This document shows positions 1-64,000 of a stretch of 64,000 bases of DNA, one piece after another. The position numbers and the translations under genes are program-made. The DNA is from Patescibacteria group bacterium (GTDB lineage: Bacteria > Patescibacteriota > Minisyncoccia > Phycocordibacterales > WO2-35-19). How positions within the stretch are numbered: position 1 is the stretch's first letter; each line of letters opens with the position of its first letter. The notes beneath the pieces were generated by a model. The model was given only the letters and a program-made list of their open reading frames with translations, did not search any database and was not told the origin of the DNA. The stretch is from contig JBBTSI010000003.1 in assembly GCA_038064735.1 (NCBI GenBank), positions 21,154 through 85,153 on the forward strand, given 5' to 3'.

Positions 1-81
1 TATGCATGTATTGGCGCTGCCATACTTCTGGGATCGAAGGTTATTGCGACAGCTATACAGGCCACTATTGAACAATTATAA
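1..81 (+). CDS. 3' end of an upstream ORF running into the window (hydrophobic C-terminus ...YACIGAAILLGSKVIATAIQATIEQL)
   Basis: Open frame from nt 1 to TAA at 79-81; hydrophobic tail only, no homology call possible. Confidence 0.25.
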   Translation, partial: YACIGAAILLGSKVIATAIQATIEQL

Positions 82-93
82 TAAAAAAACAAA

Positions 94-369
94 ATGGATT
101 TAACAGGCATAATAAATTTGTTTATAAGCTTAGGTCTCAGAATTATTCCACTTCTAGGTGCTGTGGCTTTCTTGTTTTTCGTTTGGGGTGTAGCCAGGTT
201 TATAAAAGCAGCCGGTAGTGAAAAAGAAGTCAAAGATAGTAAAAATATCATTATCTGGGGACTTATTGGTCTATTTGTTATGATGTCTGTATGGGGCATT
301 ATCTCTTTTATGCGCAGTGAATTTGATTTTGGAGATGGTAGTTTTGGTATTCCGCAAATACATTTTTAA
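94..369 (+). CDS. small two-TM membrane protein, T4SS pilin-like (VirB2/TrbC-like family expanded in CPR), paralog 1
   Basis: 91 aa with two hydrophobic helices; shares the motif FFWGVA(K/R)(Y/F)I..GSEK..KK.MIWGL.GLFVM.SVWGI with the next four ORFs. Confidence 0.5.
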   Translation: MDLTGIINLFISLGLRIIPLLGAVAFLFFVWGVARFIKAAGSEKEVKDSKNIIIWGLIGLFVMMSVWGIISFMRSEFDFGDGSFGIPQIHF

Positions 370-384
370 AATTATAAAAAAATT

Positions 385-702
385 ATGATAGCACTTATAG
401 ATTCAGCATTTGCCTTGATTAATAACATACTTATACCAATGGCTTTTGCTTTTTGTTTGTTTTATTTCTTTTGGGGTGTGGCCAAATATATAAGGACTGG
501 AGCGGGAAGCGAAAAGACAGCCGAAGAGGGCAAAAAAACGATGATTTGGGGCCTTGTTGGTATCTTTGTAGCTTTTTCGGTCTGGGGTATAATTATCTTT
601 ATAAGAAATGAATTAGGAATACCTGGTATAGATAGCATAGAAAGACCAACCAATGAGAATGTTACAACAAGTGTGCATTTTGGTAACCAAAGCAATCCTT
701 AG
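385..702 (+). CDS. T4SS pilin-like small membrane protein, paralog 2
   Basis: 105 aa; same conserved two-TM motif as 94..369; tandem paralog. Confidence 0.5.
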   Translation: MIALIDSAFALINNILIPMAFAFCLFYFFWGVAKYIRTGAGSEKTAEEGKKTMIWGLVGIFVAFSVWGIIIFIRNELGIPGIDSIERPTNENVTTSVHFGNQSNP

Positions 703-729
703 TTATTATTAATTTAGTAGTTTAAAAAC

Positions 730-1194
730 ATGTCAAATAAAATTTATAAAATCAGTTTTGCTTTCTTGATTGCGACGGCTCCTTTTTTTGCTTCTGCTCA
801 ATATCTTCACAGAACAGCTGGTCTTTTGAATGATTTTAGTGGTATTGTGTCAAATATACTTGTTCCTCTGGTTTTTACCTCAGCTCTTCTCTTCTTTTTT
901 TACGGAGTGGCCAAATATATTTGGTCTGCCGGTGATAAAGAAGAAAGCAAAAAAATAATGATTTGGGGTATAGTCGCTCTCTTTGTTATGTCTTCGGTTT
1001 GGGGTATTGTGTATTTCATAAGAGGGGAACTTGGCCTTACTGATGATTCTAATATACCTATACCAACTCTGGGAGATGCGTCTTCTGGTGGCAGTATTGT
1101 TAATAACAGCACTGATAATTCTGATTTTAATGTGAGTGAAGCAGAACAATACGCTCCTTCTACCAACCCTGGAGGTGGCGCATACCAACCGTAA
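730..1194 (+). CDS. T4SS pilin-like small membrane protein, paralog 3 (N-terminal signal-like segment, Gly/Ser/Asn-rich C-tail)
   Basis: 154 aa; conserved core FFFYGVAKYIWSAGDKEESKKIMIWGIVALFVMSSVWGI; tandem paralog. Confidence 0.5.
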   Translation: MSNKIYKISFAFLIATAPFFASAQYLHRTAGLLNDFSGIVSNILVPLVFTSALLFFFYGVAKYIWSAGDKEESKKIMIWGIVALFVMSSVWGIVYFIRGELGLTDDSNIPIPTLGDASSGGSIVNNSTDNSDFNVSEAEQYAPSTNPGGGAYQP

Positions 1195-1295
1195 TCCTGT
1201 GGATTACCTTATTGTGACTGTGTAGATATAGTTGTATTATTAAAGTATTAAAAATGGTCGTTTATTTAATTATTAATTATTAGTTATAAAAAATT

Positions 1296-1634
1296 ATGAA
1301 AAAATTAGCGTTAATTGTTGGAGCTTTGGCACTACCTTTGGTTTCTTTCGCTCAGCTAGATAATGTGAGCAGTTTAATTACCAGCATAGGTAACATTGTA
1401 AATCAAGTCATTCCTATATTGTTTGCTTTGGCTTTGCTCGGTTTCTTCTATGGTTTGGTAATGTATATCTTTGGCAAAGAAGACAACAAAGATCAAGCCA
1501 AAAAGACTATGATTTGGGGCGTAGTCGCTCTCTTCGTTATGGCTTCAGTTTGGGGTTTGGTAGCATGGCTTGGTACTGCTCTTGGTGTTGATCAAACTGG
1601 TGCAGTGGATGTTCAAAATCTTATTCCACAATAA
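1296..1634 (+). CDS. T4SS pilin-like small membrane protein, paralog 4
   Basis: 112 aa; signal peptide-like N-terminus; core GFFYGLVMYIFGKEDNKDQAKKTMIWGVVALFVMASVWGL. Confidence 0.5.
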   Translation: MKKLALIVGALALPLVSFAQLDNVSSLITSIGNIVNQVIPILFALALLGFFYGLVMYIFGKEDNKDQAKKTMIWGVVALFVMASVWGLVAWLGTALGVDQTGAVDVQNLIPQ

Positions 1635-1661
1635 TTTAGTTTTCTTTCGGGTAAAAATAAA

Positions 1662-1705
1662 AAGCGGGGTGTGAAATACACACCTTGCTTTTTATTTTAA
1701 TTTAC
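1662..1705 (+). terminator. rho-independent terminator after pilin paralog 4
   Basis: Imperfect GC stem aagcggggtgtg/cacaccttgctt followed by tttatttta. Confidence 0.4.
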
Positions 1706-1725
1706 TTGAATGCTATAATATATTT

Positions 1726-1992
1726 ATGTCCTCAGTAACTGAACTTTTAGGTAAAATAGCTGTACTTTTCATAAACCCACTTATTATATTGGGTTTTGTG
1801 TTGGCTACTATATATTTGTTTTATGCTGTTGTGCAAATGATATGGGGCGCAGATGATGGCAAGTGGGACGACAAAAAGAAAAGTGTAATGTACGCCGTCA
1901 TTGGTCTTTTTGTAATGTTTTCTGTATATGGTATTTTGGGCGTAGTACTTGAAACTTTCAATATCCCCTGTGAAGGTTTGTTTTTCTGTTAA
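1726..1992 (+). CDS. T4SS pilin-like small membrane protein, divergent paralog 5
   Basis: 88 aa; two TM helices; retains ..KKKSVMYAVIGLFVMFSVYGI.. core. Confidence 0.4.
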   Translation: MSSVTELLGKIAVLFINPLIILGFVLATIYLFYAVVQMIWGADDGKWDDKKKSVMYAVIGLFVMFSVYGILGVVLETFNIPCEGLFFC

Positions 1993-2009
1993 AAATTTTT
2001 AAATAAAAA

Positions 2010-2043
2010 AAGGAGAGGTTACGCTTGCGCGCGTCCTCTCCTT
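2010..2043 (-). terminator. rho-independent terminator for the minus-strand gene 2048..3127
   Basis: 9-bp stem aaggagagg/cctctcctt; on the minus strand it is followed by a T-run (tttttttattt). Confidence 0.45.
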
Positions 2044-2047
2044 GCTG

Positions 2048-3127
2048 TTACTCATTAAACTTCACTACTATGCCGAAGCTTTCCAATTCTCTTGATTTGA
2101 ATTGGAAAGCGCGGACACCGGAAGGAATCTTTGGTTCAGACCCTTCTTCTTTAGGGAAGTCTTCTTCTATCATACCGTTCCAACGAACGGTAAACAGTCT
2201 GGTGTTTTTCGCTCCATCGTCCAAAAAAATATTTCTGGCACCTTTTGGAACTAAGATCACCGGACCATAACGATCTACCGGAGCTTCTGCGATTCTGACA
2301 GCTTTTTCTCCCTCTCTTTCTTCCGTTTTTCGGAAATTATCGCCGAAAGCATTCAGCTTTCGGATTTGAGCCCTGATTAGATCCCTGTCATACATTTGGG
2401 GTCCGAAAGACATTGTCCCAGAAGAAGCTCTTCTAGTTTCTTGCTGACGATTACCGTACCCTAGCATAGCTAGTTTTGGCTCCCAGCAATCCTTACTTTT
2501 AGGATCTGCTTCCCAATGTTTGGTGCCGGATTCTGCATATAGAACTCTGGCGTACCCTTCATTACCAGCTTCAGTCCTGATATCAAATCCCATTTTTTTG
2601 GCACGATCTTCGTGCAGGGAAGCCATGATACCATGTTTGCCGATAGCTGATGAATTAGGATTTTTTATAAGATTTCCTTCATCATCAAACTGACGGCCAC
2701 TGCCGGGTGTCCCATTTCCTGATTCGCAACCTCCGATAACTGATAAAGCGAGGTCTACTGGTGCAGGCAGGGAAGCGATAGTTTTGTTGGCAACATCCTT
2801 TTTGCTTTTAGAGTAAAAATGATGATAAGCACCAAAGCCTATCCACAAAATCAATCCTGCCCCCAAAACAAATCCGAGTATAGGTTTGAAGAAATTCCAG
2901 GCTTCGTTTGGAACCTCTTTTTCTTTTTGTTCCTCCTTTTTTTTGGGTGTAGTAGGGGCGGCAGAAACTGTTTCCGTAGAAACTGTCTCTGCTGTCACTG
3001 GTTTGGTTTTTGGTTCTGGCACTTTCTTTTTGTTTTCGAAAAAAGAAGGAAAGAATTCGTTTCTTTTTTTAAAAAGAACAAATCCTATTAAAGCAATCAC
3101 GATAATTACTGTCCAAGTTATTCCCAT
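2048..3127 (-). CDS. membrane-anchored protein with a possible transglycosylase-like (Rpf/VirB1-like) cell-wall hydrolase domain
   Basis: N-terminal TM, Lys/Glu/Thr-rich linker, second TM, then IGGCESGNG...GRQFD...W..C resembling the transglycosylase-like CESGG core; sits beside the pilin array. Confidence 0.35.
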   Translation of the reverse strand: MGITWTVIIVIALIGFVLFKKRNEFFPSFFENKKKVPEPKTKPVTAETVSTETVSAAPTTPKKKEEQKEKEVPNEAWNFFKPILGFVLGAGLILWIGFGAYHHFYSKSKKDVANKTIASLPAPVDLALSVIGGCESGNGTPGSGRQFDDEGNLIKNPNSSAIGKHGIMASLHEDRAKKMGFDIRTEAGNEGYARVLYAESGTKHWEADPKSKDCWEPKLAMLGYGNRQQETRRASSGTMSFGPQMYDRDLIRAQIRKLNAFGDNFRKTEEREGEKAVRIAEAPVDRYGPVILVPKGARNIFLDDGAKNTRLFTVRWNGMIEEDFPKEEGSEPKIPSGVRAFQFKSRELESFGIVVKFNE

Positions 3128-3264
3128 TTCTCCTCCTAAGATTTTAAAAGTAGTTTTATGTCAATATATTGCAATTCCTTATATATTATAGCATATCCAT
3201 ATAAAAAAGCAACCCCTGATAGCAAAATCATTAAGATTTTCTAAAAGGGGTTGTAAATAGAGGA

Positions 3265-4494
3265 CTAATTTGAAGGAGATTGGGTTGGTTTAGGACTTGA
3301 AGGTACGGTATTAGTCGGTTTGAGAATTTCCGCTGCTCCAGCCAAAATCCCAGTGATGTCAGACAGGTTGCCTGGCACGAAAATCGTCTTGTCACCTTTG
3401 TTGGTTTTCATGACTTCTTTCCATGCTTCTGTCTTTACAATCAGCTCGCCTCCAGGTAAAGCTGCAGCTTTCGCCATAAGTTCCAAGGCTTTAGCTTCAC
3501 CTATACCTTCTTGCTCTAGTTTATGTCTTTTAGCGTCTGCTTGGACTATCATTACATTTGCTTCCGCTGTCCCTGCCTGCTCAGCCTTTTCACGGTCTGA
3601 TTTTGCTGTTCGGACGGTAGCAATTGCTTTTCCATCGGCAGCAGTAATTTCTGCAACGCGATTTGCTAATGCTGTATTTGCTGCGTGCGGAATCCCGATA
3701 TCTTTAATACGGACATCTTCAATATCCACACCCCATGAGTCATTCTCAGAAAGAGTTGGATTTCTTATTCTGGCATTTGGATCTACCACCAGGTCTTCTA
3801 CAGCCTCTTTCATTTTATTGCTGAGCACGTCCAGTTCTTGGCGCGCCTTGGCAAGAAAAGTTTTTCCGGCTTCTTCAGACAAAACGCTTATACACACATT
3901 TTTTATCCGTTCAAGCGCTTCATCCAGTCCGCCAACCCTTTCGAGCAAAAATCTGAGATTACTGATTTTGAATCTATAAAACAGATGCGGATCAGTAGTC
4001 ACTGCTTTAGCAAAAGGCTCGTCTTCGAAGGGCGCTTTATCATCCTTGTCTAGTTTTGATGATTTGATGTCACCCCAACTTATCCGTATTGGCTCTTCCA
4101 TTACAAACCAAGCTTCCGAATCTTTAGATTTTTCCACTGATTTTTTAGCCTTTTCGTCTAAGGTACCAAAATCTACCTGAATCGATTTTTTAGTAGCAGG
4201 GCGTACATAGTAGAAAGGCCATAAAGCGAAATGAGGTCCGGAACTCCATTCGTTAAGAAAAATTCCAAAAAATACTGGAATAGCTCTATCTGTTGGACCA
4301 ACAATCCTTACGCTCAAAATGGCGTGGCAAACCGCTACCGCTATGACAACGATATACCACTTGATTCCGCCAGGGAAGGGTTTCGCATGACCAATGATGA
4401 ACAGTGTTAAAGCGATTGCAAGATAGAGTATCGCGACAACCAAGGGTAACCATTTCGCAAACCACAAAGCAATTCGACTTGTGTTTTTTGCCAT
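3265..4494 (-). CDS. SPFH/band-7 (flotillin/HflK-like) membrane protein
   Basis: ATG at 4494 preceded by AAGGAG; two N-terminal TM helices, SPFH-like core and a coiled-coil Ala/Glu-rich C-terminal segment. Confidence 0.55.
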   Translation of the reverse strand: MAKNTSRIALWFAKWLPLVVAILYLAIALTLFIIGHAKPFPGGIKWYIVVIAVAVCHAILSVRIVGPTDRAIPVFFGIFLNEWSSGPHFALWPFYYVRPATKKSIQVDFGTLDEKAKKSVEKSKDSEAWFVMEEPIRISWGDIKSSKLDKDDKAPFEDEPFAKAVTTDPHLFYRFKISNLRFLLERVGGLDEALERIKNVCISVLSEEAGKTFLAKARQELDVLSNKMKEAVEDLVVDPNARIRNPTLSENDSWGVDIEDVRIKDIGIPHAANTALANRVAEITAADGKAIATVRTAKSDREKAEQAGTAEANVMIVQADAKRHKLEQEGIGEAKALELMAKAAALPGGELIVKTEAWKEVMKTNKGDKTIFVPGNLSDITGILAGAAEILKPTNTVPSSPKPTQSPSN

Positions 4495-4625
4495 AACTTT
4501 TCTCCTTTTTAAATTGTCAATGTTGTAAATAATTACAATTGCAAGTCCTGTTATAAGTATACCATACCTACATAAAAAATGCAAGGGGTGGAGTTGCAGA
4601 GTTTAAATTATGTGCTAAAATAAGG

Positions 4626-4984
4626 GTAGATTCTCATTCCGGACAGTAACTCCGTGAGATAGTTTATAATTATCTTACAGAGAGGAAAGTCCGAACACAC
4701 ATCCCGTAAAATTGCTTTGCAATCACGGGATAGCAGGGTAGCGGGTAACGCCCGTCTGGAGCGATCCAAGAGGTGCGAACAGTGACGCCAGAGCCGAAAG
4801 GTCGAGGGTTCCTTAGGGAATAATCTGATAGAAATATCAGGGTGCAACGACTAAATCCTTACTTGTGTGCAAGGCCGTGTCCCGAGAGCAATCGAGGGAA
4901 GTGCCGCTAGATTCCGATGGTAACATCGGAACAAGATAAATTACTGTAAATCAAACAGAATTCGGCTTACGAGAATGAGAGTCC
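4626..4984 (+). ncRNA. rnpB: RNase P RNA (bacterial type A)
   Basis: AGAGGAAAGUCCGAACAC (GGAAAGUCCGG consensus) near the 5' end and ACAGAAUUCGGCUUAC (ACAGAAcCCGGCUUA consensus) near the 3' end; P1 pairing gattctcattc/gaatgagagtc. Confidence 0.8.
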
Positions 4985-4990
4985 AAAAAT

Positions 4991-5020
4991 GCAAAATCCG
5001 CCCTTACCGGCGGATTTTGC
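4991..5020. terminator. bidirectional rho-independent terminator between rnpB and tRNA-Leu
   Basis: Perfect 12-bp hairpin gcaaaatccgcc/ggcggattttgc with T-runs on both strands. Confidence 0.55.
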
Positions 5021-5024
5021 TTTG

Positions 5025-5105
5025 TGCTGGGGAGAGGACTTGAACCTCCACTCCTTACGGAACTGGTTCCTAAAACCAGCGCGGCTACCATTACGCCACC
5101 CCAGC
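5025..5105 (-). tRNA. tRNA-Leu(UAG), type II with long variable arm
   Basis: Hand-folded cloverleaf: acceptor GCUGGGG/CCCCAGC, anticodon loop UUUAGGA, T-loop UUCAAGU. Confidence 0.75.
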
Positions 5106-5277
5106 AATTTTTTGTCGTCACAAATATTTTTTAATGCTTGTCGTCACAGATAATCTCATTTTCGTCAAAATGAAATTTCCGCGACCCCGACTCGCTTATT
5201 TTTCTTGCTAGAAAAACATCGCTACGCCTCGGACTAGGAATAAAAAATCCAAAGCAGTTTGGATTCTTTATTCCTAG

Positions 5278-5350
5278 TCCGCCCACCAGGGATCGAACCT
5301 GGGACTTTCTCCTTAAGAGGGAGTTACTCTACCAGCTGAGTTATGGGCGG
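5278..5350 (-). tRNA. tRNA-Lys(CUU)
   Basis: Hand-folded: acceptor CCGCCCA/UGGGCGG, anticodon loop CUCUUAA, T-loop UUCGAUC. Confidence 0.65.
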
Positions 5351-5363
5351 AACAAAATTCATT

Positions 5364-6098
5364 TTAATGTAAATTTGTAGGTTTGGCAACATTTTTTAAT
5401 TTGTGCCATCTTTTTTCAATTAAACTGACTTGCGGAGCGATGTCTTTAAGTACTGCTTGTGTCCAGCCGTAAACTTCATATCGGTGGTCAGTTCCTTTTG
5501 GGACTTCAACTCTCATTGTTCCATAATAGAGATTATTTTTTTTATAATTACTACTTAATGGTTTTATGTAGCTTTTGCCAAATTTTTTAACTGGAATTCC
5601 TGTTAAATCTGACCAAAATTTTTTGATTTGTTTTTCTGATTGTTGAGGGTAAATATTTAATCTGGCTGTAAGTTTGTATGGAGGTATTTTAAATATTTTT
5701 TCAACCCATTTTACCCAAAATAAAATTAAATAAGGATCAGAATTGGTCATTTGAAACATTTTGGTTTTGCTGCCCTCTGCCCAATATAATGCCGACCCAA
5801 ATAGACGATAGGTTTCTTCGGTTATTGGTTTTTTTATTTCCAGTTCTGCTTTTTCTATAATAATTGAAACTTCTTTTTCTCTCCTTTGTTTTTGGCAGTA
5901 TTCTCCAGAAGTGAGCATGTGTATTTGTTTGGTATACAATCTCTGCCTGTCTTTGGGCAACAAGGGGACACCTTTAAGCCACAAGCTAAGTGTACTTTTT
6001 GGTATTTTTAGTTTTTTAGATATTTGCCCATAACTCATTCCTTTTTTTCTTAAAACTTCTGCGGGTTCTTTTTTTAAATTTTTATTTACTTCCTCCAT
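5364..6098 (-). CDS. HTH domain + LAGLIDADG-like (single-motif) homing-endonuclease-like protein
   Basis: N-terminal MSYGQISKKLKIPKSTLSLWLKG helix-turn-helix; LFGSALYWAEGSK resembles a LAGLIDADG motif; 14 nt upstream of and co-oriented with tRNA-Lys. Confidence 0.45.
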   Translation of the reverse strand: MEEVNKNLKKEPAEVLRKKGMSYGQISKKLKIPKSTLSLWLKGVPLLPKDRQRLYTKQIHMLTSGEYCQKQRREKEVSIIIEKAELEIKKPITEETYRLFGSALYWAEGSKTKMFQMTNSDPYLILFWVKWVEKIFKIPPYKLTARLNIYPQQSEKQIKKFWSDLTGIPVKKFGKSYIKPLSSNYKKNNLYYGTMRVEVPKGTDHRYEVYGWTQAVLKDIAPQVSLIEKRWHKLKNVAKPTNLH

Positions 6099-6191
6099 AC
6101 CATAGACTATATCACATATAGTCTATGGTCTAAATAAAAAATGTGGATAAGTTTTTCAAAAAGATTTTATCAAAAAATATAAGATAGGGTT

Positions 6192-6947
6192 TTATCTGAA
6201 GTCGTCGGTGAAAAATTCGTAACCGCCGATGAGTACCGGAGTGGAGAGGAAGTACCAAATAATGACGTCGTCGAGTGGGAAAACTTTGCCGAAAATATAA
6301 GTTTTGAATAAATATTCTCCCGGCCACCACCAACTGCCAACGATGAGAGAAATGATTTCATAATAGAAAAATATTAAAGCGAAAAATAGAGTTGGCAAGA
6401 TTACTTTTTTCATAAGGGCAGGTTTGTTCCAGAAAATTATAATTGCCGGTATGAACAAAAGCGGAATGGAAATTGAAAAATAATTTAGAGTGACCAAATC
6501 TTTGTTTATGAAAAAAATCGTATAAATCGTGGCGGCGCCAAAAATATATATCGCGGTGAGCAGTTTGAGTCGCGGTGATATTTTTTTGCTTGAATCTTTG
6601 TCTACGAAATATTCATAAAAGGAGAGAACCCATAAAAAGTTTAAGAAAGCGAAAATCATATTTTCAATTGGGATAAGTCCGAATGGCCGTATGATGACCG
6701 ATTGTACGTCCCAGACGTCTGCTAAACGGGCACAAAGCTCAATAGCTGGGGCTATGATAATAGCTGTAGTTAAAGAAAAGATGAGTATTTTTAGTTTTGA
6801 TTTTTTGAGCCAGAGCCAATTGGTCAGGGCCGGTGGAACCAAAACTAAAATAATAGAGATTAAATATGTTGGTTTAAATATAAAAACAAACAATCCCGCG
6901 ACCAGAACATAACCAAGGAGTAATAATATTTTTTTATTTGAACTCAT
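6192..6947 (-). CDS. polytopic integral membrane protein, unknown function
   Basis: Start set at internal ATG (MSSNKK) because the longer ORF would overlap the tRNA-Leu 3' end; about 8 predicted TM helices. Confidence 0.5.
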
Positions 6948-6951
6948 ACTT

Positions 6952-7037
6952 TGGTGCTCGGGGCGAGACTTGAACTCGCAAGGCCTTGCGGCCAAAGGAT
7001 TTTAAGTCCTTCGTGTATACCATTCCACCACCCGAGC
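6952..7037 (-). tRNA. tRNA-Leu(UAA), CCA encoded
   Basis: Perfect cloverleaf: acceptor GCUCGGG/CCCGAGC, anticodon loop CUUAAAA, variable arm GGCCGCAAGGCC, 3' ACCA in the DNA. Confidence 0.8.
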
Positions 7038-7128
7038 AGTGATTTGTCAAGTCTATAAAATTTCTCAACAAATGAGGCCACGGTGAGAATCGCACTCACG
7101 CATATTCCTTTTGCAGAGGAACGCCTTG

Positions 7129-7863
7129 CTACTTGGCTACGTGGCCTTTATGAAAATCTATGATTTTCTTTACTGTTTTATCAATGTTTACTGGTCTGGC
7201 TTCAAAGTAATCATTGAACGTTTTGTATTTTCTCATAAAAAAAGTATTATGACTAGCTCTTTTGTACATTAGTTTGAATAGCTTTATAGAATCTTTATTA
7301 TTGAATATGAGCTGAAATGACCTGTTGCTTTTATAAATTCTCCCATTTTCAATCTTTTCGTTTGCCAATACAGTGTTCATTTTTTCCAAAAATATCTTAC
7401 TCCCGCTTGTAAAAAATGTTCTAATTCTTTTTATGATTATTTTACCAGTGTCGCTTATCGACTTTTCAAAATAAATACAACCATCACCATCAAAATATCC
7501 TCTTATAAAATGATTTAAATATTTGTTTGGAATATTAGGAAACTGCACAGTTAGAGATTTATTTGGATATAAACCATGTTTAATAAGATCATTATAAATT
7601 TTATGATTACCGATTTTCAATGTATAGAAAGTTTTACCCTTTAAGAATAACGATTTATTTTTGGTTATGTTGTGTTCCGAACCCATCATTTTTTTGATTC
7701 GTTCTGGAGAATCTTTGTCTGTACTTGTGATAGATAAATATAAAGCTCTAATATAGTCGCAATTTATTAATGTGCCGTCAGCATATACATAACCTAGTAC
7801 ATAGGCCATATTTGGAGACCATTTATTAAAAAAATTTTCGTTTAATTTATGTTTTATACCCAC
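7129..7863 (-). CDS. LAGLIDADG homing endonuclease, double-motif
   Basis: Two dodecapeptide motifs [11 protein letters not shown] and [12 protein letters not shown]; free-standing, 91 nt upstream of and co-oriented with tRNA-Leu(UAA). Confidence 0.7.
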
Positions 7864-7914
7864 CCTATAATTATAAGTGGTAATAAAGTATACTGCAAAA
7901 AGGTATGTTGATAA

Positions 7915-8253
7915 CTACTGGTGCTCGTTCAAAAGTTCATCAATCCTTTGGCGGTTGTGTTCGCCGGCGTCTATACAAAACTCTATCCTTGGAACGAAAC
8001 CAAAAGATTTTTTACTCATCACAAATTGACGGAAATCATTGCAACGCCGCTTGGCAAATTCTAAAGTGGCCTCTTCTTTTTCTATTGGTAAAACAGTGAA
8101 ATAAATAATAGCCCTTTTGCCTTTGTTGAGGATTTCAGCTTTGGTAATGGTTAAAAGGGAATCTTTGTTGGATTCCACTAAAAAGTATTCAGCTGCGAAT
8201 TTGGCCAGCAGGGAAGTTTGTTTTTCATCTTTAAATTTAATCGGAGTTTTCAT
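7915..8253 (-). CDS. rbfA: ribosome-binding factor A
   Basis: 112 aa; LLTITKAEILNKGKRAIIYFTVL matches the RbfA core; immediately downstream of infB (conserved infB-rbfA order). Confidence 0.7.
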   Translation of the reverse strand: MKTPIKFKDEKQTSLLAKFAAEYFLVESNKDSLLTITKAEILNKGKRAIIYFTVLPIEKEEATLEFAKRRCNDFRQFVMSKKSFGFVPRIEFCIDAGEHNRQRIDELLNEHQ

Positions 8254-8258
8254 TGGGT

Positions 8259-9752
8259 TTATTCTTGCCTTATCAAAGAAGTGGCTTTGAGCACATCTCC
8301 GGGTACCAAATCGATCTTGGATTCTATCATGGTGCCGAATTCCTGACCTTCTCTGGCAATATCAGCTTTCAGTTTTTGGATTTGGAGTTCTTTTATTTTG
8401 CCGGTACCAATGAAAGATTCTCTGCGGTAAATTTTGATTATGCCACCCGATTTAATTTCTCCCTCTTCGATTTTACCGCCTACAACTTGTTTGTCGCGAT
8501 TTTTGCTGAAGACTCTGATTATCTTAGCGGAGCCGGTTGTTATCTCTACAGTTTCTACCGGAGTAGCTTCTTTTATTTTTTCTTTCACATAATCAACCAG
8601 ATCGTATATAACTTGGTAATTTTTTATTTCTATACCGTCTCGCATAGCCAGTCCCGAAGCACTTTTGTCGGTGCTCACATTGAAGCCGAGTATCAAACTA
8701 TTTTTTATTTTTGCGGTTTTAATGTCGTTTTCGCTCACATCTCCGACATCTTTGGAAATTATTCTGACCGCAATTTTTTCATTACCTAGTTTTTTGAGTT
8801 CATGCTCGACTGCATCAAGTGAACCGAAAGTGTCCGCTTTGATGACCACTCCAAAAGAAATGCAATCATTTTGAAATATGTTACAAATATCATTATTTTG
8901 GTTTGTTTCGGTAGCAAATTTGATAGCCTCTTCTTTTTTGGAGAAAGTTTTGAATTCACTTCCGACTTTTGGTCCGGCACTCCAACCTACAATTTTGATT
9001 GGACTTGAAAAAGTGGCTTCAGAGATATTTTCTTCTTTGTAATTTTCTATGGCTCTTATCGGAGCATAAGCACCACTGGTCGCCACAAACATACCAGTTT
9101 TTAAATAACCATTTTTTATTATGAGATTGGCGGAAATGCCTTGTTTAGGATTGAGATCGCTTTCTATAACGAAACCTTCAGCGGGTATGGATGGGTCGCC
9201 TTCGAGTTCTTCCATATCAGACTGCAAAGCTATCATCTCTAAAAGATCAGGCACTCCAGCACCGGTTTTGGCGGAAATAGCTATAGCTGGGATGTTGCCA
9301 CCCCAACCTTCAACCAAAACTCCGTTTTCGGCTAAATTTTGTTTTACTTTATCTATATTGGCGCCAGGCCTGTCAATTTTGTTTAAAGCGATGATGAAAG
9401 GGATAGCATCTTTATTAATACAATCTAAAGCCTCAAGAGTTTGGGGTTTAACGCCATCTTCAGAAGAAACTACGAGTATAGCTATATCTGCTACTTTGGC
9501 ACCACGCGCTCTGATAGAACAAAAAGCTTCATGTCCTGGGGTGTCTAAAAAAGTTATTTTTCTTTTTTCACCGCCGGCCATTATTTCTACTTCGTAAGCA
9601 GAAATATGCTGAGTGATACCACCAGCCTCGAATTCGGTGGTGTTGGCTTTTCTTATATAATCAAGCAGAGTAGATTTGCCATGGTCAATGTGTCCCATGA
9701 TGACCACTATCGGCGGACGAACTAATTTTTTTGTTTTATTTTTTGGTGTCAT
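8259..9752 (-). CDS. infB: translation initiation factor IF-2 (short form lacking N-terminal domains)
   Basis: GHIDHGKST (G1), DTPGH (G3), NKID (G4) and the C-terminal beta-barrel domains. Confidence 0.9.
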   Translation of the reverse strand: MTPKNKTKKLVRPPIVVIMGHIDHGKSTLLDYIRKANTTEFEAGGITQHISAYEVEIMAGGEKRKITFLDTPGHEAFCSIRARGAKVADIAILVVSSEDGVKPQTLEALDCINKDAIPFIIALNKIDRPGANIDKVKQNLAENGVLVEGWGGNIPAIAISAKTGAGVPDLLEMIALQSDMEELEGDPSIPAEGFVIESDLNPKQGISANLIIKNGYLKTGMFVATSGAYAPIRAIENYKEENISEATFSSPIKIVGWSAGPKVGSEFKTFSKKEEAIKFATETNQNNDICNIFQNDCISFGVVIKADTFGSLDAVEHELKKLGNEKIAVRIISKDVGDVSENDIKTAKIKNSLILGFNVSTDKSASGLAMRDGIEIKNYQVIYDLVDYVKEKIKEATPVETVEITTGSAKIIRVFSKNRDKQVVGGKIEEGEIKSGGIIKIYRRESFIGTGKIKELQIQKLKADIAREGQEFGTMIESKIDLVPGDVLKATSLIRQE

Positions 9753-10236
9753 TTGGCTTAAGTTTATTTTCTTTGGCTTGTTTTATTGCTTTGCTTTCTT
9801 CTTCTGATAGTTGGTGTTCGCTTTGCCATCTTTGAAGTGGTTTAGCAAAAACATTAGTTCTTTCTCTGGTATGCATGGATGTGATGACGACGCCATCTCC
9901 TTCTTCATCTACTAATACCGATGAAAAACTCTGGTTGCCACCAACTCCTTCTCCTTGAAAAGGATTAAATCTGAGAGTTGAAGCGTTTACGGTTTTCTTT
10001 TTTATTCTGCTATCCAAAAATTTCATGTATTCGGTTGATTCTGCTTTGAACTTGACCAAATCTTCAATCGTTTTGGTATGCAAGTTCATGAGCCTTTCTA
10101 TATCGGGGGTGTTGGCGCTTCTAAATATCCTCCTGACTCTTAAGTGCATAACTATCGAGATTGTGAGAGTAATCAAAGAAACCGCTAAAGCAGCAAAAGG
10201 AATAAAAAAAAGAACTAAGTTCCAGTCAATTGTCAT
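9736..10236 (-). CDS. DUF4446-like membrane-anchored protein
   Basis: N-terminal TM; RFNPFQGEGVGGNQSFSSVLVDEEGDGVVITSMHTRERT resembles the DUF4446 signature (from memory). Confidence 0.4.
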   Translation of the reverse strand: MTIDWNLVLFFIPFAALAVSLITLTISIVMHLRVRRIFRSANTPDIERLMNLHTKTIEDLVKFKAESTEYMKFLDSRIKKKTVNASTLRFNPFQGEGVGGNQSFSSVLVDEEGDGVVITSMHTRERTNVFAKPLQRWQSEHQLSEEESKAIKQAKENKLKPNDTKK

Positions 10237-10275
10237 AATCGCTTATTATACACTATTTATGGTATTATCCAAAAT

Positions 10276-11544
10276 ATGAAAAATAAGGTGAAAATTAAAA
10301 AAACCCAGCCTTCGCATAAAGCTACGGCGGGCAAAGATAGGGTATTTTTGGACTATGCATCTGTGACGCCGGTTGATTTGGGTGTAGAAAAAGAAATGCA
10401 GAGGGTTCAAAAGCAATTTTGGGCAAATCCTTCATCCTTGCACAAGGAAGGGGAAGAGGCTAAAAATATTTTGGAAGAATCTAGGACAAAAATTGCCCGA
10501 ATTTTGCATTGCCGTAGTAGTGAAATATTTTTTACAAGCGGGGGTACCGAATCTTTAAATTTGGCTATTTTGGGTGTGGTCAAAAGAAGCCAAAGGGCGT
10601 CTTTACCGCATATAATAGTTTCAACAATAGAACATCCGGCTGTTTTGGAACCAATAAAAAATTTACTTAAAGAAAAAGTGATTGAAGTTTCTTTTATTAC
10701 ACCAAACGAGAAGGGAATAATTAGCCCAGAATCTGTCAAAAAAGAAATGAAAGAAAATACTGTTTTGGTCGTTGTTCAGCATGCTAATAATGAAATAGGA
10801 ACTATCCAACCAATAAGAGAAATTTCAAAAGCTATTAAAAATTTCAAAGAATCAGAAATGGCAAAATTGCAAAAAGCTGCGGATAAATCCCGCTTTTTGA
10901 ATTTTGCCATTTCTGATTCTCAGACTGCTCCATATCTGTTGGTAGATGCGTGTCAGAGTGTTTTGTATGAAGATGTTTCGTTAGAAAGACTCGGCGCTGA
11001 TATCTTAGTTTTGGATGGTATTAAAATGTATGGGCCAAGAGGTGTTGGCGTTTTAGCGGTAAAGCATGGCACCAAAATTTCTCCCATAACTTTTGGCGGG
11101 GGACAGGAGAATGGTTTCAGGCCGGGAACAGAAAATGTGATTGGAGTAGCTGGTTTCGCCAAAGCTTTGGAAATTTCTGTCAAAATGATGGAGAAAGAAT
11201 CAAAACGACTTTTGCAATTATGCGATTATGCTATTTCTAAAATTTTGGAAATACCAAATTCTTCTTTGAATGGCAATAAAGAAAATAGATTACCTAATAA
11301 TATTAATGTTTGTTTTTCCAATCAAGATTCGGAATTTTTGGTTATCAAATTGGATACTCTGGGTTTTGCTGTTTCGGCCGCTTCAGCTTGTCATACTTTG
11401 TCACTTGAAAACGGCTCTTATGTTATTGAGTCTATCGGCAAACCGGAATGTTCAGGTTCTTCTTTGCGTATCACTCTAGGTAGAGACACCAAAAAATCAG
11501 ATTTAGATAAATTTATAGTTGCTCTTAAAAAAATACTTTGTTAA
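10276..11544 (+). CDS. cysteine desulfurase (class V aminotransferase, IscS/NifS family) carrying an in-frame palindromic insertion
   Basis: FLDYASVTPVD, TSGGTESLNLAI, IEHPAVLEP and the active-site region SAASACHT; 25-aa insert KESEMAKLQKAADKSRFLNFAISDS encoded by the palindrome at 10849..10919. Confidence 0.85.
   Translation: MKNKVKIKKTQPSHKATAGKDRVFLDYASVTPVDLGVEKEMQRVQKQFWANPSSLHKEGEEAKNILEESRTKIARILHCRSSEIFFTSGGTESLNLAILGVVKRSQRASLPHIIVSTIEHPAVLEPIKNLLKEKVIEVSFITPNEKGIISPESVKKEMKENTVLVVVQHANNEIGTIQPIREISKAIKNFKESEMAKLQKAADKSRFLNFAISDSQTAPYLLVDACQSVLYEDVSLERLGADILVLDGIKMYGPRGVGVLAVKHGTKISPITFGGGQENGFRPGTENVIGVAGFAKALEISVKMMEKESKRLLQLCDYAISKILEIPNSSLNGNKENRLPNNINVCFSNQDSEFLVIKLDTLGFAVSAASACHTLSLENGSYVIESIGKPECSGSSLRITLGRDTKKSDLDKFIVALKKILC
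10849..10919. repeat. 71-nt perfect palindromic element (family 1) inserted in-frame in the cysteine desulfurase gene
   Basis: gaatcagaaatggcaaaattgcaaaaagc / 14-nt loop / gctttttgaattttgccatttctgattc; second copy at 47326..47396. Confidence 0.85.
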
Positions 11545-11554
11545 AATTAAACAA

Positions 11555-12373
11555 ATGGAAGATCTAACCAAGCATCAACTCATACTTATAGTTTTACTAA
11601 TCACTTTTGTGACTTCTATTGCCACAGGTATTATTACTTTCACCTTACTTTCTGAAGCACCGGTAGAAGTGACTCAAAATATAAATCGTGTAGTGGAAAA
11701 AACTATTGAACAAGTGGCGCCTACTGCTGTTCAGCCCCAAAAGGTAGTGACGACTGTGGTAGTCAATGAAGATGACAGAGTATTAGAAACTATCGCCAAG
11801 AATGAAAAATCAATAGTGAGACTCCGATCTCTTGCGGCTGATGGCTCCAAAATTGTTTCGGGTATGGGGGTAGTGGTTTCTGATAAAGGTGTGATCGTTG
11901 CTGATTCAAGAAGTTTCAACGGGGGTGTTCCTTCGGAAATCCTTTTTTCTGATGGTAAAACTTATCCCACCGGCAAAATTTTTACGGATAGTGCAAACGG
12001 GCTTACTTTCGTGAAAACCAGTGTTCCTCAGAATGATACTTCTCATTATGTATTTTATCCGGCAACTTTCGGTAATTCAGATGGGTTGAAAATAGGCCAG
12101 ACTTTGGTCACCATTAGTGGTTTAGAGTCAAACGCTGCTTCTATTGGTAGAGTGTTTCAGCTTAATTCTGGAGATGATAAAAAAACCGTAAATAATATTG
12201 TTTCTAATATAAAAATTTCAAAGAGCCATTTTGGCAGCCCGGCACTCAACCTTAGTGGAGAGGTGATAGGGTTGGAAGCTCCGTTTATCGAATCCGATAC
12301 TGAATATTCTTATATTCCAATAAATGTTATAAAATCGGCTATCACTAAAGCCTTAGAAGATTTATCCAAATAG
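11555..12373 (+). CDS. membrane-anchored trypsin-like (S1/HtrA-like) serine protease domain protein
   Basis: N-terminal TM; chymotrypsin-fold pattern GNSDG...SHFGSPALN..GEVIGL; start chosen at MEDLTK to avoid overlapping the upstream gene. Confidence 0.45.
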   Translation: MEDLTKHQLILIVLLITFVTSIATGIITFTLLSEAPVEVTQNINRVVEKTIEQVAPTAVQPQKVVTTVVVNEDDRVLETIAKNEKSIVRLRSLAADGSKIVSGMGVVVSDKGVIVADSRSFNGGVPSEILFSDGKTYPTGKIFTDSANGLTFVKTSVPQNDTSHYVFYPATFGNSDGLKIGQTLVTISGLESNAASIGRVFQLNSGDDKKTVNNIVSNIKISKSHFGSPALNLSGEVIGLEAPFIESDTEYSYIPINVIKSAITKALEDLSK

Positions 12374-12394
12374 CCTCATTGTTGATTTTGGGGC

Positions 12395-12422
12395 TTGATT
12401 TAAGCAGATTTTCTGCTATAAT
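12395..12422 (+). promoter_or_regulatory. sigma70-like promoter upstream of clpB
   Basis: TTGATT, 16-nt spacer, TATAAT, about 25 nt before the clpB ATG. Confidence 0.4.
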
Positions 12423-12446
12423 ATAGCAAATTAAGGGTTTTTATTT

Positions 12447-15152
12447 ATGACACCATTTAATAATTTTACAACTAAAGCTAAAGAGGCAATCAGGAAGGCT
12501 CACGAGCTGGTTATTGAACGTGGTCAGGACCATGTCGGTCCACTACATCTACTACTCGCTCTCATTGTGCAAGAAGAGAGTATGGTGGTTTCGATTTTGG
12601 ATAAAATGGGAGTGGATACCATTTTGCTCACAGACTCTCTCTTGGAAGCTATGGAAAGTGGCACATCCAGCAATACCGTGTCTCCTTCCTACCAAATTTA
12701 TCTTACTCCTGAACTGGCTCACATTATCGATCATTCTTCAAAAGTGGCAGCGGGGATGAGTGATGAATTTGTTTCCACCGAGCATTTATTTTTAGCTTGT
12801 CTTGAAGTACCGAGTGCCGCTAAAGATGTTTTGACAAGATTTAAAATTGAAAAAGAAAAAGTCTTATTTTTGATTCAGGAAATAAAACAAGGTCGCCTCA
12901 CGGACGCCAAAGGTACTCAAAAAAATAAAAATCTTATCAAGTATACTCGCTCTCTGACCAAGATGGCCCGTGAAAACAAACTTGATCCGGTTATTGGCAG
13001 AGATGAAGAAATTTCCCGCATCATCCAAATTCTTTCTCGCCGTACCAAAAATAATCCTATTCTGATAGGGGAAGCTGGGGTGGGTAAAACCGCTATTGCT
13101 GAAGGTTTAGCCATGAGAGTAGCTTCTGGGAATGCACCCGAATCTTTGAAAGACAAGGAGATAGTTTCTTTAGACTTGGGACTTTTAGTAGCAGGAACTA
13201 AATACCGTGGTGAATTTGAAGAAAGGTTAAAAAATATTATAAAAGAGATAGAAAAGTCCGATGGCAAAATAATACTTTTTATTGACGAGATTCATACTAT
13301 CATCGGTGCCGGTAGTGCTGAAGGTTCTCTTGATGCTTCCAACATGCTCAAACCACCGCTCGCGAGGGGTGAACTTAGGGCCATCGGCGCTACCACCATC
13401 AAAGAATATCAAAAACATATCGAAAAAGATCCGGCGCTTACTCGTCGTTTTCAGCCTGTGTACGTCTCTGAGCCTTCCATAGAAGATGCTATTACTATAC
13501 TTCGCGGTCTCAAGGAGAAATATGAGTTATATCATGGAGTACATATTACCGATGACGCTATCAAAGCGGCGGTCAATCTCAGTTCCCGTTATATTGCTGA
13601 TAGATTTTTGCCTGACAAAGCGGTAGATCTTATTGACGAAGCAGCTAGTCATCTTAAAATCGCGCTTGAAAATATGCCAACAGTTTTGCAAGAAACCAAC
13701 TCAAAAATAATGAAGCTGGAAATTGAAAAAGAAGCTCTCAAAAAAGAATCAGGTAAGAATGCGAAAGTTAAAAGCCGTCTACAAAATATTGAAAAAGAGA
13801 TTGCTGATTTGAAAGAGAAAACCGCCGAGATAGATTTGAAATGGAAAAATGAAAAAGAGAGTGTGGGCGAAATAAAAAGAATTAAGAAAGAACTTGAAGG
13901 TGCCAGATTGGAAGCTGAAGCGGCTGAAGCTCGGGTAGATTTAGGCAAAGCCGCTGAAGTGCGTTATGGCAAAATACCTGCTTTGGAAAAAGAATTGGAA
14001 TCCAACACTAAAAAATTGAAAAAATTGCAAAGCTCTCGAAGAATTTTGAAAGAAGAAATAACTGAAGATGATATCGCTTCAATTGTCGCCAAATGGACGG
14101 GTATTCCGGTTTCTAGGATGCTCGAAGGCGAGGCGGAAAAATTAGTCAGAATGGAAGATGATTTGAAGAAACGCATAGTCGGCCAAGATGAAGCTGTTAA
14201 GAAAATTTCTGATACTATCAAACGCTCAAGAGCTGGCATCTCTGACCCCAACAGGCCTATTGGCTCTTTCATATTCCTCGGGCCGACCGGAGTAGGTAAG
14301 ACCGAATTGACCAAAGCTTTGGCAGAATTTATGTTTAATGATGATAAAGCGCTCATCAGGGTAGATATGTCCGAATTTATGGAGAGACATTCCGTCTCCA
14401 AGCTTATCGGTGCGCCTCCGGGTTATGTCGGTTTTGATGAGGGTGGGGGACTGACTGATATGGTCAGGCATAGACCTTATTCTATTGTGCTCTTCGATGA
14501 AATTGAAAAGGCTCATCCCGAAGTTTTCAACGTGCTCCTCCAAGTTCTCGACAATGGTCGCCTGACAGACTCCAAGGGTCGCACAGTCAACTTCAAAAAT
14601 ACCATTATCATTATGACTTCAAATATTGGTGCTCAATATATAGATAAGATGGAAAAGATGGGCTTTGGTGAGAGAAGCAGTGGAGACGGAGATTATACCA
14701 ATGTGAAAGAAAAAATATTGGAAGCCATGAAAGATTTCTTCCGACCGGAATTTTTGAACCGAGTTGATGACACTATCATCTTTGATGTTTTGCCGATGGA
14801 AGCTATCCGTGAAATTGTTAAAATTCAAATTGATATGGTGCGTGAAAGATTAGTGGCCAAAGAAATTTCGCTGGAACTTACAGATGAAGTTTATGAATAC
14901 TTAGCTAAAGAAGGTTACAATCCTCAGTACGGTGCCAGACCTCTTAAGAGAGTTATTCAAAATAAAATATTAAATCAAATTGCAACCCTTATAATTTCCA
15001 AGAGTATTTTGAAGGGAGGAATAGTTTCTGTATCACTTAAAACGGGCGCGGGAGTAAATGGAGAAAGCGATCTTGTTTTTGATATAAAAAAGGGGAGAAA
15101 GGGGGCCATCATAGAAGCATCAATATTGGATACTCCTGTTAGTGTAGAATAA
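12447..15152 (+). CDS. clpB: ATP-dependent chaperone ClpB
   Basis: Clp N-domain, two AAA+ modules (GEAGVGKT, GPTGVGKT), long coiled-coil middle domain, GAPPGYVGFDEGG. Confidence 0.9.
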   Translation: MTPFNNFTTKAKEAIRKAHELVIERGQDHVGPLHLLLALIVQEESMVVSILDKMGVDTILLTDSLLEAMESGTSSNTVSPSYQIYLTPELAHIIDHSSKVAAGMSDEFVSTEHLFLACLEVPSAAKDVLTRFKIEKEKVLFLIQEIKQGRLTDAKGTQKNKNLIKYTRSLTKMARENKLDPVIGRDEEISRIIQILSRRTKNNPILIGEAGVGKTAIAEGLAMRVASGNAPESLKDKEIVSLDLGLLVAGTKYRGEFEERLKNIIKEIEKSDGKIILFIDEIHTIIGAGSAEGSLDASNMLKPPLARGELRAIGATTIKEYQKHIEKDPALTRRFQPVYVSEPSIEDAITILRGLKEKYELYHGVHITDDAIKAAVNLSSRYIADRFLPDKAVDLIDEAASHLKIALENMPTVLQETNSKIMKLEIEKEALKKESGKNAKVKSRLQNIEKEIADLKEKTAEIDLKWKNEKESVGEIKRIKKELEGARLEAEAAEARVDLGKAAEVRYGKIPALEKELESNTKKLKKLQSSRRILKEEITEDDIASIVAKWTGIPVSRMLEGEAEKLVRMEDDLKKRIVGQDEAVKKISDTIKRSRAGISDPNRPIGSFIFLGPTGVGKTELTKALAEFMFNDDKALIRVDMSEFMERHSVSKLIGAPPGYVGFDEGGGLTDMVRHRPYSIVLFDEIEKAHPEVFNVLLQVLDNGRLTDSKGRTVNFKNTIIIMTSNIGAQYIDKMEKMGFGERSSGDGDYTNVKEKILEAMKDFFRPEFLNRVDDTIIFDVLPMEAIREIVKIQIDMVRERLVAKEISLELTDEVYEYLAKEGYNPQYGARPLKRVIQNKILNQIATLIISKSILKGGIVSVSLKTGAGVNGESDLVFDIKKGRKGAIIEASILDTPVSVE

Positions 15153-15218
15153 ATTACAACACATCCTAAAAGACAGAAGGGAATCTTCTTCCTTTTTTTA
15201 ATTAATTTTTAGGTGTAA

Positions 15219-15256
15219 AAGGCGCACGGTTGCCAACAACCGTGCGCCTACTTTTG
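15219..15256. terminator. bidirectional terminator (clpB and the convergent membrane-protein gene)
   Basis: 12-bp perfect hairpin ggcgcacggttg/caaccgtgcgcc, T-runs on both strands. Confidence 0.6.
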
Positions 15257-15259
15257 TAA

Positions 15260-15763
15260 TTACCAGGCATTAAAATCGAAAAATCTGGCTAACCATTGAG
15301 CTTCTTTACATGCTGTTTTAGCTACCTTTACTTGGACGTGAAATTTTTTTGCTTCTAAGATTAGTTTTTCAACATTATCAGAAGTGGAGATTTTTTGGAT
15401 CTGTTCATCTTCTTGTTCGAAAAGGGTATCGCGTGTTTTTTTTAAAGATTTTATCTTTTCAGAAACAATTGGTTGATATACTTTCATTGCCAACCAATCT
15501 TTCTTTTTGGGTGGATAAAATCCAAATATTGGATGGAAATATTTTGCTGCTGTCTTTCGCGCAAAAATAAAATGGGTAATCCATGTTGGGTAGTCGAATG
15601 ATAATTCTGTATGCACAAAAATAATTGTAAGAAGTAATCCAGAAATAACTGTGCCAATTGCTATTTCTAGAGGACCAATAAGCAATAATACACTGACAAC
15701 TAAGAACAAAACAATCAACTGGTAAACCAATACCTTAAGACAAATCTTTGTTTTAATCGACAT
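15260..15763 (-). CDS. membrane protein, unknown function
   Basis: Start at second ATG (MSIKTK) preceded by GAGGAG; three TM helices. Confidence 0.5.
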   Translation of the reverse strand: MSIKTKICLKVLVYQLIVLFLVVSVLLLIGPLEIAIGTVISGLLLTIIFVHTELSFDYPTWITHFIFARKTAAKYFHPIFGFYPPKKKDWLAMKVYQPIVSEKIKSLKKTRDTLFEQEDEQIQKISTSDNVEKLILEAKKFHVQVKVAKTACKEAQWLARFFDFNAW

Positions 15764-15987
15764 ATTTTCTCCTCGCATACTTCTTAGGTATGCTATGGTT
15801 AGAGTTTACAAAGAAACTTATTCGAGATTCTTCATCCCAAATTCTGAATATATAATACATACTGTATCAATATTATCAAGTATTGTAACGGTTATTTATC
15901 AAACGCCTAAACGACAGATGTCGTTTAGGCGTTCTTTGATTACTAGCATAAAATGGGAATTTTTGTTAAACTTCTTTGGTTAATATT

Positions 15988-16070
15988 GCGTCGGTGGTAG
16001 AGTGGTCAATTACAACAGACTGTAAATCTGTCGGCTTCGGCCTACGCAGGTTCGAATCCTGCCCGGCGCA
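15988..16070 (+). tRNA. tRNA-Tyr(GUA), type II
   Basis: Acceptor GCGUCGG/CCGGCGC, anticodon loop CUGUAAA, long variable arm, T-loop UUCGAAU. Confidence 0.75.
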
Positions 16071-16084
16071 CAAAATAAAAAAGC

Positions 16085-16120
16085 CGGTTTGGAAAGATAA
16101 TAATCTCCAAACCAGCTCTT
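16085..16120. terminator. bidirectional terminator after tRNA-Tyr and the small minus-strand gene
   Basis: Stem ggtttgga/tccaaacc with T-runs on both strands. Confidence 0.45.
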
Positions 16121-16123
16121 TTG

Positions 16124-16378
16124 TTATTGGCAATTGGGTTTTTTAGGTTTTTCAAAAATAACCAGACCCAAAGTAACAACGAAGATTCCAGACAAAATAA
16201 AAAAGAAAGTACAAGCTATTTCTACGAAAAGCGACCCCTTCCCTTCAATTTTGTGCACGGCACCATAAACAATAAGAGCAATTCCGACGAGAAAAATTAT
16301 TGCTCCCCAAAATTTAGTCATGAAGGACTCGACTGCTTGCACTGAATTCATTGGTGGATATAGTTTTTCTTGGCTCAT
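16124..16378 (-). CDS. small two-TM membrane protein
   Basis: 84 aa, hydrophobic; no recognisable domain. Confidence 0.35.
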   Translation of the reverse strand: MSQEKLYPPMNSVQAVESFMTKFWGAIIFLVGIALIVYGAVHKIEGKGSLFVEIACTFFFILSGIFVVTLGLVIFEKPKKPNCQ

Positions 16379-16426
16379 TGTTTGTACACCTCTCTGAAAT
16401 TATGATACAAGAATTAAAACTAATTG

Positions 16427-17656
16427 TCAAAGAGACATAACTTCGTCTGTCCATTTGTAAATATTGCCAGCACCCATGAGAACAACACAAAGAAGTTTTT
16501 GTGGATTCATTTTTTGTAAAAAATTTTTAAGTTCTTGTGGATTTTCTACAGATTGGGAAGGTTTGGTTTTATTTATAGCTTCGGCGAGGACTTTATTGTT
16601 GGTGGTGCCGTCATCTGTTTCTCTGGTGATTAGGATTGGAGCAATAAAAATTTCATCGGCGATTTTTAAAGCATTCACAAAATCATCAAAAAGCAGTTTC
16701 GTTCGACTTTGTTGATGAGGTTCAAAAACACAAACTATTTTTCGGTCAGGATACTTTTCATGCAGAGTATTGAGGGAGGCTGAGATTTCGGTTGGGTGAT
16801 GAGCATAATCATCATAAAAAATATTTCCATCTTTTTCTCCCTTATATTCAAGTCGTCGCCAAGTGCCTCGAAAATCTTTTAAAAATTCTTTGGATTTTTC
16901 TTGGGGTATGCCCAACAGTTCGGCAGTTTTTATAGCCGCTTGAGCGTCCAAAATATTATGTTCTCCAGAAACAAGTAAGACAAAATCTATTTTTACTTTT
17001 TTATAATCATCTTCTTTTACCACAAACCCATCTTTCGGCACTTTTTGTTCCAATTCTTTGAAAGCACTTTTTATATCATCAAGGTCTTTATAATAATCTA
17101 AATGGTCGGCTTCAATGTTTGTAATTACCAAAATAGTAGGGGATAAGTTTAAAAAAGAGCGTTTGTATTCACAAGCTTCTACTACCAAATATTTGCTTTT
17201 GCCGGCAATAAAATTGGAGTTTTTACCGAGTATTTTTGAACCAACGATAACAGTTGGGTCCAGTCCGGCTTTTTGCATAATATGACCAATCATAGCTGTA
17301 GTGGTGGTTTTGCCATGAGTGCCGGAGATGGCGATGGTAAACATCTCCTTAGAAAGTTCACCAAGTGCTTGTGGGTAAGATACACAAAACAAACCTCTTT
17401 TTTGGGCTTCTAAAATTTCAGGATTGTCTTCCTTTATGGCGATGCTATATATTACTACTTCCACATCTTTTTCCAGATTTTCCGCTCTTTGTCCGATGAA
17501 AATTTTGATTCCCAATTTTTCCAAATCATCGGTTATTTCTGATTGATTGCTGTCTGATCCGGTGACTATTTTACCTTTTAAAGAAAGCATTCTAGCAATA
17601 GCGGAAACTCCTATGCCGCCGATACCAACGAAATGATATTTTTTTTGATTAAACAT
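16427..17656 (-). CDS. murC: UDP-N-acetylmuramate--L-alanine ligase
   Basis: HFVGIGGIGVSAIA N-terminus, GTHGKTTTT P-loop, Mur ligase middle and C-terminal domains. Confidence 0.85.
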   Translation of the reverse strand: MFNQKKYHFVGIGGIGVSAIARMLSLKGKIVTGSDSNQSEITDDLEKLGIKIFIGQRAENLEKDVEVVIYSIAIKEDNPEILEAQKRGLFCVSYPQALGELSKEMFTIAISGTHGKTTTTAMIGHIMQKAGLDPTVIVGSKILGKNSNFIAGKSKYLVVEACEYKRSFLNLSPTILVITNIEADHLDYYKDLDDIKSAFKELEQKVPKDGFVVKEDDYKKVKIDFVLLVSGEHNILDAQAAIKTAELLGIPQEKSKEFLKDFRGTWRRLEYKGEKDGNIFYDDYAHHPTEISASLNTLHEKYPDRKIVCVFEPHQQSRTKLLFDDFVNALKIADEIFIAPILITRETDDGTTNNKVLAEAINKTKPSQSVENPQELKNFLQKMNPQKLLCVVLMGAGNIYKWTDEVMSL

Positions 17657-17720
17657 GTTTATTTGAACGCTTTTCCACAGTTATATTTAATTAATATATC
17701 ACATATGATATGCTTTAGTC

Positions 17721-19238
17721 ATGGGAAAAGTGGATAATCAAATAATTATTGGCAGTTTTATAAAAAAATTAAGAGAAAAGCGTTCTCTGACTCAAGATGA
17801 GCTGACTCAAAGACTTAATACTTCTCAAAGTGCGGTGGCTCGTATTGAAAATGGTGGCCAAAATTTAACCGCTGGCGAACTTCTTAAAATCGGCGATGCT
17901 CTGGAACATAAAATAGTCTCTCTTTCCGATTCTATCGATTTCAAAATTTCCGGTGGTAAAAAACTTAAAGGAAGTATAAAGACAAACTTTTCTAAAAATG
18001 GAGCCATGGGGCTTTTGTGTGCTTCTCTTTTAAATCAAAATACAACTATTCTTCACGGTATACCGAGGATTGAAGAGGTGAGTAGAATGCTCGAAATATT
18101 TTCCGCTCTGGGAGTCAAATACAGATGGCTTAAAAAGCAGTCTTTGGAAATTAATCCTCCTAAAAATTTTAATAAAAACGGTCTGCTTCATTCTTCGGTT
18201 GCCAATGTCAGGTCAAGCCTTATGCTCATACCGGCCATGGTTCATCATTTCAAAAATTTCTCGTTGCTTCACTCTGGGGGTTGCAAGATGGGTGAGAGGA
18301 CTATATCAGCTCATCGTTTTGCTTTTGAAGATTTAGGTATTTCTATTAAAACTATGAATGATAGATACGGTATCTCTTCTGGATCTTTGAAAACAGCCGA
18401 TGTTGTCATGTATGAAGCTAGTGATACGGCTACCGAAAATGCCATAATGATAGCCGCTTTGATTCCTGGGAAAACGATAATACGATTTGCTCCGCCAAAT
18501 TATCAGGTACAGGAAGTTTGTTTTTTCTTGGAAAAATTGGGTGTAAAAATAGAAGGCATAGGTACTACTGATTTGATTGTTCATGGAATAAAAAAAATAA
18601 ACCAGAAGATTGAATATTATAATAGTGAAGACCCAATCGAATCGATGATGTTTTTGAGTGCTGCAATAGCAACAAATTCAAAACTGAAAATAGAAAGGTG
18701 CCCAATAGATTTTTTGCGTCTCGAATTAACCAAATTGAAAGCTATGGGTCTCATGTATAGTCTTTCAAAAGAATATCCAGCTCAAAATGGGAAAACTAAA
18801 CTGGTAGATATAACAGTGTTTCCTTCCAAATTAAAAGCTTTACGTGATAAAATCCATGCCCAGCCTTATCCGGGTATAAACTCAGACAATCTGCCATTTT
18901 TTGTACCAGTAGCTACCTTAGCTGAAGGGACGACCCTTATTCATGATTGGATGTGGGAGAATCGGGCTATATATTTTACTGAGCTCAATCGTTTAGGGGC
19001 TAATATTACTTTAGCCGATCCTCACCGAGTTTTTATAACTGGTCCGACCAAATTGAAACCTGCTCAAGTGGTTTGTCCGCCAGCTTTGCGCCCAGCTATG
19101 ATTATCCTTATCGCGATGCTTGCGGCTCCTGGTGTTTCTATATTGAGGAATGTTTATTCCATAAATCGTGGTTATGAAGATGTGGTTCAAAGATTGAATA
19201 GTATAGGTGCTTCAATAGAAAAAATCACAGGAGCTTGA
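17721..19238 (+). CDS. murA: XRE-family HTH domain fused to UDP-N-acetylglucosamine 1-carboxyvinyltransferase (MurA)
   Basis: Residues 1-70 have an XRE HTH (LTQDELTQRLNTSQSAVARIENG); the remainder aligns to MurA end to end, including the catalytic-loop Cys (SGGCKMGERTISAHR vs E. coli PGGCTIGARPVDLH) and C-terminal NRGYEDVVQRLNSIGASIE. Confidence 0.8.
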   Translation: MGKVDNQIIIGSFIKKLREKRSLTQDELTQRLNTSQSAVARIENGGQNLTAGELLKIGDALEHKIVSLSDSIDFKISGGKKLKGSIKTNFSKNGAMGLLCASLLNQNTTILHGIPRIEEVSRMLEIFSALGVKYRWLKKQSLEINPPKNFNKNGLLHSSVANVRSSLMLIPAMVHHFKNFSLLHSGGCKMGERTISAHRFAFEDLGISIKTMNDRYGISSGSLKTADVVMYEASDTATENAIMIAALIPGKTIIRFAPPNYQVQEVCFFLEKLGVKIEGIGTTDLIVHGIKKINQKIEYYNSEDPIESMMFLSAAIATNSKLKIERCPIDFLRLELTKLKAMGLMYSLSKEYPAQNGKTKLVDITVFPSKLKALRDKIHAQPYPGINSDNLPFFVPVATLAEGTTLIHDWMWENRAIYFTELNRLGANITLADPHRVFITGPTKLKPAQVVCPPALRPAMIILIAMLAAPGVSILRNVYSINRGYEDVVQRLNSIGASIEKITGA

Positions 19239-19280
19239 TTGTATAGCATATATGTGATAAATATAAATGCAGGGAGGGTT

Positions 19281-19448
19281 CTATGAAAACCACAAAAGAT
19301 TTTGATCTTAAGGTTATAGATTATTTTAACACTACAAAACAGCTTCATCCTGAAGTCTGTGATTTGGATTCTGGTACCATTAGTGAACTTATTGATGCCA
19401 TACCAAAAGGAAATCAAGAACTCGTTTGTTTGTTAACAGGACTTTTGT
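19281..19448 (+). CDS. small ORF (55 aa) with strong RBS, possibly the frame-shifted N-terminus of the VanX-like gene
   Basis: GGAGGG then ATG at 19281; MKTTKDFDLKVIDYFNTTKQLHPEV...; ends in a different frame 20 nt inside the VanX-like ORF. Confidence 0.3.
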
Positions 19449-20196
19449 AGAAAGGAGGTATGCAGTGATTCATGAGTTTATGAGTCGTCCTATACCGGAT
19501 CTGTCTCGTTTGCGGTCAGAAAAATCTGCATACCGAAACTATCCGATTTGTCCTATTTCTGAAAAATGTCTGAAAGTAAATAGCGGAATGTTGTGCCGAA
19601 GTTACTATTGGGATTATAAACCAAGGCCAGCTGGAGCAATAGAAGAGATTTTTTTGAGAAAGTCTTTTATTGCTAAATTAAAAGCTATTGATGAAGAACT
19701 TAATTCATTGGGGTTGAGACTTCTAATACAAGAGGGCTATAGACCACTTTTAGTTCAGCGTTTTGTTCAGGAAGTTTCTGTTTTGAAGGGTTTGAGAAAA
19801 GAAAATCCTAATCTCGGGGAAGCAGAACTTTTTGAGAAATTAAAAATGTTTGCTGCTTCAGCAGATATGGATTTACAACTTTCTCCACCACCTCATTTAA
19901 CAGGGGGTGTTGCTGATGTTAATCTAGTTTATTTGGAGACCGGGAAAGTTGTAGATATGGGTAAAAGAGGAGGTTTGTATAATACGGCTTTTCCTGATGC
20001 TTTGGAAAATTATAATTTCAAAACGATGGAACAACCAAAAAGATTCAGAAGGCTTCTTTTTTGGTTAGCTTTTGAACAAGGTATAACTACCAATCCTACG
20101 GAATGGTGGCATATTTCTTGGGGAGATCAAATGTGGGCGTGGATAACTAAATCATCATGCGCTATGTATGGTGCCGCCGATGATTTATTATCTTAA
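19426..20196 (+). CDS. D-alanyl-D-alanine dipeptidase (VanX/DdpX-like, peptidase M15D)
   Basis: GYRP, HLTGGVADVN (HxxGxAxD zinc motif) and EWWHISWGD (EWWH); start uncertain (19426 or later ATG). Confidence 0.7.
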   Translation: MFVNRTFVERRYAVIHEFMSRPIPDLSRLRSEKSAYRNYPICPISEKCLKVNSGMLCRSYYWDYKPRPAGAIEEIFLRKSFIAKLKAIDEELNSLGLRLLIQEGYRPLLVQRFVQEVSVLKGLRKENPNLGEAELFEKLKMFAASADMDLQLSPPPHLTGGVADVNLVYLETGKVVDMGKRGGLYNTAFPDALENYNFKTMEQPKRFRRLLFWLAFEQGITTNPTEWWHISWGDQMWAWITKSSCAMYGAADDLLS

Positions 20197-20199
20197 TAC

Positions 20200-20232
20200 G
20201 ACGGGTCTCAAATTTGAGACCCGTCGCTTTGT
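20200..20232 (+). terminator. rho-independent terminator after the VanX-like gene
   Basis: cgacgggtctcaaatttgagacccgtcg followed by ctttgttt. Confidence 0.55.
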
Positions 20233-20265
20233 TTGGGATATTTTTTAATGTATTATAAGAATAAA

Positions 20266-21606
20266 ATGGAACTGAAAAATAAAAAAGTATTACTTATGGG
20301 ACTGGGGATATTGGGTGGTGGGGTGGCCACTGCTCGCTGGCTTGTAGAGCAGGGGGCAATTTTGACAGTTACTGATATGAAAAATGAAGAAATTCTCAAA
20401 CCTTCTCTGGAAAAGCTGAAAGATTTGGAAGGTAAAGCAAGGTTTGTATTAGGCCGCCACGAAGAAAAAGATTTTTTAGATAACGATATTATTGTTGTTA
20501 ATCCTGATGTCCCGGCTGATAATAAATTTGTAGAATTGGCGAGAAAAGCCGGAAAACAAATTGAGAACGAGCTTACACTCTTTTTCTCTCATTTGAAGAG
20601 TAAGAATGTCGTGGCTATTACCGGCACACGGGGCAAAACTACTACTACTAATTGGACTGCTCATTTTTTAAAAATGCATAATGTCGACACTTTTTTAGTC
20701 GGCAATTCCCCGGAAAAGCCTTTTTTGCAGGAAATTAAAAATATAAATGAAAATAGTTTGGTTGTATTGGAAGTTCCTTCTTATCATTTGGAAATCGTGA
20801 ACGGAAAAAATTTTAAACCTCATGTGGCAGTTATTACCAACCTTTATCGAGATCACATCAATCGTCATAAAACTATGGAAGAATACGCTTCTGCCAAAGC
20901 CAATATATTCAAAGGCCAAAATGAAGATGATTTTTTGATTTTGAATAAAGAAAATGAATGGACAGATTTTTTCTTTGGTCTCAAACCAAAATCACAAGTG
21001 ATTTTTTATGATGTGCAGGATAATTTTTCTCCTGAAGAAACAGAGGAGTTTTTAAAAAAATGGGGCGAACATAATTTACTCAATTTATTTGCTTCTGCCT
21101 CAGCCGCTCTGGCTATGGGGGTATCTGTTGAAGAAATTAAAACTCACATCAGTACTTTGCCTCAAATAAAATTCAGACAAGAAAAGGTTTTTGAAAATGA
21201 AAATTTAGCTATTTTTAACGATACCACCGCTACTTCACCTGAAGCCTCCATGGCAGCAATGGAGAGATTTGCGACAATGAATGAAAATTTGATTTTTATC
21301 GCTGGTGGTACAGATCGTGACCTTGAATTTAAGAAATGGGCGGAAGTTGTAGAAAAAAATATAAAACCCGAACAACTTATATTATTGTCTGGTAGTGCCA
21401 CCGAAAAAATGAAAAAAGAATTAGGTTGGGATAGTTTTAATGAGTTTGAAACCCTAAAAGAGTGCTTAAATAAAGCTTTGGAAATCGCTAAAGGGCAGGA
21501 TAAATCCAATATTGTTTTTTCACCTGGAGCCAAAAGTTTTGAAAAATTCAAAAACGAATTTGATAGGGGAGAGAAATTCAATCTTTTGGTTAAAGAAACG
21601 CTTTAA
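20266..21606 (+). CDS. murD: UDP-N-acetylmuramoylalanine--D-glutamate ligase
   Basis: N-terminal Rossmann fold (KKVLLMGLGILGGGVA), GTRGKTTTT P-loop, Mur ligase domains; start at MELKNKK chosen by alignment (TTG at 20233 and ATG at 20248 are alternatives). Confidence 0.8.
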   Translation: MELKNKKVLLMGLGILGGGVATARWLVEQGAILTVTDMKNEEILKPSLEKLKDLEGKARFVLGRHEEKDFLDNDIIVVNPDVPADNKFVELARKAGKQIENELTLFFSHLKSKNVVAITGTRGKTTTTNWTAHFLKMHNVDTFLVGNSPEKPFLQEIKNINENSLVVLEVPSYHLEIVNGKNFKPHVAVITNLYRDHINRHKTMEEYASAKANIFKGQNEDDFLILNKENEWTDFFFGLKPKSQVIFYDVQDNFSPEETEEFLKKWGEHNLLNLFASASAALAMGVSVEEIKTHISTLPQIKFRQEKVFENENLAIFNDTTATSPEASMAAMERFATMNENLIFIAGGTDRDLEFKKWAEVVEKNIKPEQLILLSGSATEKMKKELGWDSFNEFETLKECLNKALEIAKGQDKSNIVFSPGAKSFEKFKNEFDRGEKFNLLVKETL

Positions 21607-21660
21607 ATAAAGCTTGGATTTAGATTGCGTCAAATTTCATTTCGTGTTACCATATACCCC

Positions 21661-21816
21661 ATGTCACAAGATCAGCTTATAAGATTGGTAAATAAGGACA
21701 CCAAGGAGGTGTATTTTACGCGCAAAAATAAGCGTAAAGTAGAGCGTAAGATAGAACTCAAAAAATACTCTAAAAAACTCCGCAAAAGGATAGTTTTCAA
21801 AGAAGCTAAAAAATAA
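21661..21816 (+). CDS. rpmG: 50S ribosomal protein L33 (non-zinc type)
   Basis: YFTRKNKRKVERKIELKKYSKKLRKRIVFKEAK matches the L33 consensus [34 protein letters not shown]; precedes tRNA-Trp. Confidence 0.7.
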   Translation: MSQDQLIRLVNKDTKEVYFTRKNKRKVERKIELKKYSKKLRKRIVFKEAKK

Positions 21817-21904
21817 GATGCTGTGCATCTTGTTTCAACTACATTCGGATAAAATAAAAATGAATTTTTACTTTACTCCTCATTTGTTGAAATAAAATCA
21901 AAAC

Positions 21905-21930
21905 TAGCCCAATTGGGCTATTTTTGTTAT
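21905..21930 (+). terminator. terminator after rpmG
   Basis: Palindrome agcccaattgggct followed by atttttgtt. Confidence 0.45.
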
Positions 21931-21942
21931 TATTCTTGAGCT

Positions 21943-22014
21943 GGGCTTATAGTTTCAATGGTAAAACATTCCTCTCCAAAAGGAAGGTTCCCCGTTCGAG
22001 TCGGGGTGAGCCCG
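21943..22014 (+). tRNA. tRNA-Trp(CCA)
   Basis: Acceptor GGGCUUA/UGAGCCC, D-stem GUUU/AAAC, anticodon loop CUCCAAA, T-arm CCCCG-UUCGAGU-CGGGG. Confidence 0.75.
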
Positions 22015-22076
22015 CAAATATATAAATAGAAAGGGCTCTGTTTTTTAAACAAAGCCCTTTACAAAACAAACCATCT

Positions 22077-22199
22077 TACTTACGATGTTTACCGAGTTTA
22101 CAGAAGCGTCGTTGGTCACGATATCTTTCGACCAATCCCTGCCACATAAGCGCAAATCTTAATGCCCCCAACATGTCGAGTTCAAGAATTGTCAGCATA
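22077..22199 (-). CDS. small basic protein (41 aa), unknown function
   Basis: AAGAGG RBS then ATG at 22199; MLTILELDMLGALRFALMWQGLVERYRDQRRFCKLGKHRK; followed by a hairpin terminator (22030..22060). Confidence 0.3.
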
Positions 22200-22279
22200 G
22201 GTACCTCTTTCTGGTTCCTGTTTTGAACAATAATTCTTCCAGATATAAATCATACATCGTTTTGGATTTTAGTCAAAGC

Positions 22280-23179
22280 TCAAAATTTTTCAGTAATTTT
22301 TTTGATTTTTGTAATTTCTTTCGGATTAAACCAATTTATTTTTTTATCCCGTTTGAACCAAGTGTTTTGACGCTTAGCATACTGCAAAGTTTCAGTCTGC
22401 ATTCTCTGAAGCATCTCAATTTTTGAAATTTTGTTTTGTAAAAATAAAGAAACTATTTTATATTCCAAACCTATTTCTGCCATTCTTTTCCAAGATAAGC
22501 CTTTTTTGTGTAAATTTTGCACTTCTTTCAGAAGTCCTTGTTTGAACCATTTTTTGATTCTTTTATTTATTTTTTCTTTCAATTCTTCATTTTCAGTTTT
22601 AATTCCTATTTTCAAGACGTTATACGTCTTGTCCCGCGAAGCTTTAGCGAAGTGGGACGGTACCTTTCCTATTGCTTCACAAATCTCAATCGCCCTTACC
22701 AACCGTCTCGGATTTTTTGCATCAATATTTTTAGCTCTGTCAGGGTCTAGATCTCGCAAAATTTTAAAAAGTTCTTCGGTTGTTTTCTTTTCTAATTTTT
22801 CTCGCAGTTTAAGATTTGGTGGCACTTCTGGTATCTGTTTATCTCCAAGTACTGCATCGATATAAAATCCTGTCCCACCACAAATAACAGGCACTTTTTT
22901 ATCGTTTAAAATTTTTTGAATTTCTGTTTCAGCAAGTTTTTTAAAGTCAGAAGCTGAAAATCTTTTTTTGGGAGAAACCACATCAAGCAAATAATGCTTT
23001 ACTCCCAACATTTCTTTTTTAGTAATCTTACCTGTACCAATATTCAGCCCTTTATAAACTTGCCTTGAGTCAGCCGAAATCACCTCACCATTAATTTTTT
23101 TGGCGAGCTTAACCGCGATATCACTCTTGCCACTAGCCGTCGGCCCTAGTACTACTATGATTTTAGGTTTCTCTGACAT
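22280..23179 (-). CDS. miaA: tRNA dimethylallyltransferase
   Basis: IIVVLGPTASGKSD P-loop, ISADSRQVYKGLNIGTGK. Confidence 0.85.
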   Translation of the reverse strand: MSEKPKIIVVLGPTASGKSDIAVKLAKKINGEVISADSRQVYKGLNIGTGKITKKEMLGVKHYLLDVVSPKKRFSASDFKKLAETEIQKILNDKKVPVICGGTGFYIDAVLGDKQIPEVPPNLKLREKLEKKTTEELFKILRDLDPDRAKNIDAKNPRRLVRAIEICEAIGKVPSHFAKASRDKTYNVLKIGIKTENEELKEKINKRIKKWFKQGLLKEVQNLHKKGLSWKRMAEIGLEYKIVSLFLQNKISKIEMLQRMQTETLQYAKRQNTWFKRDKKINWFNPKEITKIKKITEKF

Positions 23180-23417
23180 AGCTAAATCTTGGACCTTTGT
23201 AAGGGATTTCGGGTTTGTCTACTTCTTCTAGAAACATTTTGGCTGGTCTCACCCAAAGCTTATGTTCTCCGTACAAAGCCCTGTAAATTACAATAGGTTC
23301 TTGAGTTTCGGAATCAGTCGCAACCTCTTCTACTATGTATTCATTACCTTTGAAGTGTTTGTAGATACCCTTTTGTATACCTTCAATTGAAGTTTTTGTT
23401 TCTGGTGAATTTTCCAT
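23163..23417 (-). CDS. DUF1653-like small protein
   Basis: Start at MENSPETK; the longer ORF would run through the tRNA-Leu(CAA) gene. YKHFKGNEY...EPIVIYRALYGEHKLWVRP pattern. Confidence 0.45.
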   Translation of the reverse strand: MENSPETKTSIEGIQKGIYKHFKGNEYIVEEVATDSETQEPIVIYRALYGEHKLWVRPAKMFLEEVDKPEIPYKGPRFSYVRET

Positions 23418-23429
23418 ATTTTTAAAACT

Positions 23430-23510
23430 GTGCCGGGGAGAGGACTTGAACCTCCAAGCCTTGCGGCGCACGATTTTGAGTCGTGTGCGGTTACCATTTC
23501 GCCACCCCGG
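23430..23510 (-). tRNA. tRNA-Leu(CAA), type II
   Basis: Acceptor GCCGGGG/CCCCGGC, anticodon loop CUCAAAA, long variable arm, T-loop UUCAAGU. Confidence 0.75.
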
Positions 23511-23600
23511 CATTTCGAAAATATACCTATCAAATATAGCGCAAATATCCCCTAAAATCAAAACTTTGAACTTTTGTTTTTGTCTTTTGTGATGTAAAAT

Positions 23601-24581
23601 ATGATTATGCAAAATATTTCAAATTTTTATCAAAACTCAATATTTTGGGTGGAGGTGGATAAAATAAAACCAAATCCATTTCAGCCAAGACGTGAATTTG
23701 ACGAAGAGGCTTTGAAAGCTTTATCTGATTCTATTAAACAATATGGTGTGCTTCAAGCGTTAGTGGTGACTCGTAAAGAATATGAAAAAGAAGATGGAGG
23801 TTTGGCTGTGGAATACGAGCTTATTGCTGGAGAACGCAGATTGCGCGCTTCCAAATTGGCTGGGCTTTTGCAGGTGCCGGTGATTATCCGTAACGGAGAA
23901 GGAGATGACAATCGGGACGATTTGATGAAGCTTGAACTGGCTATTATTGAAAATGTGCAAAGGGAGGATTTGAATCCAGTGGAACGGGCCAAAGCTTTCA
24001 AAAAATTGGCAGATCAGTTTGGGTTTAAACATCATCAAATCGCTTTGAAAATAGGCAAGAGCCGAGTTTATGTCACCAACTCTATGCGCATTTTGGATTT
24101 GCCAGAAGAGATGCTCACCGCTCTTTCCGAAGGCAAAATTAACGAAGGCCACACCAGACCACTCCTTATGCTTATCGAAAGGCCGGAAGAACAGAAGGTG
24201 CTTTTCCAAGATATTATGATGCACAAAATGAACGTTCGCGATGCCGAACTGGCCGCGCGCAAAATTGCTATTGAAAGAGTTAGGAAATTTAACGCTTCAG
24301 TTGATCCGGAAATCTGCGCTTTGGAAGAGAAGTTTGCCGAATCTTTAGGTACTAGAGTGAGAATTGAAAAGAAAGAAAATGGCGGCAAACTCATGATTGA
24401 ATTTTTCTCTAATGATGATTTGCAAGATATTTTAAATATGCTAAATCAAAATGTTACCCCGATTGATGATAGAGCGCCGGAAGAAATAAAAAAAGATGAA
24501 AACACGCCGATTCCCGACAAAGTAGAAGCGGAGGCTAAAGAGGAGGAAGATTTGTATTCCATCAAAAATTTTAGTATCTAA
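23601..24581 (+). CDS. parB: ParB/Spo0J-family partition (ParB-like nuclease domain) protein
   Basis: ELIAGERRLRASKLAG ParB box, HTH region, acidic C-terminus; no adjacent parA. Confidence 0.7.
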   Translation: MIMQNISNFYQNSIFWVEVDKIKPNPFQPRREFDEEALKALSDSIKQYGVLQALVVTRKEYEKEDGGLAVEYELIAGERRLRASKLAGLLQVPVIIRNGEGDDNRDDLMKLELAIIENVQREDLNPVERAKAFKKLADQFGFKHHQIALKIGKSRVYVTNSMRILDLPEEMLTALSEGKINEGHTRPLLMLIERPEEQKVLFQDIMMHKMNVRDAELAARKIAIERVRKFNASVDPEICALEEKFAESLGTRVRIEKKENGGKLMIEFFSNDDLQDILNMLNQNVTPIDDRAPEEIKKDENTPIPDKVEAEAKEEEDLYSIKNFSI

Positions 24582-26041
24582 TTTTTTTCTAAAGCAGTGC
24601 GGATGTGGCGTTTGGCCATGGTGGTTTTGCAATGTTCAATCCATTTTCTATTTGGTTTTGAGCTTTTTTTGGTTTCAATTTCCACTCTGTCTCCGTTTTG
24701 TAATATGGTGAAAATAGCCACAAATTTTCCATTTACTTTTGCTCCGGATATGTGATTGCCAACATCGGAATGAATCATATAAGCGAAATCTATAACCGAT
24801 GAATCTATCGGCAAATCAATGACGTCGCCATGCGGGGTGAAAACGAAAATCCTCTCTTCCAAAATATCTTTTTTAATATCATCCAAAAATTTGTTGCCAC
24901 TGGCTTCTTGATATTTGACCAGTTCTTTAATCCAGTAAGGAATATCAATAGAATTTTGGCCTGGTAACATATTTTTTATCCAAGATAAGCTGTTTTTTCC
25001 AGCCCCAGCAGTTTTTTCTTTGTAAGAGATATGGGAAGCGATGCCAAATTCAGCTTCTTTATCGATCTCCTCAGTTCTTATTTGGACTTCAATGATGCCA
25101 CCATCTCCGGAAAAAACAGTAGTGTGAATGGAACGGTAACCGTTTGGTTTTGGGGAAGCTATATAGTCTTTGATACGGCCTGGAAGTGGTCTCCATGAAC
25201 CATGAATGATGCCTAATATTCTGTAACAATCGGAAATTTCCGGTACGGTGATCCGGAGAGCCGAAACATCATAAATATTTTCTATGTTGCCTTCGTATTT
25301 TTGTAATTTTTTGTAAAGTGAATAAAGGCTTTTGACTCGGTAATCTATCTTAAAATTTGTGACATTATTTTTTACCAATTCTTTCTTTATTTCTTTTTGA
25401 AATTTATCCAATAAGGTTTCCTGCTCTTCTTTTTTAGCTTTGAAAAGTTGTTTGATATTTTCGTATTCTTTTGGATAGACATAAATGAAAGCCGTATCCT
25501 CAAGGTCTCTTTGTAGTTTTTTGATACCGAGTCTATAAGCCAGAGGCGCAAATATTTCTAGAGTTTCTTTGGCTATGCGCGATTGTTTTTCTTTTGGGAT
25601 ATGTTCTAAAGTTTGAATATTGTGAAGACGGTCACAGAGTTTGATGATGAGGACTCTTATATCTTTTGACATTGCTCCAAAAAGTTTCCTGAGCGATTCA
25701 TTGTATCTATTTGTCCCTATATATCTGATTGTTCCGAGTTTGGTGACTCCCTCAACCAAGAAAAGAATTTCTTTACCAAATTCTTTTTCTATTTCTTCGC
25801 GAGATATGCCGACATCTTCCATACTGTCATGCAAAAATCCAGCTACTATAGTCGTCGTACTCATTCCAAGTTCGGCTATGTTTTTGGCTGTCGCAAAGAG
25901 GTGGTTGAAGTAAGGCTCACCACTGAGACGAACATGGCCTTGGTGGGCTTTTAAAGCAAAATCATAGGCTTTTTGGATGAGTTCCAAATCTTCTTTGGTC
26001 GGATCTTGCATAAGAGAGATAATTTCTTTTATATCAGGCAT
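24578..26041 (-). CDS. (p)ppGpp synthetase/hydrolase, RelA/SpoT family (short form with HD, synthetase and TGS domains)
   Basis: HD motif HDSMED; synthetase motif RIKDYIASPKPNGYRSIHTTV; TGS segment IFVFTPHGDVIDLP. Confidence 0.8.
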   Translation of the reverse strand: MPDIKEIISLMQDPTKEDLELIQKAYDFALKAHQGHVRLSGEPYFNHLFATAKNIAELGMSTTTIVAGFLHDSMEDVGISREEIEKEFGKEILFLVEGVTKLGTIRYIGTNRYNESLRKLFGAMSKDIRVLIIKLCDRLHNIQTLEHIPKEKQSRIAKETLEIFAPLAYRLGIKKLQRDLEDTAFIYVYPKEYENIKQLFKAKKEEQETLLDKFQKEIKKELVKNNVTNFKIDYRVKSLYSLYKKLQKYEGNIENIYDVSALRITVPEISDCYRILGIIHGSWRPLPGRIKDYIASPKPNGYRSIHTTVFSGDGGIIEVQIRTEEIDKEAEFGIASHISYKEKTAGAGKNSLSWIKNMLPGQNSIDIPYWIKELVKYQEASGNKFLDDIKKDILEERIFVFTPHGDVIDLPIDSSVIDFAYMIHSDVGNHISGAKVNGKFVAIFTILQNGDRVEIETKKSSKPNRKWIEHCKTTMAKRHIRTALEKN

Positions 26042-26197
26042 GTTATCATTTTAATGAAATTTAGACAAAAAGAAAGCCGAGTTAATCTCGGCTTTTGTTT
26101 TTGCGATTTTGGTAAATCGCGATTGGTACAAAGAGAATCAAAATAAAAATCCATCCGGCGACAGTTTCCATATGGCTTCTCCTTTTGAATTAATATA

Positions 26198-28393
26198 CTA
26201 TACTTTTCTTTTTCTGCCAAAGGTGCGTTTTTTCTTTTCTTCTGCCAAAATTTCTAGAGCGCGGGGCAGCTCAATAGTATAAACATCATCTGTTTTGAGC
26301 GAGCGGAAATCTTTTTGGTGGACTATGTAAGGGCCAAATCTGCCGATATTGGCACTTATCATTTCTCCAGTTATCGGGTGTTTACCTAATTCTCTAGGTA
26401 GACTCAAATATTTGATGGCTTCAGTCAGAGTGACTTCGCTTGGATTTTTTTCTTTTGGAATACTGGAACGGCGTGGTTTTTTATTTTTTTCATCTTTTAC
26501 ACCGAGTTGGACATAAGGGCCAAACCGGCCATCCATTACGAAGACTGGAAGTCCACTAGTCGGGTCTTCACCTATCGCTTCCGCCTCTTTGATTTCGGAA
26601 CCGTCAATATTTCTCATGCCTTTGCAATTTGGGAATTTTTCGCAACTCAAAAATTTACCTCCTCGTCCGAGTTTTATGATCATGCTTGCACCGCAAACTG
26701 GGCATTTGAGTTTGGGATCGGCGTCCCCAAGAGTTGTTAGTTTGGCGGTCTTTTCTTTTTCTTTGACGTCTTTGGAAAAGGGTTTGTAAAATTCCCTCAG
26801 TGTTGGCTCATACTCTCTTTCTCCATTTGCGATTTGGTCCAACTCATCTTCCATTTCGGCGGTGAAAGTGTCGCTGATATAATCTTTAAAATTATCTTCC
26901 AAAAAAGTGGAAACCACATCGCCGGTGTCAGTTGGTTTGAGAGTCCGGCCATCTTTTTCTACATAACCTCTTTCTATAATAGTGCCAATAATGGAAGCAT
27001 AAGTAGAAGGCCTACCGATACCACGTTTTTCCAACTCTTTGATGAGGCCAGCTTCGCTGTAGCGGTTTGGTGGTTCAGTTTGTTTTTCTTCATTATTTAA
27101 ATTAAGAAGAGAGAGTGGCTCTGAGGCTTTGACCCTGGGTAAAATAACATCTTCACCTTTAGCTGCTGGGTCTGCCAAAAGCCAACCTTCAGATATAACT
27201 CTTGAACCAGTAGCAGAAAAATTTGGAATGTTGCCAACGTCGGACATCGGCAAAATTTTGGTGATTATTTTGGTACGCATCATGAGAGCATCTTGCATCT
27301 GGCTAGCGATAGCTTTTTGCCAAATCAATCTATACAATTCTTTTTGATCGTCAGTGGTACCGCAATTTTCTTTATCAAAATGAGTTGGGCGGATAGCTTC
27401 ATGAGCTTCTTGAGCGTTTTTGGATTTGGTTTTATAAGTTCGAAATTGATGCAATGTGTTGCCATATTTTTTCTCCACCACACCTTTTATCTGCTCCAAA
27501 GCTACCTGAGCCATATTCAAACTATCAGTACGCATATAAGTGATGTGACCAGCTTCATAAAGTTTTTGGGCGGTCATCATGGTACGCTTCGGTGAAAAGC
27601 CTAAGCGAGTCGAAGCTGATTGCTGGAGAGTTGAAGTGGTGAAAGGTGGTTTGGGTGCTCTCTTGACTTCAGTCTCCGTCACATCTTTCACTGTCCAATG
27701 GGCATCTTTGGCGATGTTGTAAATCTCATCAGCTTCTTTTTTGGTTTTCGGTTCTTCTTCGCAAAAAGCTGTAAATTTTTCTTTTTTGCCTGTTTCCAAT
27801 TCTGCGGAAATTACGAAATAAGTCTCTGGCTTAAAAGCTCTGATCTCTCTTTCTTTTTCCATAATGATACGCAAAGCGGGGGACTGGACTCTACCAGCAG
27901 AAAGTCCGTATCGCACTTTTTTCCAAATCAAACCAGAGAGATCATAACCTACCAGTCTATCCAAAACCCTTCTGGCCTCTTGAGCCTTTCTCAAATTTTG
28001 GTCTATCTTGCGCGGATGCTTTAGCGCTTCTTCAATAGCCTCTTTGGTAATCTCATGATAAGTCACTCTTTTAATATCTTTATTTTTTTTCTTTCCGTCA
28101 GAAATTAATTCAGCCAAGTGCCAAGCGATAGCCTCACCTTCACGGTCGGGGTCGGTAGCGAGCAGTATTTCATCAGCTTTCTCTGCTAACTTTTTTATAT
28201 CAGCTACGACATGTTCTTTGCCTTTGGAAATTTCATAATGCGGAATAAAACCACCTTCTATATCAATGGCTTTTTTGTTGGATTTTGGCAAGTCGCGCAC
28301 ATGCCCGACGCTTGCCACCACTTCATATGCATCGCCAATATATTTTCCGATGGTCTTGGCTTTGGCTGGTGATTCTACAATTAATAATTTCAT
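26198..28393 (-). CDS. topA: DNA topoisomerase I
   Basis: Toprim N-terminus LLIVESPAKAKTI, DPDREGEAIAWH, topo IA core, C-terminal zinc ribbon CPVCGASM...CEKFPNC. Confidence 0.9.
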   Translation of the reverse strand: MKLLIVESPAKAKTIGKYIGDAYEVVASVGHVRDLPKSNKKAIDIEGGFIPHYEISKGKEHVVADIKKLAEKADEILLATDPDREGEAIAWHLAELISDGKKKNKDIKRVTYHEITKEAIEEALKHPRKIDQNLRKAQEARRVLDRLVGYDLSGLIWKKVRYGLSAGRVQSPALRIIMEKEREIRAFKPETYFVISAELETGKKEKFTAFCEEEPKTKKEADEIYNIAKDAHWTVKDVTETEVKRAPKPPFTTSTLQQSASTRLGFSPKRTMMTAQKLYEAGHITYMRTDSLNMAQVALEQIKGVVEKKYGNTLHQFRTYKTKSKNAQEAHEAIRPTHFDKENCGTTDDQKELYRLIWQKAIASQMQDALMMRTKIITKILPMSDVGNIPNFSATGSRVISEGWLLADPAAKGEDVILPRVKASEPLSLLNLNNEEKQTEPPNRYSEAGLIKELEKRGIGRPSTYASIIGTIIERGYVEKDGRTLKPTDTGDVVSTFLEDNFKDYISDTFTAEMEDELDQIANGEREYEPTLREFYKPFSKDVKEKEKTAKLTTLGDADPKLKCPVCGASMIIKLGRGGKFLSCEKFPNCKGMRNIDGSEIKEAEAIGEDPTSGLPVFVMDGRFGPYVQLGVKDEKNKKPRRSSIPKEKNPSEVTLTEAIKYLSLPRELGKHPITGEMISANIGRFGPYIVHQKDFRSLKTDDVYTIELPRALEILAEEKKKRTFGRKRKV

Positions 28394-28456
28394 CCCGTTA
28401 GAAGTTTATATAATTAATAATTTGTTATTTTTGATTCCCGTGACTTCTAACGGGAT
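28392..28456. repeat. inverted-repeat element ATCCCGTTAGAAGT...ACTTCTAACGGGAT abutting the topA start codon
   Basis: 14-bp perfect arms separated by 37 nt; the arm ends at the topA ATG; related copies at 29625..29694 and 42006..42085. Confidence 0.7.
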
Positions 28457-28731
28457 TCATATATAAGTACAGAATAAGTTATAAAAATAAAAAAAGCAAA
28501 AACGAGTCTGCAAATAGTCGCCAAAGCAACTGAGATGCAGACTCGCTGTTTCAGAGAGTCTTCGGTCATCACCAATCTTTCTTGCCTCCTGGAAAAACTA
28601 AAATCCAACAATCCACAAGAAAAACAAATGCTATTGTAACTATAAGCCAAAGCAAGTCTACTACTGTAGCCATAGCTTATCCTCCTCTGTCTTTAATAAT
28701 AACACAAATATAGTTATTTGTTTAATTGTGT

Positions 28732-29613
28732 TTAAGAAAGCCTTATTTCACCAAGGGTTTCGCGGATGAGACCTTTGAGTTCGAGGAGCGAGAGGAGAGT
28801 TTGGGTTTCGCCTATGGAGATTTGGTGTCTGTTTTGAGCTTGGCGAAGTATTTCATCACGAGGTAGAGGTTCTATTAAAAGTCTTATAATTAACATTTCT
28901 TTTTCCGAACAATCAAAATATTTTTCCTCATCATCCTCATCTTCACCTCCAATTTTTTCTAAATGTAACGCTTCCAAAATATCATCACTGTCGCGGATCG
29001 GTGTGGCACCAAGTCTGATAAGCATATGTGGACCAGAACTTGTGGTATTGAAAATACTGCCAGGCAGTGCGAGGACATCCCTATTGTATTCTGTAGCTAG
29101 ACGAGAGGTGATAAGGGTACCGGATTTTTTCTCGGCTTCTATCACCAATGTGGCGTGGCTCATACCGGCCATGATACGGTTTCTTTGTGGAAAGCTGTAA
29201 TGAGTGGCTTTGAATTCAGGTTCAAATTCATTCATAAGCATGCCGCCTTTTTCTACGATTTCTTGCGCAAGACGAGTATGAGATTGAGGATGTAAAACTT
29301 CGAGTGATAGGCCAGAACCGGGCACAGAAATAGTAGTCAGATTATTTTTAAGAGCGGCTCGGTGTGCAATAGAATCAATACCCAAAGCTAATCCAGAGAC
29401 AATGGTTATAGGGTAGCCGCGTAAACCTTCGATAAAAGTTTCTACTGCGTCTTTACCGTAATTTGTATATTTGCGGGCGCCGACTACGCAAAGCAATTTG
29501 TTTTTCCAATCAGGAATGGTACCTGCATAGAATAACGTTTTTGGCAGTTGTTTGATTTCTTCTAAAAGCGGCGGCCAGTTTTTGCGTTCAAGTTTTTGAA
29601 TTTTGTAACTCAT
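28732..29613 (-). CDS. dprA: DNA processing protein DprA (Smf)
   Basis: Rossmann-like DprA core LLCVVGARKYTNYG...VSGLALGIDSIAHRAAL...PQRNRIMAGMS. Confidence 0.8.
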   Translation of the reverse strand: MSYKIQKLERKNWPPLLEEIKQLPKTLFYAGTIPDWKNKLLCVVGARKYTNYGKDAVETFIEGLRGYPITIVSGLALGIDSIAHRAALKNNLTTISVPGSGLSLEVLHPQSHTRLAQEIVEKGGMLMNEFEPEFKATHYSFPQRNRIMAGMSHATLVIEAEKKSGTLITSRLATEYNRDVLALPGSIFNTTSSGPHMLIRLGATPIRDSDDILEALHLEKIGGEDEDDEEKYFDCSEKEMLIIRLLIEPLPRDEILRQAQNRHQISIGETQTLLSLLELKGLIRETLGEIRLS

Positions 29614-29624
29614 TTTTGTTGTTG

Positions 29625-29694
29625 TTAACCCCGTTAGAAGTCAGATGCAAAGCATCTGCTGAAGTTAATAACTTCAGACTTCTAACGGGGTTAA
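29625..29694. repeat. inverted-repeat element TTAACCCCGTTAGAAGTC...GACTTCTAACGGGGTTAA between divergent dprA and serS
   Basis: 18-bp perfect arms enclosing two internal hairpins (agatgc/gcatct and ctgaagtt/aacttcag). Confidence 0.7.
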
Positions 29695-29726
29695 CATTTA
29701 TTTTAACAAATGGTAGAATAAAAGAC

Positions 29727-31001
29727 ATGTTGGATATCAAATTTATAAGAGAAAATGCCGAATTGGTCGCCGATGGTGCTAAAAAAAAGCATATTGATTT
29801 TGATGTACAAAAACTCATTGAAGTTGATGATAAAAGAAAGATATTGAGTCAGAAACTTGAAGAAAAGAGAGCCAAACAAAATGAGGTTAGTATCGAAGTG
29901 GCCAAGTTGGGACAAGCCGGTAATATTGCCGAAAAAAGAAAACTCATAGAAGAAATGCAACCTCTCAAAGAGCAGATGCAAAAATTGGAAGAAGAGTTGA
30001 AAGAGGTGATGGCTGAGTGGCAAAAACTAATGGTGGCGGTGCCGAATATTCCTGATATGTCAGTACCGGATGGTGATACCGATAAAGATAATAAAGAAAT
30101 TAAAGTTTGGGGAGAAATTCCAAAATTTAGTTTTGCGCCCAAAGATCATATTGAACTTATGACAAATCTCGGGATGCTCGATCTTAATCGTGGTGCTAAA
30201 GTAGCCGGTTTTCGTGGATACTTTTTGACCGGTGATGGAGCAAGATTACAGTTTGCTCTTTGGCAATTCGTTAATGATTTTTTTAATAAAAAAGGAGGAT
30301 TTATTTCAATGATCGTACCATCGCTTGTCCGTCGAGAGCCGTTTATTGGCACAGGATATTTACCACAAGGCGAAGAGGATTTATATAAAACCCAAGATGG
30401 TGAATATCTATCGGGTACAGCTGAAGTGGCGATGATGAGTTATTTTATGGATGAGGTTTTAGACAAAAAAGATTTGCCAAAAAAAATGTTTGGATTTTCC
30501 AATGCATATCGCCGTGAAGCTGGGGCACACGGTAAAGATACAAAGGGCATCTTGCGTGTACATGAGTTTTATAAATTTGAGCAGGTGGTTTTATGCGAGG
30601 CTAGTCATGAAATCTCGGTTAAATATCATGAAGAAATTCAGGCAAATACGGAAGAAATTATGCAAGCTCTTAAGATACCATATCATGTGGTAATAAATTG
30701 TGCCGGTGATTTGGGTCTGGGCCAGGTTAAAAAATATGATATTGAAGCTTGGTTGCCTTCTGAGAATACATATCGAGAGACTGGATCAGCATCTTATTTT
30801 CATGATTTTCAGACTCGTCGTTTAAATATTCGCTATCGTGATGAAGACGGAAAAATGAAATTTGTCCATTCTTTAAACAACACCGCTCTTTCTGGCAGAC
30901 CTCTTATAATGATTGTAGAAAACAATCAGCAAGCCGATGGCTCTATCGTTATTCCTGAAGTACTCCGACCTTATATGGGAGGGAAAGAAAAAATAGGGTA
31001 A
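29727..31001 (+). CDS. serS: serine--tRNA ligase
   Basis: Start at MLDIKFIREN; N-terminal coiled coil and class II core (motif 2 FRREAG, motif 3 GSALS.R). Confidence 0.9.
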   Translation: MLDIKFIRENAELVADGAKKKHIDFDVQKLIEVDDKRKILSQKLEEKRAKQNEVSIEVAKLGQAGNIAEKRKLIEEMQPLKEQMQKLEEELKEVMAEWQKLMVAVPNIPDMSVPDGDTDKDNKEIKVWGEIPKFSFAPKDHIELMTNLGMLDLNRGAKVAGFRGYFLTGDGARLQFALWQFVNDFFNKKGGFISMIVPSLVRREPFIGTGYLPQGEEDLYKTQDGEYLSGTAEVAMMSYFMDEVLDKKDLPKKMFGFSNAYRREAGAHGKDTKGILRVHEFYKFEQVVLCEASHEISVKYHEEIQANTEEIMQALKIPYHVVINCAGDLGLGQVKKYDIEAWLPSENTYRETGSASYFHDFQTRRLNIRYRDEDGKMKFVHSLNNTALSGRPLIMIVENNQQADGSIVIPEVLRPYMGGKEKIG

Positions 31002-31843
31002 TGCAAAGCAAAAGATATAAAAAATCATCTTCTATAATAGCCAAGAGAAACAAGGTAAGGAGAGTTTTTACTTTGTCTTTGAAAATTGGTTTACCAGTTA
31101 TATTTTTAGTTGGGTTTGTTTTTGTTTTGCGGGCCGATTTTTTACAAGTGAAAAATTTTAAAGTAGTGGGTGAGGTGGGTGTGTCGGTAAAAGATGTTCA
31201 AAAATCGGCTTCAGATTTTATTTCCGGTAATAAACTTTTTGTTATACCAAAATCAAATATTTTTTTGTTAAATAAAGGAAAGATGGCGGCGGCCCTGATT
31301 GCAAACTTCAGCAGAGTTGAGGAGGTTTTTATTAACAAACAATTTTTGAGTTCAAGTATTGATATTAAAATTAAAGAAAGGCAAGCCGACTATCTGTGGT
31401 GTTCTTTAAATGAATGTTTTTTTATGACCAAAGACGGGCTAGTGTTTGAAAAGGCAGGATTTACAAAATCAGATTTTTTAACGTCTTCAGTTAGTTGGGC
31501 AGAACCTTTAAATAAATTAATTTTTGAGGGCAAATTGGAAGGGGAGCCAATCATGAAAAGTTTTGCCACTTCAGAGAGAATGCAAAATTATCTGAGAATG
31601 GTCAAAACTTTTAAAGATGCGGGTTTTGAAATTATTTCTATCAATATTGAGTCAACTGGTAAGGCGACGGCTAAATCAAACTTGGGTGATATTATATTTA
31701 ATCCAGAAGAGATAGATCTTTCTTTGATAGCCCAAAATGCTATCCTTTTGATAAATGATGCTAAAACTAAAAATCCTTCCACTAAATTCAATTATATTGA
31801 TACCCGCTTTGGCAACAAAATATTTTATAAATTAGTACAATAG
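31001..31843 (+). CDS. ftsQ: cell division protein FtsQ/DivIB-like (POTRA domain)
   Basis: N-terminal TM followed by a POTRA-like FLQVKNFKVVG...IDIKIKERQADYLWC; TAATG overlap with serS. Confidence 0.5.
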   Translation: MQSKRYKKSSSIIAKRNKVRRVFTLSLKIGLPVIFLVGFVFVLRADFLQVKNFKVVGEVGVSVKDVQKSASDFISGNKLFVIPKSNIFLLNKGKMAAALIANFSRVEEVFINKQFLSSSIDIKIKERQADYLWCSLNECFFMTKDGLVFEKAGFTKSDFLTSSVSWAEPLNKLIFEGKLEGEPIMKSFATSERMQNYLRMVKTFKDAGFEIISINIESTGKATAKSNLGDIIFNPEEIDLSLIAQNAILLINDAKTKNPSTKFNYIDTRFGNKIFYKLVQ

Positions 31844-31847
31844 ATGT

Positions 31848-32249
31848 ATGTTTGAAGTGTATGAGAGAGATTCATTTTTTTGGGCTTATGTGAAATGGCA
31901 TTATAGTCAAGGACTCAGGGAACTTTTTGGTGTAGCGCACAATTTTTTGTGGTTTGTTGGACACTTTTTTTCTTTTAGACTTTTATTCAAAACATGGTTT
32001 GCACCATGGAAAAGGTTAGGTGAAAATTATAGTGGTGGTTTTGATTTAAAGACCATTTTTTCCAGTTTAGTGGTCAATAGTTTGATGAGAATAGCAGGTT
32101 TTATTTCTAAAACTGTAATTTTGATTGTGGGTTTTATTGCTTATATTTTGGTTTCTATTTTCACTCTTTTTATTTTCATTATCTGGATTTTCCTACCTGC
32201 GATACTTTTAGGTAGTTTCGTTTTAGCGGTTACTTTTTTTCTTATATAA
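31848..32249 (+). CDS. membrane protein, unknown function
   Basis: 133 aa, hydrophobic C-terminal half. Confidence 0.4.
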   Translation: MFEVYERDSFFWAYVKWHYSQGLRELFGVAHNFLWFVGHFFSFRLLFKTWFAPWKRLGENYSGGFDLKTIFSSLVVNSLMRIAGFISKTVILIVGFIAYILVSIFTLFIFIIWIFLPAILLGSFVLAVTFFLI

Positions 32250-32259
32250 ATATAAAATC

Positions 32260-32916
32260 ATGACTTTTAAAGAACTTAAAGAAAAATCTAGACCACATTA
32301 TTATTGTCTTTTTTTGGACAACTTTTTCCCAAAGACTTTGCGGAGCATTTTGAGGGGTTTAATGGCACTTTTAGCTCTGGTTTCTTTTGCCATGTCTTTT
32401 GTAGAGTCGTTGCCTCTTTATTTTAGTCTTGCTGATGGTTTGTTTTTCTTTTTTGTTTTCTTTTATTTGGTACTGTGTTTTTTGGAATTTTTCTACAAAT
32501 CAATGAGAGGTGAAAATATTGATTATGCTCTTTCTAGTATTTTGTTTGTTACGGATGAAATTGATGTTACAAAGGCATTTTTTGAAACAAAAATAGGAAC
32601 AGAAATTTTGACAAGATCTGGTGTTTCTCCGGAATCTTTGAAAGATTTTATTTCTTCCGAAAGGATTCCTATAATGGCTTCTGTTTTAAATTTTGAAAAC
32701 AATTTTGTTGATCTGGTTATTTACACCGTTGCTTTGTACGAAGCTGATAAAAAATTTCAATTATTTCTTTCTCAGAATTCTATAGACAAAGAAAAGTTTA
32801 TAGATTCGGTAAAATGGGTGGCAGATAAAGAAGAAAAAAATCGTCACAAAGAAAGATTTTGGAGTAGAGAAAATTTGGAAGCCATACCATCTATAGTATG
32901 GCTATGTGGGTTTTAG
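32260..32916 (+). CDS. membrane protein, unknown function
   Basis: 218 aa; two TM helices in the N-terminal half. Confidence 0.4.
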   Translation: MTFKELKEKSRPHYYCLFLDNFFPKTLRSILRGLMALLALVSFAMSFVESLPLYFSLADGLFFFFVFFYLVLCFLEFFYKSMRGENIDYALSSILFVTDEIDVTKAFFETKIGTEILTRSGVSPESLKDFISSERIPIMASVLNFENNFVDLVIYTVALYEADKKFQLFLSQNSIDKEKFIDSVKWVADKEEKNRHKERFWSRENLEAIPSIVWLCGF

Positions 32917-32939
32917 CTAGAAATAAGGTAGTATGAATT

Positions 32940-33929
32940 ATGCCAAATTTTTGGGAGAAAATGAAAAAACCAATACTCTGTTTAGCTCCGATGGCTGATG
33001 TCACGGATAGCGCTTTTCGTTATGTTATTGCTAAAAATTCGAAGATTCCTTTTGTTACTTACACTGAATTTGTTTCAGCTGATGGACTTGTGCTTGCGCC
33101 GGAAAAGGGGAAAAAGAAACTTTTGAAAGATTTGGAATTCAATGATATTGAAAGGCCCATTGTAGCTCAACTTTTTTCTAGCGGGCCGGAAATGATGGAA
33201 AAGGCGGCACAGCTTGTGCTAGAGCTTGGTTTTGATGGATTAGATATCAATATGGGTTGTCCGGATAAAAGTATTGAAAAGCAGGGTGCTGGGGCGGCGC
33301 TGATGAAAAACCCAAAATTGGCTCGTGAGATAATCGTGGCTGCAAAACGAGGAGTGAAGGGAAAAATTACAGTCTCTGTTAAAACTAGAATTGGTTATAA
33401 TAAAGATGAATTGGAAACTTGGTTGCCAGAACTTTTGGCAGAAAATCCGGCAGCGATTATCATACATGCTCGCACTCGCAAAGAAATGTCTAAAGTGCCG
33501 GCAAGATGGGATAGAATCAAGAGAGCGGTTGAGATCAGAGATTTTCTAAATTCAAAAACTTTAATTATCGGTAATGGTGATGTGAAAGATATTGCTGATG
33601 CAGAAGAAAAATGTTTTGAGACGGGAGCAGACGGGGCGATGCTCGGTAGAGCGATTTTTGGTAACCCGTGGTTATTTGCAAATTATGAACCAACAAATGA
33701 AGAGCGATTAAAAGTTTTGCTGGAGCATATCAAAATTTTTGATGAAAAATTTAAGGGTATAAAAAGTTTTGCCATCATGAAAAAACATTTCAAAGAATAT
33801 TTGAAAACTCCTGAGCTCACCACTTCGCAAGAGCTTCGCGGTGCAAGTCGGGATTTAAGATTTAAACTTATGAGAACCGAGACTGCCAAAGAAGCGGAGG
33901 ATATGCTTATGGATTTTAATAGCAATTAA
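32940..33929 (+). CDS. dus: tRNA-dihydrouridine synthase
   Basis: LAPMADVTDSAFR, TIM-barrel Dus core, catalytic-Cys region NMGCPD. Confidence 0.85.
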   Translation: MPNFWEKMKKPILCLAPMADVTDSAFRYVIAKNSKIPFVTYTEFVSADGLVLAPEKGKKKLLKDLEFNDIERPIVAQLFSSGPEMMEKAAQLVLELGFDGLDINMGCPDKSIEKQGAGAALMKNPKLAREIIVAAKRGVKGKITVSVKTRIGYNKDELETWLPELLAENPAAIIIHARTRKEMSKVPARWDRIKRAVEIRDFLNSKTLIIGNGDVKDIADAEEKCFETGADGAMLGRAIFGNPWLFANYEPTNEERLKVLLEHIKIFDEKFKGIKSFAIMKKHFKEYLKTPELTTSQELRGASRDLRFKLMRTETAKEAEDMLMDFNSN

Positions 33930-34418
33930 AATCCAAACAAATCCAACAGCGTAGCCAACTAAGACATCAGAGAAATAATGTACTCCCAGATACAGTCTGC
34001 TTATTCCTACTAGAAGAATTAAAGCGACCAGCAAAATCATAAAAGGTTTTTTCAAATAATGTTTGTCGTGCTTCCAAATTATATAAAACAAAAACCCGTA
34101 TAAAGCCATAGCGCCAGTGGCGTGACCACTAGGCAAAGAAAAACCGGTTTCTGGATAAAGCATAAATTCTACAGCTGGTCGTGCCCGCTCTAAAATATGT
34201 TTTAATAAATATGTCGTTATTGTGCTTCCAGCTATGGCTATTAGAAAAGGGAAAATTCTTGATGTGTGTTTGTGAATATAAAAAGAAACAGCTGAAAGAA
34301 AAGCCACACTACTGACTATCATATAACTGCCGGAGTAAGTTATAACCAACATAACAAAAGACAGCCATTCTACCCTATGATTCACAAAAAAATTTAAAAC
34401 AATCTGGTCTATATTCAT
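33855..34418 (-). CDS. PAP2-family phosphatase (undecaprenyl-diphosphatase-like)
   Basis: PSGHA and SRLYLGVHYFSDVLVG PAP2 motifs; 6 TM helices. Confidence 0.7.
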   Translation of the reverse strand: MNIDQIVLNFFVNHRVEWLSFVMLVITYSGSYMIVSSVAFLSAVSFYIHKHTSRIFPFLIAIAGSTITTYLLKHILERARPAVEFMLYPETGFSLPSGHATGAMALYGFLFYIIWKHDKHYLKKPFMILLVALILLVGISRLYLGVHYFSDVLVGYAVGFVWILIAIKIHKHILRFFGSLGSHKFKS

Positions 34419-34446
34419 ACTCGTATTATATGATATCTTAATAGGT

Positions 34447-35190
34447 ATGGAAAAGACAATGGACGGGGTATTACGTTGTAGTCGGTATTCGTTTGGGCCG
34501 AACAGGCTACATTATTGCGGGCCGGATGCCAATAAAGAATTTAAAGAGCTTATTGAAAAAGACGGGGATGATTTTGGCCTGTCACACCTTTTAAAGCAAT
34601 TCAAAACTCTTTTTCCTTACCTTCGGAAAATTGCCGAAGTGAATAATATAAAAGATCCGTTTGATGCAAAAGTAGTTGAAGCATATTGGCTCGGCAATGA
34701 ATTTTTGGAAAATATAGAAAAAAATACTTTGTATAATTTTTTGGTTTATGATTTGAAAGTGAAAGATAAGTTGAAAAGCAGAGAATTCCATTGGTTGGAA
34801 GAAAAAATAAAACAGGGCGCCGTACCCCATCACTCTTTTCATGTTTTCAATATTTGGGGGCAGGAAGGTCACAATGACTTGTTGACTGAGCTAGATAGGA
34901 TGGATGAATGCCGGATTTCTTCAGGTGTCGTCACCTCTATAAACGGCCCAGAAATCGTAGTTTCCACCGAACCTTTGATTTACACAGCTGGCAAATTTAC
35001 TCTCGGCCAAGCGGCCCCCAAGAGCCTAACGAGGCAACTAGAGGCCGAATATGATATTGAACAGATAAAACCTGGGCAGATAGTTTCTATACATTGGAGT
35101 GTACCTTGCGAGGTTATTACTCAAAAACAGGCTGAAACACTCAGAAAGTACACTTTAAAAAATATTGCTTTTGCTAATTTAAATTTGTAA
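34447..35190 (+). CDS. hypothetical protein, translationally coupled to the hydrogenase maturation protease (possible hydrogenase accessory factor)
   Basis: 247 aa; CSRYSFGPNRLHYCGP cysteine pair; stop overlaps the start of the next gene (TAATG). Confidence 0.4.
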   Translation: MEKTMDGVLRCSRYSFGPNRLHYCGPDANKEFKELIEKDGDDFGLSHLLKQFKTLFPYLRKIAEVNNIKDPFDAKVVEAYWLGNEFLENIEKNTLYNFLVYDLKVKDKLKSREFHWLEEKIKQGAVPHHSFHVFNIWGQEGHNDLLTELDRMDECRISSGVVTSINGPEIVVSTEPLIYTAGKFTLGQAAPKSLTRQLEAEYDIEQIKPGQIVSIHWSVPCEVITQKQAETLRKYTLKNIAFANLNL

Positions 35191-35564
35191 TGAAAAAAAT
35201 CTTTGTATTTGGAAATATGGATTTGGAAATGGATAATCTGCCATTACGGATTTTGTCACAGCTTGTCAAAAAGTTTCCAGGTATTGAATTTGTAGTGAAA
35301 GACCCAAACGAAGAATGGGAAGTGCTGGAAGAATTGGTTGTCTTGGATACAGCAGTCGGTATAAAAGAAGTGACAATTTTTGATAGTTTAGAAAAGTTTT
35401 CCAAACCGCCGAGAGTAGGGATGCATGATTTTGACGCTCTAACTAATCTGCGTTTTTTGTGGAAGCTTGGTAAAATAAAAAAAATAAAAATTATTGCGGT
35501 ACCTCAAAATCTAAAAGAGGATGAAGCAGTTTTGGAAGTAAGTAAAATTTTGGAGAAAATATAA
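35190..35564 (+). CDS. [NiFe] hydrogenase maturation endopeptidase (HycI/HyaD family)
   Basis: FVFGNMDLEMDNLPLRI (GNxxxxDDGxG-like) and MHDFDALTNL (His region). Confidence 0.65.
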   Translation: MKKIFVFGNMDLEMDNLPLRILSQLVKKFPGIEFVVKDPNEEWEVLEELVVLDTAVGIKEVTIFDSLEKFSKPPRVGMHDFDALTNLRFLWKLGKIKKIKIIAVPQNLKEDEAVLEVSKILEKI

Positions 35565-35577
35565 AAAGTTTGGGCGC

Positions 35578-35603
35578 CATCTTGCGACAGCGCCCTGTTT
35601 CAG
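35578..35603. terminator. bidirectional terminator
   Basis: gggcgc/gcgccc stem with T-rich flanks on both strands. Confidence 0.4.
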
Positions 35604-36040
35604 TCCTCATCTTTTTCCACAATAATTGAGTTGTGGATAAAGACTAAATCTTCTTTTCTTAAAATCAGTTTGTAAGGATTGATGGCGTTTTCGGCTTCAC
35701 CATCGCTGATCACTTTCACTATTCCATTATCGTCTATCATACAAACGATGGCATGTTTTACAGGAGTTGGGCCATCATGATTGTAACGCCAATAATTGAT
35801 GACTGACTCTCTAGAGAAATTATCCTTACGTTTAAATTCTAGACAGAAACGTTTGTAGTCTGTTACCGCATTCGGAAAACATTTTTCGAGTAGCAAAATC
35901 GGGGGTACATCATTTTCTTCGATGATCACTTCCATTCTTTCATAGGAACATTTATCAATTTTCCCTGCTTTCATTTTTTCTTCGGCACATGGCCTGAAAG
36001 CATAACGCAAAAAGATTTGCGGACCTGACAATAATTTCAT
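35600..36040 (-). CDS. hypothetical protein downstream of the hydrogenase large subunit
   Basis: 146 aa, Cys-containing, no recognisable domain. Confidence 0.35.
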   Translation of the reverse strand: MKLLSGPQIFLRYAFRPCAEEKMKAGKIDKCSYERMEVIIEENDVPPILLLEKCFPNAVTDYKRFCLEFKRKDNFSRESVINYWRYNHDGPTPVKHAIVCMIDDNGIVKVISDGEAENAINPYKLILRKEDLVFIHNSIIVEKDED

Positions 36041-36081
36041 AAAAAGAGCTCCTTTCTCCTTTTTCTATTATAACATTATTT

Positions 36082-37395
36082 TTATAACCATTCAACTTTG
36101 AGGAAGTGCGCGGCGCAAGACATACAAGGGTCATAAGCGCGGATAAGTTTTTCTATTTCAAAGACAATCTTGTCTTTGTCCAGCTGAGCTTCAGCGGAGT
36201 TGGACTGGTCCAAAAGATTTTGAACTAAGACAGCTACGTCACGCTCGATATTTATTTGATTTTGACCTGTCGGCACTATCACTTCGCCACCAGAGACTTT
36301 GCCATCTTCTCCTATGATTATTTTATGATAAAGAGTACCTCTAGGCGCTTCGATGACTCCAATGCCTACTGCTCCGGATTTTGCTTCAGCTTTGATTAAA
36401 GGCTCAGGAGTAAATTTGTTGTTTGAAAGTATATCTATGGATTCGTCTACACAATGCAACGTTTCAATCGCTTGAGCCAAGTTGTTATAAAAAATATCTG
36501 TGGAAGGGAAAAGATTCAAAACTTCAGATGCAGATTCTTTAGTCTTTGGATGGAGTTTATCTTTGGCTAAGTTGATGCGAGCCAAAGCACCAACCATATA
36601 ACCTTCACCTTCATAAGTGTAACCAACTGCCTGTGAATAAGGGATTACGGTCTTTTCAAGATGGTCGCGGAAATCTTTTTCTTCTATTTTTTGACCATCA
36701 CTTGCTCCAATAACACCTTGTATGTATCCGAAAGAATTTTCTGGTACTAATGCTATATATTTGGTTTTGCGATCAAAATGAAATGGTGCGTTTTTGAAAA
36801 CTTCTATAAGTCGCAATACTCCGGACCTGACGTTTTGAAGTTTTTGGATAGCTTCAGCAATACCAGCTTCATCGGGGAATTTGAGGAAACCGCCTATGAC
36901 TGGGTAAGTAGCGTGGACACTTCGGCCCGCGATGAGTGTAGCCAAAAAATTGCCGGCAGACTTTACCTCAAAACCGTCGTGCAAAAGTTGGTGCTGGTAC
37001 GGATCACTTTCATCAAAATCTAAAAACGCATCTTTGTTGAAAATATCCGGCATAGAAAATAGATACAAATGCAAAGCGTGGTCGCGAATCATAAGACCAT
37101 TCATCACAAGAGTTCGCAAAAGTTTGGTTTGTTCTGTTGGCTTTATGTCCAGAGCATTTTCAGAAGCTTCAATACTGCACATTATGTGAGAATTGGAACA
37201 GGTACCGCAGATACGGGCGAGATGTTGGGGGATAGCAACCAAGTCTTTGCCTTTCATGGCTTCGGTGAAAAAGCGTTTGTATTCGTCGGTAGCAAATTTT
37301 ATATCGGTGACTTTGCCGTCTTCTACTTTGAGCTTGAGCGAAGCATTACCTTCTATCTTGGTGATGTGCTCCATTGATAAATCAAAACTATGCAT
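36082..37395 (-). CDS. [NiFe] hydrogenase large (alpha) subunit, cytoplasmic group 3-like
   Basis: N-terminal RICGTCSNSH (RxCGxCxxxH) and C-terminal DPCMSCAAH (DPCxxCxxH) nickel-binding motifs. Confidence 0.85.
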   Translation of the reverse strand: MHSFDLSMEHITKIEGNASLKLKVEDGKVTDIKFATDEYKRFFTEAMKGKDLVAIPQHLARICGTCSNSHIMCSIEASENALDIKPTEQTKLLRTLVMNGLMIRDHALHLYLFSMPDIFNKDAFLDFDESDPYQHQLLHDGFEVKSAGNFLATLIAGRSVHATYPVIGGFLKFPDEAGIAEAIQKLQNVRSGVLRLIEVFKNAPFHFDRKTKYIALVPENSFGYIQGVIGASDGQKIEEKDFRDHLEKTVIPYSQAVGYTYEGEGYMVGALARINLAKDKLHPKTKESASEVLNLFPSTDIFYNNLAQAIETLHCVDESIDILSNNKFTPEPLIKAEAKSGAVGIGVIEAPRGTLYHKIIIGEDGKVSGGEVIVPTGQNQINIERDVAVLVQNLLDQSNSAEAQLDKDKIVFEIEKLIRAYDPCMSCAAHFLKVEWL

Positions 37396-37876
37396 GTTGT
37401 TTGAATTCAGCTACTAATAAATTTACTTTTTCTAAGAAATTTTCTGGACTCATCGGACAACCAGGGATTTCTACGTCAACTTTGACTACTTCAGAAACTC
37501 TTTTGACTTTAGGGAAAGCACCAAATTTCATAACTAGGAAATCTATATTGGCGTGCTGTTCTTCGGTGAAATTGTTGCGGTTGCCGGCGGGGATGCCTAT
37601 CACAGCGCAAGAGCCGACGGTGACCAGTTTTTTGGAACGACTGCGGATATCTTTTATTTCTGCTTCTTGTTTTTCGGAAGCGACCGCGCCCTCAATGAAA
37701 GCTATATCAAATTCGTCAAAAATGTTGTTTTTCTTCAAAACTCTGACATGACGGAAATCAAATATCTTTTTCCATTCCTGCCAATGGTTATTTAAAACTT
37801 CGGTCATCACTACTGTATTATCTTCACAACAACTGTATGAAAACCACCCTATTTTTATTTTTTTAAATTCTTCCAT
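37388..37876 (-). CDS. [NiFe] hydrogenase small (delta) subunit
   Basis: SYSCCED, GSCAVIG and PGCPMSP cysteine motifs of the short Fe-S small subunit. Confidence 0.8.
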   Translation of the reverse strand: MEEFKKIKIGWFSYSCCEDNTVVMTEVLNNHWQEWKKIFDFRHVRVLKKNNIFDEFDIAFIEGAVASEKQEAEIKDIRSRSKKLVTVGSCAVIGIPAGNRNNFTEEQHANIDFLVMKFGAFPKVKRVSEVVKVDVEIPGCPMSPENFLEKVNLLVAEFKQHA

Positions 37877-37900
37877 ATTTTTATTGTATCACGATTAAAT

Positions 37901-38554
37901 TTAATCAAAAGTGTCAAAGATGCCCTTTGACACTATCCTTTTGTAAAGTTTTGTGTTTTCATTTATAAAATTTTTTGTGTTGCCAAATATTTCAGTTAAG
38001 AATTGTTTATGAATTATTTTATTTTTTCTATTGCTTATAAAATCAACATAGCTACTCCATTTGTATTTTTCAGGTTTATCGATAAAACCATCTTTAATTG
38101 GATTCATATGTATATAAGAAGAAATCAGCATAAGTTGCGGATTTGTTTCGATTTGGACAGATTTAAATTGATCTTGGAAAACATGGCCAACTCTTTTGTA
38201 TTTAAGATTTATGTATTTTGCAAAACTGGTAAATACTCTGGACATAAGTTTTGAAATTGATTCATCACCGCACTGCTCTATCAATAGGTGAATATGGTTT
38301 GGCATTAAACAAAAAGCATGAAGTTTAAAATTTTCTGGTTTTAAACTAGTGATCCTTATCCTTGATTTAGGGGATTTGGTTATTTCGCATTCATTCAAAT
38401 CTTTAATATCAAATCCAAGACCTAATCCTAATCTAAAAAGAAAAGTTCTGTAATCTTGTTCATCTCTGAATATTATTTCTTTATTATCACCACGATTATA
38501 GATGTGGTGAATAGAATCTTTGGTGAAATTTTTATAATCTCTATTTCTTCCCAT
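37901..38554 (-). CDS. Y1 HUH transposase, IS200/RAYT-like
   Basis: HUH motif CLMPNHIHLLIE and catalytic-Tyr region SSYIHMNPIKDG; start at ATG 38554 (MGRNRD) with TGTGGTATAAT 7 nt upstream. Confidence 0.7.
   Translation of the reverse strand: MGRNRDYKNFTKDSIHHIYNRGDNKEIIFRDEQDYRTFLFRLGLGLGFDIKDLNECEITKSPKSRIRITSLKPENFKLHAFCLMPNHIHLLIEQCGDESISKLMSRVFTSFAKYINLKYKRVGHVFQDQFKSVQIETNPQLMLISSYIHMNPIKDGFIDKPEKYKWSSYVDFISNRKNKIIHKQFLTEIFGNTKNFINENTKLYKRIVSKGIFDTFD
37911..37933. repeat. 23-nt perfect palindrome GTGTCAAAGATGCCCTTTGACAC (REP-like), copy a
   Basis: Within the 3' codons of the transposase gene and 35 nt upstream of the hydrogenase small-subunit ATG. Confidence 0.8.
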
Positions 38555-38577
38555 ATTAAAATTATACCACAAGTAAA

Positions 38578-38600
38578 ATGTCAAAGGGCATCTTTGACAT
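38578..38600. repeat. 23-nt perfect palindrome ATGTCAAAGGGCATCTTTGACAT (REP-like), copy b, centre inverted
   Basis: Between the hypothetical gene stop and the transposase start. Confidence 0.8.
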
Positions 38601-38611
38601 GTCGAAGAGTT

Positions 38612-39634
38612 CTAAGACTCAGAAGATTTGTTTTCGGTGTTTGTGTTTGGTTCAGTTTCAGTTTTTTCTTTTTCAAGGTTTTCGTGAAGCTCTTTGCCCG
38701 CTTCTTCTCCGATTTCTTTTAAATCATTTACATACCCAAGAGCTCTTTTTCTTTGTTCTGGGTGTTTGACTATGCTTCCGATCATTTTATCTTTCAAATA
38801 TCTTTTTTGGTCTTCTGTTTGTGTACTTGTTTCTACAGTTATATCTGAATAATGTTTACTGGTAGGTAGTCTGCTTTTTATTGTGGAAATTTTCTTATTA
38901 TCTGGATGTTCCTTTGTTCCAATCAAAATTTCTTTTATAGCTTGTTGAAAACCGTAAATTTTAGGATTTTTATCTTTTAATATTCTTGAAAGAAATCTCA
39001 TTGTGTTTTGAAGACTGTTGCTACATGAAAGATAAACATCATCAATTTTACTCACATGTTTTCCATTAAATTCAAAAAATCGTTTTTTAAAAGTAGCTTC
39101 TTCTTTTTCGTTTGGCCAACGTACATTGTCTGCAATGCTACCCTCATCAAATACCATTATTACTGGATTATCCTTATCAATTCTTTGTCCAATATAATCA
39201 AGAGCTTCTGGGATATCTCGTGCTTCTTGTTTAAGAATTTCTTTTAGATTTTGGTCTTTTGTCTTTTTGATTTCTGTTTTATTAACGGGTTCATAATTTG
39301 TCCACCATAGACGATGATTTTTAGGAACTATTCTGTAAAATCTAGGGTTTTCTTCTTCGGTGTAAGCATTTTTCCAAGTTTCCTTTAAAACATAACCATA
39401 AGGAATGGCACCAGTTTCGGTTAAAAAAATATAATCTGGTTGTATTTCATCGTGCCATTGTTTTACAACTCTTTCCGCCCAATTTTTTATTTTTTCAATT
39501 TGTTCTGGAGCAAGTTGTTCTTTCCACCCTTTTTCTATATCCATTTCTGGCACTTTCTTTTCTTCAGAAATTTTGTTTTCTGAATTTTCAGGGGAGATAT
39601 CTGGTATTTTTGGTTCATTTTGAAAACCTTCCAT
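38612..39634 (-). CDS. hypothetical protein (acidic, Lys/Glu-rich termini)
   Basis: 340 aa, no recognisable domain; bracketed by REP-like palindromes. Confidence 0.5.
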   Translation of the reverse strand: MEGFQNEPKIPDISPENSENKISEEKKVPEMDIEKGWKEQLAPEQIEKIKNWAERVVKQWHDEIQPDYIFLTETGAIPYGYVLKETWKNAYTEEENPRFYRIVPKNHRLWWTNYEPVNKTEIKKTKDQNLKEILKQEARDIPEALDYIGQRIDKDNPVIMVFDEGSIADNVRWPNEKEEATFKKRFFEFNGKHVSKIDDVYLSCSNSLQNTMRFLSRILKDKNPKIYGFQQAIKEILIGTKEHPDNKKISTIKSRLPTSKHYSDITVETSTQTEDQKRYLKDKMIGSIVKHPEQRKRALGYVNDLKEIGEEAGKELHENLEKEKTETEPNTNTENKSSES

Positions 39635-39672
39635 AAATATATATTAACACAAGTATTCCATTATCTTAACAA

Positions 39673-39695
39673 ATGTCAAAGATGCCCTTTGACAT
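39673..39695. repeat. 23-nt perfect palindrome ATGTCAAAGATGCCCTTTGACAT (REP-like), copy c
   Basis: 38 nt upstream of the 38612..39634 gene start. Confidence 0.8.
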
Positions 39696-39746
39696 GGTAT
39701 TGGGGATTAGGAGAGATTATTTAATAGAAGATGATATAATAAATCT

Positions 39747-41219
39747 ATGTCGGAGAATTTAAATAATGAAATATTTACCATAGGCATCGGTGGGGCGGCT
39801 GGAGAGGGTGTCAAATATGTAGGCAATAACATCGGATTACTTTTACGTGATTTGGGTTTTCAAATTTATCTATCATTGGATTATCCATCACTCATTCGGG
39901 GTGGGCACAATTTCGTCAGATTGAGTGCTAGTGTGGATAAGATTTGGAATGATCACGCCAAGTTGGATATTTTGATATGTTTAAATGAAAAAACTGCGGA
40001 AATTCATAAAAGTGAGCTCAAAGAAGGTGCATGGGTACTCGAGGGTTTAAATAATGAAGAAATTTTGGGTAAAGTCAGAGAATTTTTGAGTACCAAAGGA
40101 TTAGCCGACTTCGCTTCAGGCTCCGTCGCGCCGAAGGGTGAACTAATTGATGGTAATACCGCTTTTGCCAAAGGTTTGCAGATGGCAGGTTTGGATTTTT
40201 ATTTTGCTTATCCTATGACACCATCGACTTCTATTTTGCATTATCTCGCCAGCAAGCAAACTAAAGAAGGACTTAAGGTTATTCAGCCAGAAAATGAAAT
40301 CGCTGTCATCAATATGGCGCTCGGTAGTGTTTATACTGGCAAAAGAGTGGCAGTAGGGACGGCGACTGGCGGTTTTGCTTTGATGCAGGAAGCTTTTAGT
40401 TTCAGTGGTATGGCTGAACTTCCACTTGTGTTAGCTGTGGTGCAAAGGCAAGGGCCAGCGACTGGTGTACCGACGAGAAGTTCCCAATCAGATTTGCGTT
40501 TTGTGATCCATGCTGGTCATGGAGAATTTCCAAGAATTGTTTTAGCACCAGGAGATCCAGAGGAATGTTTTAAAGCAGGAATAGAAGCAATGGATTTAGC
40601 TTGGAAATTTAAATCACCAGTTATTGTTTTGCTTGATAAAGCTTTGTCGGAACACATAATGACTGTGGACATTGAAAGATTGACCCAGCTTTCGCTAAAA
40701 GCTACGGCGGGCGAAGAAAATGCAAATATAATTTTTCCTGGTACTCCAGAAAAGGTAGTAAAAGTTACTAGTTATGAACACGATGAAGAAGGTATCACTG
40801 TTGATAAACCCGAAGATGTTAAGACAGCGATGGATAGGAGGTTTGCTAAGGGAGAGAAGATCAAGGAAGAAATGAATAACAGAGAAACTATCAAAATATA
40901 TGGAGATACGTCAAGCAAAAATACAATTGTGTTTTTTGGTTCTAGCAAGAGTCCGATACTTGAAGCGGCGAAACTTTTAGAAAAAAATATTAAATTGGTT
41001 CAAATTTTGTGGCTTGAACCGTTTGATTCAGAGAAACTTAAGAAAGAATTTGAGGGAATGAATAAAATAATTTGTGTGGAGGCCAATCACAGTGGGCAAT
41101 TAGCAAGTTTAATCAGAGAGAGGACAGGTATTGAAGTTACTGATAAAATTTTGAGATATGATTCATTACCATTTGAACCGGAAGAACTCGCTCTGCAAAT
41201 TAATTCAATTTTAAAATAA
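39747..41219 (+). CDS. korA: 2-oxoacid:ferredoxin oxidoreductase, fused gamma+alpha subunit
   Basis: N-terminal gamma-like GGAAGEGVKYVGNNIG and a POR/KOR alpha core. Confidence 0.8.
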   Translation: MSENLNNEIFTIGIGGAAGEGVKYVGNNIGLLLRDLGFQIYLSLDYPSLIRGGHNFVRLSASVDKIWNDHAKLDILICLNEKTAEIHKSELKEGAWVLEGLNNEEILGKVREFLSTKGLADFASGSVAPKGELIDGNTAFAKGLQMAGLDFYFAYPMTPSTSILHYLASKQTKEGLKVIQPENEIAVINMALGSVYTGKRVAVGTATGGFALMQEAFSFSGMAELPLVLAVVQRQGPATGVPTRSSQSDLRFVIHAGHGEFPRIVLAPGDPEECFKAGIEAMDLAWKFKSPVIVLLDKALSEHIMTVDIERLTQLSLKATAGEENANIIFPGTPEKVVKVTSYEHDEEGITVDKPEDVKTAMDRRFAKGEKIKEEMNNRETIKIYGDTSSKNTIVFFGSSKSPILEAAKLLEKNIKLVQILWLEPFDSEKLKKEFEGMNKIICVEANHSGQLASLIRERTGIEVTDKILRYDSLPFEPEELALQINSILK

Positions 41220-41220
41220 A

Positions 41221-42015
41221 ATGGCAGAATTAAATTTATCTACAAAAGCAAAAATAACATGGTGTCCAGGGTGTCCAAACTCGCAGATTTTGGTGGCTTT
41301 CAGAAAAGCCGTGACTGAGATGGTAGAGAATGGTTCACTCAAGATTGAAAATTTGGTGGCTTTTGCTGGTATTGGATGTCACGGTAAAATTTCTGATTAT
41401 ATAAATGTCAACACTTTCACTTCACTTCACGGCAGACTTATCCCAGCTATGACAGGTAGCAAATGCGCTAATCCAAATCTTAATGTTATAGGTTTTTCTG
41501 GTGATGGTGATTCTTTGGATGAAGGTATAGAGCACCTCATTCATGCTGCTAAAAGGAATTCGGATATAACTTTGTTTATGCATGACAACAGAGTTTTTGC
41601 TTTGACGACCGGCCAGTTTGATGCTCTCAGTCCCAAAGGTTTTAAAGGTAAATCTTCTCCGTTTGGTAGTATTGAAGAACCATTAAATCCACTTTTACTT
41701 TTGCTTTCTGCTGGGGCTACTTTTATTGCTAGGACTTATGCTGGTGATATTGCCGGTACTAAAAAAATAATGCAGGCCGCTATGAACCACAAAGGTTTTG
41801 CTTTTGTCGACATTATCCAACCTTGTATCACTTTTTTTGATACTCGTGATTATTTTAAAGATAAGATTTATTGGATGGATGAAGGTTTACCCAAAAATGA
41901 TTTGAAATTTTCTATAGAAAAAGTTTCTGAAAATCAAAATGAAAAAGTACCTTTAGGAATATTTTATCAAGTCGAAAGATCAACTTTTGAAGAAGAATTA
42001 TATAAATCCCGTTAG
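41221..42015 (+). CDS. korB: 2-oxoacid:ferredoxin oxidoreductase beta subunit (TPP-binding)
   Basis: CPGCPN, GIGCHGK and GDGDSLDEG (TPP/Mg motif). Confidence 0.8.
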   Translation: MAELNLSTKAKITWCPGCPNSQILVAFRKAVTEMVENGSLKIENLVAFAGIGCHGKISDYINVNTFTSLHGRLIPAMTGSKCANPNLNVIGFSGDGDSLDEGIEHLIHAAKRNSDITLFMHDNRVFALTTGQFDALSPKGFKGKSSPFGSIEEPLNPLLLLLSAGATFIARTYAGDIAGTKKIMQAAMNHKGFAFVDIIQPCITFFDTRDYFKDKIYWMDEGLPKNDLKFSIEKVSENQNEKVPLGIFYQVERSTFEEELYKSR

Positions 42016-42085
42016 AAATACCAAATTATGTTCATTATGCAAAAAAATTATTGTCGATTATTAAAAGTTAGATTTCTAACGGGAT
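42006..42085. repeat. inverted-repeat element ATCCCGTTAGAAAT...ATTTCTAACGGGAT between korB and the acd gene
   Basis: 14-bp perfect arms, 52-nt spacer; left arm contains the korB stop codon; right arm ends 7 nt before the next ATG. Confidence 0.7.
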
Positions 42086-42092
42086 AAATAAT

Positions 42093-44147
42093 ATGAATTT
42101 AGAAAATTTTTTTAATCCAAAATCAGTAGCGGTTATTGGTGCTTCATCTGACACTAAAAAAGTGGGTTTTGCTCTAATTTCAAATCTTTTGAAAAATAAT
42201 CCGCCAACTGATGGAAGAAAAATTTTCCCTGTTACTCTCTCAGAAAAAGAAATTTTAGGTATGGAGACTTTCTCTTCTATTTTAAATATTCCAGATCAGG
42301 TTGATTTGGCGATAATAGCTGTAAGAGCTGATATAGTACCCAATATTTTAGTCGAATGTAGTGAAAAACATGTTTCTAATGCAATAATAATTTCTTCTGG
42401 CTTTAAAGAAATGGGGATTAAAGGTAAAGAACTCGAAAACGAAATTTCAAAAATAGCTAAAGAAAAAAATATCACTCTTTTGGGACCAAACTGTCTCGGT
42501 GTTATCGATACGAAAAAAAATTTGAATGCTTCTTTCGGTGGTCGGCAACCGCTTCCAGGTAGTATTGCTTTCTTATCCCAATCCGGTGCGCTCGGTACTG
42601 CTCTTATAGATTGGTCTATAGATGAAGGTATCGGTTTTTCCAAAATCATAAGTTTGGGTAACGAAGCACAGCTTACCGAAATCGATTTTTTGGAATTTTT
42701 AGAAAATGATCCTGAAACTTCTGCAATTTTGATGTATTTGGAAAATATAAATGATGGACCGAAATTTTTGGAAACTGTAAAAAGAATTACCTTGAAGAAG
42801 CCTGTGGTTATAATAAAAGCAGGTATGGGTAATCATGGAAATTTGGCTGTCATGTCTCACACTGGAGCTTTGGCACCGCAACCTGCAGTGTTCATTTCTG
42901 CTTGTCGACAAGCGGGTGCTACTACTGTGTCATCAGTGCGGGGATTTTTTAATATTATTAAAATATTGTCTCAAATAGGATTTAAAAAAGATCCTATTCA
43001 ACATTTGATTATTTTGACAAATGGTGGTGGACCGTCTGTCGTTGCTGCTGATCTTATCGACCGTTCTCGTTCTCTATCTCTCGCAGTTTTTTCTGAAAAT
43101 ATTAAAGAGGAATTGCGCGCTACTTTACCTAAAATGGCTGCTATCGGGAATCCAGTTGATATTATAGGTGACGCTCTTGCAGACCGATATGACAAAGCCC
43201 TCGAAATTTTATGCAAAGCGGAAGATTGTGATGCAATCATGGTGATACTTACTCCTCAAATGATGACAGAAGCAGCAGAGACTGCGAAAGTACTTGCTAA
43301 GTATAAAGATAAAAAAATAATATTTCCGGTTTTTATAGGCGGAGAGGGGATACAAGCTGGACGCAATGAACTCATAAAATCTGGTTTGGTTCACTTTGTT
43401 TTCCCTAGAGATGTTATCGATAGTTTAGATTATTTGGCTCAAAGTTCTCCTAAACGCAAACCCAATTCCGGTCACCATAGCTTTGGACATCATGGTGAAC
43501 TTATGACTTCGGTAAGAAATGGAGAGATGATGGAATTTAAATCAACACTAGAATTACTTTCTCAATACAATATTTCTATTGAAGGCCGATTTTTAACTAG
43601 AAAAGAAGATTTAGGAAATGCTTTAAATTCACTCGGTAGCGGTCCTTATACAATGAAAGCGATTTCCAAAGAAGCGGTTCATAAAACCGAAACAGGAGCA
43701 GTTAAATTAAATATTTTAAGTGTAGATGAAGCCAACTGGATATGGGAAGATATGTGGACGAAAATTCCAAAAGTGGAGGGTATTATTGTTCAGAAAATGG
43801 AAAAAGGTAGGGAAATAATAATCGGTATGAAAAGAGACAACACTTTTGGTCCGACGATACTTTTTGGTTTGGGTGGGATTTTTGCCGAAGCAATAAAGGA
43901 TACAGTGCTACGTGTTGCCCCAATTGGAAAAATTGAGGCTCTAGAAATGATGCAAGAAATAAAGGGTATCAAAATTTTGCAAGGTCTGCGTGGCCAACCA
44001 CCAGTAAACTTTGAAATGCTGGCCGATATTCTCGTAAATCTCTCTAAACTTTCTCTTGATCATCCGGAAATAAAAGAAATTGACTTTAACCCTGTTATGG
44101 CTACTGAAAATTCCGCCATCATTGTGGATGTGAGGATAATGATTTGA
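42093..44147 (+). CDS. acetyl-CoA synthetase (ADP-forming), fused alpha-beta (NDP-forming acyl-CoA synthetase)
   Basis: CoA-binding N-terminus KSVAVIGAS, succinyl-CoA-synthetase-like flavodoxin domain, ATP-grasp C-terminal half. Confidence 0.8.
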   Translation: MNLENFFNPKSVAVIGASSDTKKVGFALISNLLKNNPPTDGRKIFPVTLSEKEILGMETFSSILNIPDQVDLAIIAVRADIVPNILVECSEKHVSNAIIISSGFKEMGIKGKELENEISKIAKEKNITLLGPNCLGVIDTKKNLNASFGGRQPLPGSIAFLSQSGALGTALIDWSIDEGIGFSKIISLGNEAQLTEIDFLEFLENDPETSAILMYLENINDGPKFLETVKRITLKKPVVIIKAGMGNHGNLAVMSHTGALAPQPAVFISACRQAGATTVSSVRGFFNIIKILSQIGFKKDPIQHLIILTNGGGPSVVAADLIDRSRSLSLAVFSENIKEELRATLPKMAAIGNPVDIIGDALADRYDKALEILCKAEDCDAIMVILTPQMMTEAAETAKVLAKYKDKKIIFPVFIGGEGIQAGRNELIKSGLVHFVFPRDVIDSLDYLAQSSPKRKPNSGHHSFGHHGELMTSVRNGEMMEFKSTLELLSQYNISIEGRFLTRKEDLGNALNSLGSGPYTMKAISKEAVHKTETGAVKLNILSVDEANWIWEDMWTKIPKVEGIIVQKMEKGREIIIGMKRDNTFGPTILFGLGGIFAEAIKDTVLRVAPIGKIEALEMMQEIKGIKILQGLRGQPPVNFEMLADILVNLSKLSLDHPEIKEIDFNPVMATENSAIIVDVRIMI

Positions 44148-45417
44148 GGTCGAAGTTGGGGTCACTAAGCTCTGATTCATGGCCGGAGACTTTAAAATTT
44201 GATTCTATAAGTTTATTTATGGTAGCCATATCTTTGGAACGGTTAATGAAAGTGGCGCCAATGATTTCATCTTTTTCATCAACGATAATGCGAGCGAAAG
44301 AATTTATTTCCGGAGAACCACGTTTAATTATTTTATATTCCGGTTTGACACGCACATCTCCAGACATGGCAATATTTAAACCAAAACCAATCGCAGTATA
44401 AAAAGAAACCATTTTGAATGGTTTGCGATTGCCGAGCATATTATTTGCTACAGTGCGGCCTTGCATTTGAGCGTTGACCCAGTTGCCGAGCTGGACTTTT
44501 TCACCAAGTATGAGGTCAGTGAATTCGGCGACGTCGCCAGCAGTATAAATATCTGGGATATTAGTCTCTAAATATTCATTGGCCAAAATACCTTTGTTGG
44601 TTTCTATACCAGCTTCTTTGATCCAATCTAGGTTGCAAATGAGTCCTATGCCGATGATTGCCAGCTGACAGTCTATTTTTGCTTGCCCCGCCGTAGCTTC
44701 ATGCGAAGGCTGGGTGCCTTTTACAATTACTCCTTCTATTCTTTCATTGCCCAAAATTTCAGAAACTTCTGCTTCGCGTAAAATTTTTACTCCCTCTTTC
44801 TCTAAAGCATTTTCAATCATTTTGGCGGACTCAATATCTAAAAGCGGATACCAAAAATATGGTTCGCGCATCACCATAGTCACTTCTAAACCTGCCAATT
44901 TCATCATCTCGCACATTTCAAAACCGACGAAACCAGAACCTACTGCGATAGCTTGTTTGGAAGTTTTGATATTTTCTATAAGTTCGTTGACTTGGCTTAG
45001 ATCGCGGACATAACAGATGCCTTTTTTATCTGCTCCAGTGATAGGCCACTGTCTAGCTTCTCCACCAGTGGCCAGAAGCAGTTTTTCATATTGCAAAATT
45101 TTGCCTGTCCCAACCGAAGCGTCGGGGCCGCCTGAAAGTGTGACGGACTTTGATTTTGTATCAAGTTTGGTTGCGAGTACTCCTTCAATAAAATCAATCT
45201 TATTTTCTGTGTACCACTCTTTTTGTCTAAGCCAAACACTATCAAAAGGAATTTTACCTAAAAAGAAATTGGGTTTGGAGAGCATAATACGCGAATAATA
45301 ACGCGGTTCGTCAGAGACGATAGCGATACTACCTTCTTTGTCAGTTTGACGCAAAGTTTCAGCTGTCGTAGTACCAGCTGCCCCTCCACCAATGATTAAA
45401 TATTTGTATGGTTGCAT
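44119..45417 (-). CDS. FAD-dependent pyridine nucleotide-disulfide oxidoreductase (ferredoxin/rubredoxin-NAD(P)+ reductase or NADH oxidase-like)
   Basis: IIGGGAAG FAD and AVGSGFVGFE NAD(P) dinucleotide-binding motifs. Confidence 0.7.
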   Translation of the reverse strand: MQPYKYLIIGGGAAGTTTAETLRQTDKEGSIAIVSDEPRYYSRIMLSKPNFFLGKIPFDSVWLRQKEWYTENKIDFIEGVLATKLDTKSKSVTLSGGPDASVGTGKILQYEKLLLATGGEARQWPITGADKKGICYVRDLSQVNELIENIKTSKQAIAVGSGFVGFEMCEMMKLAGLEVTMVMREPYFWYPLLDIESAKMIENALEKEGVKILREAEVSEILGNERIEGVIVKGTQPSHEATAGQAKIDCQLAIIGIGLICNLDWIKEAGIETNKGILANEYLETNIPDIYTAGDVAEFTDLILGEKVQLGNWVNAQMQGRTVANNMLGNRKPFKMVSFYTAIGFGLNIAMSGDVRVKPEYKIIKRGSPEINSFARIIVDEKDEIIGATFINRSKDMATINKLIESNFKVSGHESELSDPNFDLKSLSSHPQ

Positions 45418-45425
45418 TTTAACCT

Positions 45426-45461
45426 CACCCCCAGCCCCTCTCCTAGAAGCAGGAGAGGGGA
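45426..45461 (-). promoter_or_regulatory. intercistronic hairpin between the ferredoxin and oxidoreductase genes
   Basis: 10-bp perfect stem cccctctcct/aggagagggg, loop agaagc; no T-run; an RBS-like GGGGTGAGG follows before the ATG. Confidence 0.35.
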
Positions 45462-45479
45462 GAAGGAAAAAACTAACTA

Positions 45480-45749
45480 CTACTTAGGGAATACTTGCTT
45501 GCCTTCTTTATCAAACAAAAGTATAGCTTTGGTAGGGCAGGATTCTGCTGACATAAGTAGAGTAGCGTCATCGGCTGCGTTGGCTCCGGCTCCTGCACTT
45601 ACAACCACTGCTTTATTTTCATTATCAAGTTCCCAAGTCTCTCCTGAGACGGCGATGCAGGAAGCGGCGCCGATGCAGAGGTCGCGGTCAACCACTATCT
45701 TGCTAATATTGGAACCTTCTTTGTTACGAGCGTATTCTTGTGTTGCCAT
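45480..45749 (-). CDS. ferredoxin (single [4Fe-4S]/[3Fe-4S] cluster type)
   Basis: CIGAASCIAV...ESCP cysteine pattern. Confidence 0.7.
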   Translation of the reverse strand: MATQEYARNKEGSNISKIVVDRDLCIGAASCIAVSGETWELDNENKAVVVSAGAGANAADDATLLMSAESCPTKAILLFDKEGKQVFPK

Positions 45750-45758
45750 TTTTTTAAT

Positions 45759-45980
45759 TTAATTTTCAATAATAATATTTTTAATTTCGGGAACTTCTTC
45801 TTTGATCATACTGCCGAGCATACCGTCATAAGTCTCATTGGCGAGTTCGCAACCGACGCATGCTCCGGTCACTTTAATTTTAACAATTCCGTCAGTAATA
45901 TCCAAGAGCGTCACATCCCCACCATGCATTTGTATATAAGGTCGTATTTTCTCAATTATTTTTTCAATCTTTTCTTGCAT
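45759..45980 (-). CDS. NifU-like C-terminal domain (Nfu) Fe-S carrier protein
   Basis: HGGDVTLLDITDGIVKIKVTGACVGC matches the Nfu CxxC motif region. Confidence 0.7.
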   Translation of the reverse strand: MQEKIEKIIEKIRPYIQMHGGDVTLLDITDGIVKIKVTGACVGCELANETYDGMLGSMIKEEVPEIKNIIIEN

Positions 45981-45988
45981 TTTATTTA

Positions 45989-46687
45989 TTATATACCAGG
46001 ACCAAAATATTTTTCACGATAGAAGCGGATGAGTTGTTCGACTTTGGGGACGAGGTCGGGGTGGCCGACGGCGACTTTGGTGCGTTTTTGGACATCGACT
46101 AAAGTGACAGCGCCTTCGAGGACGGCTTCTTCAATATCAGCTTCAGTGGTTTTGGTATCTGGGTCTAAAATTTGTTGACCATCGGTGACGATTCTTTTAA
46201 GCTGGCCGGTTTTTTTGAACCAATCATTGAGTGCGGCGCGGAGCGCTTTGTCGCCGAGGACCGAGCAATGGATTTTCCTATCTGGCAGACTGCCCAATCT
46301 TTTTATAATATCTTGCGGTCTGATTTGCAAAGCTTTGTCGATCTTCATACCACCCCCGCCCGAACGACTGTTCAGTCGGGCAGGTTTCTCGCCAATCATC
46401 ACAGAAAGCATCGAAGTGGTGGCGATAGCCGAAGCACAACCGAAAGTGCGCCATTTCATTTCTTTTATTCTATCCGTTTTCTTATCAATTTTAAGCCAAA
46501 TGCGCATCACATCTCCGCAAGCCGGTGAGCCGACGATACCCGAAGCATCATATTTGGCCTCTTTCGGATCTTCTAGAAGCAAGTTTCTGGGTTTGAAGAA
46601 GTGCTCTTTCACTTCTTTGGTGTAAACCCAAGAATTGCCAGTAAACTTATTAACCACGTCAGGTTTATTTTTTTTCATATAATTCAA
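45989..46687 (-). CDS. IscU/NifU-N-like Fe-S cluster scaffold with N- and C-terminal extensions
   Basis: Three scaffold cysteines: SPACGDV, RTFGCASAIA, HCSVLGD. Confidence 0.65.
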   Translation of the reverse strand: MNYMKKNKPDVVNKFTGNSWVYTKEVKEHFFKPRNLLLEDPKEAKYDASGIVGSPACGDVMRIWLKIDKKTDRIKEMKWRTFGCASAIATTSMLSVMIGEKPARLNSRSGGGGMKIDKALQIRPQDIIKRLGSLPDRKIHCSVLGDKALRAALNDWFKKTGQLKRIVTDGQQILDPDTKTTEADIEEAVLEGAVTLVDVQKRTKVAVGHPDLVPKVEQLIRFYREKYFGPGI

Positions 46688-47915
46688 AAGGGGAAATTTG
46701 TCTTAACCTCTTCACAACTTCCGGCAAATGCTTTAGCACATATTTAACATCTTCAGATGTGCTGTATTTACCCAAAGTGAAGCGCAGACTACCATGAATA
46801 TATTCGTATGGGTTGCCAAGTGCAGAAAGAATATAAGATGGCTCCAAACTTTGGGAATTGCAGGCACTACCGGTGGAGACCATTATACCAAGCTCGTCCA
46901 GATATAAAAGCAGAGCCTCGCCTTCCACATCCAAAATAGAAATATTGAGGAAATTTGGTAAGCGTTTGGCTGGGTGGCCATTCAAAATAACTTTGGGAAT
47001 AATTTTAAAAATACCTTTTTCTAAAGTGTCGCGAAGTTTTTTGATACGAGCGGTTTCTGTTTTTCTTTTTTTAGTGACTAACTCTAGTGCCTTGACGAAG
47101 CCAACAATGCCAGCGACATTTTCGGTACCACTACGCAATCTTTGCTGACCACCACCATAAATAATAGGGGAAATTTGGGTGCCCTTTTTCACATACAAAC
47201 CGCCGACACCTTTGGGTCCGTAAATTTTGTGAGAAGAAATAGTCATTAAATCTGCGCCAAGTTTCTCTACATCCAAATCCAAAAATTTTGCTGATTGGCT
47301 TGCGTCGGTATGAAGGTGGGGGAAAGAATCTGAAAAAGCAAAATTGCAAAAAGCTGCGGATAAATCCCGCTTTTTGAATTTTGCTTTTTCAGATTCTTTG
47401 AATTCCTTAATTATTTTCGAAATCTCTGCAATCGGTTGAATGGTGCCAGTCTCACTATCAGCCATAGTGATGGAAATTAAAATAGTTTTTGCATCCAATT
47501 CTTTTTTTAATACTTCCAAATCTACTAAGCCGTTTTTCAAAACCGGCAACCTTACAATTTTAAAATTATCCTTTTCTAAAGCATCGCAAGTTTTCAAAAC
47601 CGCTTTGTGTTCAATTTGGGTAGTTATGATTTTGCCCCCTTTTTCTTTATTAGCTTTGGCAACGCCAAGTATAGCCAGATTATCCGCTTCAGTAGCCGAA
47701 CCAGTAAATACAAATTCATCGGGTCGGCAATTTAAAATTTTGGCGATGGTTTTAGTTGATTTAGTGATAGCAAATTTAGATTTTTGGCCCAATCTATACA
47801 GACTCCCAGGATTACCAAAATCTTCCTTAAAATAAGGGAGCATCGCAGAGACGACCTGTTTGTCTACAGGAGTAGTCGCGGCATAATCAAAATACCTCTG
47901 CTTTTTCATGAGCAT
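46665..47915 (-). CDS. cysteine desulfurase (IscS/NifS family) carrying an in-frame palindromic insertion
   Basis: FDYAATTPVD, TGSATEADNLAI, SSHKIYGPKGVG (PLP Lys), STGSACNS (catalytic Cys); insert KESEKAKFKKRDLSAAFCNFAFSDS encoded by the palindrome at 47326..47396. Confidence 0.85.
   Translation of the reverse strand: MLMKKQRYFDYAATTPVDKQVVSAMLPYFKEDFGNPGSLYRLGQKSKFAITKSTKTIAKILNCRPDEFVFTGSATEADNLAILGVAKANKEKGGKIITTQIEHKAVLKTCDALEKDNFKIVRLPVLKNGLVDLEVLKKELDAKTILISITMADSETGTIQPIAEISKIIKEFKESEKAKFKKRDLSAAFCNFAFSDSFPHLHTDASQSAKFLDLDVEKLGADLMTISSHKIYGPKGVGGLYVKKGTQISPIIYGGGQQRLRSGTENVAGIVGFVKALELVTKKRKTETARIKKLRDTLEKGIFKIIPKVILNGHPAKRLPNFLNISILDVEGEALLLYLDELGIMVSTGSACNSQSLEPSYILSALGNPYEYIHGSLRFTLGKYSTSEDVKYVLKHLPEVVKRLRQISPFELYEKK
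47326..47396. repeat. 71-nt perfect palindromic element (family 1), second copy, in-frame in the second cysteine desulfurase
   Basis: Central 44 nt identical to the copy at 10849..10919; outer stem differs at 3 positions per arm, all compensatory. Confidence 0.85.
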
Positions 47916-48148
47916 ACTTTATCATAAAAAATGAGAAGCGGGTTGTTTTAAGCCAAAAGTTTATAAACCAAAAATGCTGGCCAAACTATAGCTTTAAGTA
48001 AACCTACCGCTCCAGCCCAAAAACCATCAGCGTGTTGGATGAAATACACCGCAGCGCCGATAAATCCTAGGCCATATACTGCTCCATTTGAACCTTTACA
48101 CATACTTTAATTATAACAAAGATACTTAAATTTTTAAATATTATCAGA

Positions 48149-48598
48149 TTATCTCTCGAGCCTTTTTCTTAGTTCATCTATGACCGCTTTCTCCCAATAT
48201 TTCATGGAAAACCAACCAATAAGTGGCCGTGCAACTATACGGAGCCAGAGTTTATGGATGGCGACTTGATAAGTATAATTGATGATGGTTCCTTCAGGAT
48301 CTTCAGATAGCAAAAATTCTTCGTGGCCGGAAGTTCCAAATTTAGGGCTTTCATTATCTGAAATAAACCCTTTTCCGGGGAGGATTTGATATTTCATTTT
48401 CACTGGAAACTTTTGGCCAAATGATTTCACGCTTGCATCCATTTCTAAATTATTTCCTTCGCGTTTAACGACTCGTATAGATTCCGCGACTTTCGGAAAA
48501 TATTCAGGCCATTTTTCAAAGTCAGTCATTATGTTAAATACATCCATTAGAGGAGCTTTGATAAGCCACTTGGCCTGGAGAGTGATGTTGTCTTTCAT
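48149..48598 (-). CDS. SRPBCC (START/polyketide cyclase-like) family protein
   Basis: Start at ATG MKDNITLQ with TGTGGTATAAT 6 nt upstream (possible leaderless transcript); Bet v1-like fold pattern. Confidence 0.5.
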   Translation of the reverse strand: MKDNITLQAKWLIKAPLMDVFNIMTDFEKWPEYFPKVAESIRVVKREGNNLEMDASVKSFGQKFPVKMKYQILPGKGFISDNESPKFGTSGHEEFLLSEDPEGTIINYTYQVAIHKLWLRIVARPLIGWFSMKYWEKAVIDELRKRLER

Positions 48599-48851
48599 AT
48601 AAAAATTATACCACACAACTTTGCTCCACTTGGTAGAGGATGTTATTGTATCCCGCCGTAGCTCTATAAGAGCGAAGGAGGAGAAATTGTTTTGAAAATT
48701 TTAAATAAAAAGCCACCGCTTGGTCGGTGGCATCGCAAATTGGTTATTGGGAGAAATGAATAAAAAAGAAAGGATATTTTTACATAATCAAGAACGGCTC
48801 AACGATATTTATCGTTGAGCCGTTCCACATGTTTACCAAATAATCACTAAG

Positions 48852-49158
48852 CTCCGCGGGTTGGATTCGAACCAACGACCAATCGCTTACATAGAATCTC
48901 CTATTACTAGAAGTATGGACTATATCATCCCCATGTCTTTTGATTTAGGGGCGAGGGGCTTCGAACGTGAAATAAACACGTCCTACTCCATAAAGGATAG
49001 TCTCTACACCTTCCCTGACTTTTGTCTGGGCTTGGCTCGGGATTGCCCGCTTTTTAAAGCTTGGGTTTCCCCGAATTCACCTCGTTTTTCATCCAAAATT
49101 TCTTTTGGAAGCTGCATTATAAATACAGGCGACTGCGCTACCGCTGCGCCACCGCGGA
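48852..49158 (-). tRNA. tRNA-Asn(GUU) interrupted by a 235-nt group I intron in the anticodon loop
   Basis: Exons: 5' UCCGCGGUGGCGCAGCGGUAGCGCAGUCGCCUGU (49158..49125), 3' UAAGCGAUUGGUCGUUGGUUCGAAUCCAACCCGCGGAG (48889..48852). Spliced anticodon loop CUGUUAA, U1-A72 and G73 as in E. coli tRNA-Asn. Confidence 0.7.
48890..49124 (-). mobile_element. group I intron, subgroup IC3-like (Azoarcus/Anabaena tRNA-intron type)
   Basis: P7 strands AGACUA / UAGUC; near-identical matches to the Azoarcus core: CGAGCCAAGC, GAAGGUGUAGAGACUA, GUGAAUUCGGGGAAACC. 5' splice site after U (U.G with IGS GCAG); last intron nt G. Confidence 0.75.
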
Positions 49159-49167
49159 GCTTAATGA

Positions 49168-49461
49168 TTATTTATTTTTCAAGTTACAAATCTCTTTCGG
49201 GATTTTTGTGATCTCATCATGGACTTCCATATGACAATTCGCACAAAGCAACACACATTTGTCTATTTCTTTGCGAAGCCTTTCCCACGAACGTGTTAAA
49301 CCCTTAGAAGACATATCGAAGTCTTTGTTTTTAGGATTTACATGGTGGAAACTCAATGCTCGTGAGCATTTATTGTAACCACATATCGCGCATTTGTTGC
49401 CTTTATAAGATCTAGCCATTTCACGCAGTTTTATTCTTCTGCGTTTAACAGCCATAACCAT
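49168..49461 (-). CDS. HNH endonuclease
   Basis: CAICGY...HHVNP...CANCHMEVH (HNH zinc-finger nuclease motif); stop codon 9 nt upstream of the intron-bearing tRNA-Asn; start uncertain (49461 or upstream 49548). Confidence 0.65.
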   Translation of the reverse strand: MVMAVKRRRIKLREMARSYKGNKCAICGYNKCSRALSFHHVNPKNKDFDMSSKGLTRSWERLRKEIDKCVLLCANCHMEVHDEITKIPKEICNLKNK

Positions 49462-49611
49462 ATACTTTGCTCGATCGGCATAAGTCCTTGTCTCTTTTCT
49501 TATTTTGGTATACACAACATAAGTATACCACATAAATTTAAAGAACATTGCTATTGTAGCAAAAATCTATACGGTTGCAATAACGAAAATATATTTGGTA
49601 TACTTATATGT

Positions 49612-50049
49612 ATGTTATACAAAGATTATTTAAAAACATTTACTGGCTGTCCATTTTGTGGACATGTAGATGATAGATTTATAAAAGAAGAAGATGAAGC
49701 TTTTTTGACGTATTCTATTGCTCCTTATCACAAACATCATATGCTGGTGATACCAAAGCGTCACGTGGCAAAATATGAAGATTTGAATGAACAAGAAGTA
49801 AGAGCGATGGAAAAACTTTTGCTAAGCGGAATCAAAACTATAAAAGCTTTGGGATATGAAAATTACACTATTTTGCTACGAAATGGAGAAGATGCGGGCA
49901 AAAGCGTAGAACACTTGCATTATCATATTGTTCCGACAGTTATTGTTGGAGATCTTGATCATAAAGGGGAAGAAAGAAGAGTAATGACTAAAGAAGAAAT
50001 TGAAGAATTTTTTGAAGATTTCAAAAAAGTGGAAGTTTCTAATGGGTAA
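49612..50049 (+). CDS. HIT-family (histidine triad) hydrolase
   Basis: VEHLHYHIVP histidine triad; N-terminal CPFCGH zinc-binding-like pair. Confidence 0.7.
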   Translation: MLYKDYLKTFTGCPFCGHVDDRFIKEEDEAFLTYSIAPYHKHHMLVIPKRHVAKYEDLNEQEVRAMEKLLLSGIKTIKALGYENYTILLRNGEDAGKSVEHLHYHIVPTVIVGDLDHKGEERRVMTKEEIEEFFEDFKKVEVSNG

Positions 50050-50092
50050 ATGTTTTTCAAATGGCAGTGTAACTTTATGGTAGAATTATATT

Positions 50093-50950
50093 ATGATTCC
50101 CAAACAGTATAAACACGAAAAAATAGTCACTATTATTGTGGCAATATTGGCGGTTTTGGGCTTATTTGTGGCCGGATATTTTTACCAACTTACATATAAA
50201 GGGATTTTGCAAAATATCGCCGATTCGGAAACAGTTATCGTTGGTTTTGAAAATATAAATGCGAACCTTCGAAATTCACTCGGTACAGAACGCTACATAA
50301 ACAGCACTTTTTCCGGGCAAATAAATCAAATAGCTAATACCGTCGGCAAACTTGATCAACTTTCCAAGACCGATAAAGAGCTTCTGCAAAAATATTCTAA
50401 GGTTTACTTTTTAAATGAAAATTATATACCGGAAGATTTGACCAACATTCCATCTAATTATGTTTACGAGAAAGATAAAGAAATAAAATTTCACACTAAA
50501 GCTTTTCCTTTTTTACAAGATATGATAAATGCGGCCACTCGAAGCGGTATTAATTTGGAGATAATTTCCGGTTTTAGATCATTTAGCGACCAAAGCAGTT
50601 TAAAGAATGCTTACACCTTCACCTATGGGACTGGCGCCAACAAATTTTCAGCCGACCAAGGATATTCCGAACACCAATTGGGTACAACTATTGATTTTAC
50701 TACTCCTGATTTAGGTTCAGGTTATACTGATTTTGAAAAAGCAGCCGCTTATGATTGGCTTTTAAGTAACGCTTTTAAATATGGCTTTGTCATATCTTAT
50801 CTCAAAGGCAATGCTTATTATCAGTTTGAACCTTGGCATTGGCGTTTTGTAGGCAGAAGTTTGGCAAATATGCTTCGTCAAGAAAATAAGAATTTTTATG
50901 ATATTCCACAACGCACCATAGATGCATATCTTATAAATATTTTTGATTAA
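50093..50950 (+). CDS. membrane-anchored D-alanyl-D-alanine carboxypeptidase (VanY-like, peptidase M15B)
   Basis: SGFRSFSDQ, SEHQLGTTIDF and EPWHWRFVG (VanY zinc-ligand motifs); N-terminal TM. Confidence 0.7.
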   Translation: MIPKQYKHEKIVTIIVAILAVLGLFVAGYFYQLTYKGILQNIADSETVIVGFENINANLRNSLGTERYINSTFSGQINQIANTVGKLDQLSKTDKELLQKYSKVYFLNENYIPEDLTNIPSNYVYEKDKEIKFHTKAFPFLQDMINAATRSGINLEIISGFRSFSDQSSLKNAYTFTYGTGANKFSADQGYSEHQLGTTIDFTTPDLGSGYTDFEKAAAYDWLLSNAFKYGFVISYLKGNAYYQFEPWHWRFVGRSLANMLRQENKNFYDIPQRTIDAYLINIFD

Positions 50951-50978
50951 TAATTATTAAAAAATTAAAATAAAAAGT

Positions 50979-51344
50979 ATGAAGATAAACACAAAGGCCA
51001 CAGGTATTACTCTTACTCCTTCCATTTCAGATTATATAGAAAAGAAAGTTCAAATGCTGGAAAAGTTTTTACAAGGAGCTCAAGAAGTTTTGGTCAATGT
51101 GGAAGTAGGTAAGACTACTAAGCATCATAAATCAGGTGACGTTTTTATGGCGGAAATCCAAATTATTGCCGGGGGGCAGACTTATTATGCTAAAGAAGAG
51201 ACCAATGATTTATATGCGGCGATTGATGAAGTCAAAGATGAAATCGCTTACAAACTTTCTGGTGAAAAGAAAAAAACTCTGCATCTCTTAAGACGTGGTG
51301 GAGCTAAGATAAAAAATCTAATGAAGGGTTTTGGTAAAAAATAA
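50979..51344 (+). CDS. hpf: ribosome hibernation promoting factor (RaiA/HPF, S30AE family)
   Basis: 121 aa; beta-alpha-beta-beta-beta-alpha pattern with DLYAAIDEVKDEIAYKL. Confidence 0.65.
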   Translation: MKINTKATGITLTPSISDYIEKKVQMLEKFLQGAQEVLVNVEVGKTTKHHKSGDVFMAEIQIIAGGQTYYAKEETNDLYAAIDEVKDEIAYKLSGEKKKTLHLLRRGGAKIKNLMKGFGKK

Positions 51345-51355
51345 AAATAGTTAAC

Positions 51356-52330
51356 CTATCTTTGTCCTCGTAGAAAATCTTCAAAAGACATTTCATTTTT
51401 ACCTTCAGGTTTAACTTTCAAAATTTTTAGCTTGTTATCTTCAATCATGGCGTCAGTTATGATGATACGTTTATTGTTTAGGAAAAAGTAAGCAGTGGGC
51501 CATTCTTCAAACGCTTTTATTTTGAGCAAATTTTCATGAGCGTTTTTTTCTAAGTTTTCCAAATCTATTTTGAGTTCACCGTCTTCTTTTTTTATTTTTT
51601 GGCAATATGTCGCTTCTGTTTCTCTTTGCATAATTGGATCAATGGCACCGATGAGCCATTCAGGTAAAATGTGAGCAAAAAGTCTTGCTCCTTCTATGGC
51701 CAAATGTTTTTCTAATTCTTTGCGACCAAGTGGCCAGAGAGTTCTTGAAGTTGCAAGTTCAGAAATGCCTTGCGAGGCTGACTGAGCTGAGCACGAGGAA
51801 TTTTCTAGCAAGAAAATATCCGTGCATTTATGGGCTTGCGACGGAAAGAACTCGATTTTTCTTTGCACTACTATTGCTCCCGTATCCATACCTTCATCAA
51901 TTTTCATAATACTCACACCCACTTCTTGAGCATCTTCTAAAATCTGGCTTTGAATAGGAGAAGCTCCGCGGTATTTTGGAAGTAGAGAAGGATGAATGTT
52001 CAAAGTTTTGTGTTTTGGAATCTCAAAAACTTCAGGCGGAATTATTTTGCCGTAGGAGGCGACTAAGAAAAGCTCTGAGCTGAGAGCTTTGAGTTGAGAG
52101 ATTAAGTTCGGATTATTTTTGAGAGAGGCGGGTTCAATAACTTCAATATTATTTTCTTTAGCCCAAATTTTTACTGGAGTAGGAGTGAGCACTAGTTTTC
52201 GCCCTTTAGGTTTGTCTGGAGTAGTGATAATCAGAGAAGGTAAAATATTATGGATTTTTAATTCATCCAAAACATAAACACTAAATTCAGATGAGCCAAA
52301 AAACACCCAATTTATTTTTTTTGTAATCAT
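51356..52330 (-). CDS. fmt: methionyl-tRNA formyltransferase, carrying an in-frame palindromic insertion (family 2)
   Basis: Formyltransferase N-domain HPSLLPKYRGASPIQ; def-fmt order; insert ...KCTDIFLLENSSCSAQSASQGISEL... Confidence 0.85.
   Translation of the reverse strand: MITKKINWVFFGSSEFSVYVLDELKIHNILPSLIITTPDKPKGRKLVLTPTPVKIWAKENNIEVIEPASLKNNPNLISQLKALSSELFLVASYGKIIPPEVFEIPKHKTLNIHPSLLPKYRGASPIQSQILEDAQEVGVSIMKIDEGMDTGAIVVQRKIEFFPSQAHKCTDIFLLENSSCSAQSASQGISELATSRTLWPLGRKELEKHLAIEGARLFAHILPEWLIGAIDPIMQRETEATYCQKIKKEDGELKIDLENLEKNAHENLLKIKAFEEWPTAYFFLNNKRIIITDAMIEDNKLKILKVKPEGKNEMSFEDFLRGQR
51759..51832. repeat. ~70-nt palindromic element (family 2) inserted in-frame in fmt
   Basis: Core CACGGATATTTTCTTGCTAGAAAATTCCTCGTGCTCAGCTCAGTCAGCCTCGCAAGGCATTTCTGAA (coding sense); second copy at 61506..61578. 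Confidence 0.8.
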
Positions 52331-52890
52331 TTTTTTTCTGGCACCATTTCTTTTAAACCAGTAGCTTTATCGGTAAAAAGAACTCCGTCCAAATGATCGG
52401 TCTCGTGTTGGAAAGCTTGAGAGAGAAGGCCGGTGCCACCCATAGTGAAGGGTTTACCATTTTCATCGTAGGCTTTGACTAGGGTTTTTTCTGCTCTTTC
52501 TACTTTGCCATAGAGCCAGCGTACCGAAAGACAACCTTCTTCCATCGGCATTTTTTTCTTAGAAGTTTTTAATATTTGAGGGTTAATAAAAACCATATCT
52601 TTGTAACCCACTTGTTCTTCTGCAAAAGTTTCCAATTTTTCTCTTTTGGAAGCGGTGCTTTTCATTTTTTCTTCTGCCATTATTTCAAATATTTTTTTAG
52701 AAACTACAAAAATGCGCAAATTTTCTCCGATTTGCGGGGCAGCGATAGCGACGCCATCATCTTGACTGTCCAAAGCTTTTATCATTCTTCTTATAATGGT
52801 TTCTATCTTCCGGCTCCCAATTTCTTCAATAGGGACTTCTTTAGCTATTTTTCTTAATATTTTATTGTCTTTTTGTACGATTTCGTTCAT
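52327..52890 (-). CDS. def: peptide deformylase
   Basis: GVAIAAPQIG, EGCLS and HETDHLDG metal-binding motifs. Confidence 0.9.
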   Translation of the reverse strand: MNEIVQKDNKILRKIAKEVPIEEIGSRKIETIIRRMIKALDSQDDGVAIAAPQIGENLRIFVVSKKIFEIMAEEKMKSTASKREKLETFAEEQVGYKDMVFINPQILKTSKKKMPMEEGCLSVRWLYGKVERAEKTLVKAYDENGKPFTMGGTGLLSQAFQHETDHLDGVLFTDKATGLKEMVPEKK

Positions 52891-52931
52891 ATCCTCATTC
52901 TACCACGAAAATTTCATCCCGTCCTATGGGT

Positions 52932-54836
52932 TTAGAGTAGATTATCCGGATCAACTTTAACATCAAAATGAGGGGGCAAGGATTTCAAAATTGAGAGCAG
53001 GGAAGAGTCAGGCCAATCTTTCCTTGGAAGTTTAATGACAGCGTTTACAGCTGCTTGTTCACCTCTTTTTTCGTGAGTGGAGGGGAAAACAGTGGCTCCT
53101 TTATCTGTGAGAATATTTTTTAAATTTTCTGCTTCCCTGTTGACGAAATTTTTGGTACCTCGTACCGTGATTTTTATGAAAATACCAAATGGCGGATAAC
53201 CTAAAACTTGTCGGTCTTCAATTTCTTTTTTATAAAATTCCACTAAGTTTCCAGTGATGCCAAATTCTACAGTGGAATCTTCCGGATTTCTGGTTTGAAT
53301 TATAAAATTTTCTTTGGCAATACTTTTAGTTTGTAAAATCAAACGGAATATTTTTTCTCGAATGCGGAAATCGGGGATGGAAAACAGAGAATCAAAAGAA
53401 CATATAGCGGAACTACCAACTTTTTTATATAAGTAAGGAAAAGCCATTTCGGTGCCCAAAAGTATACTACCTTTGTTTTCGTAAAAACTTTTAGAAACAC
53501 TTGTTGCTTGGACACTGGTTTCCGTAGCATCTTTATGAATTTCAAAAAGATTTATATTAGGGATTTCTTTTCTTATCTCTTCCGCTACTCGGTCAATGCC
53601 GGCGCCAAAAGCTGCCAATTTCCAACTGCCACAATTTTGGCAGATTTCAGCTGCATCACGAGTCTCACCACATTGATGACATTTGAAAGCTCCACCTGTT
53701 TTGGTTTTGTACAAAATCACTGGTGCAAAACAATTAGAACACTTGACTTGTTCACCGCAATCTCGGCACACAGTAACAGAAGAAATGCCTTTTCTAGCGG
53801 CAAAAATAAACATGTTGGAACTTTTTTCAATTACTTCTTTTATGAGTTTCAAAAGTTCCGGAGAAATGGTTTTAAATTCTCCTCCTTTTTCTTTCTTGGT
53901 GTTTTCTTTTAAGTTCACTACTGAAGTTTTAATTTCGCTAGGTAACCGCCATTTTACGTTTTCAAATTCCGAAATTTCTCCTTGTTTGTATCTGTACAAA
54001 GTTTCTGTCCGGAGGAAAGAATCACCGATAACCAAACGGATGTTGTTTGCTTTTGTTAAAGCTTCCATGAAAAATCTTAAATCTATGAAAGGTTTAGCTA
54101 GAGTTTTCCAACCACCTTCATTTTCTTTGTCCATAATGATGGTACCAAAATCATTCCTTGGTAAAAATAACCACTGAGAAGTGCTAATAATAAATACAGG
54201 ATGCTCTGTTTGGCAGGCTTTTTTCCATTCTTTAACCAAATCTTTTTTATTCATTTCATTATGAAAGACGCAAACGAATGATTCTATACCACGCTCCAAT
54301 TTATCTTTAGCTCGCCTCACATCTTCATTTTGGGGTAAGCACAAAAAAACGGATTTCTTTTTAGCAAATTCTTCTCTGACGAGCAGTCGATAAAGATCCA
54401 TCCTTTCTTCATTTGGAGCTTGTAGGATAGAGACTTCATTTTTTGTACCGGAAGTATTTTTTGGAAGTTGCTTTTTAGATGATATTTTCGATATGGTTTC
54501 CGGATTTTCCAAAACGAAAGAGGGAATTAAGTGAGGAAGTATATTACCCAAATTAGCCGAAAAGTATTTAGCCGTCACTTTAACTGCTTCCAAAAATTCT
54601 TTTTGCAAAAAAGGTTTTGATGTAAAAGCGGAAATTTTTTTTAATTGAAAATTTGCTGATTTTATTTCCGTTTTCATTTCGGTCACATCTCGACTTTTTG
54701 TGACCAAGGCCGGTACGCTTTTGTTTCTTATATTTATTTTGATGAGAGAGCCGGGCTCTAAATATTTTGGCCCAAAATAAGATAGGGACTCTTTATTCAG
54801 ACCTTTTGAAAATGGTAAACAATCTATTATGAACAT
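52932..54836 (-). CDS. priA: primosomal protein N' (PriA)-like replication restart protein
   Basis: Cys-rich zinc ribbon CRDCGEQVKCSNC...CHQCGE...CQNCGS typical of the PriA helicase C-lobe; Walker motifs degenerate. Confidence 0.55.
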   Translation of the reverse strand: MFIIDCLPFSKGLNKESLSYFGPKYLEPGSLIKINIRNKSVPALVTKSRDVTEMKTEIKSANFQLKKISAFTSKPFLQKEFLEAVKVTAKYFSANLGNILPHLIPSFVLENPETISKISSKKQLPKNTSGTKNEVSILQAPNEERMDLYRLLVREEFAKKKSVFLCLPQNEDVRRAKDKLERGIESFVCVFHNEMNKKDLVKEWKKACQTEHPVFIISTSQWLFLPRNDFGTIIMDKENEGGWKTLAKPFIDLRFFMEALTKANNIRLVIGDSFLRTETLYRYKQGEISEFENVKWRLPSEIKTSVVNLKENTKKEKGGEFKTISPELLKLIKEVIEKSSNMFIFAARKGISSVTVCRDCGEQVKCSNCFAPVILYKTKTGGAFKCHQCGETRDAAEICQNCGSWKLAAFGAGIDRVAEEIRKEIPNINLFEIHKDATETSVQATSVSKSFYENKGSILLGTEMAFPYLYKKVGSSAICSFDSLFSIPDFRIREKIFRLILQTKSIAKENFIIQTRNPEDSTVEFGITGNLVEFYKKEIEDRQVLGYPPFGIFIKITVRGTKNFVNREAENLKNILTDKGATVFPSTHEKRGEQAAVNAVIKLPRKDWPDSSLLSILKSLPPHFDVKVDPDNLL

Positions 54837-54902
54837 AGAAGAATTGTGGCAGAGATTTGGGTAAAGCTCAATATTGCTCTAGAGAGGAGTTACTTGTAGT
54901 AT

Positions 54903-55922
54903 TTGAGTATGACTTTTTTATCTAAAAAACTCGGCATTGATTTGGGTACAGTCAATACTCTGGTTTTTGTGCCTGGCAAAGGTGTGGTACTCAACGAACC
55001 GTCAGTAGTCGCGATACTTTTGGAAAATAAAAGAATTTTGGCAGTGGGCAATGAGGCCAAAGAAATGATCGGTAGGACTCCGGAAGCGATAATGGCTTAC
55101 AGACCAATGAAAGACGGAGTTATCGCTGATTATAAAGTGACCGAAGCCATGCTCTCTTATTATATGAAAAAAGCTTTGGGGGGATGGAGTTTCGTTAAAC
55201 CTGAGGTTTTGATTTCGGTGCCGGCCGGCATCACCTCTACTGAAAGGCGGGCAGTGATAGAAGCAGCTATTAAATCTGGGGCTAGAAGTGCTTATGTGAT
55301 TAAGGAACCGATCTTGGCCGCTATCGGAGCCGGTGTTCCTATTTATGAAGCTCGAGGTCACATTATTATGGATATCGGTGGGGGTACGACCGATGTAGCT
55401 GTGATTTCTCTTGGGGGCATCGTCGCTTCTACATCTGTCAAATGTGCTGGTAACAAAATCGATGAGAGTATAGCTGATTACATCAAAAAAACTTTCAACT
55501 TGGCTATTGGAGACAAAACTGCCGAAGATATAAAAATAAAAGTAGGTTCAGCATTACCGATAGACGAAGAGCTTTCTGTGATGATAAAAGGCCGTGACCT
55601 GATTTCGGGACTGCCGAGATCGGTAGAAATAAAAACTAACGAAATTGTAAAAGCGATTTCTCGCGAGCTCAGAGAAATAATAAAAGCGGTTAAAGATGTC
55701 TTACAGGAAACCCCACCAGAACTTGCGGCCGATATTATAGATTATGGCATTATTATGACTGGTGGTACTTCATCTTTGCGAAATCTCCAAGAACTTATTT
55801 TCAGAAGGGTCGGAGTGAAAACTACTCTTGCCGAAGATCCGCTTTATTGTGTGGCCAAAGGTACCGGTATCGCACTAGAACATTTGGACGCTTACAAGAG
55901 GATGGTGGTTGGTAAAAAATAG
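54903..55922 (+). CDS. mreB: rod shape-determining protein MreB
   Basis: GIDLGTVNTLVFV, EPSVVA, actin-fold ATPase motifs. Confidence 0.85.
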   Translation: MSMTFLSKKLGIDLGTVNTLVFVPGKGVVLNEPSVVAILLENKRILAVGNEAKEMIGRTPEAIMAYRPMKDGVIADYKVTEAMLSYYMKKALGGWSFVKPEVLISVPAGITSTERRAVIEAAIKSGARSAYVIKEPILAAIGAGVPIYEARGHIIMDIGGGTTDVAVISLGGIVASTSVKCAGNKIDESIADYIKKTFNLAIGDKTAEDIKIKVGSALPIDEELSVMIKGRDLISGLPRSVEIKTNEIVKAISRELREIIKAVKDVLQETPPELAADIIDYGIIMTGGTSSLRNLQELIFRRVGVKTTLAEDPLYCVAKGTGIALEHLDAYKRMVVGKK

Positions 55923-55963
55923 TTCGACAAGCTCACTATAAATAATTAGAGACAAAAATAAAA

Positions 55964-56647
55964 ATGGACCAAAATAAAGAATTGCATCATGCGAGCGTTG
56001 TTATAGGAGATGATTGCCGTAGTTTTGTTTTGGAAATTTTGATCAATAGATTGAATTTTAATACAAAAGCCAATCCAGATTTTTTGCTTATAGAAAATCA
56101 AAGTTTTGGCATTGATGAAGTACGTAATCTCGAAAGATGGGCCATAGGTAAACCACTTGTCGGTGATGTCAAAGCTTCTTTAATAATAGTTAATTCCATC
56201 ACTTTTGAAGCTCAAAACGCTTTACTCAAAATTTTAGAAGAACCACCTTTGGGAACATATTTTTTTATAAATCTTCAAAGTCTGGGTGGATTACTTCCAA
56301 CTTTTCTTTCGAGAGTTAGAATTTTGTTTTTGAGGTCAGACCTTGAAAAAAAGTCCCAAAGGTCTGACCTCGGGGACGGCAATGCAAAAAAATTTTTACT
56401 TTCCCAAATTAAAGAAAAATTTTCTATGATACGTTCTCTTTCAAAAAAAGAAGACCCTACTTCGCTAAAGCTTCGAGGGGCAAGTAAAAATGAAATGAAA
56501 GAATTAATTAAAAATTTAGAGGAGATTGCTTACAAAAATAATTTTAAAGCTCAAGACTTAAAAAACATATTAATTGCTAAAACCTTCGCTTCTGTTAGGG
56601 GTTCTTCTCCCAAAATGCTTCTGGAGTGGCTTTCATGTGTGTTATAA
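55964..56647 (+). CDS. holB: DNA polymerase III delta-prime-like subunit (degenerate AAA+)
   Basis: AQNALLKILEEPP signature box; no intact Walker A. Confidence 0.6.
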   Translation: MDQNKELHHASVVIGDDCRSFVLEILINRLNFNTKANPDFLLIENQSFGIDEVRNLERWAIGKPLVGDVKASLIIVNSITFEAQNALLKILEEPPLGTYFFINLQSLGGLLPTFLSRVRILFLRSDLEKKSQRSDLGDGNAKKFLLSQIKEKFSMIRSLSKKEDPTSLKLRGASKNEMKELIKNLEEIAYKNNFKAQDLKNILIAKTFASVRGSSPKMLLEWLSCVL

Positions 56648-56665
56648 TTTTATCCACATAAATCT

Positions 56666-58489
56666 ATGGAAAAACACCCCCTTCACCTCAAAATCCCAGA
56701 ACTGCAAAAGTCAGAAGAAGTAGAATTAGCTGTAGAAAAACAGGAACGTCTAACTGAGGAAAAAATACCCAACAATCCCAACGAAAGAATAGAAGCATAC
56801 ATGGATCGTTTGGAAAACATCTTCCTCAACCCCAACGAACGGGTAAGAGAAAGGAACCTGGAGATGGTCAAAAACAAGATATACGATAACCTCCTCATCA
56901 AGAAAGAAAACTTCCCTGAGTCATACTTCGAACTCCAAAAAAGAGTAGCTAGAGAACAAGGTCACGGTGATATAGAAATCACTCCGGAAATGCGTGACCA
57001 AATGATGAATGTAGCTATCGAAGACCAAAAACATTCTCTAGACCAATGGACAGACTACCTCACATCAGAAGATGCTGTCTATCCGGCTTGGTTTAAATAC
57101 TACGCTTGGAGCCAAGTCATTAAGTTATCTCAATTTGATAAAGAAAGAGGTGAATTCAAAAAACGCACTGACTCTACCGTCGCTCCATACCCCGATATAT
57201 ACCGCGAACCCCTAGCTGAACTCTGCGACCTTTACGAAAAAGTTAAGGAAGATAACAAGGCTCTCAAAGATGATGAAGTCAAAAGACTCTTTTCTGAAAG
57301 ATTTCCTTCTGCTTACGCCGAACTCATTCAAAAATCCCTCGCTTCTCAAATTGAAAATCAAGAAGAAATCAAAGGAGAATGGATAAAGTATGAACAAGGT
57401 GATATGAGACAAGCCGAGAAACTCTACGAATCTCTGGAAGGCAAAGGCACTGGTTGGTGTACTGCAGGCAAGTCAACCGCTAAAACTCAAGTTGAACAAG
57501 GAGATTTTTATGTATATTACACTAACGATTCAGAAGATAAACCCACTCAACCCAGATTAGCTATCCGTATGAACGGTCAAAACAAAATTGGTGAAATTCG
57601 AGGTATTTTACCTCATCAAAACGTTGAATCTATGATGCAAGATGTATTAGACAGAAAACTCAACACCTTTGGTGACGCTGGTGATATCTACAGAGAAAAA
57701 AGCTATGATATGCAACGTCTCACTAAGATTGAGGAAAAGACCAAATCAAACCAAGAACTTTCAAAAGAAGACCTCATCTTTCTCTACGAAATCAACAGAA
57801 AGATTGAAGGGTTTGGGTATGACAAAGATCCGAGAATTGAGGAGATTAGAGGAGAGAGGAATATAAAAGAAGACGCGCCAATCATACTTGAATGCAAACC
57901 TGAAGAAATCGCTACCAATGAAAGTGAAATAACAGAAAACACCAAAGCCTACATTGGCAAACTTTTTCCCAACATATTTAAAACCAACATTAACCCAGAT
58001 AATATTTATACTTCTTTTCCTGAAGGCAAAATTCAAAAATATGAGACTCAGATTGGAGGAAAAACTAAAGATGAATTAATGCTAGAAATGCAAGAAAAAA
58101 ATATCAATATTTCAGATTATGCTAAGGATATGTTAAACAGCCAAGATTTTACTACTCAAACAAATCAAGAAAACCTCAATCTCGTCAGACTAACTGTCAA
58201 AGACTTGGGATTCCCAAATGGCACTACTACAGATGAAATTTACAAGAAAGCCGAAGAATTCGGTTTAGAACTCTGTCCCGCTGAAGTCGGCCCATCCCTC
58301 AGACTCTCATATTTAGGGAAAGATTATATGGTTATCGCTATGAAGCAAATCACAGACCGCGACGGCCGCCTGAGAGTGTTTGACCTCTACTGGTATGGCG
58401 GCAAGCTCGTACTGAGCACGTTTTACGCTAAGCCTTCGAATAGGTGGGATGACTACCACAAGTTCATTTTTCGTTCCCGCAAGTCTTAG
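56666..58489 (+). CDS. DGR target (variable) protein, 607 aa, C-terminal C-type-lectin/FGE-like variable region
   Basis: C-terminal 44 codons form the variable repeat (VR), homologous to the downstream template repeat with adenine-specific differences; the rest has no recognisable domain. Confidence 0.75.
   Translation: MEKHPLHLKIPELQKSEEVELAVEKQERLTEEKIPNNPNERIEAYMDRLENIFLNPNERVRERNLEMVKNKIYDNLLIKKENFPESYFELQKRVAREQGHGDIEITPEMRDQMMNVAIEDQKHSLDQWTDYLTSEDAVYPAWFKYYAWSQVIKLSQFDKERGEFKKRTDSTVAPYPDIYREPLAELCDLYEKVKEDNKALKDDEVKRLFSERFPSAYAELIQKSLASQIENQEEIKGEWIKYEQGDMRQAEKLYESLEGKGTGWCTAGKSTAKTQVEQGDFYVYYTNDSEDKPTQPRLAIRMNGQNKIGEIRGILPHQNVESMMQDVLDRKLNTFGDAGDIYREKSYDMQRLTKIEEKTKSNQELSKEDLIFLYEINRKIEGFGYDKDPRIEEIRGERNIKEDAPIILECKPEEIATNESEITENTKAYIGKLFPNIFKTNINPDNIYTSFPEGKIQKYETQIGGKTKDELMLEMQEKNINISDYAKDMLNSQDFTTQTNQENLNLVRLTVKDLGFPNGTTTDEIYKKAEEFGLELCPAEVGPSLRLSYLGKDYMVIAMKQITDRDGRLRVFDLYWYGGKLVLSTFYAKPSNRWDDYHKFIFRSRKS
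58353..58485 (+). repeat. DGR variable repeat (VR)
   Basis: 133-nt alignment to the TR; 18 mismatches, 17 at positions where the TR has A. Confidence 0.8.
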
Positions 58490-58827
58490 AGATTTGGATA
58501 CTTAGTTTCTTAATTCCAATTTTCCTTATTTAGATTTTTTGAAATTTTGATACTTTGGTTTTTATTTTTTTAAAATTCTGTATACTAAATTCAGATTGGT
58601 TATTTTGGACGGTCACGGCTTTCCAAAACCTTTCCGATACAAATAAATTGAGATTATAAACGGCCACGGCTTTTTATAGAGTAATTTATTTTGTATTCTA
58701 AAAAGAAATATACTTGGTATATGGTGCTGTGTGATTTGAGATCATGCATAAAATTAAACTCAAGTTTTTGTTTTTCATTAAATAATCACAAGAGAAGAAC
58801 GGTGTAATAGATGGCGCTGTATACAAA

Positions 58828-58960
58828 CAGACCGCGACGGCAACCTGAAAGTGTTTAACCTCAACTGGAATGGCGACAAGCTCAAACTGAACACGAACAA
58901 CGCTAAGCCTTCGAATAGGTGGAATGACAACAACAAGTTCATTTTTCGTTCCCGAAAGTC
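58828..58960 (+). repeat. DGR template repeat (TR)
   Basis: Rich in AAC/AAT codons in the VR reading frame (N L K V F N L N W N G D K L K L N T N N ...); non-coding copy 340 nt downstream of the VR. Confidence 0.8.
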
Positions 58961-58981
58961 ACTTCTTTTCCTTGCTGGATT

Positions 58982-59383
58982 TTATCTCGCAAGGTTTTTC
59001 TTTTCCGGATTTTCTAAATTTTTCCTCCAACCACCAAACATTTTACCGATTTCTTTCAATTTTTCTCCAATTTCTGCGTATTGTTTATGAGAAATTAGTT
59101 TACCTTCCCAAGTTATATGAATCAAAAATTTGATGGCGTCCAAATCTAAAATACACTGGTTTATCCTTTCTATTTTCTTATCTTTTTCGATAAAATAGGC
59201 TATATATGAAAGTTCCAGCAAATCCAAAAATTTATTCTCAATGCGAGCACCAATGCTGTGGCGTTGGCCTTTAGGCACATGATCAAGAATACTTACCCAA
59301 AGCAAATATGCCTCTTTGATGCGTTGAAGTATCGAGGCGTTAACGAGAGAGAGAGAGAGAGAGAGAGTAGAAAATTGCGCCAT
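58982..59383 (-). CDS. avd: Avd-like accessory protein (four-helix-bundle, 23S rRNA IVS-protein family)
   Basis: 133 aa; pattern ...HVPKGQRHSIGARIENKFLDLLELSYIAYF...YAEIGEKLKEIGKMFGGWRK typical of the TIGR02436/Avd family; N-terminus LSLSLSLS encoded by a (GA)n repeat. Confidence 0.6.
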   Translation of the reverse strand: MAQFSTLSLSLSLVNASILQRIKEAYLLWVSILDHVPKGQRHSIGARIENKFLDLLELSYIAYFIEKDKKIERINQCILDLDAIKFLIHITWEGKLISHKQYAEIGEKLKEIGKMFGGWRKNLENPEKKNLAR

Positions 59384-60367
59384 AAATATAACGATACCAT
59401 ATCAGTAGAAAATTTGCTCCACTCTTGGCAGGAATTTTTGTGTGGCAAGAAAAAACGCAAAGATGTAGCCGAATTTTTATTAAATTTTTCTGATAATATT
59501 TTTGATTTGCGTCAAGAACTCAAAAACAAAACTTACAAACACGGTGGATATCATGCTTTCAAAATAAATGACCCAAAACCAAGGAGTATTCATAAAGCTA
59601 GTGTCAGAGACAGACTTTTACACCATGTAATTTATAATGCTCTGTATCCGTATTTTGACCGGAAATTTATTTTTGATTCGTATTCTTGTAGGTTTGGGAA
59701 GGGGACACATAAGGCTATAAATCGTTTCAGAGAATTTGGCCGCAAAGTCTCAACAAATCATACTAAAACCTGTTGGGTATTGAAGTGTGATATCAGGAAG
59801 TTTTTTGCTAGTATTAATCATAATCTTTTGAAAGATATTCTTGATAAAAATATCAAAGACCCAGACATTTTTTGGCTACTTAATCAGGTTATAGATAGCT
59901 TTAATACAGAAAACAAAGTTGATGTCGGTTTGCCTCTCGGTAACCTTACAAGTCAGATTTTTGTAAACATTTATATGGACAAATTTGATCAGTTTATGAA
60001 AAGAGAAATCAAAGCCAAATATTATATAAGATACGCAGATGATTTTGTGATTTTAAGCGAAAACAAAAATTATCTTTTAAAACTTATACCTAAAATCGCT
60101 AGTTTTTTAGAAGAAAAATTAAAATTAGAATTGCACCCAAACAAACTTTTTGTTAAAACCTTATCTTCAGGGATTGATTTTCTGGGCTGGGTGCATTTTC
60201 CTAAGTATAGAGTTTTGAGAACTAGCACCAAAAATAGAATGTTTAGAAGACTAGCAGGGGAATTTAAAAAAGAAACAGGGGCTTCGTATTCAGGACTATT
60301 GAGTCATGGGAACGGGTTTAAGTTGGGGGAGAGAATTAAGTTGTTGCAAAAGCAAAATTTGGTATAA
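59258..60367 (+). CDS. DGR reverse transcriptase
   Basis: RT motifs: SYSCRFGKGTHKA, LKCDIRKFFASINH, GLPLGNLTSQIFVNIYM (DGR-specific SQ motif 4), YIRYADDFVIL (motif 5). True start uncertain; the listed ORF start overlaps avd in antisense. Confidence 0.8.
   Translation: MALAFRHMIKNTYPKQICLFDALKYRGVNERERERESRKLRHKYNDTISVENLLHSWQEFLCGKKKRKDVAEFLLNFSDNIFDLRQELKNKTYKHGGYHAFKINDPKPRSIHKASVRDRLLHHVIYNALYPYFDRKFIFDSYSCRFGKGTHKAINRFREFGRKVSTNHTKTCWVLKCDIRKFFASINHNLLKDILDKNIKDPDIFWLLNQVIDSFNTENKVDVGLPLGNLTSQIFVNIYMDKFDQFMKREIKAKYYIRYADDFVILSENKNYLLKLIPKIASFLEEKLKLELHPNKLFVKTLSSGIDFLGWVHFPKYRVLRTSTKNRMFRRLAGEFKKETGASYSGLLSHGNGFKLGERIKLLQKQNLV
59345..59365. repeat. (GA)10 dinucleotide microsatellite
   Basis: gagagagagagagagagagag inside the avd 5' coding region and the RT upstream frame. 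Confidence 0.9.
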
Positions 60368-60376
60368 TGGGGACTT

Positions 60377-60679
60377 ATGGCAAATCTAGATGTAGAAAAA
60401 ATAATAAAAAGGGTCCAAAACGAGTCTGATAAAAAGATGAAAGAGTATATGGAACGATACGTTGGATCCCTACAGGAACATACTAATGACAGATTTAAAA
60501 TTATTAAAGAGGGGATGGATGGTATAAATCAAAGATTAGATTCTCATACAGAAATGATAAGTTCTCTTGCGGAAGATATAACAGAAATAAAAAATGGTAT
60601 GAGGCAAAAAGTTGAACGCTATGAATTTGAAGCGCTTACAAAAAGAGTTTCTGTTGTTGAAAGAAAAATCACACACTAA
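60377..60679 (+). CDS. hypothetical coiled-coil protein downstream of the DGR RT
   Basis: 100 aa, charged, helical heptad pattern; no domain. Confidence 0.4.
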   Translation: MANLDVEKIIKRVQNESDKKMKEYMERYVGSLQEHTNDRFKIIKEGMDGINQRLDSHTEMISSLAEDITEIKNGMRQKVERYEFEALTKRVSVVERKITH

Positions 60680-60696
60680 ATTTAAAAAATATATTT

Positions 60697-61245
60697 ATGT
60701 TTGATTTTTCAGAATTAAAAACAAAAAGCAAAGAAGTGGAAAATTGGCTGTCCAAAGAGCTTTCAGTTATCCGTACTGGCAGAGCCAATTCTTCTATTCT
60801 TGATTTCGTCCAAGTTGAAGCTTACGGTTCAAAAATGTCCATCAAAGAATTGGCCAATATTACTGTAGAAGATGCCAAGACAGTGAGGATAGAGCCTTGG
60901 GATATGACAGTCGGCAAAAGTATTGAAAAGGCGATCAGCACTTCAAATCTTGGACTTTCAGTTGCAGCTTTTGATAAAGGTTTGCGTATTATTTTTCCAG
61001 AACTTACAGCTGAAAGAAGAGAGCAGTTCGTCAAAGTAGCCAAAGGACAACTTGAAGAAGCTAAAATGTCTTTGCGAAGTTTGCGTGATAAAACCGGTAA
61101 AGCTATTGAAGAAAAAGAAAAAGCTGGTGGTATGGGTGAAGATGACAAATTCAGATTAAAAGAAGAGATGCAAAAGATTATAGATGCAAGTGTTAGTATG
61201 TTAGAACAAATGGCTGAGAAAAAAGAGAAAGAAATAAAGAGTTAA
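60697..61245 (+). CDS. frr: ribosome recycling factor
   Basis: LSVIRTGRANSSILD...FPELTAERREQFVKVAK... RRF signature. Confidence 0.85.
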   Translation: MFDFSELKTKSKEVENWLSKELSVIRTGRANSSILDFVQVEAYGSKMSIKELANITVEDAKTVRIEPWDMTVGKSIEKAISTSNLGLSVAAFDKGLRIIFPELTAERREQFVKVAKGQLEEAKMSLRSLRDKTGKAIEEKEKAGGMGEDDKFRLKEEMQKIIDASVSMLEQMAEKKEKEIKS

Positions 61246-61250
61246 AATAA

Positions 61251-62444
61251 ATGACAATTATAATCTTTCTAATTATCTTGGGAGTACTCGTGTTTGTTCA
61301 TGAGCTTGGGCATTTTTTGTTTGCTAAAGGTGCTGGAGTCAGAGTGGATGAATTTGGTTTTGGTTATCCACCGAGAGCTTTGAAATTGGGCAAAAAGTGG
61401 GGAACTTTATTTTCTTTAAATTGGATTCCTTTTGGTGGTTTCGTTAAAATTTTCGGTGAAAATTATGATGAGGAGGAAGATGAAAGTTTTCCTTCACCCC
61501 AAGATCAGAAATCCACGGATATTTTTCTGCTGAAAAATTCCTCGTGCTCGGCTCAGTCAGCCTCGCAAGGGATTTCTGATTCTCGGGGTTCGAAAAACCT
61601 ACCATTTACAAAAGTTTCTAAAAAATGGCAGGCATCTATACTTTTTGCCGGCATCTTTTTTAATATTCTTTTTGCTTGGTTTTTGTTTAGTGTTGGGTTT
61701 TTGATTGGTGTACCTTCTCCGGTAGATAATGATTTTGGTGCGGAAGTTAAAAATCCAATCTTAACGGTAGTTGGACTGGTCCCAGAATTTCCCGCTCAAA
61801 AAGCAGGATTAAAAACAGGTGATAAAGTTTTGAATATATCTTTAAATAATGGAAAAGTTTTGCAAAACCCAACTTCAGAAAATGTTTCCGATTTTATAAA
61901 TCAATCTTCCGGTCAAATTAATGTGCAAATCGATAGGGGGGCAAAAATTTTGGATTTCAAAATCACACCGGAAACTAATACAACTTCAAACAAAAAAATA
62001 ATAGGCATAGAAATGGACACGATAGGCACATTAAAACTTCCTATACACAAAGCTATTTATGAAGGAGGCAGGACCACGATAAGACTTTCTTATCTGACAG
62101 TTGAGAGTATTGCCGGTTTGATAAAAGGTGTACTCACAGGTAAAGCCAATATTTCTGAAGTGACCGGTCCGGTTGGCATCGTGGGTTTGGTGGGGGATGC
62201 ATCAAGGCTCGGCTTCTCGTATCTCCTTACTTTTACCGCTCTAATTTCCATAAATCTTGCTGTAGTGAACTTGGTGCCATTCCCAGCTCTTGATGGTGGG
62301 CGCATTCTTTTTGTAGCTATTGAAGGCATCACCCGCCGAAAAATAAATCCAAAAGTAGCCAATACTTTGAACACTGTCGGTTTCACTCTTCTCATCATTG
62401 TCATGCTCATCGTCACTTATCGTGATATTCTTAAACTTTTCTAA
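61251..62444 (+). CDS. rseP: RIP metalloprotease RseP (site-2 protease, M50 family), carrying an in-frame palindromic insertion (family 2)
   Basis: HELGHF zinc motif, PDZ domain, C-terminal LDGG; insert ...KSTDIFLLKNSSCSAQSASQGISDS... Confidence 0.8.
   Translation: MTIIIFLIILGVLVFVHELGHFLFAKGAGVRVDEFGFGYPPRALKLGKKWGTLFSLNWIPFGGFVKIFGENYDEEEDESFPSPQDQKSTDIFLLKNSSCSAQSASQGISDSRGSKNLPFTKVSKKWQASILFAGIFFNILFAWFLFSVGFLIGVPSPVDNDFGAEVKNPILTVVGLVPEFPAQKAGLKTGDKVLNISLNNGKVLQNPTSENVSDFINQSSGQINVQIDRGAKILDFKITPETNTTSNKKIIGIEMDTIGTLKLPIHKAIYEGGRTTIRLSYLTVESIAGLIKGVLTGKANISEVTGPVGIVGLVGDASRLGFSYLLTFTALISINLAVVNLVPFPALDGGRILFVAIEGITRRKINPKVANTLNTVGFTLLIIVMLIVTYRDILKLF
61506..61578. repeat. ~70-nt palindromic element (family 2) inserted in-frame in rseP
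   Basis: cagaaatccacgg...caagggatttctg; differs from the fmt copy at 6 positions including a compensatory g/c swap in the terminal stem. Confidence 0.8.
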
Positions 62445-62490
62445 GATATTTTATTTTGCTCAAAAACAGGGTTTGAGGTATTATTAAAAT

Positions 62491-63720
62491 ATGAGACAAT
62501 CACAACTTTTTACAAAGACTAGGCGTGAAGCGCCGTCTGATGAGACCTCTAAAAACGCAGAGCTTCTGATACGCGGTGGTTATATTCATAAAGAAATGGC
62601 GGGAGTTTATTCATACTTGCCACTTGGTTTGAATGTGATAAAAAAAATTGAAAATATAATTAGAGAAGAAATGAACGTTATTGGAGGTATAGAAATGAAA
62701 ACATCAATACTCCAAAATAAAGAAGTGTGGGAAAAGTCAAATAGATGGGATGATAGTGTAGTAGACAATTGGTTTAAAACTAAATTAAAAAATGGTGCAG
62801 ATGTTGGATTATCTTGGACTAATGAAGAAAGCTATACCAATGTGTTGAAACAATATATAAATTCCTATAAAGATTTACCCGTGTATCCATATGATTTTAA
62901 AGAGATTTTCAGAAATGAAGCCAGAAGTAAATCTGGCATTATGAGAGGCAGAGAGTTTTATTGGAAAGCTTTGTATTCGTTTTCTAGAGATGAAGCTGAA
63001 CACAATGTTTTTTATGAAAAGGCAAAAATAGCATATCAAAATATTTTTGAAAGAGTGGGTGTTGGTAGCTCAACCTACATAACTTTTTCGTCCGGGGGCA
63101 CTTTTTCTAAATTTTCTCACGAATTTCAGACTATTACCGAGGCGGGCGAAGATACTATTTATGTTGATGAAAAAAATAAAATAGCTGTGAATAGAGAAGT
63201 TTATACTGATGAAGTTATTGAAAGTTTGAATTTGAAAAAAGATGAGCTTGTGGAGAAAAAAGCTATTGAAGTTGGAAACATATTTACCCTTGGAACTAAA
63301 TTTTCAGAACCTTTTGATCTGAAATACAAAAATGAAAAAGGAGAATTTGAAATGGTCTTCATGGGTTGTTACGGTATTGGTTTGGGAAGACTTATGGGAA
63401 CTGTGGTGGAATTTCTTTCCGATGACAAAGGCATCATTTGGCCAGAGAGTGTTGCGCCGTTTAAATACAGTTTGATTGAAATTCCTTCAGAAAAACCAGA
63501 AGTGAAAGAAATGGCGGAAAAAATTTATAAAAAATTTGGTGAAAATAATGTTTTATATGATGACAGGAATGCTAGGGCTGGAGAGAAGTTTGCAGATGCA
63601 GATTTGCTTGGTATGCCTTATCAAATTATTGTTAGTGAAAAAAATGTAGCAATCGGAAAATTGGAATTAAAAAATAGAAAAACCGGAGAGGTAAAAATGG
63701 TCACAGAAGACGAACTCTAA
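62491..63720 (+). CDS. proS: proline--tRNA ligase (bacterial type lacking the INS editing domain)
   Basis: N-terminus MRQSQLFTKTRREAPSDE almost identical to E. coli ProRS; class II motif 2 MRGREFYWKALYSF, motif 3 GCYGIGLGRL. Confidence 0.85.
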   Translation: MRQSQLFTKTRREAPSDETSKNAELLIRGGYIHKEMAGVYSYLPLGLNVIKKIENIIREEMNVIGGIEMKTSILQNKEVWEKSNRWDDSVVDNWFKTKLKNGADVGLSWTNEESYTNVLKQYINSYKDLPVYPYDFKEIFRNEARSKSGIMRGREFYWKALYSFSRDEAEHNVFYEKAKIAYQNIFERVGVGSSTYITFSSGGTFSKFSHEFQTITEAGEDTIYVDEKNKIAVNREVYTDEVIESLNLKKDELVEKKAIEVGNIFTLGTKFSEPFDLKYKNEKGEFEMVFMGCYGIGLGRLMGTVVEFLSDDKGIIWPESVAPFKYSLIEIPSEKPEVKEMAEKIYKKFGENNVLYDDRNARAGEKFADADLLGMPYQIIVSEKNVAIGKLELKNRKTGEVKMVTEDEL

Positions 63721-63732
63721 AATTTGTGCTAA

Positions 63733-64000
<268 letters not shown>

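Follow-up and report, generated by a model that had tools for sequence, protein, structure and literature searches.

In the 64-kb stretch of Patescibacteria DNA that we analysed (hereafter the window), one open reading frame encodes both an XRE-type helix-turn-helix (HTH) domain and the cell-wall enzyme MurA, which raises the question of whether this protein regulates the mur genes that surround it. The first-pass annotation had suggested either feedback control of these genes through a common palindromic operator or a moonlighting role unrelated to them. Comparison among related genomes supported an operator of this kind and makes regulation through it probable, and a moonlighting role is not needed to account for what we observed. 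We consider it likely that HTH-MurA is a bifunctional trigger enzyme, that is, an active MurA that binds an 18-bp operator and represses murA, murB and murC.

The features of the locus are collected in Table 1. The N-terminal part of the protein matched HTH_3 (PF01381) of Pfam at aa 14-61, with 39 bits against a cut-off of 23. In an AF2 monomer model of the fusion (mean pLDDT 90), both domains were predicted with confidence and the segment between them with low confidence, suggesting that this linker is flexible. The model placed HTH helices at aa 6-20, 25-32, 36-43 and 51-60, which include the helix 2-turn-helix 3 bundle of this fold. The nearest solved structures to the HTH in the PDB were C-proteins, HipB and phage repressors, with E values of about 1e-3 to 1e-4 for the C-proteins and HipB. 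Inspection of the ORF sequence showed no in-frame ATG, GTG or TTG near the domain junction, so the MurA domain cannot start separately. The identical protein in NCBI/ENA (P0001) is annotated as MurA only. The ORF itself and the Pfam, NCBIfam and PDB matches confirmed the first-pass description of an N-terminal XRE HTH followed by a full-length MurA with a catalytic-loop cysteine.

Table 1. Features of the HTH-murA locus, with positions in the window.
Feature	Position	Strand	Basis or remark
murC	16427..17656	-	Pfam Mur_ligase, Mur_ligase_M, Mur_ligase_C; divergent from HTH-murA
Promoter-like -10 hexamer TATATT, preceded by TG, toward murC	17693..17698	-	Consensus promoter scan, match only
Operator candidate, 18-bp palindrome T-ATATCA-CATA-TGATAT-G, consensus TATATCATATATGATATA	17695..17712	.	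Conservation; inverted repeat confirmed
Predicted extended -10 of HTH-murA, TG-a-TATGCT	17706..17714	+	Sequence; modal 9-nt spacing across loci
HTH-MurA fusion gene	17721..19238	+	ATG start, single ORF, 505 aa
XRE/Cro-C1 type HTH, aa 10-65	17748..17915	+	Pfam match and AF2 helices
Recognition helix TSQSAVARIEN, aa 34-44	17820-17852	+	Within HTH
Inter-domain linker, aa 66-72 (about 10 residues)	17916..17936	+	AF2 pLDDT <50 at aa 66-70
MurA (UDP-GlcNAc 1-carboxyvinyltransferase) domain, aa 74-502	17940..19226	+	Pfam, NCBIfam and PDB matches
Catalytic Cys188 codon	18282-18284	+	Within MurA domain
Second, weaker operator-like site TGTATAGCATATATGTGATAAA	19240..19261	.	PWM 13.7 bits, second best in window
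Conserved 55-aa ORF	19283-19450	+	Downstream of HTH-murA
M15 D-Ala-D-Ala dipeptidase-like gene	19465 (probable GTG start) to 20196	+	Pfam
murD	20233-21606	+	Pfam

A tblastn survey recovered the uninterrupted fusion in 79 of 80 species-level Patescibacteria genomes (GTDB species loci), down to 49% identity; a locus was counted when a single in-frame segment began inside the HTH (query aa 1-23) and extended to about aa 500. Both Pfam domains were present in 114 of the top 120 homologues (66-87% identity). When aa 1-130 were compared with 1.84 billion representatives, about 100 clusters spanned the junction, although this search adds little beyond the survey of 80 genomes because many of the clusters were fragments without taxonomy. 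These distributions suggest that the fusion is old. Some of the top 120 homologues were 440-aa proteins that lacked the HTH; P0071, P0074 and P0079 represent real secondary HTH losses, and P0080 was rejected as an HTH-less MurA, being a fusion cut by a contig end. The mean top-residue frequency was 0.68 in the HTH vs 0.75 in the MurA domain, and dN was 0.12 vs 0.13. As dS was at saturation and no more than 7 of the 91 pairs could be used for dN/dS, the informative part of this comparison is that the two domains have a similar dN, which suggests that the HTH is constrained to a degree similar to the enzyme domain.

The 64-bp intergenic region between the divergent murC and HTH-murA contains a palindrome, with its core ending 9 nt ahead of the murA ATG and beginning at a distance of 40 nt from the murC start codon. 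It was the only perfect match to ATATCA-N4-TGATAT in the window as well as the top match to the PWM (26.1 bits). The same palindrome was found at most 160 nt upstream of HTH-murA in 69 of the 80 loci (46 perfect, 23 with one mismatch), while the remaining 553 kb of these loci contained 11 comparable matches and shuffled sequences none. All 18 positions were near-invariant, with position 9 being only A or G. The upstream gene was divergent in 58 of 72 loci, with a very short intergenic region. Most loci have murB in this place and some a priA-like gene; the window has murC there, and murB was absent from all 64 kb. The ancestral divergent partner is murB, not murC. The palindrome appears to track the HTH-murA gene rather than its neighbours, being kept in 10 of the 14 loci that have a co-directional upstream gene. 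On this comparative evidence, the HTH probably has a cognate palindromic operator near its own promoter.

Further copies of the site were found beside other cell-wall genes. The weaker operator-like site lies 2 nt past the murA stop, ahead of the small ORF, the dipeptidase and murD, and a site occupies the same position in three other genomes (L001, L007 and L009). Palindrome-like sites were also located directly upstream of murC in 7 genomes, and one site in L145 was 9 nt from glmS. Two additional matches in the window were discarded: a 2-mismatch match at 20989, inside murD, was at chance level, and a weak PWM match at 6106 (5.8 bits) was treated as chance because its neighbours are not cell-wall genes. 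The expectation that murC, murA and murD would share an operator was therefore borne out for murA and murC, which flank the palindrome, but not directly before murD. The predicted gene order also held in part, with murC divergent upstream and murD downstream but separated from murA by the 55-aa ORF and the dipeptidase-like gene. These two genes and murD (19283..21606) are likely to be co-regulated. In many relatives murD directly follows murA; the layout of small ORF and dipeptidase also occurs in L004, and a suspected frameshift in this dipeptidase (vanX-like) gene was rejected for this reason.

The predicted extended -10 element of HTH-murA overlaps the right half of the palindrome and would put the transcription start at or beside the ATG. 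No Shine-Dalgarno sequence was present in the 9 nt ahead of the murA ATG, and the HTH-murA transcript is presumably leaderless. On the other strand, the promoter-like -10 hexamer facing murC overlaps the left half.

The palindrome also appears to covary with the recognition helix of the fused HTH. This helix was almost invariant, as T[ST]QS[AT][VI]AR[IM]E, in all palindrome-bearing loci, and three fusions without the palindrome (L069, L076 and L080) had recognition helices unrelated to this pattern; a search upstream of these three, each a single sequence, gave no convincing alternative palindrome. Among HTH-less lineages, the palindrome was lost only in L084 and was kept in L081 (intact) and L083 (one mismatch), indicating that it can persist without a cis-encoded HTH. 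In an unbiased metagenome scan for the exact 18-mer (126 sites, 692 kb), 40 of the 42 HTHs that belonged to the HTH-MurA HTH subfamily were encoded at most 1.2 kb downstream of a site and pointed away from it. These site-linked HTHs were of two classes, HTH-MurA itself and Gp49-toxin/XRE-antitoxin operons, in which the 18-mer fills the spacer of TTGACA-17/18-TATAAT. No HTH was near the other 86 of the 126 sites; chance matches in AT-rich DNA and truncation at contig ends are the probable reasons.

An alternative explanation is that the palindrome is nothing more than a compact, symmetrical bidirectional promoter, with back-to-back extended -10 elements for murB and murA, and is not bound by the fused HTH, which would have another role or none. 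The Gram-positive extended -10 promoter pattern is TRTGnTATAnT, and each half-site reads TRTG-n-TATAnT, such that nearly every conserved half-site position fits and some of the conservation could be due to promoter function alone. The A/G choice at position 9 corresponds to the R of TRTG, the promoter-like match on the minus strand uses the left half, the divergent arrangement with its very short intergenic region is common, and the HTH-less L081 and L083 retain the palindrome. However, the 'n' after TG was A in 94% of cases, which a promoter does not need, and, mur genes excepted, no other promoter in about 620 kb of sequence from these genomes contained the 18-mer. The palindrome also persisted in most loci without a divergent partner, and its presence tracked the recognition helix of an HTH under strong purifying selection. 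In the toxin-antitoxin operons, moreover, the 18-mer occupied the classic operator position between -35 and -10, always with an HTH of the same subfamily. We therefore regard a promoter that is not also an operator as unlikely.

It is also conceivable that the palindrome serves mainly as an operator for a separate, free-standing XRE protein, for example a Gp49/XRE antitoxin, with the HTH of MurA merely competing for the site or localising MurA to DNA. Free-standing antitoxins with a very similar recognition helix do sit behind an identical 18-mer, and retention of the palindrome by HTH-less MurA lineages would fit such a ligand. The window, however, contained neither a Gp49/XRE module nor a second strong site, the site and the fused HTH co-occurred in about 70 species whatever the neighbourhood, and the covariation of helix and operator concerns the fused HTH itself. 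These observations make a separate protein quite improbable as the main ligand, and cross-talk with free XRE proteins could exist alongside binding by HTH-MurA.

The proposal that HTH-MurA is a trigger enzyme also requires a functional MurA domain. EPSP_synthase (PF00275) of Pfam matched aa 77-492 with 156 bits, covering profile positions 2-417 of 417, and the NCBIfam MurA subfamily model NF006873 matched aa 74-502 with 316 bits vs a cut-off of 297. The strict equivalog TIGR01072 was not passed (309.9 bits vs a cut-off of 392.7), and the domain appears to be a divergent, Patescibacteria-type MurA. The best PDB matches were MurA chains, over aa 74-504 and with E values down to 6e-52. The catalytic-loop motif GGCKMGER holds Cys188, which aligned to Cys115 of E. 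coli, and K92, C188, R193, D389 and R483 correspond to E. coli Lys22, Cys115, Arg120, Asp305 and Arg397, based on the E. coli MurA reference sequence, whose alignment agreed with the PDB alignments. The equivalents of K22, N23, R91, D305, R331, R371 and R397 were invariant in 78 aligned fusion proteins, and those of C115 and R120 were present in 77, the remaining sequence having a gap there. By contrast, Asp369 of the Asp369-Leu370-Arg371 motif was absent; the motif in the window is PPALRP, and the 78 fusions had Pro (71), Leu (5), Ala (1) or Gly (1) at this position. Taken together, the retained residues suggest that the domain is active and catalyses the first committed step of peptidoglycan synthesis.

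The missed TIGR01072 cut-off and the replacement of Asp369 in every aligned fusion could instead mean that the MurA-like domain is a ligand-sensing pseudoenzyme, leaving the protein purely a regulator and MurA activity to another gene. This reading is very improbable: the catalytic equivalents listed above are invariant, the subfamily model is passed, and HTH-murA is the only MurA-like gene per locus, beside murB, murC and murD. The HTH-less versions (80-85% identity), in addition, resemble ordinary MurA genes. An assembly, frameshift or gene-calling artefact, the outcome under which the first-pass annotation would have been abandoned, has practically no probability left, as the orthologue survey showed the same unbroken frame in 79 of 80 independent genomes, this frame also recurred in more than 100 protein clusters that came from different projects, and no alternative start codon was found near the junction.

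We propose the following model for the action of HTH-MurA. The N-terminal XRE HTH, flexibly tethered to the enzyme, would bind TATATCATATATGATATA, probably as a dimer; against this, MurA is not known to dimerise in solution. The operator would overlap the extended -10 elements of two back-to-back promoters, one for murA and the other for murB (murC in the window). Because the palindrome overlaps both -10 elements, binding would repress murA and the neighbouring genes of the UDP-MurNAc pathway. MurA levels would thus be set by negative autoregulation, and in some genomes extra copies of the site may draw murC and the genes after murA into the regulon. From the sequence comparisons we infer DNA binding, repression rather than activation, and dimerisation. 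It is a matter of speculation that occupancy of MurA by UDP-GlcNAc, or by UDP-MurNAc in a 'dormant complex', alters DNA binding. A more elaborate version, which we hold possible but doubtful, is a metabolite-sensing autorepressor in which the state of the active site (open, UDP-GlcNAc-closed, or UDP-MurNAc/PEP 'dormant') sets dimerisation or HTH availability, such that flux through the committed step would directly determine transcription of murA-D, and possibly glmS, with an operator derived from a toxin-antitoxin system that also allows cross-regulation by antitoxins.

We found no published account of the HTH-MurA fusion, its regulation or its operator sequence in the searchable literature. 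To our knowledge, control of MurA levels is known mainly from post-translational mechanisms in Firmicutes, and next to nothing has been learnt about how genes are regulated in Patescibacteria (CPR), most of which have not been cultivated and which possess few transcription factors. In a whole class of these ultra-small bacteria, a regulator appears to be built into MurA, the committed, fosfomycin-targeted step. The model predicts a precisely defined operator and a small regulon that comprises murA, murB, murC and downstream genes, with promoters of simple geometry.

Among the known systems close to HTH-MurA are the HigA-like XRE antitoxins and autorepressors of Gp49(HigB-like) type II toxin-antitoxin modules. 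Their HTH shares 39% identity over 57 aa with that of HTH-MurA, to which it is homologous; both contain the helix Q-S-x-[VI]-A-R-[IM]-E-x-G-x-Q-N, and an identical 18-bp palindrome is present in the antitoxin promoters. Unlike in these modules, the HTH of HTH-MurA is joined to an enzyme of 430 aa in place of the short segment with which antitoxins neutralise the toxin, its operator lies across a bidirectional mur promoter, and there is no adjacent toxin gene, as no Gp49-like ORF was found beside HTH-murA in the window or the 80 loci, where the neighbours were mur genes. Most likely, the HTH and its operator were recruited together from such a module, in which case an antitoxin-type HTH and its operator would have been co-opted for housekeeping control. 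If the operator does derive from a toxin-antitoxin system, cell-wall synthesis in these reduced-genome epibionts could also be cross-regulated by free XRE antitoxins that share this recognition helix. Restriction-modification C proteins and HipB, the nearest matches to the HTH among solved structures, are XRE dimers whose palindromic binding sites overlap the promoters of their own genes, but they are small and stand-alone, have a dimer interface of their own and lack an enzyme domain.

HTH-MurA has in common with canonical MurA the fold and nearly all catalytic residues, including the Cys targeted by fosfomycin, and control at the committed step. The known controls of canonical MurA are UDP-MurNAc feedback, ClpCP proteolysis with ReoM/IreB and PASTA-kinase signalling in Firmicutes (PMC9975281, PMC12077105), and the tight complex of MurA with UDP-MurNAc is in a distinct half-open state (PMC9975281). 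Whereas the controls of canonical MurA are post-translational, HTH-MurA has a built-in transcription-factor domain, and its Asp369 is replaced.

Known examples of enzymes that carry a fused DNA-binding domain and regulate the pathway in which they act are BirA (biotin ligase/repressor), NadR, PutA and the archaeal RbkR (PMC5397151). Like HTH-MurA, these trigger enzymes combine an N-terminal DNA-binding domain with a metabolic enzyme and have a palindromic operator before genes of their own pathway, with the enzyme domain acting as a natural pathway sensor (PMC5397151). HTH-MurA appears to unite a DNA-binding and a catalytically competent domain in one polypeptide, and its sites lie before genes of the same pathway (murA/murB, murC and after murA, as well as glmS in L145). 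In contrast to the winged-helix or RHH domains of known trigger enzymes, its domain is of the XRE/Cro type, and ligand control is here only proposed. The known examples serve vitamins, cofactors and amino acids, whereas HTH-MurA would act in the synthesis of peptidoglycan precursors; if our model is correct, peptidoglycan synthesis joins the short list of pathways controlled by a trigger enzyme.

The first-pass annotation had described HTH-murA as an XRE-type helix-turn-helix (HTH) fused to MurA, and domain searches of its single ORF bore this out. In Pfam, aa 14-61 matched the XRE-type domain HTH_3 (39 bits, cut-off 23) and aa 77-492 the EPSP_synthase/MurA fold, and aa 74-502 matched the NCBIfam MurA subfamily model NF006873 (316 bits, cut-off 297), with the strict equivalog TIGR01072 not reached (310 vs 393); the solved structures that best matched aa 74-504 were all MurA. 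No in-frame ATG, GTG or TTG was found near the domain junction, leaving the MurA part without a separate start codon. Cys188 of the catalytic loop (GGCKMGER) aligns with E. coli Cys115. Among 78 aligned fusion proteins the equivalents of K22, N23, R91, D305, R331, R371 and R397 were invariant, those of C115 and R120 were kept in 77, with a gap there in the remaining sequence, and Asp369, mostly replaced by Pro, was the sole replaced residue among those checked; the E. coli reference used was consistent with the PDB alignments. The AlphaFold2 model (43-sequence alignment, mean pLDDT 90.4) showed four HTH helices (6-20, 25-32, 36-43 and 51-60), a linker of low confidence (pLDDT under 50 at aa 66-70) and a confident MurA fold. 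An identical protein is present in NCBI/ENA, where databases call it just MurA.

Both Pfam domains occurred in 114 of the 120 best homologues (66-87% identity), and a scan covering a single genome for each GTDB species yielded 112 relatives, from which 80 loci were kept. A single in-frame tblastn segment (49-85% identity) crossed both domains in 79 of these 80 loci, from inside the HTH (query aa 1-23) to approximately aa 500; related genomes thus carry the same fusion in an uninterrupted frame, which excludes an assembly or frameshift artefact. Junction-spanning matches fell in about 100 clusters of a 50%-identity representative library. Within the Patescibacteria the carriers are Parcubacteria/Paceibacteria, their records being titled Zambryskibacteria, Nomurabacteria, Jorgensenbacteria, Paceibacterota and Minisyncoccia. 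Conservation of the HTH came close to that of the enzyme (mean top-residue frequency 0.68 vs 0.75; dN 0.12 vs 0.13, with dS saturated).

When the upstream regions of the 80 loci were aligned, a palindrome of 18 bp, TATATCATATATGATATA, stood out immediately ahead of the start codon. The pattern ATATCA-N4-TGATAT, searched up to 160 nt upstream, matched in 69 of 80 loci (46 perfectly, 23 with one mismatch); three of the 11 others had no upstream DNA, and several more bore symmetric variants such as ATAGCA...TGCTAT or ATCTCA...TGAGAT. Elsewhere in these loci, over 553 kb, just 11 comparable matches occurred; shuffled sequence gave none. All 18 positions were near-invariant, though the proteins of these species are only 55-65% identical, and the 16-bp core most often lay 9 nt from the ATG. 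The window's copy is the only perfect pattern match in 64 kb and the top PWM match (26.1 bits).

Features of the HTH-murA region and related genes in the window
Feature	Position	Strand	Remarks
murC	16427-17656	-	divergent, upstream of HTH-murA
DNA resembling murB 5' end	17657-17694		murC start to palindrome
Candidate DnaA box	17671-17679		TTTTCCACA; upstream of HTH-murA
Palindrome	17695-17712		T ATATCA CATA TGATAT G; 9 nt before murA ATG, 40 nt from murC start
HTH-murA	17721-19238	+	one ORF, 505 aa, ATG start
Post-stop element	19240-19261		13.7 bits, second-best PWM match in window; precedes small ORF, dipeptidase, murD
Conserved small ORF	19283-19450		55 aa (61 aa in relative L004)
M15 (VanX-like) D-Ala-D-Ala dipeptidase gene	19465-20196		follows small ORF, within mur cluster; probable GTG start follows AGGAGG
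PriA-like gene	52932-54836	-	read as PriA-like from sequence, without Pfam match

The divergent murC and the downstream murD of the first-pass annotation were both located, the latter behind a 55-aa ORF and an M15 D-Ala-D-Ala-dipeptidase-like gene and followed by rpmG and tRNA-Trp. (An ORF listing starts the dipeptidase at a TTG at 19426, which is probably wrong; in loci L008 and L010 a dipeptidase-like gene is instead divergent from murC, behind a second palindrome.) The upstream neighbour was divergent in 58 of the 72 loci with usable upstream sequence, across an intergenic region of about 20-80 bp, and in nine of ten tested it was murB, the next pathway enzyme; the tenth was priA-like. In another Paceibacteria clade (L033, L044-L047, L058 and L066) the divergent gene that has the palindrome in common with HTH-murA is a homologue of the window's PriA-like gene rather than murB. 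The full palindrome was still kept in 10 of the 14 loci whose upstream gene is co-directional, and the wider surroundings differed greatly between loci, indicating that the palindrome follows HTH-murA itself. In the window murC occupies the divergent position, and murB was not found anywhere in the 64 kb. The murC-palindrome spacer (ATAACTGTGGAAAAGCG) resembles the murB 5' end of relatives, with the ATG mutated (compare ATGATTGTGGATAGAGAA in L004); because it resembles their first murB codons, a rearrangement likely put murC under a former murB promoter.

Scanning every locus with the PWM at a 14-bit threshold gave only 13 additional sites. Seven lay directly at the start of a murC not adjoining murA (L006, L008, L010, L011, L012, L013 and L014), and three lay 4-5 nt past the murA stop codon (L001, L007 and L009), the element that the window also has after its murA stop. 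On the divergent arm of L004 and L020 murC comes after murB, and murD abuts murA in many relatives. Palindrome-bearing promoters thus precede all four of murA, murB, murC and murD in this clade. A candidate for the shared palindromic operator that the first-pass annotation suggested seeking upstream of murC, murA and murD was present at murA/murB and murC, but no separate site was found directly before murD in the window. In metagenome locus L145 a perfect palindrome (2169-2186) stands 9 nt upstream of glmS (MCGIIGYIG..., 611 aa), the spacing seen at murA, and this glmS is divergent from a 345-aa ORF similar in sequence to the glmS product; the site is a hint that in some genomes the regulon may extend to UDP-GlcNAc supply.

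The recognition helix T[ST]QS[AT][VI]AR[IM]E-x-G-x-QN was common to all palindrome-bearing loci, and the three palindrome-less fusions had unrelated helices (L069, IEPEMLVKME; L076, VETHVLALIE; L080, IDTSLLTEIE). An unbiased scan of a metagenome collection found the exact 18-mer at 126 sites in 120 loci, 23 of them adjoined by HTH-MurA and/or MurB. An HMM of the fused HTH gave 42 matches in 692 kb of these loci, 40 of which followed a site at no more than 1.2 kb and were transcribed away from it. Those 27-65 nt from the site were HTH-MurA fusions, and those at about 460-510 nt were operons encoding, by Pfam, a Gp49-family (HigB-like) toxin and then an XRE antitoxin; 16 toxin ORFs were present among these loci. 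The other 86 sites had no such HTH (several were at contig ends), and we estimate a chance expectation of roughly a hundred for an AT-rich 18-mer in a collection this large. In the toxin-antitoxin operons the 18-mer forms the spacer of a TTGACA-17/18-TATAAT promoter, the -35/-10 spacer being a classic operator position, and one antitoxin HTH was 39% identical to the MurA HTH (helix TTQSNIARMEAGQQN). What the palindrome loci share is thus an XRE HTH of one subfamily, whatever gene lies downstream. The exact 18-mer in Gp49/XRE operons (L086, L094, L099, L106, L107, L110, L128, L130 and others) apparently represents a widely shared toxin-antitoxin operator that has not been described before, and it is from such operons that the HTH/operator pair of MurA likely came.

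With two further bases, the right half-site gives TATG-A-TATAnT, an extended -10 element that includes the TRTG "-16" motif of Gram-positive promoters, and the left half is its mirror image; a consensus promoter scan also picked out a minus-strand TG-TATATT element directed towards murC. Because the core ends 9 nt from the ATG without a Shine-Dalgarno sequence, we infer that the murA transcript is leaderless, starting at or beside the ATG. In the model that we propose, an HTH-MurA dimer on the palindrome would occlude the two -10 elements and so silence the promoters in both directions, giving negative autoregulation of MurA and co-repression of murB (murC in the window). This candidate model draws on sequence and comparative evidence.

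The strongest rival reading takes the palindrome for a mere symmetrical bidirectional promoter: nearly all of its conserved positions suit the promoter consensus, and it is kept in two HTH-less lineages, L081 and L083. However, it is specific to mur genes among hundreds of promoters sampled, is kept without a divergent partner gene, conserves a base after the TG that a promoter does not need, occupies the spacer in toxin-antitoxin promoters and tracks the recognition helix; moreover, the HTH is under purifying selection, and the palindrome is gone in the HTH-less lineage L084. It is less well supported that a free XRE protein is the palindrome's real ligand, or that the MurA domain is a pseudoenzyme sensor. 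In L081 (1-190), a close relative encoding the HTH-less homologue P0079, the HTH codons are precisely lost, the intact palindrome stands 4 nt before the new ATG, and murB is replaced immediately upstream by a gene tail whose product, as we read the sequence, resembles a transposase/integrase C-terminus; L083 is similar, with one palindrome mismatch and a divergent upstream gene.

Perfect copies of the DnaA-box consensus TTATCCACA were enriched about 80-fold over the 150 nt that precede HTH-murA (15 in 11.4 kb vs 9 in 555 kb), always in + orientation. Boxes lay at about -52 from the ATG in L003, L005, L013 and L014, and at about -72 and/or -14 in L063, L070, L072-L075 and L078; in one clade two copies flank the palindrome. 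Coding constraint may explain the box in the Zambryskibacteria-like clade, because it overlaps the first murB codons there (M-I-V-D-K). Four perfect boxes occur elsewhere in the window, at least two (6142 and 56650) intergenic.

Literature searches that also covered the operator sequence found no description of the HTH-MurA fusion or its operator. We regard it as a candidate trigger enzyme whose operator is defined, the first for the committed step of peptidoglycan synthesis, and it comes from a bacterial radiation that is poorly understood. By analogy with trigger enzymes (PMC5397151), and given that MurA forms a tight, conformationally distinct "dormant complex" with UDP-MurNAc (PMC9975281), we speculate that MurA's ligand state could modulate DNA binding. 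A toxin-antitoxin system was rejected, since a toxin gene is absent. Functionally HTH-MurA resembles BirA, NadR, PutA and RbkR, whereas by descent its DNA-binding part groups with XRE antitoxins and autorepressors.

Follow-up and report, generated by a model that had tools for sequence, protein, structure and literature searches.

The three inverted-repeat loci of the 64-kb window, by which we mean the whole stretch of DNA analysed, are very probably copies of a MITE-like family of non-autonomous miniature palindromic transposons, which behaves like the Rickettsia palindromic elements (RPE) and the Correia elements. The copies are short and hold no transposase open reading frame (ORF), they end in terminal inverted repeats flanked by a target-site duplication, and they are dispersed, with presence or absence of the element among relatives. 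The family would represent active-looking selfish DNA, which may still be moving, in bacteria (Patescibacteria, Omnitrophota) whose genomes are among the most streamlined on record.

Three copies in the window and their empty sites in relatives

The window holds exactly three CCCGTTAGAA...TTCTAACGGG pairs and zero unpaired exact copies, so that the exact 10-mers, six in 64 kb, are paired in 6/6 cases. When up to one mismatch was allowed, 9 matches to the 10-mer were found, against 3.0 +/- 1.8 in shuffled sequence (0/100 shuffles reached 9), and a looser search for pairs with up to 3 mismatches in total returned the same three pairs only, the shuffles giving 0.1 pairs each. Exact cores and arms confirmed the positions at which the original prediction had placed its three inverted repeats, as well as the gene context described there (the topA ATG, the dprA/serS intergenic region, the korB stop and the acd ATG 7 nt away). 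The features are the following.

26198..28393, minus strand: topA (DNA topoisomerase I), whose start codon adjoins copy 1
28389..28392, no strand: left target-site duplication of copy 1, TTCA (TGAA on the topA strand)
28393..28455, no strand: element copy 1, 63 bp, termini T...A, interior AT-rich and unstructured; in the topA orientation, CCCGTTAGAA-GTCACGGG-AT-rich-AAAC-TTCTAACGGG
28456..28459, no strand: right target-site duplication of copy 1, TTCA
28732..29613, minus strand: dprA, with its ATG 16 nt off the copy 2 core
29625..29628, no strand: left target-site duplication of copy 2, TTAA
29629..29690, no strand: element copy 2, 62 bp, termini C...G, interior made of two perfect hairpins
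29691..29694, no strand: right target-site duplication of copy 2, TTAA
29727..31001, plus strand: serS, with its ATG 37 nt off the copy 2 core
41221..42015, plus strand: korB/POR-beta (2-oxoacid:ferredoxin oxidoreductase beta subunit), with its stop TAG (42013-42015) in the left arm of copy 3
42003..42006, no strand: left target-site duplication of copy 3, TAAA
42007..42084, no strand: element copy 3, 78 bp, termini T...A, in the 1-nt korB(POR-beta)/acd junction
42085..42088, no strand: right target-site duplication of copy 3, TAAA
42093..44147, plus strand: acd (ADP-forming acetyl-CoA synthetase), parted from korB by copy 3

The core 10-mers of copy 1 (28394-28403 and 28445-28454) lie within perfect 14-nt arms (28392-28405 and 28443-28456), and those of copy 3 (42008-42017 and 42074-42083) likewise lie within 14-nt arms (42006-42019 and 42072-42085). 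Copy 2, with cores at 29630-29639 and 29680-29689, has longer arms of 23 nt (29623-29645 and 29674-29696), which are 96% complementary. The two hairpins enclosed by these arms had been described as nested; in fact, they stand side by side, neither inside the other, and the whole forms a three-way junction.

At its end, the left arm of copy 1 overlaps with the start codon ATG of topA (28393-28391 on the minus strand), which is composed of the left duplication and element base 28393, while the right duplication, read on the minus strand, provides a decoy upstream ATGAAT that opens an 11-codon upstream ORF terminating within the element. Copy 2 separates the -10 region of dprA from its ATG and also lies upstream of serS, the two genes being divergent (starts at 29613 and 29727). 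The left arm of copy 3 encodes two additional residues (SR) at the KorB C terminus and also gives the stop TAG, and the acd ATG (42093) follows 7 nt past the right arm.

Uninterrupted sites were found at all three window loci (3/3) in close relatives, whose DprA or KorB is 81-85% identical to that of the window, and TGAA, TTAA and TAAA are each present there only once. In particular, the topA locus of L132 reads ...cataATGAAGctt, with a single ATGAAG, where the window has tatATGAAT[el]ATGAAAtta ([el] standing for the element); the dprA-serS locus of L128 reads aaatGTTAATagt, with a single GTTAAT at the place of copy 2, where the window has aaatGTTAAC[el]GTTAACaac; and the korB-acd locus of L327, gaattatATAAATaatatgaatttagaaaa, is exactly what remains of the window sequence when the element and one of the two tetramers are removed. 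Furthermore, the interior subfamily of copy 1 occurs in L131 at another locus, the GTG start of dprA, where L128 does not have this insertion; the L131 copy is an independent insertion of the same subfamily. Two assemblies carry the exact DprA of the window, and both have copy 2, the longer one also having copy 1; no presence/absence polymorphism within the source population was seen between these two.

Ends, target duplications and interiors of the family

From 142 exact-arm copies we derived the consensus TNNA / Y-CCCGTTAGAA-RT ... AY-TTCTAACGGG-R / TNNA, in which the conservation of the arms partly reflects the way the set was gathered, by searching for perfect arms. The consensus arm, AY-CCCGTTAGAA-RT, is 14 nt long and non-palindromic. 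The flanking tetramers (-5..-2 versus +2..+5) are identical in 80/142 copies, compared with 8.4 (maximum 16) among shuffled partners, and their central dinucleotides agree in direct orientation in 70-73% of cases but in inverted orientation in only 9-22%. The tetramer has T..A on both flanking sides in 78/142 copies and Y..R in nearly all, whereas its central dinucleotide is free (16 different ones among the copies) and TTAA itself is rare. The termini of the element are complementary in 130/142 copies (C..G in 81, T..A in 49). A six-bp duplication (RTNNAY) was considered as well, but no more than 51% of copies match at positions -6/+1 and 45% at -1/+6, and the empty sites of copy 1 and of the L131 copy also contradict it; it was replaced by a 4-bp duplication next to complementary termini.

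The interior is free in sequence and in length. Elements are 38-139 nt long (62-78 nt in the window), the arms being 18 to 119 nt apart, and copies of one genome combine perfect ends with interiors that cannot be aligned. Interior subfamilies do recur in more than one genome, and a hairpin module, CAGACGCC-N3-GGCGTCTTAY, is common to metagenome-assembled genomes (MAGs) labelled Phycisphaerae, Yanofskybacteria, Patescibacteria and Omnitrophica. The GC content of the interior follows that of the host (r = 0.45), which ranges from 30 to 61%. We also observed a compensated arm variant (GAG/CTC) and discrete length classes.

Several genomes hold more than one copy (three each in the window, L027 and Omnitrophica UBA1562), at a density of about 1 element per 20-85 kb. 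The original prediction named a merely chance-level occurrence genome-wide, or arms that fail to co-occur as pairs, as the outcomes that would refute it; 283/293 exact 10-mers in 0.86 Mb were paired. Together with the 4-bp duplications, the three empty sites and the dispersal of copies in many genomes, this near-constant pairing upheld the first of the two readings then proposed, that of MITE-like terminal inverted repeats.

By the labels of their records, MAGs of at least 8 phyla carry these ends (Patescibacteria, Omnitrophota, Planctomycetota, Desulfobacterota, Nitrospirota, KSB1, WOR-3 and others); among these labels, that of L090 as Omnitrophota alone has indirect support here. A 14-bp end common to so many labelled phyla of groundwater and sediment MAGs would be a marker of horizontal exchange in these communities, and such breadth implies a transposase whose specificity is either very conserved or very promiscuous. 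No description of MITEs or palindromic elements in these phyla was found in the literature, where the two 10-mers matched nothing but unrelated primers.

No decayed relics rose above noise in an unbiased 428-kb sample. Perfect ends without relics are unusual for a neutrally decaying MITE family, and selection on the arms in place could be the cause.

Copies at start codons and inside genes, and their RNA stems

A start codon is rebuilt in 38/143 copies: the last base of the element, A or G, joins a duplication starting with TG to restore an ATG or GTG, which is why these copies stand next to start codons. Insertion exactly at a start codon, at a tetramer starting with TG, would thus recreate the codon after the right arm and leave the ORF intact. 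The survivors of selection would then be the start-rebuilding copies, those at operon junctions and the in-frame, stop-free genic ones; in the window, copy 1 rebuilt the topA start, copy 2 landed between the -10 region and the ATG of dprA, and copy 3 split the korB-acd junction.

Within long ORFs we found 28 copies, with bona fide SecA, DnaE, UvrA, UvrC, GatB, GlyRS, HolB and HypE-like proteins among the hosts. Their lengths are multiples of three, and the reading frame free of stops, in 26/28 cases, whereas multiples of three make up 47/114 elsewhere (Fisher p = 4e-7), which points to ordinary read-through translation as the probable fate of these copies. The in-frame copies read PVR[NSK]...[ITV]SNG, and the genic elements, 51-78 bp long, have only these terminal tripeptides (PVR.../...SNG) constant. 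Against Pfam profiles and the PDB entry 9gxk the inserts appear as a gap; in particular, the UvrA copy is an 18-residue insertion compared with the solved UvrA (9gxk) and none of the 120 best homologues has this insertion, not even an Omnitrophota protein that is 62% identical. As a shared orthologous genic insertion, on which selection in place could have been tested, it was discarded, being lineage-specific. The class II aminoacyl-tRNA synthetase of the window was likewise set aside as a comparison for the GlyRS host of L119, of which it is not an orthologue. In-frame inserts in SecA, DnaE, UvrA and GatB are a phenomenon hitherto emblematic of Rickettsia. Decoy ATGs, 60-80-nt hairpins at starts and inserts of 17-26 residues will cause errors in gene calling, in the prediction of start sites and in the alignment of proteins from these phyla.

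The predicted RNA stems are very stable, with folding z-scores of -4.2 for copy 1, -9.9 and -9.6 for the two strands of copy 2 and -3.5 for copy 3; for copy 2 RNA, dG is -46 to -50 kcal/mol (z about -9.7). If the whole element were transcribed, the 14-bp stem of copy 1 would have the first two bases (A and U) of the topA start codon paired at its foot. Judging from these folds, effects of the stems on expression are plausible. Rfam returned no family at gathering threshold or at E <= 1, the sub-threshold matches being only to generic microRNA-precursor hairpins.

It is possible to hypothesize, albeit with considerable doubt, that elements of mobile origin were co-opted where they stand at gene starts, offering an A-rich unstructured leader or an internal transcription start, with their orientation under selection. 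A gene-distal mini-hairpin, formed by the left arm and an internal degenerate right arm, would in that case keep the start codon accessible. Consistent with this, the internal NCGGG (the degenerate right arm) is gene-distal in 19 start-abutting copies versus 2 (p = 2e-4), and the proximal third of start-abutting copies is 68% AT versus 54% (p = 0.001), with 42% A on the sense strand. The window copy 1 and the L131 copy share their orientation relative to their genes and, topA being essential, some solution is needed if its AUG is paired in a transcript of the whole element. However, -10-like boxes in start-abutting copies have no orientation bias (17 vs 16 of 38), a count that also led us to reject a portable promoter as a general property; the same genes in close relatives do without upstream elements; and purifying selection against an inhibitory orientation could alone, with no gain of function, yield the polarity.

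Another reading, which we hold to be unlikely, is that the ends are more than the footprint of a transposase spreading horizontally: selection would maintain them where they stand, as the hairpin recognised by a conserved enzyme that acts in trans and, in the fashion of piggyBac, both inserts the elements and excises them seamlessly, so that the copies would be reversible cassettes. It was considered because a model of purely selfish MITEs leaves unexplained the missing relics, the GAG/CTC variant, the polarity at starts and the discrete lengths; if the likeness to piggyBac holds, seamless excision would render in-gene copies reversible. Were this true, essential proteins would carry in-frame peptide inserts, start codons would have removable hairpins or leaders, and a system of gene modulation that crosses phyla would be common to ultra-small bacteria of groundwater and the organisms living alongside them.

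The second reading of the original prediction, an RNA stem evolved to sequester translation initiation regions, fared worse. The folding analysis did bear out the stability of the stems (z -3.5 to -9.9). We regard it as very improbable that the repeats are cis-regulatory RNA stems, or operator pairs of a conserved DNA-binding protein, controlling initiation at topA, dprA/serS and acd. Such control would agree with the very stable stems, with start codons 0-37 nt away and with an arm sequence kept across many taxa; however, orthologous loci in relatives lack the elements, so that the empty sites already largely refute it, the host genes are unrelated, the same element is found in frame inside ORFs and at operon junctions elsewhere, target duplications flank it, Rfam gives no match, and an arm spacing of 18 to 119 nt is unfit for a two-site operator. 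The position at start codons follows the geometry of insertion, and a sequestering stem is unsupported as its primary reason.

The putative enzyme and comparison with known systems

In the model that we favour, that of a MITE-like transposon family, the element would have a free interior bounded by terminal inverted repeats of 12-14 bp, (A)Y-CCCGTTAGAA-R-T and its reverse complement, and its insertion would duplicate a 4-bp target whose first and last bases are complementary (TNNA, more rarely CNNG or TNNG). From a duplicated target of this kind we infer a staggered 4-bp cut, made in trans by a DDE-type transposase. The search for an autonomous element bounded by these ends covered 0.86 Mb of sequence surrounding 120 copies, as well as contig ends and viral contigs, and gave none; none of the copies had a transposase nearby, and no arm pairs at insertion-sequence distance occurred among 293 arms. 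A single contig end stops just within an arm. A solo arm in L051 was examined as a possible neighbour of a transposase and proved to sit within an RND pump gene. The extended-end pattern had no match in viral contigs, where single 14-mers are chance-level singletons and only 5 pairs occur. No tRNA hosting a group I intron was detected, and we know of no cognate insertion sequence for the family. Bacteria of the candidate phyla currently lack genetic tools, and a small set of transposon ends that work in them would offer a starting point.

Movement as single-stranded hairpins by a RAYT or an IS200-like HUH (Y1) transposase, as for REP/REPIN sequences, with the ORF at 37901-38584 (minus strand) as candidate, is highly unlikely. 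Like REPINs, the elements have two conserved inverted units around a less conserved spacer, form a long hairpin and would be non-autonomous and mobilised in trans; they are palindromic and mostly intergenic, and the window and L129 each encode a Y1/HUH-like ORF (motifs YHIYNRG, PNH[IF]HLL and YIH.NP). However, HUH single-strand transposition makes no target duplication, and a 4-bp one is present here; REPIN units are themselves hairpins, whereas the arms of the present family are 14-nt and non-palindromic, with no REP hairpin bearing a GTAG-type head. Furthermore, the surroundings of the elements show no excess of HUH ORFs (1 per 0.86 Mb; that of the window is about 3.4 kb from the nearest copy). 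REPINs are lineage-specific and co-inherited with their RAYT gene, and to our knowledge no REP sequence is common to different phyla, whereas these ends span several labelled ones.

Least credible of all are sites of a tyrosine or serine recombinase, such as attC, or uptake pairs like the Neisseria DUS: the arms do hold GTTAGAA / TTCTAAC, resembling the attC core sites GTTRRRY / RYYYAAC, the 10-mer agrees at 7/10 positions with what we take to be the DUS, GCCGTCTGAA, DUS often form inverted pairs and dprA is adjacent, but the motif order GTTAGAA ... TTCTAAC is the reverse of attC (5'-RYYYAAC ... GTTRRRY-3'), the window has no integrase or cassette array and the neighbours are housekeeping genes, the flanking repeat varies by site (16 central dinucleotides) where tyrosine recombinases need identical overlaps, and uptake sequences occur about once per kb and mostly singly, against 1 element per 20-85 kb and a near absence of unpaired copies here.

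As for the enzyme, piggyBac uses the target TTAA and requires a T0-A3 hydrogen bond (PMC7351741; PMC5718144). The present family is like piggyBac/IS1380 in its 4-bp duplication with complementary first and last bases and in ends that start with CCC and finish with GGG. Furthermore, what we take to be the piggyBac end, CCCTAGAAAG, resembles (C)CCCGTTAGAAA in a gapped comparison. It differs in that the target is TNNA (or CNNG) and not strictly TTAA, and no piggyBac or IS1380 transposase was found; the IS5 group, with its YTAR target, is the alternative. Ends and target together suggest a piggyBac/IS1380-like or IS5-like enzyme as candidate.

Translational-bypass ("byp") elements and the T4 gene 60 insert are short hairpin-forming coding inserts flanked by a short direct repeat, and in both respects they are similar to the genic copies described here. 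However, byp inserts need neither frame nor freedom from stops, whereas 26/28 of the present genic copies keep both.

RPE (Ogata et al. 2000, summarised in PMC10969869) are about 100-150 bp long, encode family-specific conserved peptides and occur in Rickettsia only. By description, the present family resembles them as palindromic selfish DNA lying in frame in unrelated housekeeping genes, readable on either strand and adding a short peptide while the ORF is kept; in-frame palindromic insertion into protein-coding genes, which characterises RPE, is indicated for 26/28 genic copies. Different from RPE, the elements in genes are 51-78 bp long, about half the RPE size, have PVR.../...SNG alone constant and show a clear 4-bp duplication, and the hosts are Patescibacteria, Omnitrophota, Planctomycetota and others.

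Correia elements of Neisseria are 100-155 bp long, with 26-bp inverted repeats, a TA duplication and a conserved interior, are restricted to Neisseria and are co-transcribed as stable hairpins (PMC10969869). The present elements share with them the small size, the lack of coding content, the terminal inverted repeats and the duplication of the target site, and are located mainly just upstream of genes and in some cases within them, but they conserve only 12-14 bp per end, have a free interior and a 4-bp (TNNA) duplication, and occur in at least 8 labelled phyla.

Paired arms and empty sites

CCCGTTAGAA or its complement occurs six times without mismatch in the window, and all six occurrences form inward-facing pairs:

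28394-28454: pair 1 (copy 1, at the topA start)
29630-29689: pair 2 (copy 2, in the dprA/serS gap)
42008-42083: pair 3 (copy 3, at the korB/acd junction)

A one-mismatch search of the window for CCCGTTAGAA added just three scattered matches, no shuffle reaching the observed count, and a looser pair search of the window found no further pairs (shuffles gave 0.1 each). The perfect arms, i.e., the conserved inverted ends of the element, measure 14 nt in copies 1 and 3, while those of copy 2 reach 23 nt with 96% complementarity. The gene context claimed in the original prediction was re-found at all three loci in this Patescibacteria MAG, which comes from Hainich groundwater: the end of copy 1 shares bases with the topA ATG, the divergent dprA and serS enclose copy 2, and the left arm of copy 3 holds the stop codon of korB (2-oxoacid:ferredoxin oxidoreductase beta subunit), with the ATG of acd (ADP-forming acetyl-CoA synthetase) 7 nt past the right arm.

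Sequence comparison with relatives shows that the three window elements are insertions. Copy 2 is absent from most metagenomic relatives with DprA 75-89% identical; in particular, locus L128 has one GTTAAT where the window reads GTTAAC-element-GTTAAC. At the topA start, L132 reads ...cataATGAAGctt and the window ATGAAT-element-ATGAAA. Relatives with KorB about 80% identical show the korB TAA, one nucleotide and the acd ATG, and L327 equals the window sequence minus the element and one ATAAAT. Furthermore, L131 carries an independent insertion, with an interior of the copy 1 subfamily, abutting the dprA GTG start at a site that is empty in L128.

In 428 kb of relatives not chosen by arms, we found five real elements and no decayed relics above shuffle noise. 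Two of the five, in different relatives and at different loci (L142, 594-710; L175, 3918-4040), have the compensated arm variant CCCGTTAGAG/CTCTAACGGG, which indicates an element sub-lineage with co-varying ends.

Anatomy and distribution of the family

A scan with the pattern CCCGTTAGAA-N30-60-TTCTAACGGG, covering a single genome for each prokaryotic species, gave at least 120 loci, and the large copy set was collected with perfect arms as a requirement. Among the loci listed, 283 of 293 exact 10-mers were paired, most of the unpaired ones having a degenerate partner. According to the phylum labels in the MAG records or record titles, the hosts among the matches listed belong to many Patescibacteria classes, Omnitrophota, Planctomycetota (Phycisphaerae, Pirellulales and an anammox genus), Desulfobacterota, Nitrospirota/Thermodesulfovibrionia, KSB1, WOR-3 and Ratteibacteria, with two labelled "Gammaproteobacteria," and their GC content spans 30 to 61%. 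Viral contigs contained five pairs only, and their single 14-mers were chance singletons. Two different Planctomycetota species genomes (L097, 4877-4939; L120, 3652-3714) share an element at one locus, with near-identical flanks and interiors differing at 2 of 43 positions; some copies thus outlast speciation.

The consensus of the matches listed (126-142 copies) reads T-N-N-A, Y-CCCGTTAGAA-R-T ... A-Y-TTCTAACGGG-R, T-N-N-A. In the same matches, the flanking N positions match as a direct repeat in 70-73% of copies and as an inverted repeat in only 9-22%, identical flanking tetramers occur in 80 of 142 copies versus 8.4 (maximum, 16) with shuffled partners, and the first and last bases of the element complement each other, as C..G in 81 copies and as T..A in 49. 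At its outer positions the tetramer mostly has T..A, more rarely T..G or C..G, and its central dinucleotide is unconstrained. A duplication of 6 bp was rejected, as it fits neither the copy set nor the empty sites.

The interiors of most copies, the window's three included, are unrelated, and among the matches listed their GC content tracks that of the host (r = 0.45) and element length clusters at 51, 57, 60-66 and 76-78 nt. About 17% of the interiors listed, window copy 2 included, are made up of two perfect hairpins, which yield a three-way junction; the others are unstructured. Some interior subfamilies are recognizable, one hairpin module being common to MAGs labelled Phycisphaerae, Patescibacteria and Omnitrophica. 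Extra arm copies lie within element interiors at L007, L017, L024, L051, L057, L081, L096, L102 and L116, which is insertion of the family into itself, nested or in tandem (e.g., L102, 894-1032; L024, 1139-1270).

Copies at gene starts and within genes

Among the matches listed, an ORF of at least 100 codons begins immediately next to the element (distance 0) in 38 of 143 copies. The final A or G of the element, together with a duplication starting with TG, rebuilds ATG or GTG directly after the right arm. An insertion at such a start site, or where stop and start codons are close together as in copy 3, does not disrupt the proteins, which is the simplest reason for the excess of these copies among survivors. 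A test for an outward-facing promoter in start-abutting copies was negative. These copies are polar, the degenerate internal right arm being gene-distal in 19 versus 2 among the matches listed, and the third of the element nearest the gene has a higher A and T content; the pattern would fit selection against orientations putting a local hairpin beside the start codon, and would also fit a modest co-option of these copies.

In RNA folding, the arm stem of all three window copies is far better than shuffled (z = -3.5 to -9.9), and the predicted fold of copy 1 pairs the first two bases of the topA start codon AUG at the stem foot. In relatives (L126-L134, some 30 nt ahead of the dprA start, which is near locus position 3001), a TGCTATAAT (or TACAATAA) box lies about 10 nt before the dprA ATG or GTG, without a Shine-Dalgarno sequence, a geometry suggesting that mRNAs of this lineage are leaderless or nearly so. 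Window copy 2 separates the corresponding box from the dprA ATG.

Long open frames contain 28 of the copies among the matches listed. Their length is a multiple of three in 26 of 28 cases, versus 47 of 114 elsewhere (P = 4e-7, same matches), and they are stop-free, with a predicted reading on either strand of PVR[NSK]...[ITV]SNG. The genuine hosts are HolB, SecA, DnaE, UvrA, UvrC, GlyRS, GatB and a HypE-like protein. For HolB, DnaE, UvrA, GatB and the HypE-like protein, the Pfam domain match covers more residues of the protein than of the profile, by approximately the insert length, and for UvrC the domain match falls into two parts. The UvrA insert corresponds to an 18-residue gap against the solved UvrA 9gxk and is absent from the best 120 homologues, an Omnitrophota UvrA (62% identity) having YELTAKIKLAKYK across the site; genic copies are thus young, lineage-specific and tolerated. 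Such tolerated genic insertion has been described for Rickettsia palindromic elements (RPEs) (PMC10969869).

Two Aminotran_5 (NifS/IscS-like) paralogues of the window, alignable over their full length and widely divergent, each hold a near-perfect palindrome of about 75 nt at the homologous position:

10848-10920: palindrome A, translated in frame (gene 10276-11544, + strand)
47323-47399: palindrome B, translated in frame (gene 46665-47915, - strand)

The predicted peptides are KESEMAKLQKAADKSRFLNFAISDS and KESEKAKFKKRDLSAAFCNFAFSDS, the arm differences between the two genes are compensatory, and the two 18-nt centers are reverse complements of each other. The pair appears to represent either a second family of in-frame palindromic insertions, unrelated to the first, or a flip-flopping cruciform.

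Candidate enzyme and classification

The demonstrated features are short non-coding elements, inverted ends, a 4-bp target duplication with complementary outer bases and insertion polymorphism. A putative DDE transposase, acting in trans, would make the 4-bp staggered cut. The ends of piggyBac start with CCCTAGAAAG, similar to the (C)CCCGTTAGAAA of our element. The target duplicated by piggyBac is TTAA, and its recognition depends on hydrogen bonding of the outer T to the outer A (PMC7351741); among prokaryotic elements, IS1380 is related to piggyBac (PMC5718144). Alternatively, the enzyme may belong to the IS5 group, whose targets are YTAR. Tyrosine recombinases are disfavored, as the duplicated sequence differs from site to site, and so are HUH/RAYT enzymes, given the target duplication. 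For the putative DDE enzyme, no autonomous copy or linked transposase was found around copies, at contig ends or in viral contigs.

Other mobile or repetitive features of the window are the following:

37901-38584, - strand: IS200/RAYT-like HUH (Y1) transposase-like ORF (motifs HHIYNRG, PNHIHLL and YIHMNP)
48897-49134, - strand: group I catalytic intron (RF00028, 67 bits, full-length match)
59258-60367, + strand: reverse-transcriptase-domain ORF (RVT_1, E = 1.6e-24)
48792-48825 and 15902-15933: perfect palindromes with 15-16-nt arms and 2-nt loops

The HUH-like ORF, presumably the transposase named in the original prediction, has no flanking CCCGTTAGAA arms, and a similar ORF follows dprA in the relative L129 (3931-4566). 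ARAGORN found no host tRNA around the intron. The reverse-transcriptase ORF may be part of a diversity-generating retroelement, a retron or a group II intron. Of the two palindromes, with arms GAACGGCTCAACGATA/TATCGTTGAGCCGTTC and AACGCCTAAACGACA/TGTCGTTTAGGCGTT, one is close to the group I intron and one immediately precedes a tRNA gene; they may represent a separate small repeat family.

We found no description of the CCCGTTAGAA elements in the searchable literature. They are distinctive in that about 14 bp per end alone is conserved, identical across MAGs labelled as many phyla, with unrelated interiors among copies of one genome and no decayed copies seen. That the ends are retained in place as part of a reversible insertion/excision system appears improbable to us. 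Defining-feature tests ruled out REP/REPINs, attC sites, uptake sequences and a known RNA family. By every testable defining feature, the cognate autonomous element excepted, the elements are MITEs, resembling RPEs in their habit of in-frame insertion and Correia elements in their habit of lying at gene starts.

Follow-up and report, generated by a model that had tools for sequence, protein, structure and literature searches.

The closest described relatives of the locus reported here are the REPtrons, in which a Y1 HUH enzyme (TnpA_REP, or RAYT) is encoded by a gene that is flanked immediately by a palindrome also dispersed in the genome. In Escherichia coli these palindromes are the REP/BIME elements, present in ~600 copies, and the enzyme (4ER8) carries HUH and Tyr motifs (Ton-Hoang 2012, PMC3333891; Messing 2012, PMC3479197). 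The Group 3 REPtrons of Stenotrophomonas, Marinomonas and Pseudomonas (Corneloup 2021, PMC8266576) and the REPIN-RAYT systems (Bertels & Rainey 2011, PMC3116915, PMC3337134) possess short perfect palindromes, some of them in inverted doublets, and every RAYT goes with a repeat type of its own; the repeats bear a GTAG tag, lie outside genes and number in the hundreds. TnpA_REP cuts single-stranded REPs and joins them again, the loop bases being critical in short perfect REPs (PMC8266576), and both the spread of REPs and the reason for the retention of RAYTs are long-standing questions (PMC8266576, PMC3337134). IS200 (IS200/IS605 family, tnpA only) is likewise a unit of ~700 bp in which a single gene for a Y1 transposase is bounded by hairpins, and it uses a single-stranded DNA mechanism; its left and right ends are distinct, it has a target tetranucleotide, and a genome carries the whole element several times. 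Finally, the Rickettsia palindromic elements (RPE), insertions of 100-150 bp that are not known to have a transposase, are palindromic repeats tolerated in frame in the protein-coding genes of a reduced genome.

In the window, by which we mean the whole 64-kb stretch of DNA that was analysed, three exact copies of the hairpin RTGTCAAAG-ATGCC-CTTTGACAY (stem 9 bp, loop 5 nt) are found (Table 1), and their cores, TGTCAAAG-N5-CTTTGACA, match exactly at 37912-37932, 38579-38599 and 39674-39694. The initial annotation had placed the three palindromes correctly, including the inverted centre of the second, but had given the loop as a 6-nt ATGCCC because the first C of the stem was counted twice; a pattern search with a 6-nt loop returned 0 matches. 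When up to three mismatches were allowed, five matches were found in the window against 0.49 expected, a number reached in 0 of 100 shuffles. The two besides the exact copies, at 12216 (three mismatches) and 59602 (two mismatches), are not good copies, and the 64 kb contain no dispersed copies outside the locus. All three copies form hairpins when folded as DNA (dG -7.7 to -9.5 kcal/mol, z -4.6 to -7.6), and the hairpin has no match in Rfam. Copy 1 is contained in the 3'-terminal codons of the RAYT gene and contributes the residues VSKGIFDT, copy 2 lies 11 nt past the ORF340 stop, and copy 3 is situated 51 nt upstream of POR-alpha. As had been noted, all three lie upstream of a co-directional start; the distances to the next minus-strand start codon (hydD, RAYT, ORF340) are 34, 23 and 38 nt, and not the 24-38 nt first given. 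The TGnTAnAAT-like -10 boxes described between palindromes and starts are also present (TGATACAAT, TGGTATAAT and TGTTAATAT), each of them 6 nt ahead of an ATG.

Table 1. Features of the RAYT locus and its neighbourhood; positions refer to the window.
Feature	Position	Strand	Description
hydA, [NiFe] hydrogenase large subunit	36082..37395	-	group 3b-related; domain and NCBIfam searches
hydD, truncated [NiFe] hydrogenase small subunit, 162 aa	37388..37876	-	PF01058; CPR hyd2 type
RAYT-like Y1 HUH transposase, 217 aa	37901..38554	-	PF01797 (Y1_Tnp), E 9e-11, above cutoff
Hairpin copy 1	37911..37933		GTGTCAAAG-ATGCC-CTTTGACAC; flanks G..C
Extended -10 box of RAYT gene	38561..38569	-	TGGTATAAT; 6 nt before ATG; conserved within mobile unit (L068, L061)
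Hairpin copy 2	38578..38600		ATGTCAAAG-GGCAT-CTTTGACAT; flanks A..T; loop inverted (reverse complement of copies 1 and 3); outer edge of RAYT unit
ORF340, orphan protein, 340 aa	38612..39634	-	no Pfam or NCBIfam match
Hairpin copy 3	39673..39695		ATGTCAAAG-ATGCC-CTTTGACAT; flanks A..T; outer limit of inserted block
POR/OFOR alpha, fused gamma-like N-terminal domain	39747..41219	+	divergent neighbour of hydD in empty-site L104

The true start of the RAYT gene is the ATG at 38554, while the listed TTG at 38584 falls inside hairpin 2. When the protein is aligned to E. coli TnpA_REP 4ER8, its HUH (NHIHLL) and Tyr (SYIHMNP) motifs correspond to EHMHCI and DYIYINP, so that both sets of catalytic residues expected of the enzyme are present. 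Its sole NCBIfam match is NF047646 (REP_Tyr_transpos; 67.9 bits, under the 80-bit cutoff), and no IS200 model in NCBIfam was matched at E<=0.01; judged by its sequence, the transposase is best scored as RAYT-like. Homologues beginning with MGNRDYKNF number 588. The C-termini of RAYT homologues encode VSK-xx-FD with xx variable, over-called N-termini show the same type upstream, and at both ends the loop type tracks the RAYT subclade. RAYTs that are 83-88% identical nevertheless go with different loops, and recognition of the loop by the RAYT protein is only putative for this reason. A phage origin was considered and rejected, as no viral contig holds the 21-mer and the PHROG match is weak.

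The core of the locus (37901-38600) is a ~700-bp unit consisting of a hairpin, its own promoter, the RAYT gene and a second hairpin, which bears out the initial description of a REPtron-like unit with a Y1 HUH transposase between palindromes. Between the window and two relatives, L068 and L061, homology (86% mean column identity) extends on the right as far as the hairpin's outer edge and on the left ~10 nt beyond the hairpin. The L068 unit is located in a type IV pilus cluster, i.e. in another gene context, while in L229 and L061 the RAYT occupies the same insertion site as in the window. A syntenic relative, L104, has no insertion: its site is empty, and 33 nt separate POR-alpha and hydD. 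In L106 the same intergenic site has been entered by another RAYT with different hairpins. The block 37901-39695 is accordingly an insertion in the short divergent intergenic region of POR-alpha and hydD, and its position upstream of the hydrogenase operon, already proposed, is upheld. A RAYT is bracketed by the exact hairpin in seven assemblies, with RAYT identity down to 38%, and the hairpin-RAYT-hairpin layout of the window recurs in L061, L068, L031, L050, L028/L013, L009/L069, L128, L139, L146, L173, L212 and L229; among the loci sampled, there is never more than one unit per assembly.

The palindromes do bracket the transposase together with the anonymous 340-aa ORF, as reported, but ORF340 is a neighbour or cargo outside the RAYT family unit. 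It has only 19 homologues, and in the two homologue contexts examined, both unrelated to RAYT, there is no match to the stem; moreover, L229 carries a different ORF of 115 aa in its place. On these grounds we rejected ORF340 as a part of the element. A phosphoribosyltransferase-like fold is weakly suggested for its product.

The hydrogenase was correctly described as possessing alpha and delta subunits only, and differs in its lack of adjacent beta and gamma genes from the group 3b [NiFe] hydrogenase that has all four subunits (alpha to delta). This composition fits the group 3b-related 'hyd2' type of CPR bacteria (Jaffe et al. 2020, PMC7304191), whose small subunit is truncated (~164 aa) and which lacks beta/gamma genes nearby; we found no difference from that type. 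The suggestion that diaphorase subunits had been displaced by the insertion is refuted: L104 is devoid of adjacent beta/gamma genes although it lacks the insertion, and beta/gamma genes are also missing in L105, L106 and L229. The RAYT insertion lies upstream of the hydrogenase without accounting for the missing subunits, and a false lead is removed from the annotation of the window, in which the hydrogenase is not truncated by the insertion.

A wider count, as envisaged with the initial annotation, showed that the palindrome is found elsewhere too: 99 stretches from 53 species-representative genomes, nearly all of them Patescibacteria, contain the exact 21-mer, with 1-12 exact copies per genome, and many of the hosts are ultra-small groundwater Patescibacteria. 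Throughout the family the stem is invariant over 8 bp (TGTCAAAG/CTTTGACA) and flanked by R..Y, and the 5-nt loop falls into discrete classes. The information content of the flanks amounts to 0.41 bit at -1 (R) and 0.44 bit at +1 (Y) and to at most 0.13 bit at other positions, with no GTAG-like (or CGTC) tetranucleotide tag beside the palindrome. Singlets dominate, while inverted doublets occur in L008, L036, L043 and L141, and the syntenic L229 has five copies in 16.6 kb. More than half of the copies (73/133, 55%) are intragenic, at a depth of 15 codons or more within ORFs of 150 aa or longer; these copies are found in housekeeping genes and are almost always in frame, reading (M/V)SK-xx-FD. 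Several of them swap eight codons without any change in length, and simple insertion is therefore no explanation. A RAYT lies beside a copy in only 7 of the 53 hairpin-bearing assemblies, and an 813-kb contig holds four copies (three exact, one with one mismatch) without an adjacent RAYT, and many of the hairpins may thus be maintained where no cognate enzyme is present.

The loop classes are distributed in a distinctive manner. Copies on the same contig share their class in 13 of 14 pairs, with 8.7% expected (p 2e-13), and extra copies on contigs belong to the same class in 13 cases and to others in two (p 3e-9). Orthologous slots, on the other hand, bear different 5-nt loops in different genomes, and the orientation of the loop flips between orthologous copies. 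A bias of this orientation towards the replication strand or the sense strand was tried and discarded, neither being significant (26/19 vs 17/24 against GC skew, p 0.19; 37 to 30 on the sense strand).

Starting from the observed anatomy of the unit, the empty site, the hairpin family, its co-occurrence with RAYT and the positions of its copies inside genes, we consider it likely that a REP/RAYT-type unit has been inserted at POR-alpha/hydD, that its hairpin belongs to a Patescibacteria-wide repeat family, and that RAYT copies or converts the hairpins. As the presumed agent, and in the way demonstrated for TnpA_REP enzymes, RAYT would bind the folded single-stranded hairpin and would cut and rejoin the DNA at the hairpin foot, by which hairpins could be copied or converted within a genome. 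Such a process would explain the occurrence of one loop class per contig and of another class at orthologous sites elsewhere, and would be the manner in which loops are kept uniform. In the window itself the hairpins may, in addition, weakly terminate transcription or insulate ORF340, the RAYT gene and the hydrogenase operon from one another.

As a REP/RAYT system, this one is atypical in being low in copy number, untagged and largely intragenic. It shares with the E. coli REPtron the Y1 HUH enzyme, the palindrome immediately beside the gene (dispersed copies are here seen in relatives) and, among the sampled loci, a maximum of one gene per assembly. However, similarity at the protein level is remote (E 0.0095), the palindrome is a perfect one of 23 nt without bulge or GTAG tag, its few copies are mostly intragenic, and the hairpin encodes the RAYT gene's own 3' end. 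Compared with the Group 3 REPtrons and REPIN-RAYT, which are alike in their palindromes, loop bases that matter and pairing of RAYT and repeat type, the repeats described here are untagged, mainly singlets and in frame in housekeeping genes, and their orthologous slots switch loop class between genomes. In contrast to RPE, the hairpins measure 21-24 nt, sometimes replace codons without length change and are linked to RAYT.

Alternatively, the hairpin-tnpA-hairpin unit could be an autonomous IS200-like element and the solo hairpins its footprints or miniature derivatives. Although the unit is IS200-sized, has its own promoter, resides in different gene contexts and has a counterpart in the other RAYT that entered the same site in L106, we regard this as quite improbable: both ends are the same palindrome instead of distinct left and right ends, no assembly sampled has more than one unit, IS200 models are not matched, and the solo hairpins, which lie at orthologous positions across species, far exceed the units in number.

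More doubtful still is that the palindromes are binding sites of a host protein (operator or parS-like) that regulates the promoters of hydrogenase, RAYT and ORF340, a role akin to that of the operator or promoter elements initially envisaged. In favour of this, the sites show dyad symmetry, with R..Y flanks that are independent of pairing; the copy number is low, the sites are kept in place inside genes like parS, every copy in the window is upstream of a -10 box, and one TTGACA-16-AATACT match, the sole consensus-like one, occurs at copy 3 and is directed toward ORF340. Yet the TTGACA of the hairpin lies 23, 12, 27 and ~40 nt from four -10 boxes, promoter-like sites fall below the shuffle expectation (8 found, 10.9 expected), and the hairpin was rejected as a -35 box on both counts; with more than half of the family copies in coding sequence, the operator or promoter role is not supported. 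A half-site binder would not impose an asymmetric 5-nt centre that is uniform within contigs and differs between genomes, the copies are tightly linked to RAYT genes, and hydD and POR of L104 would be expressed from a 33-nt region without hairpin. Least probable in our view is an action mainly on RNA or transcription, as intrinsic terminators or mRNA stabilisers in the manner of E. coli REPs. In a terminator scan, copy 1 resembled a terminator on either strand and copy 2, which immediately follows the ORF340 stop, did so on the minus strand, and the hairpin stability of -7.7 to -9.5 kcal/mol speaks for this reading; but their T-tracts are weak, termination would be harmful to the ORFs in which 55% of the family reside, and the two loop orientations are used equally on the sense strand.

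An extension of the REP/RAYT reading, possible but rather unlikely, is that the hairpins are long-lived in-frame 'slots' in essential genes, among them IleRS, ThrRS, RecG, rRNA-methyltransferase-like and RNase H-like genes, in which RAYT would overwrite the 5-nt loops genome-wide by cutting and rejoining at the foot (cassette exchange). If true, many housekeeping proteins would have two of their codons changed at each takeover by a new RAYT/loop type, and REPs would propagate in a way not described before, without net insertion. The fixed stem, the discrete loops, the class swaps at orthologous sites and the codon replacement limit any mechanism, and the family is a natural experiment on REP spread and RAYT retention. 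It also shows that a hairpin linked to a mobile element is tolerated, or even used, in essential genes of the streamlined genomes of Patescibacteria.

Our literature search found no paper with the 21-mer or linking RAYT/REPIN to CPR, co-mentions of 'RAYT' and 'Patescibacteria' being unrelated gut, rumen and soil studies. The 21-mer is matched also in Insolitispirillum and in an Omnitrophota-labelled MAG, with ~0.3 chance matches expected in 596 Gb, and distant RAYT homologues are flanked by other palindromes, either TGCCAACGTC-C-GACGTTGGCA or the GC-rich GAGGCCTCGCC...

The core of the initial annotation, a REPtron-like unit, holds: a Y1 HUH enzyme (RAYT) is bracketed by copies of the same palindrome, the unit has moved, and the window harbours a genuine REP/RAYT-type system. 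The sole NCBIfam match of the 217-aa RAYT ORF is REP_Tyr_transpos NF047646 (67.9 bits, cutoff 80), with no IS200 model among the NCBIfam matches, and alignment to E. coli TnpA_REP (4ER8) confirmed both the HUH motif (NHIHLL vs EHMHCI) and the catalytic tyrosine (SYIHMNP vs DYIYINP). A longer, TTG-started version of the ORF, the start of which falls within hairpin copy 2, was rejected; because homologues begin with MGNRDYKNF, the ATG at 38554 is the true start. For the neighbouring ORF340 only 19 homologues were found, and the two contexts inspected were both unrelated to RAYT.

Hairpins, genes and extended -10 boxes (TGnTAnAAT) of the inserted block and its borders
Feature	Position	Strand	Details
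Hairpin copy 1	37912-37932		exact TGTCAAAG-N5-CTTTGACA; 23-mer flanks G..C; loop ATGCC
Hairpin copy 2	38579-38599		exact TGTCAAAG-N5-CTTTGACA; 23-mer flanks A..T; loop GGCAT
Hairpin copy 3	39674-39694		exact TGTCAAAG-N5-CTTTGACA; 23-mer flanks A..T; loop ATGCC
RAYT (Y1_Tnp)	37901-38554	-	217 aa; PF01797, E 9e-11
ORF340	38612-39634	-	no family match
-10 box, hydD	37883-37891	-	TGATACAAT, 6 nt ahead of ATG
-10 box, RAYT	38561-38569	-	TGGTATAAT, 6 nt ahead of ATG
-10 box, ORF340	39641-39649	-	TGTTAATAT, 6 nt ahead of ATG
-10 box, POR-alpha	39732-39740	+	TGATATAAT, 6 nt ahead of ATG

The loop had been given as 6 nt long owing to a miscount (no match was obtained when a 6-nt loop was searched for), and that of copy 2 is the reverse complement of the loop in copies 1 and 3. 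Allowing up to three mismatches, the window contains five matches against ~0.5 expected by chance, a number reached by none of 100 shuffles, and no further good copy beyond the three was found in the 64 kb. All three are predicted to fold as DNA hairpins (dG -7.7 to -9.5 kcal/mol, z -4.6 to -7.6). Copies 1 and 2 also have terminator-like scores, so a local insulating effect is possible.

In a species-representative genome collection (596 Gb, ~0.3 matches expected by chance) the exact 21-mer occurs 112 times in 99 stretches, from 53 assemblies as counted by WGS prefixes, with 1-12 copies each. Their labels name Patescibacteria lineages, Saccharibacteria or plain 'bacterium', except for an Omnitrophota-labelled MAG and Insolitispirillum peregrinum; in the latter, a GC-rich alphaproteobacterium, an exact 23-mer lies within a 905-aa ORF (L042, 6361) and may be a chance match or a transfer. 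Near-copies are rare (four with one mismatch vs 115 exact), and none of the viral contigs searched carried the 21-mer. Immediately next to canonical copies are compensatory stem variants (TGTCAAGG...CCTTGACA), seen at L054 5640-5687, L078 152-197 and L018 6192-6233. The flanks are unrelated apart from R at -1 (86%) and Y at +1 (85%), irrespective of whether the two bases pair, and contain no GTAG-like tag. Among the defining features of classical REPs, the family lacks the tag, the predominantly extragenic location and the high copy number, and is thus a variant of the REP/RAYT type, not an ordinary member. Our literature search found no paper containing the 21-mer or linking RAYT/REPIN to CPR.

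A scan of metagenome contigs that allowed any loop sequence (at least 120 loci) revealed discrete loop classes: ATGCC/GGCAT and ACCGT/ACGGT (at least 21 copies each), AGACA/TGTCT (at least 17), AGCCT/AGGCT (at least 11), GGCAC/GTGCC and AGACT/AGTCT (at least 7 each) and CCCGC/GCGGG (at least 4), followed, among the matches listed, by a tail of mostly singletons. Among these matches one class prevails per contig: of 10 multi-copy loci, 9 carry a single class, and the class agrees in 13 of 14 same-contig pairs (8.7% expected, p 2e-13). Likewise, extra copies in genome loci belong to the ascertained class in 13 cases vs 2 others (background 16%, p 3e-9). Two loci show such agreement independently of RAYT-flanking pairs, namely L166 with two intragenic TV copies and L173, where a dispersed intragenic copy shares the RAYT-flanking class. 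Most AGCCT/AGGCT copies have conserved flanks amid nested repeats such as GTCAAAGAGGCTTAATGAGGCTGTCAAAGAGCCTCTTTGACAACGTCAAATGGGC (L112 7600-7700, L137, L155, L206, L222, L224; on the other strand L145, L171, L187, L201); they may represent a repeat array of their own, from a different group of organisms, and Rfam gave no match to this region.

Hairpin 1 encodes the final RAYT codons (VSKGIFDT). Across 120 RAYT homologues the C-termini read VSK-xx-FD (xx = GI, MP, GT, VP, TV, AA, SD or GA), more distant ones ending in MSRGVLD and similar; over-called N-termini reveal the same hairpin type upstream. RAYTs that are 83-88% identical pair with different loops. Hairpin-bracketed RAYTs, with identities down to 38%, were found in 7 of the 53 assemblies, never more than one in each, and most hairpin-bearing assemblies showed no adjacent RAYT. 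Some contigs stop or start exactly at a hairpin (L061 at its end, L065 and L151 at their start); the repeat may break short-read assemblies and so could hide RAYT units in MAGs. A RAYT with 33% identity to that of the window (L025) has three copies of another palindrome, TGCCAACGTC-C-GACGTTGGCA, alongside. This second family (TGCCAACGTC-C/G-GACGTTGGCA) flanks and once interrupts the gene (5926-6746), and the same assembly also has the TGTCAAAG hairpin, i.e. two systems. Published work shows TnpA_REP cutting and rejoining folded single-stranded REPs, with a critical role for loop bases where REPs are short and perfect (PMC8266576); from this biochemistry we infer that RAYT would act on the hairpins in the same way.

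Of 133 ATGCC-class copies, 73 (55%) are intragenic (15 or more codons within an ORF of 150 aa or longer). The frame (M/V)SK-MP/GI-FD(T/I/M) is used in 67 of these (p 4e-14 vs equal use of two open frames), with sense-strand loop orientations of 37 vs 30. Hosts, read from translations without a family-library scan, include IleRS, LeuRS, ThrRS, ArgRS, CysRS, RecG, LigA, PolA, UvrA, UvrC, Tgt, TatD, RNase R, TsaD, Dus, MiaA and POR-alpha. One orthologous slot can carry different loops in different genomes, encoding TV, AG, RH, GI or MP in a methyltransferase-like gene ('AGWK'), SL, GI or RL in IleRS ('WPK'), RH, TV, MP or GI in an RNase H-like gene, RH, CL, GT or GI in an RT-like gene, TV or GI in ThrRS, and GI or ET in RecG. 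Hairpin-free orthologues show gaps of 5-16 codons in Dus, RecG site B and POR-alpha. At RecG site A, in the RT-like gene (LDKNIKDP in the window) and in MiaA (LSKGIFDT vs LQNKISKI in the window) length is unchanged, and insertion does not explain such equal-length replacement. The syntenic locus L229 has five exact copies in 16.6 kb, among them occupied POR-alpha and Dus slots, both empty in the window; occupancy therefore changes even among close relatives, and the window is poor in hairpins. Its Dus gene (14370-14420) has a 16-codon insertion relative to the window, reading KGIFKMPRSQKMPFG, which looks like a decaying inverted hairpin doublet within coding sequence.

Alignment of the window with L068 and L061 (RAYTs 83-85% identical) delimits a homologous unit of 86% mean column identity. 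Its right border coincides exactly with the outer margin of the right hairpin, and its left border lies ~10 nt beyond the left hairpin, at the RAYT stop codon; the unit includes the RAYT promoter TGGTATAAT. This ~700-bp hairpin-RAYT-hairpin unit has moved, as its counterpart in L068 is located within a type IV pilus cluster. In the syntenic L104 (HydD 84% identical), the divergent genes for the pyruvate-oxidoreductase subunit (POR-alpha) and the small hydrogenase subunit (hydD) stand back to back, 33 nt apart, with no hairpin, RAYT or ORF340 between them. Elsewhere this site holds hairpin-RAYT-hairpin after a 115-aa ORF that differs from ORF340 (L229), a RAYT adjoining hydD (L061), radical-SAM and methyltransferase genes (L105), or a different RAYT between GC-rich GAGGCCTCGCC... 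palindromes (L106). Judged by this synteny, 37901-39695, which contains the GC minimum of the window (0.314), is an insertion at a variable hotspot between genes. The 195-aa Y1 transposase of L106 (5160-5990, flanking palindromes of type GAGGCCTCGCCTCGAGGCGAGGCCTC) likewise marks the site as a recurrent landing place.

As for a promoter or operator role of the palindromes, the proposed -10 boxes are present, but the distances from the TTGACA of the hairpins to them are irregular (23, 12, 27 and ~40 nt), a consensus-like match (TTGACA-16-AATACT) is limited to copy 3, and promoter-like sites show no enrichment (8 observed vs 10.9 expected). As the boxes of hydD, RAYT, ORF340 and POR-alpha leave no Shine-Dalgarno room before the ATG, their position suggests leaderless transcripts. 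Two overlapping divergent TGnTAnAAT-type boxes also lie inside the 33 nt of the empty site (L104 5968-6000).

The idea that the insertion displaced diaphorase subunits is refuted: no beta or gamma gene lies beside hydDA in the relatives L104, with its empty site, L105, L106 or L229. In the CPR 'hyd2' type the small subunit is truncated to ~164 aa and proximal beta/gamma genes are lacking (Jaffe et al. 2020, PMC7304191), which is exactly the arrangement of the hydrogenase here. After the hydrogenase, the window (34447-36040) has DUF6390 and a pair of small ORFs without annotation (124 and 146 aa), all shared with L104 and L229, while L105 and L106 retain the small ORFs only; they are candidate genes for hyd2 maturation or accessory functions.
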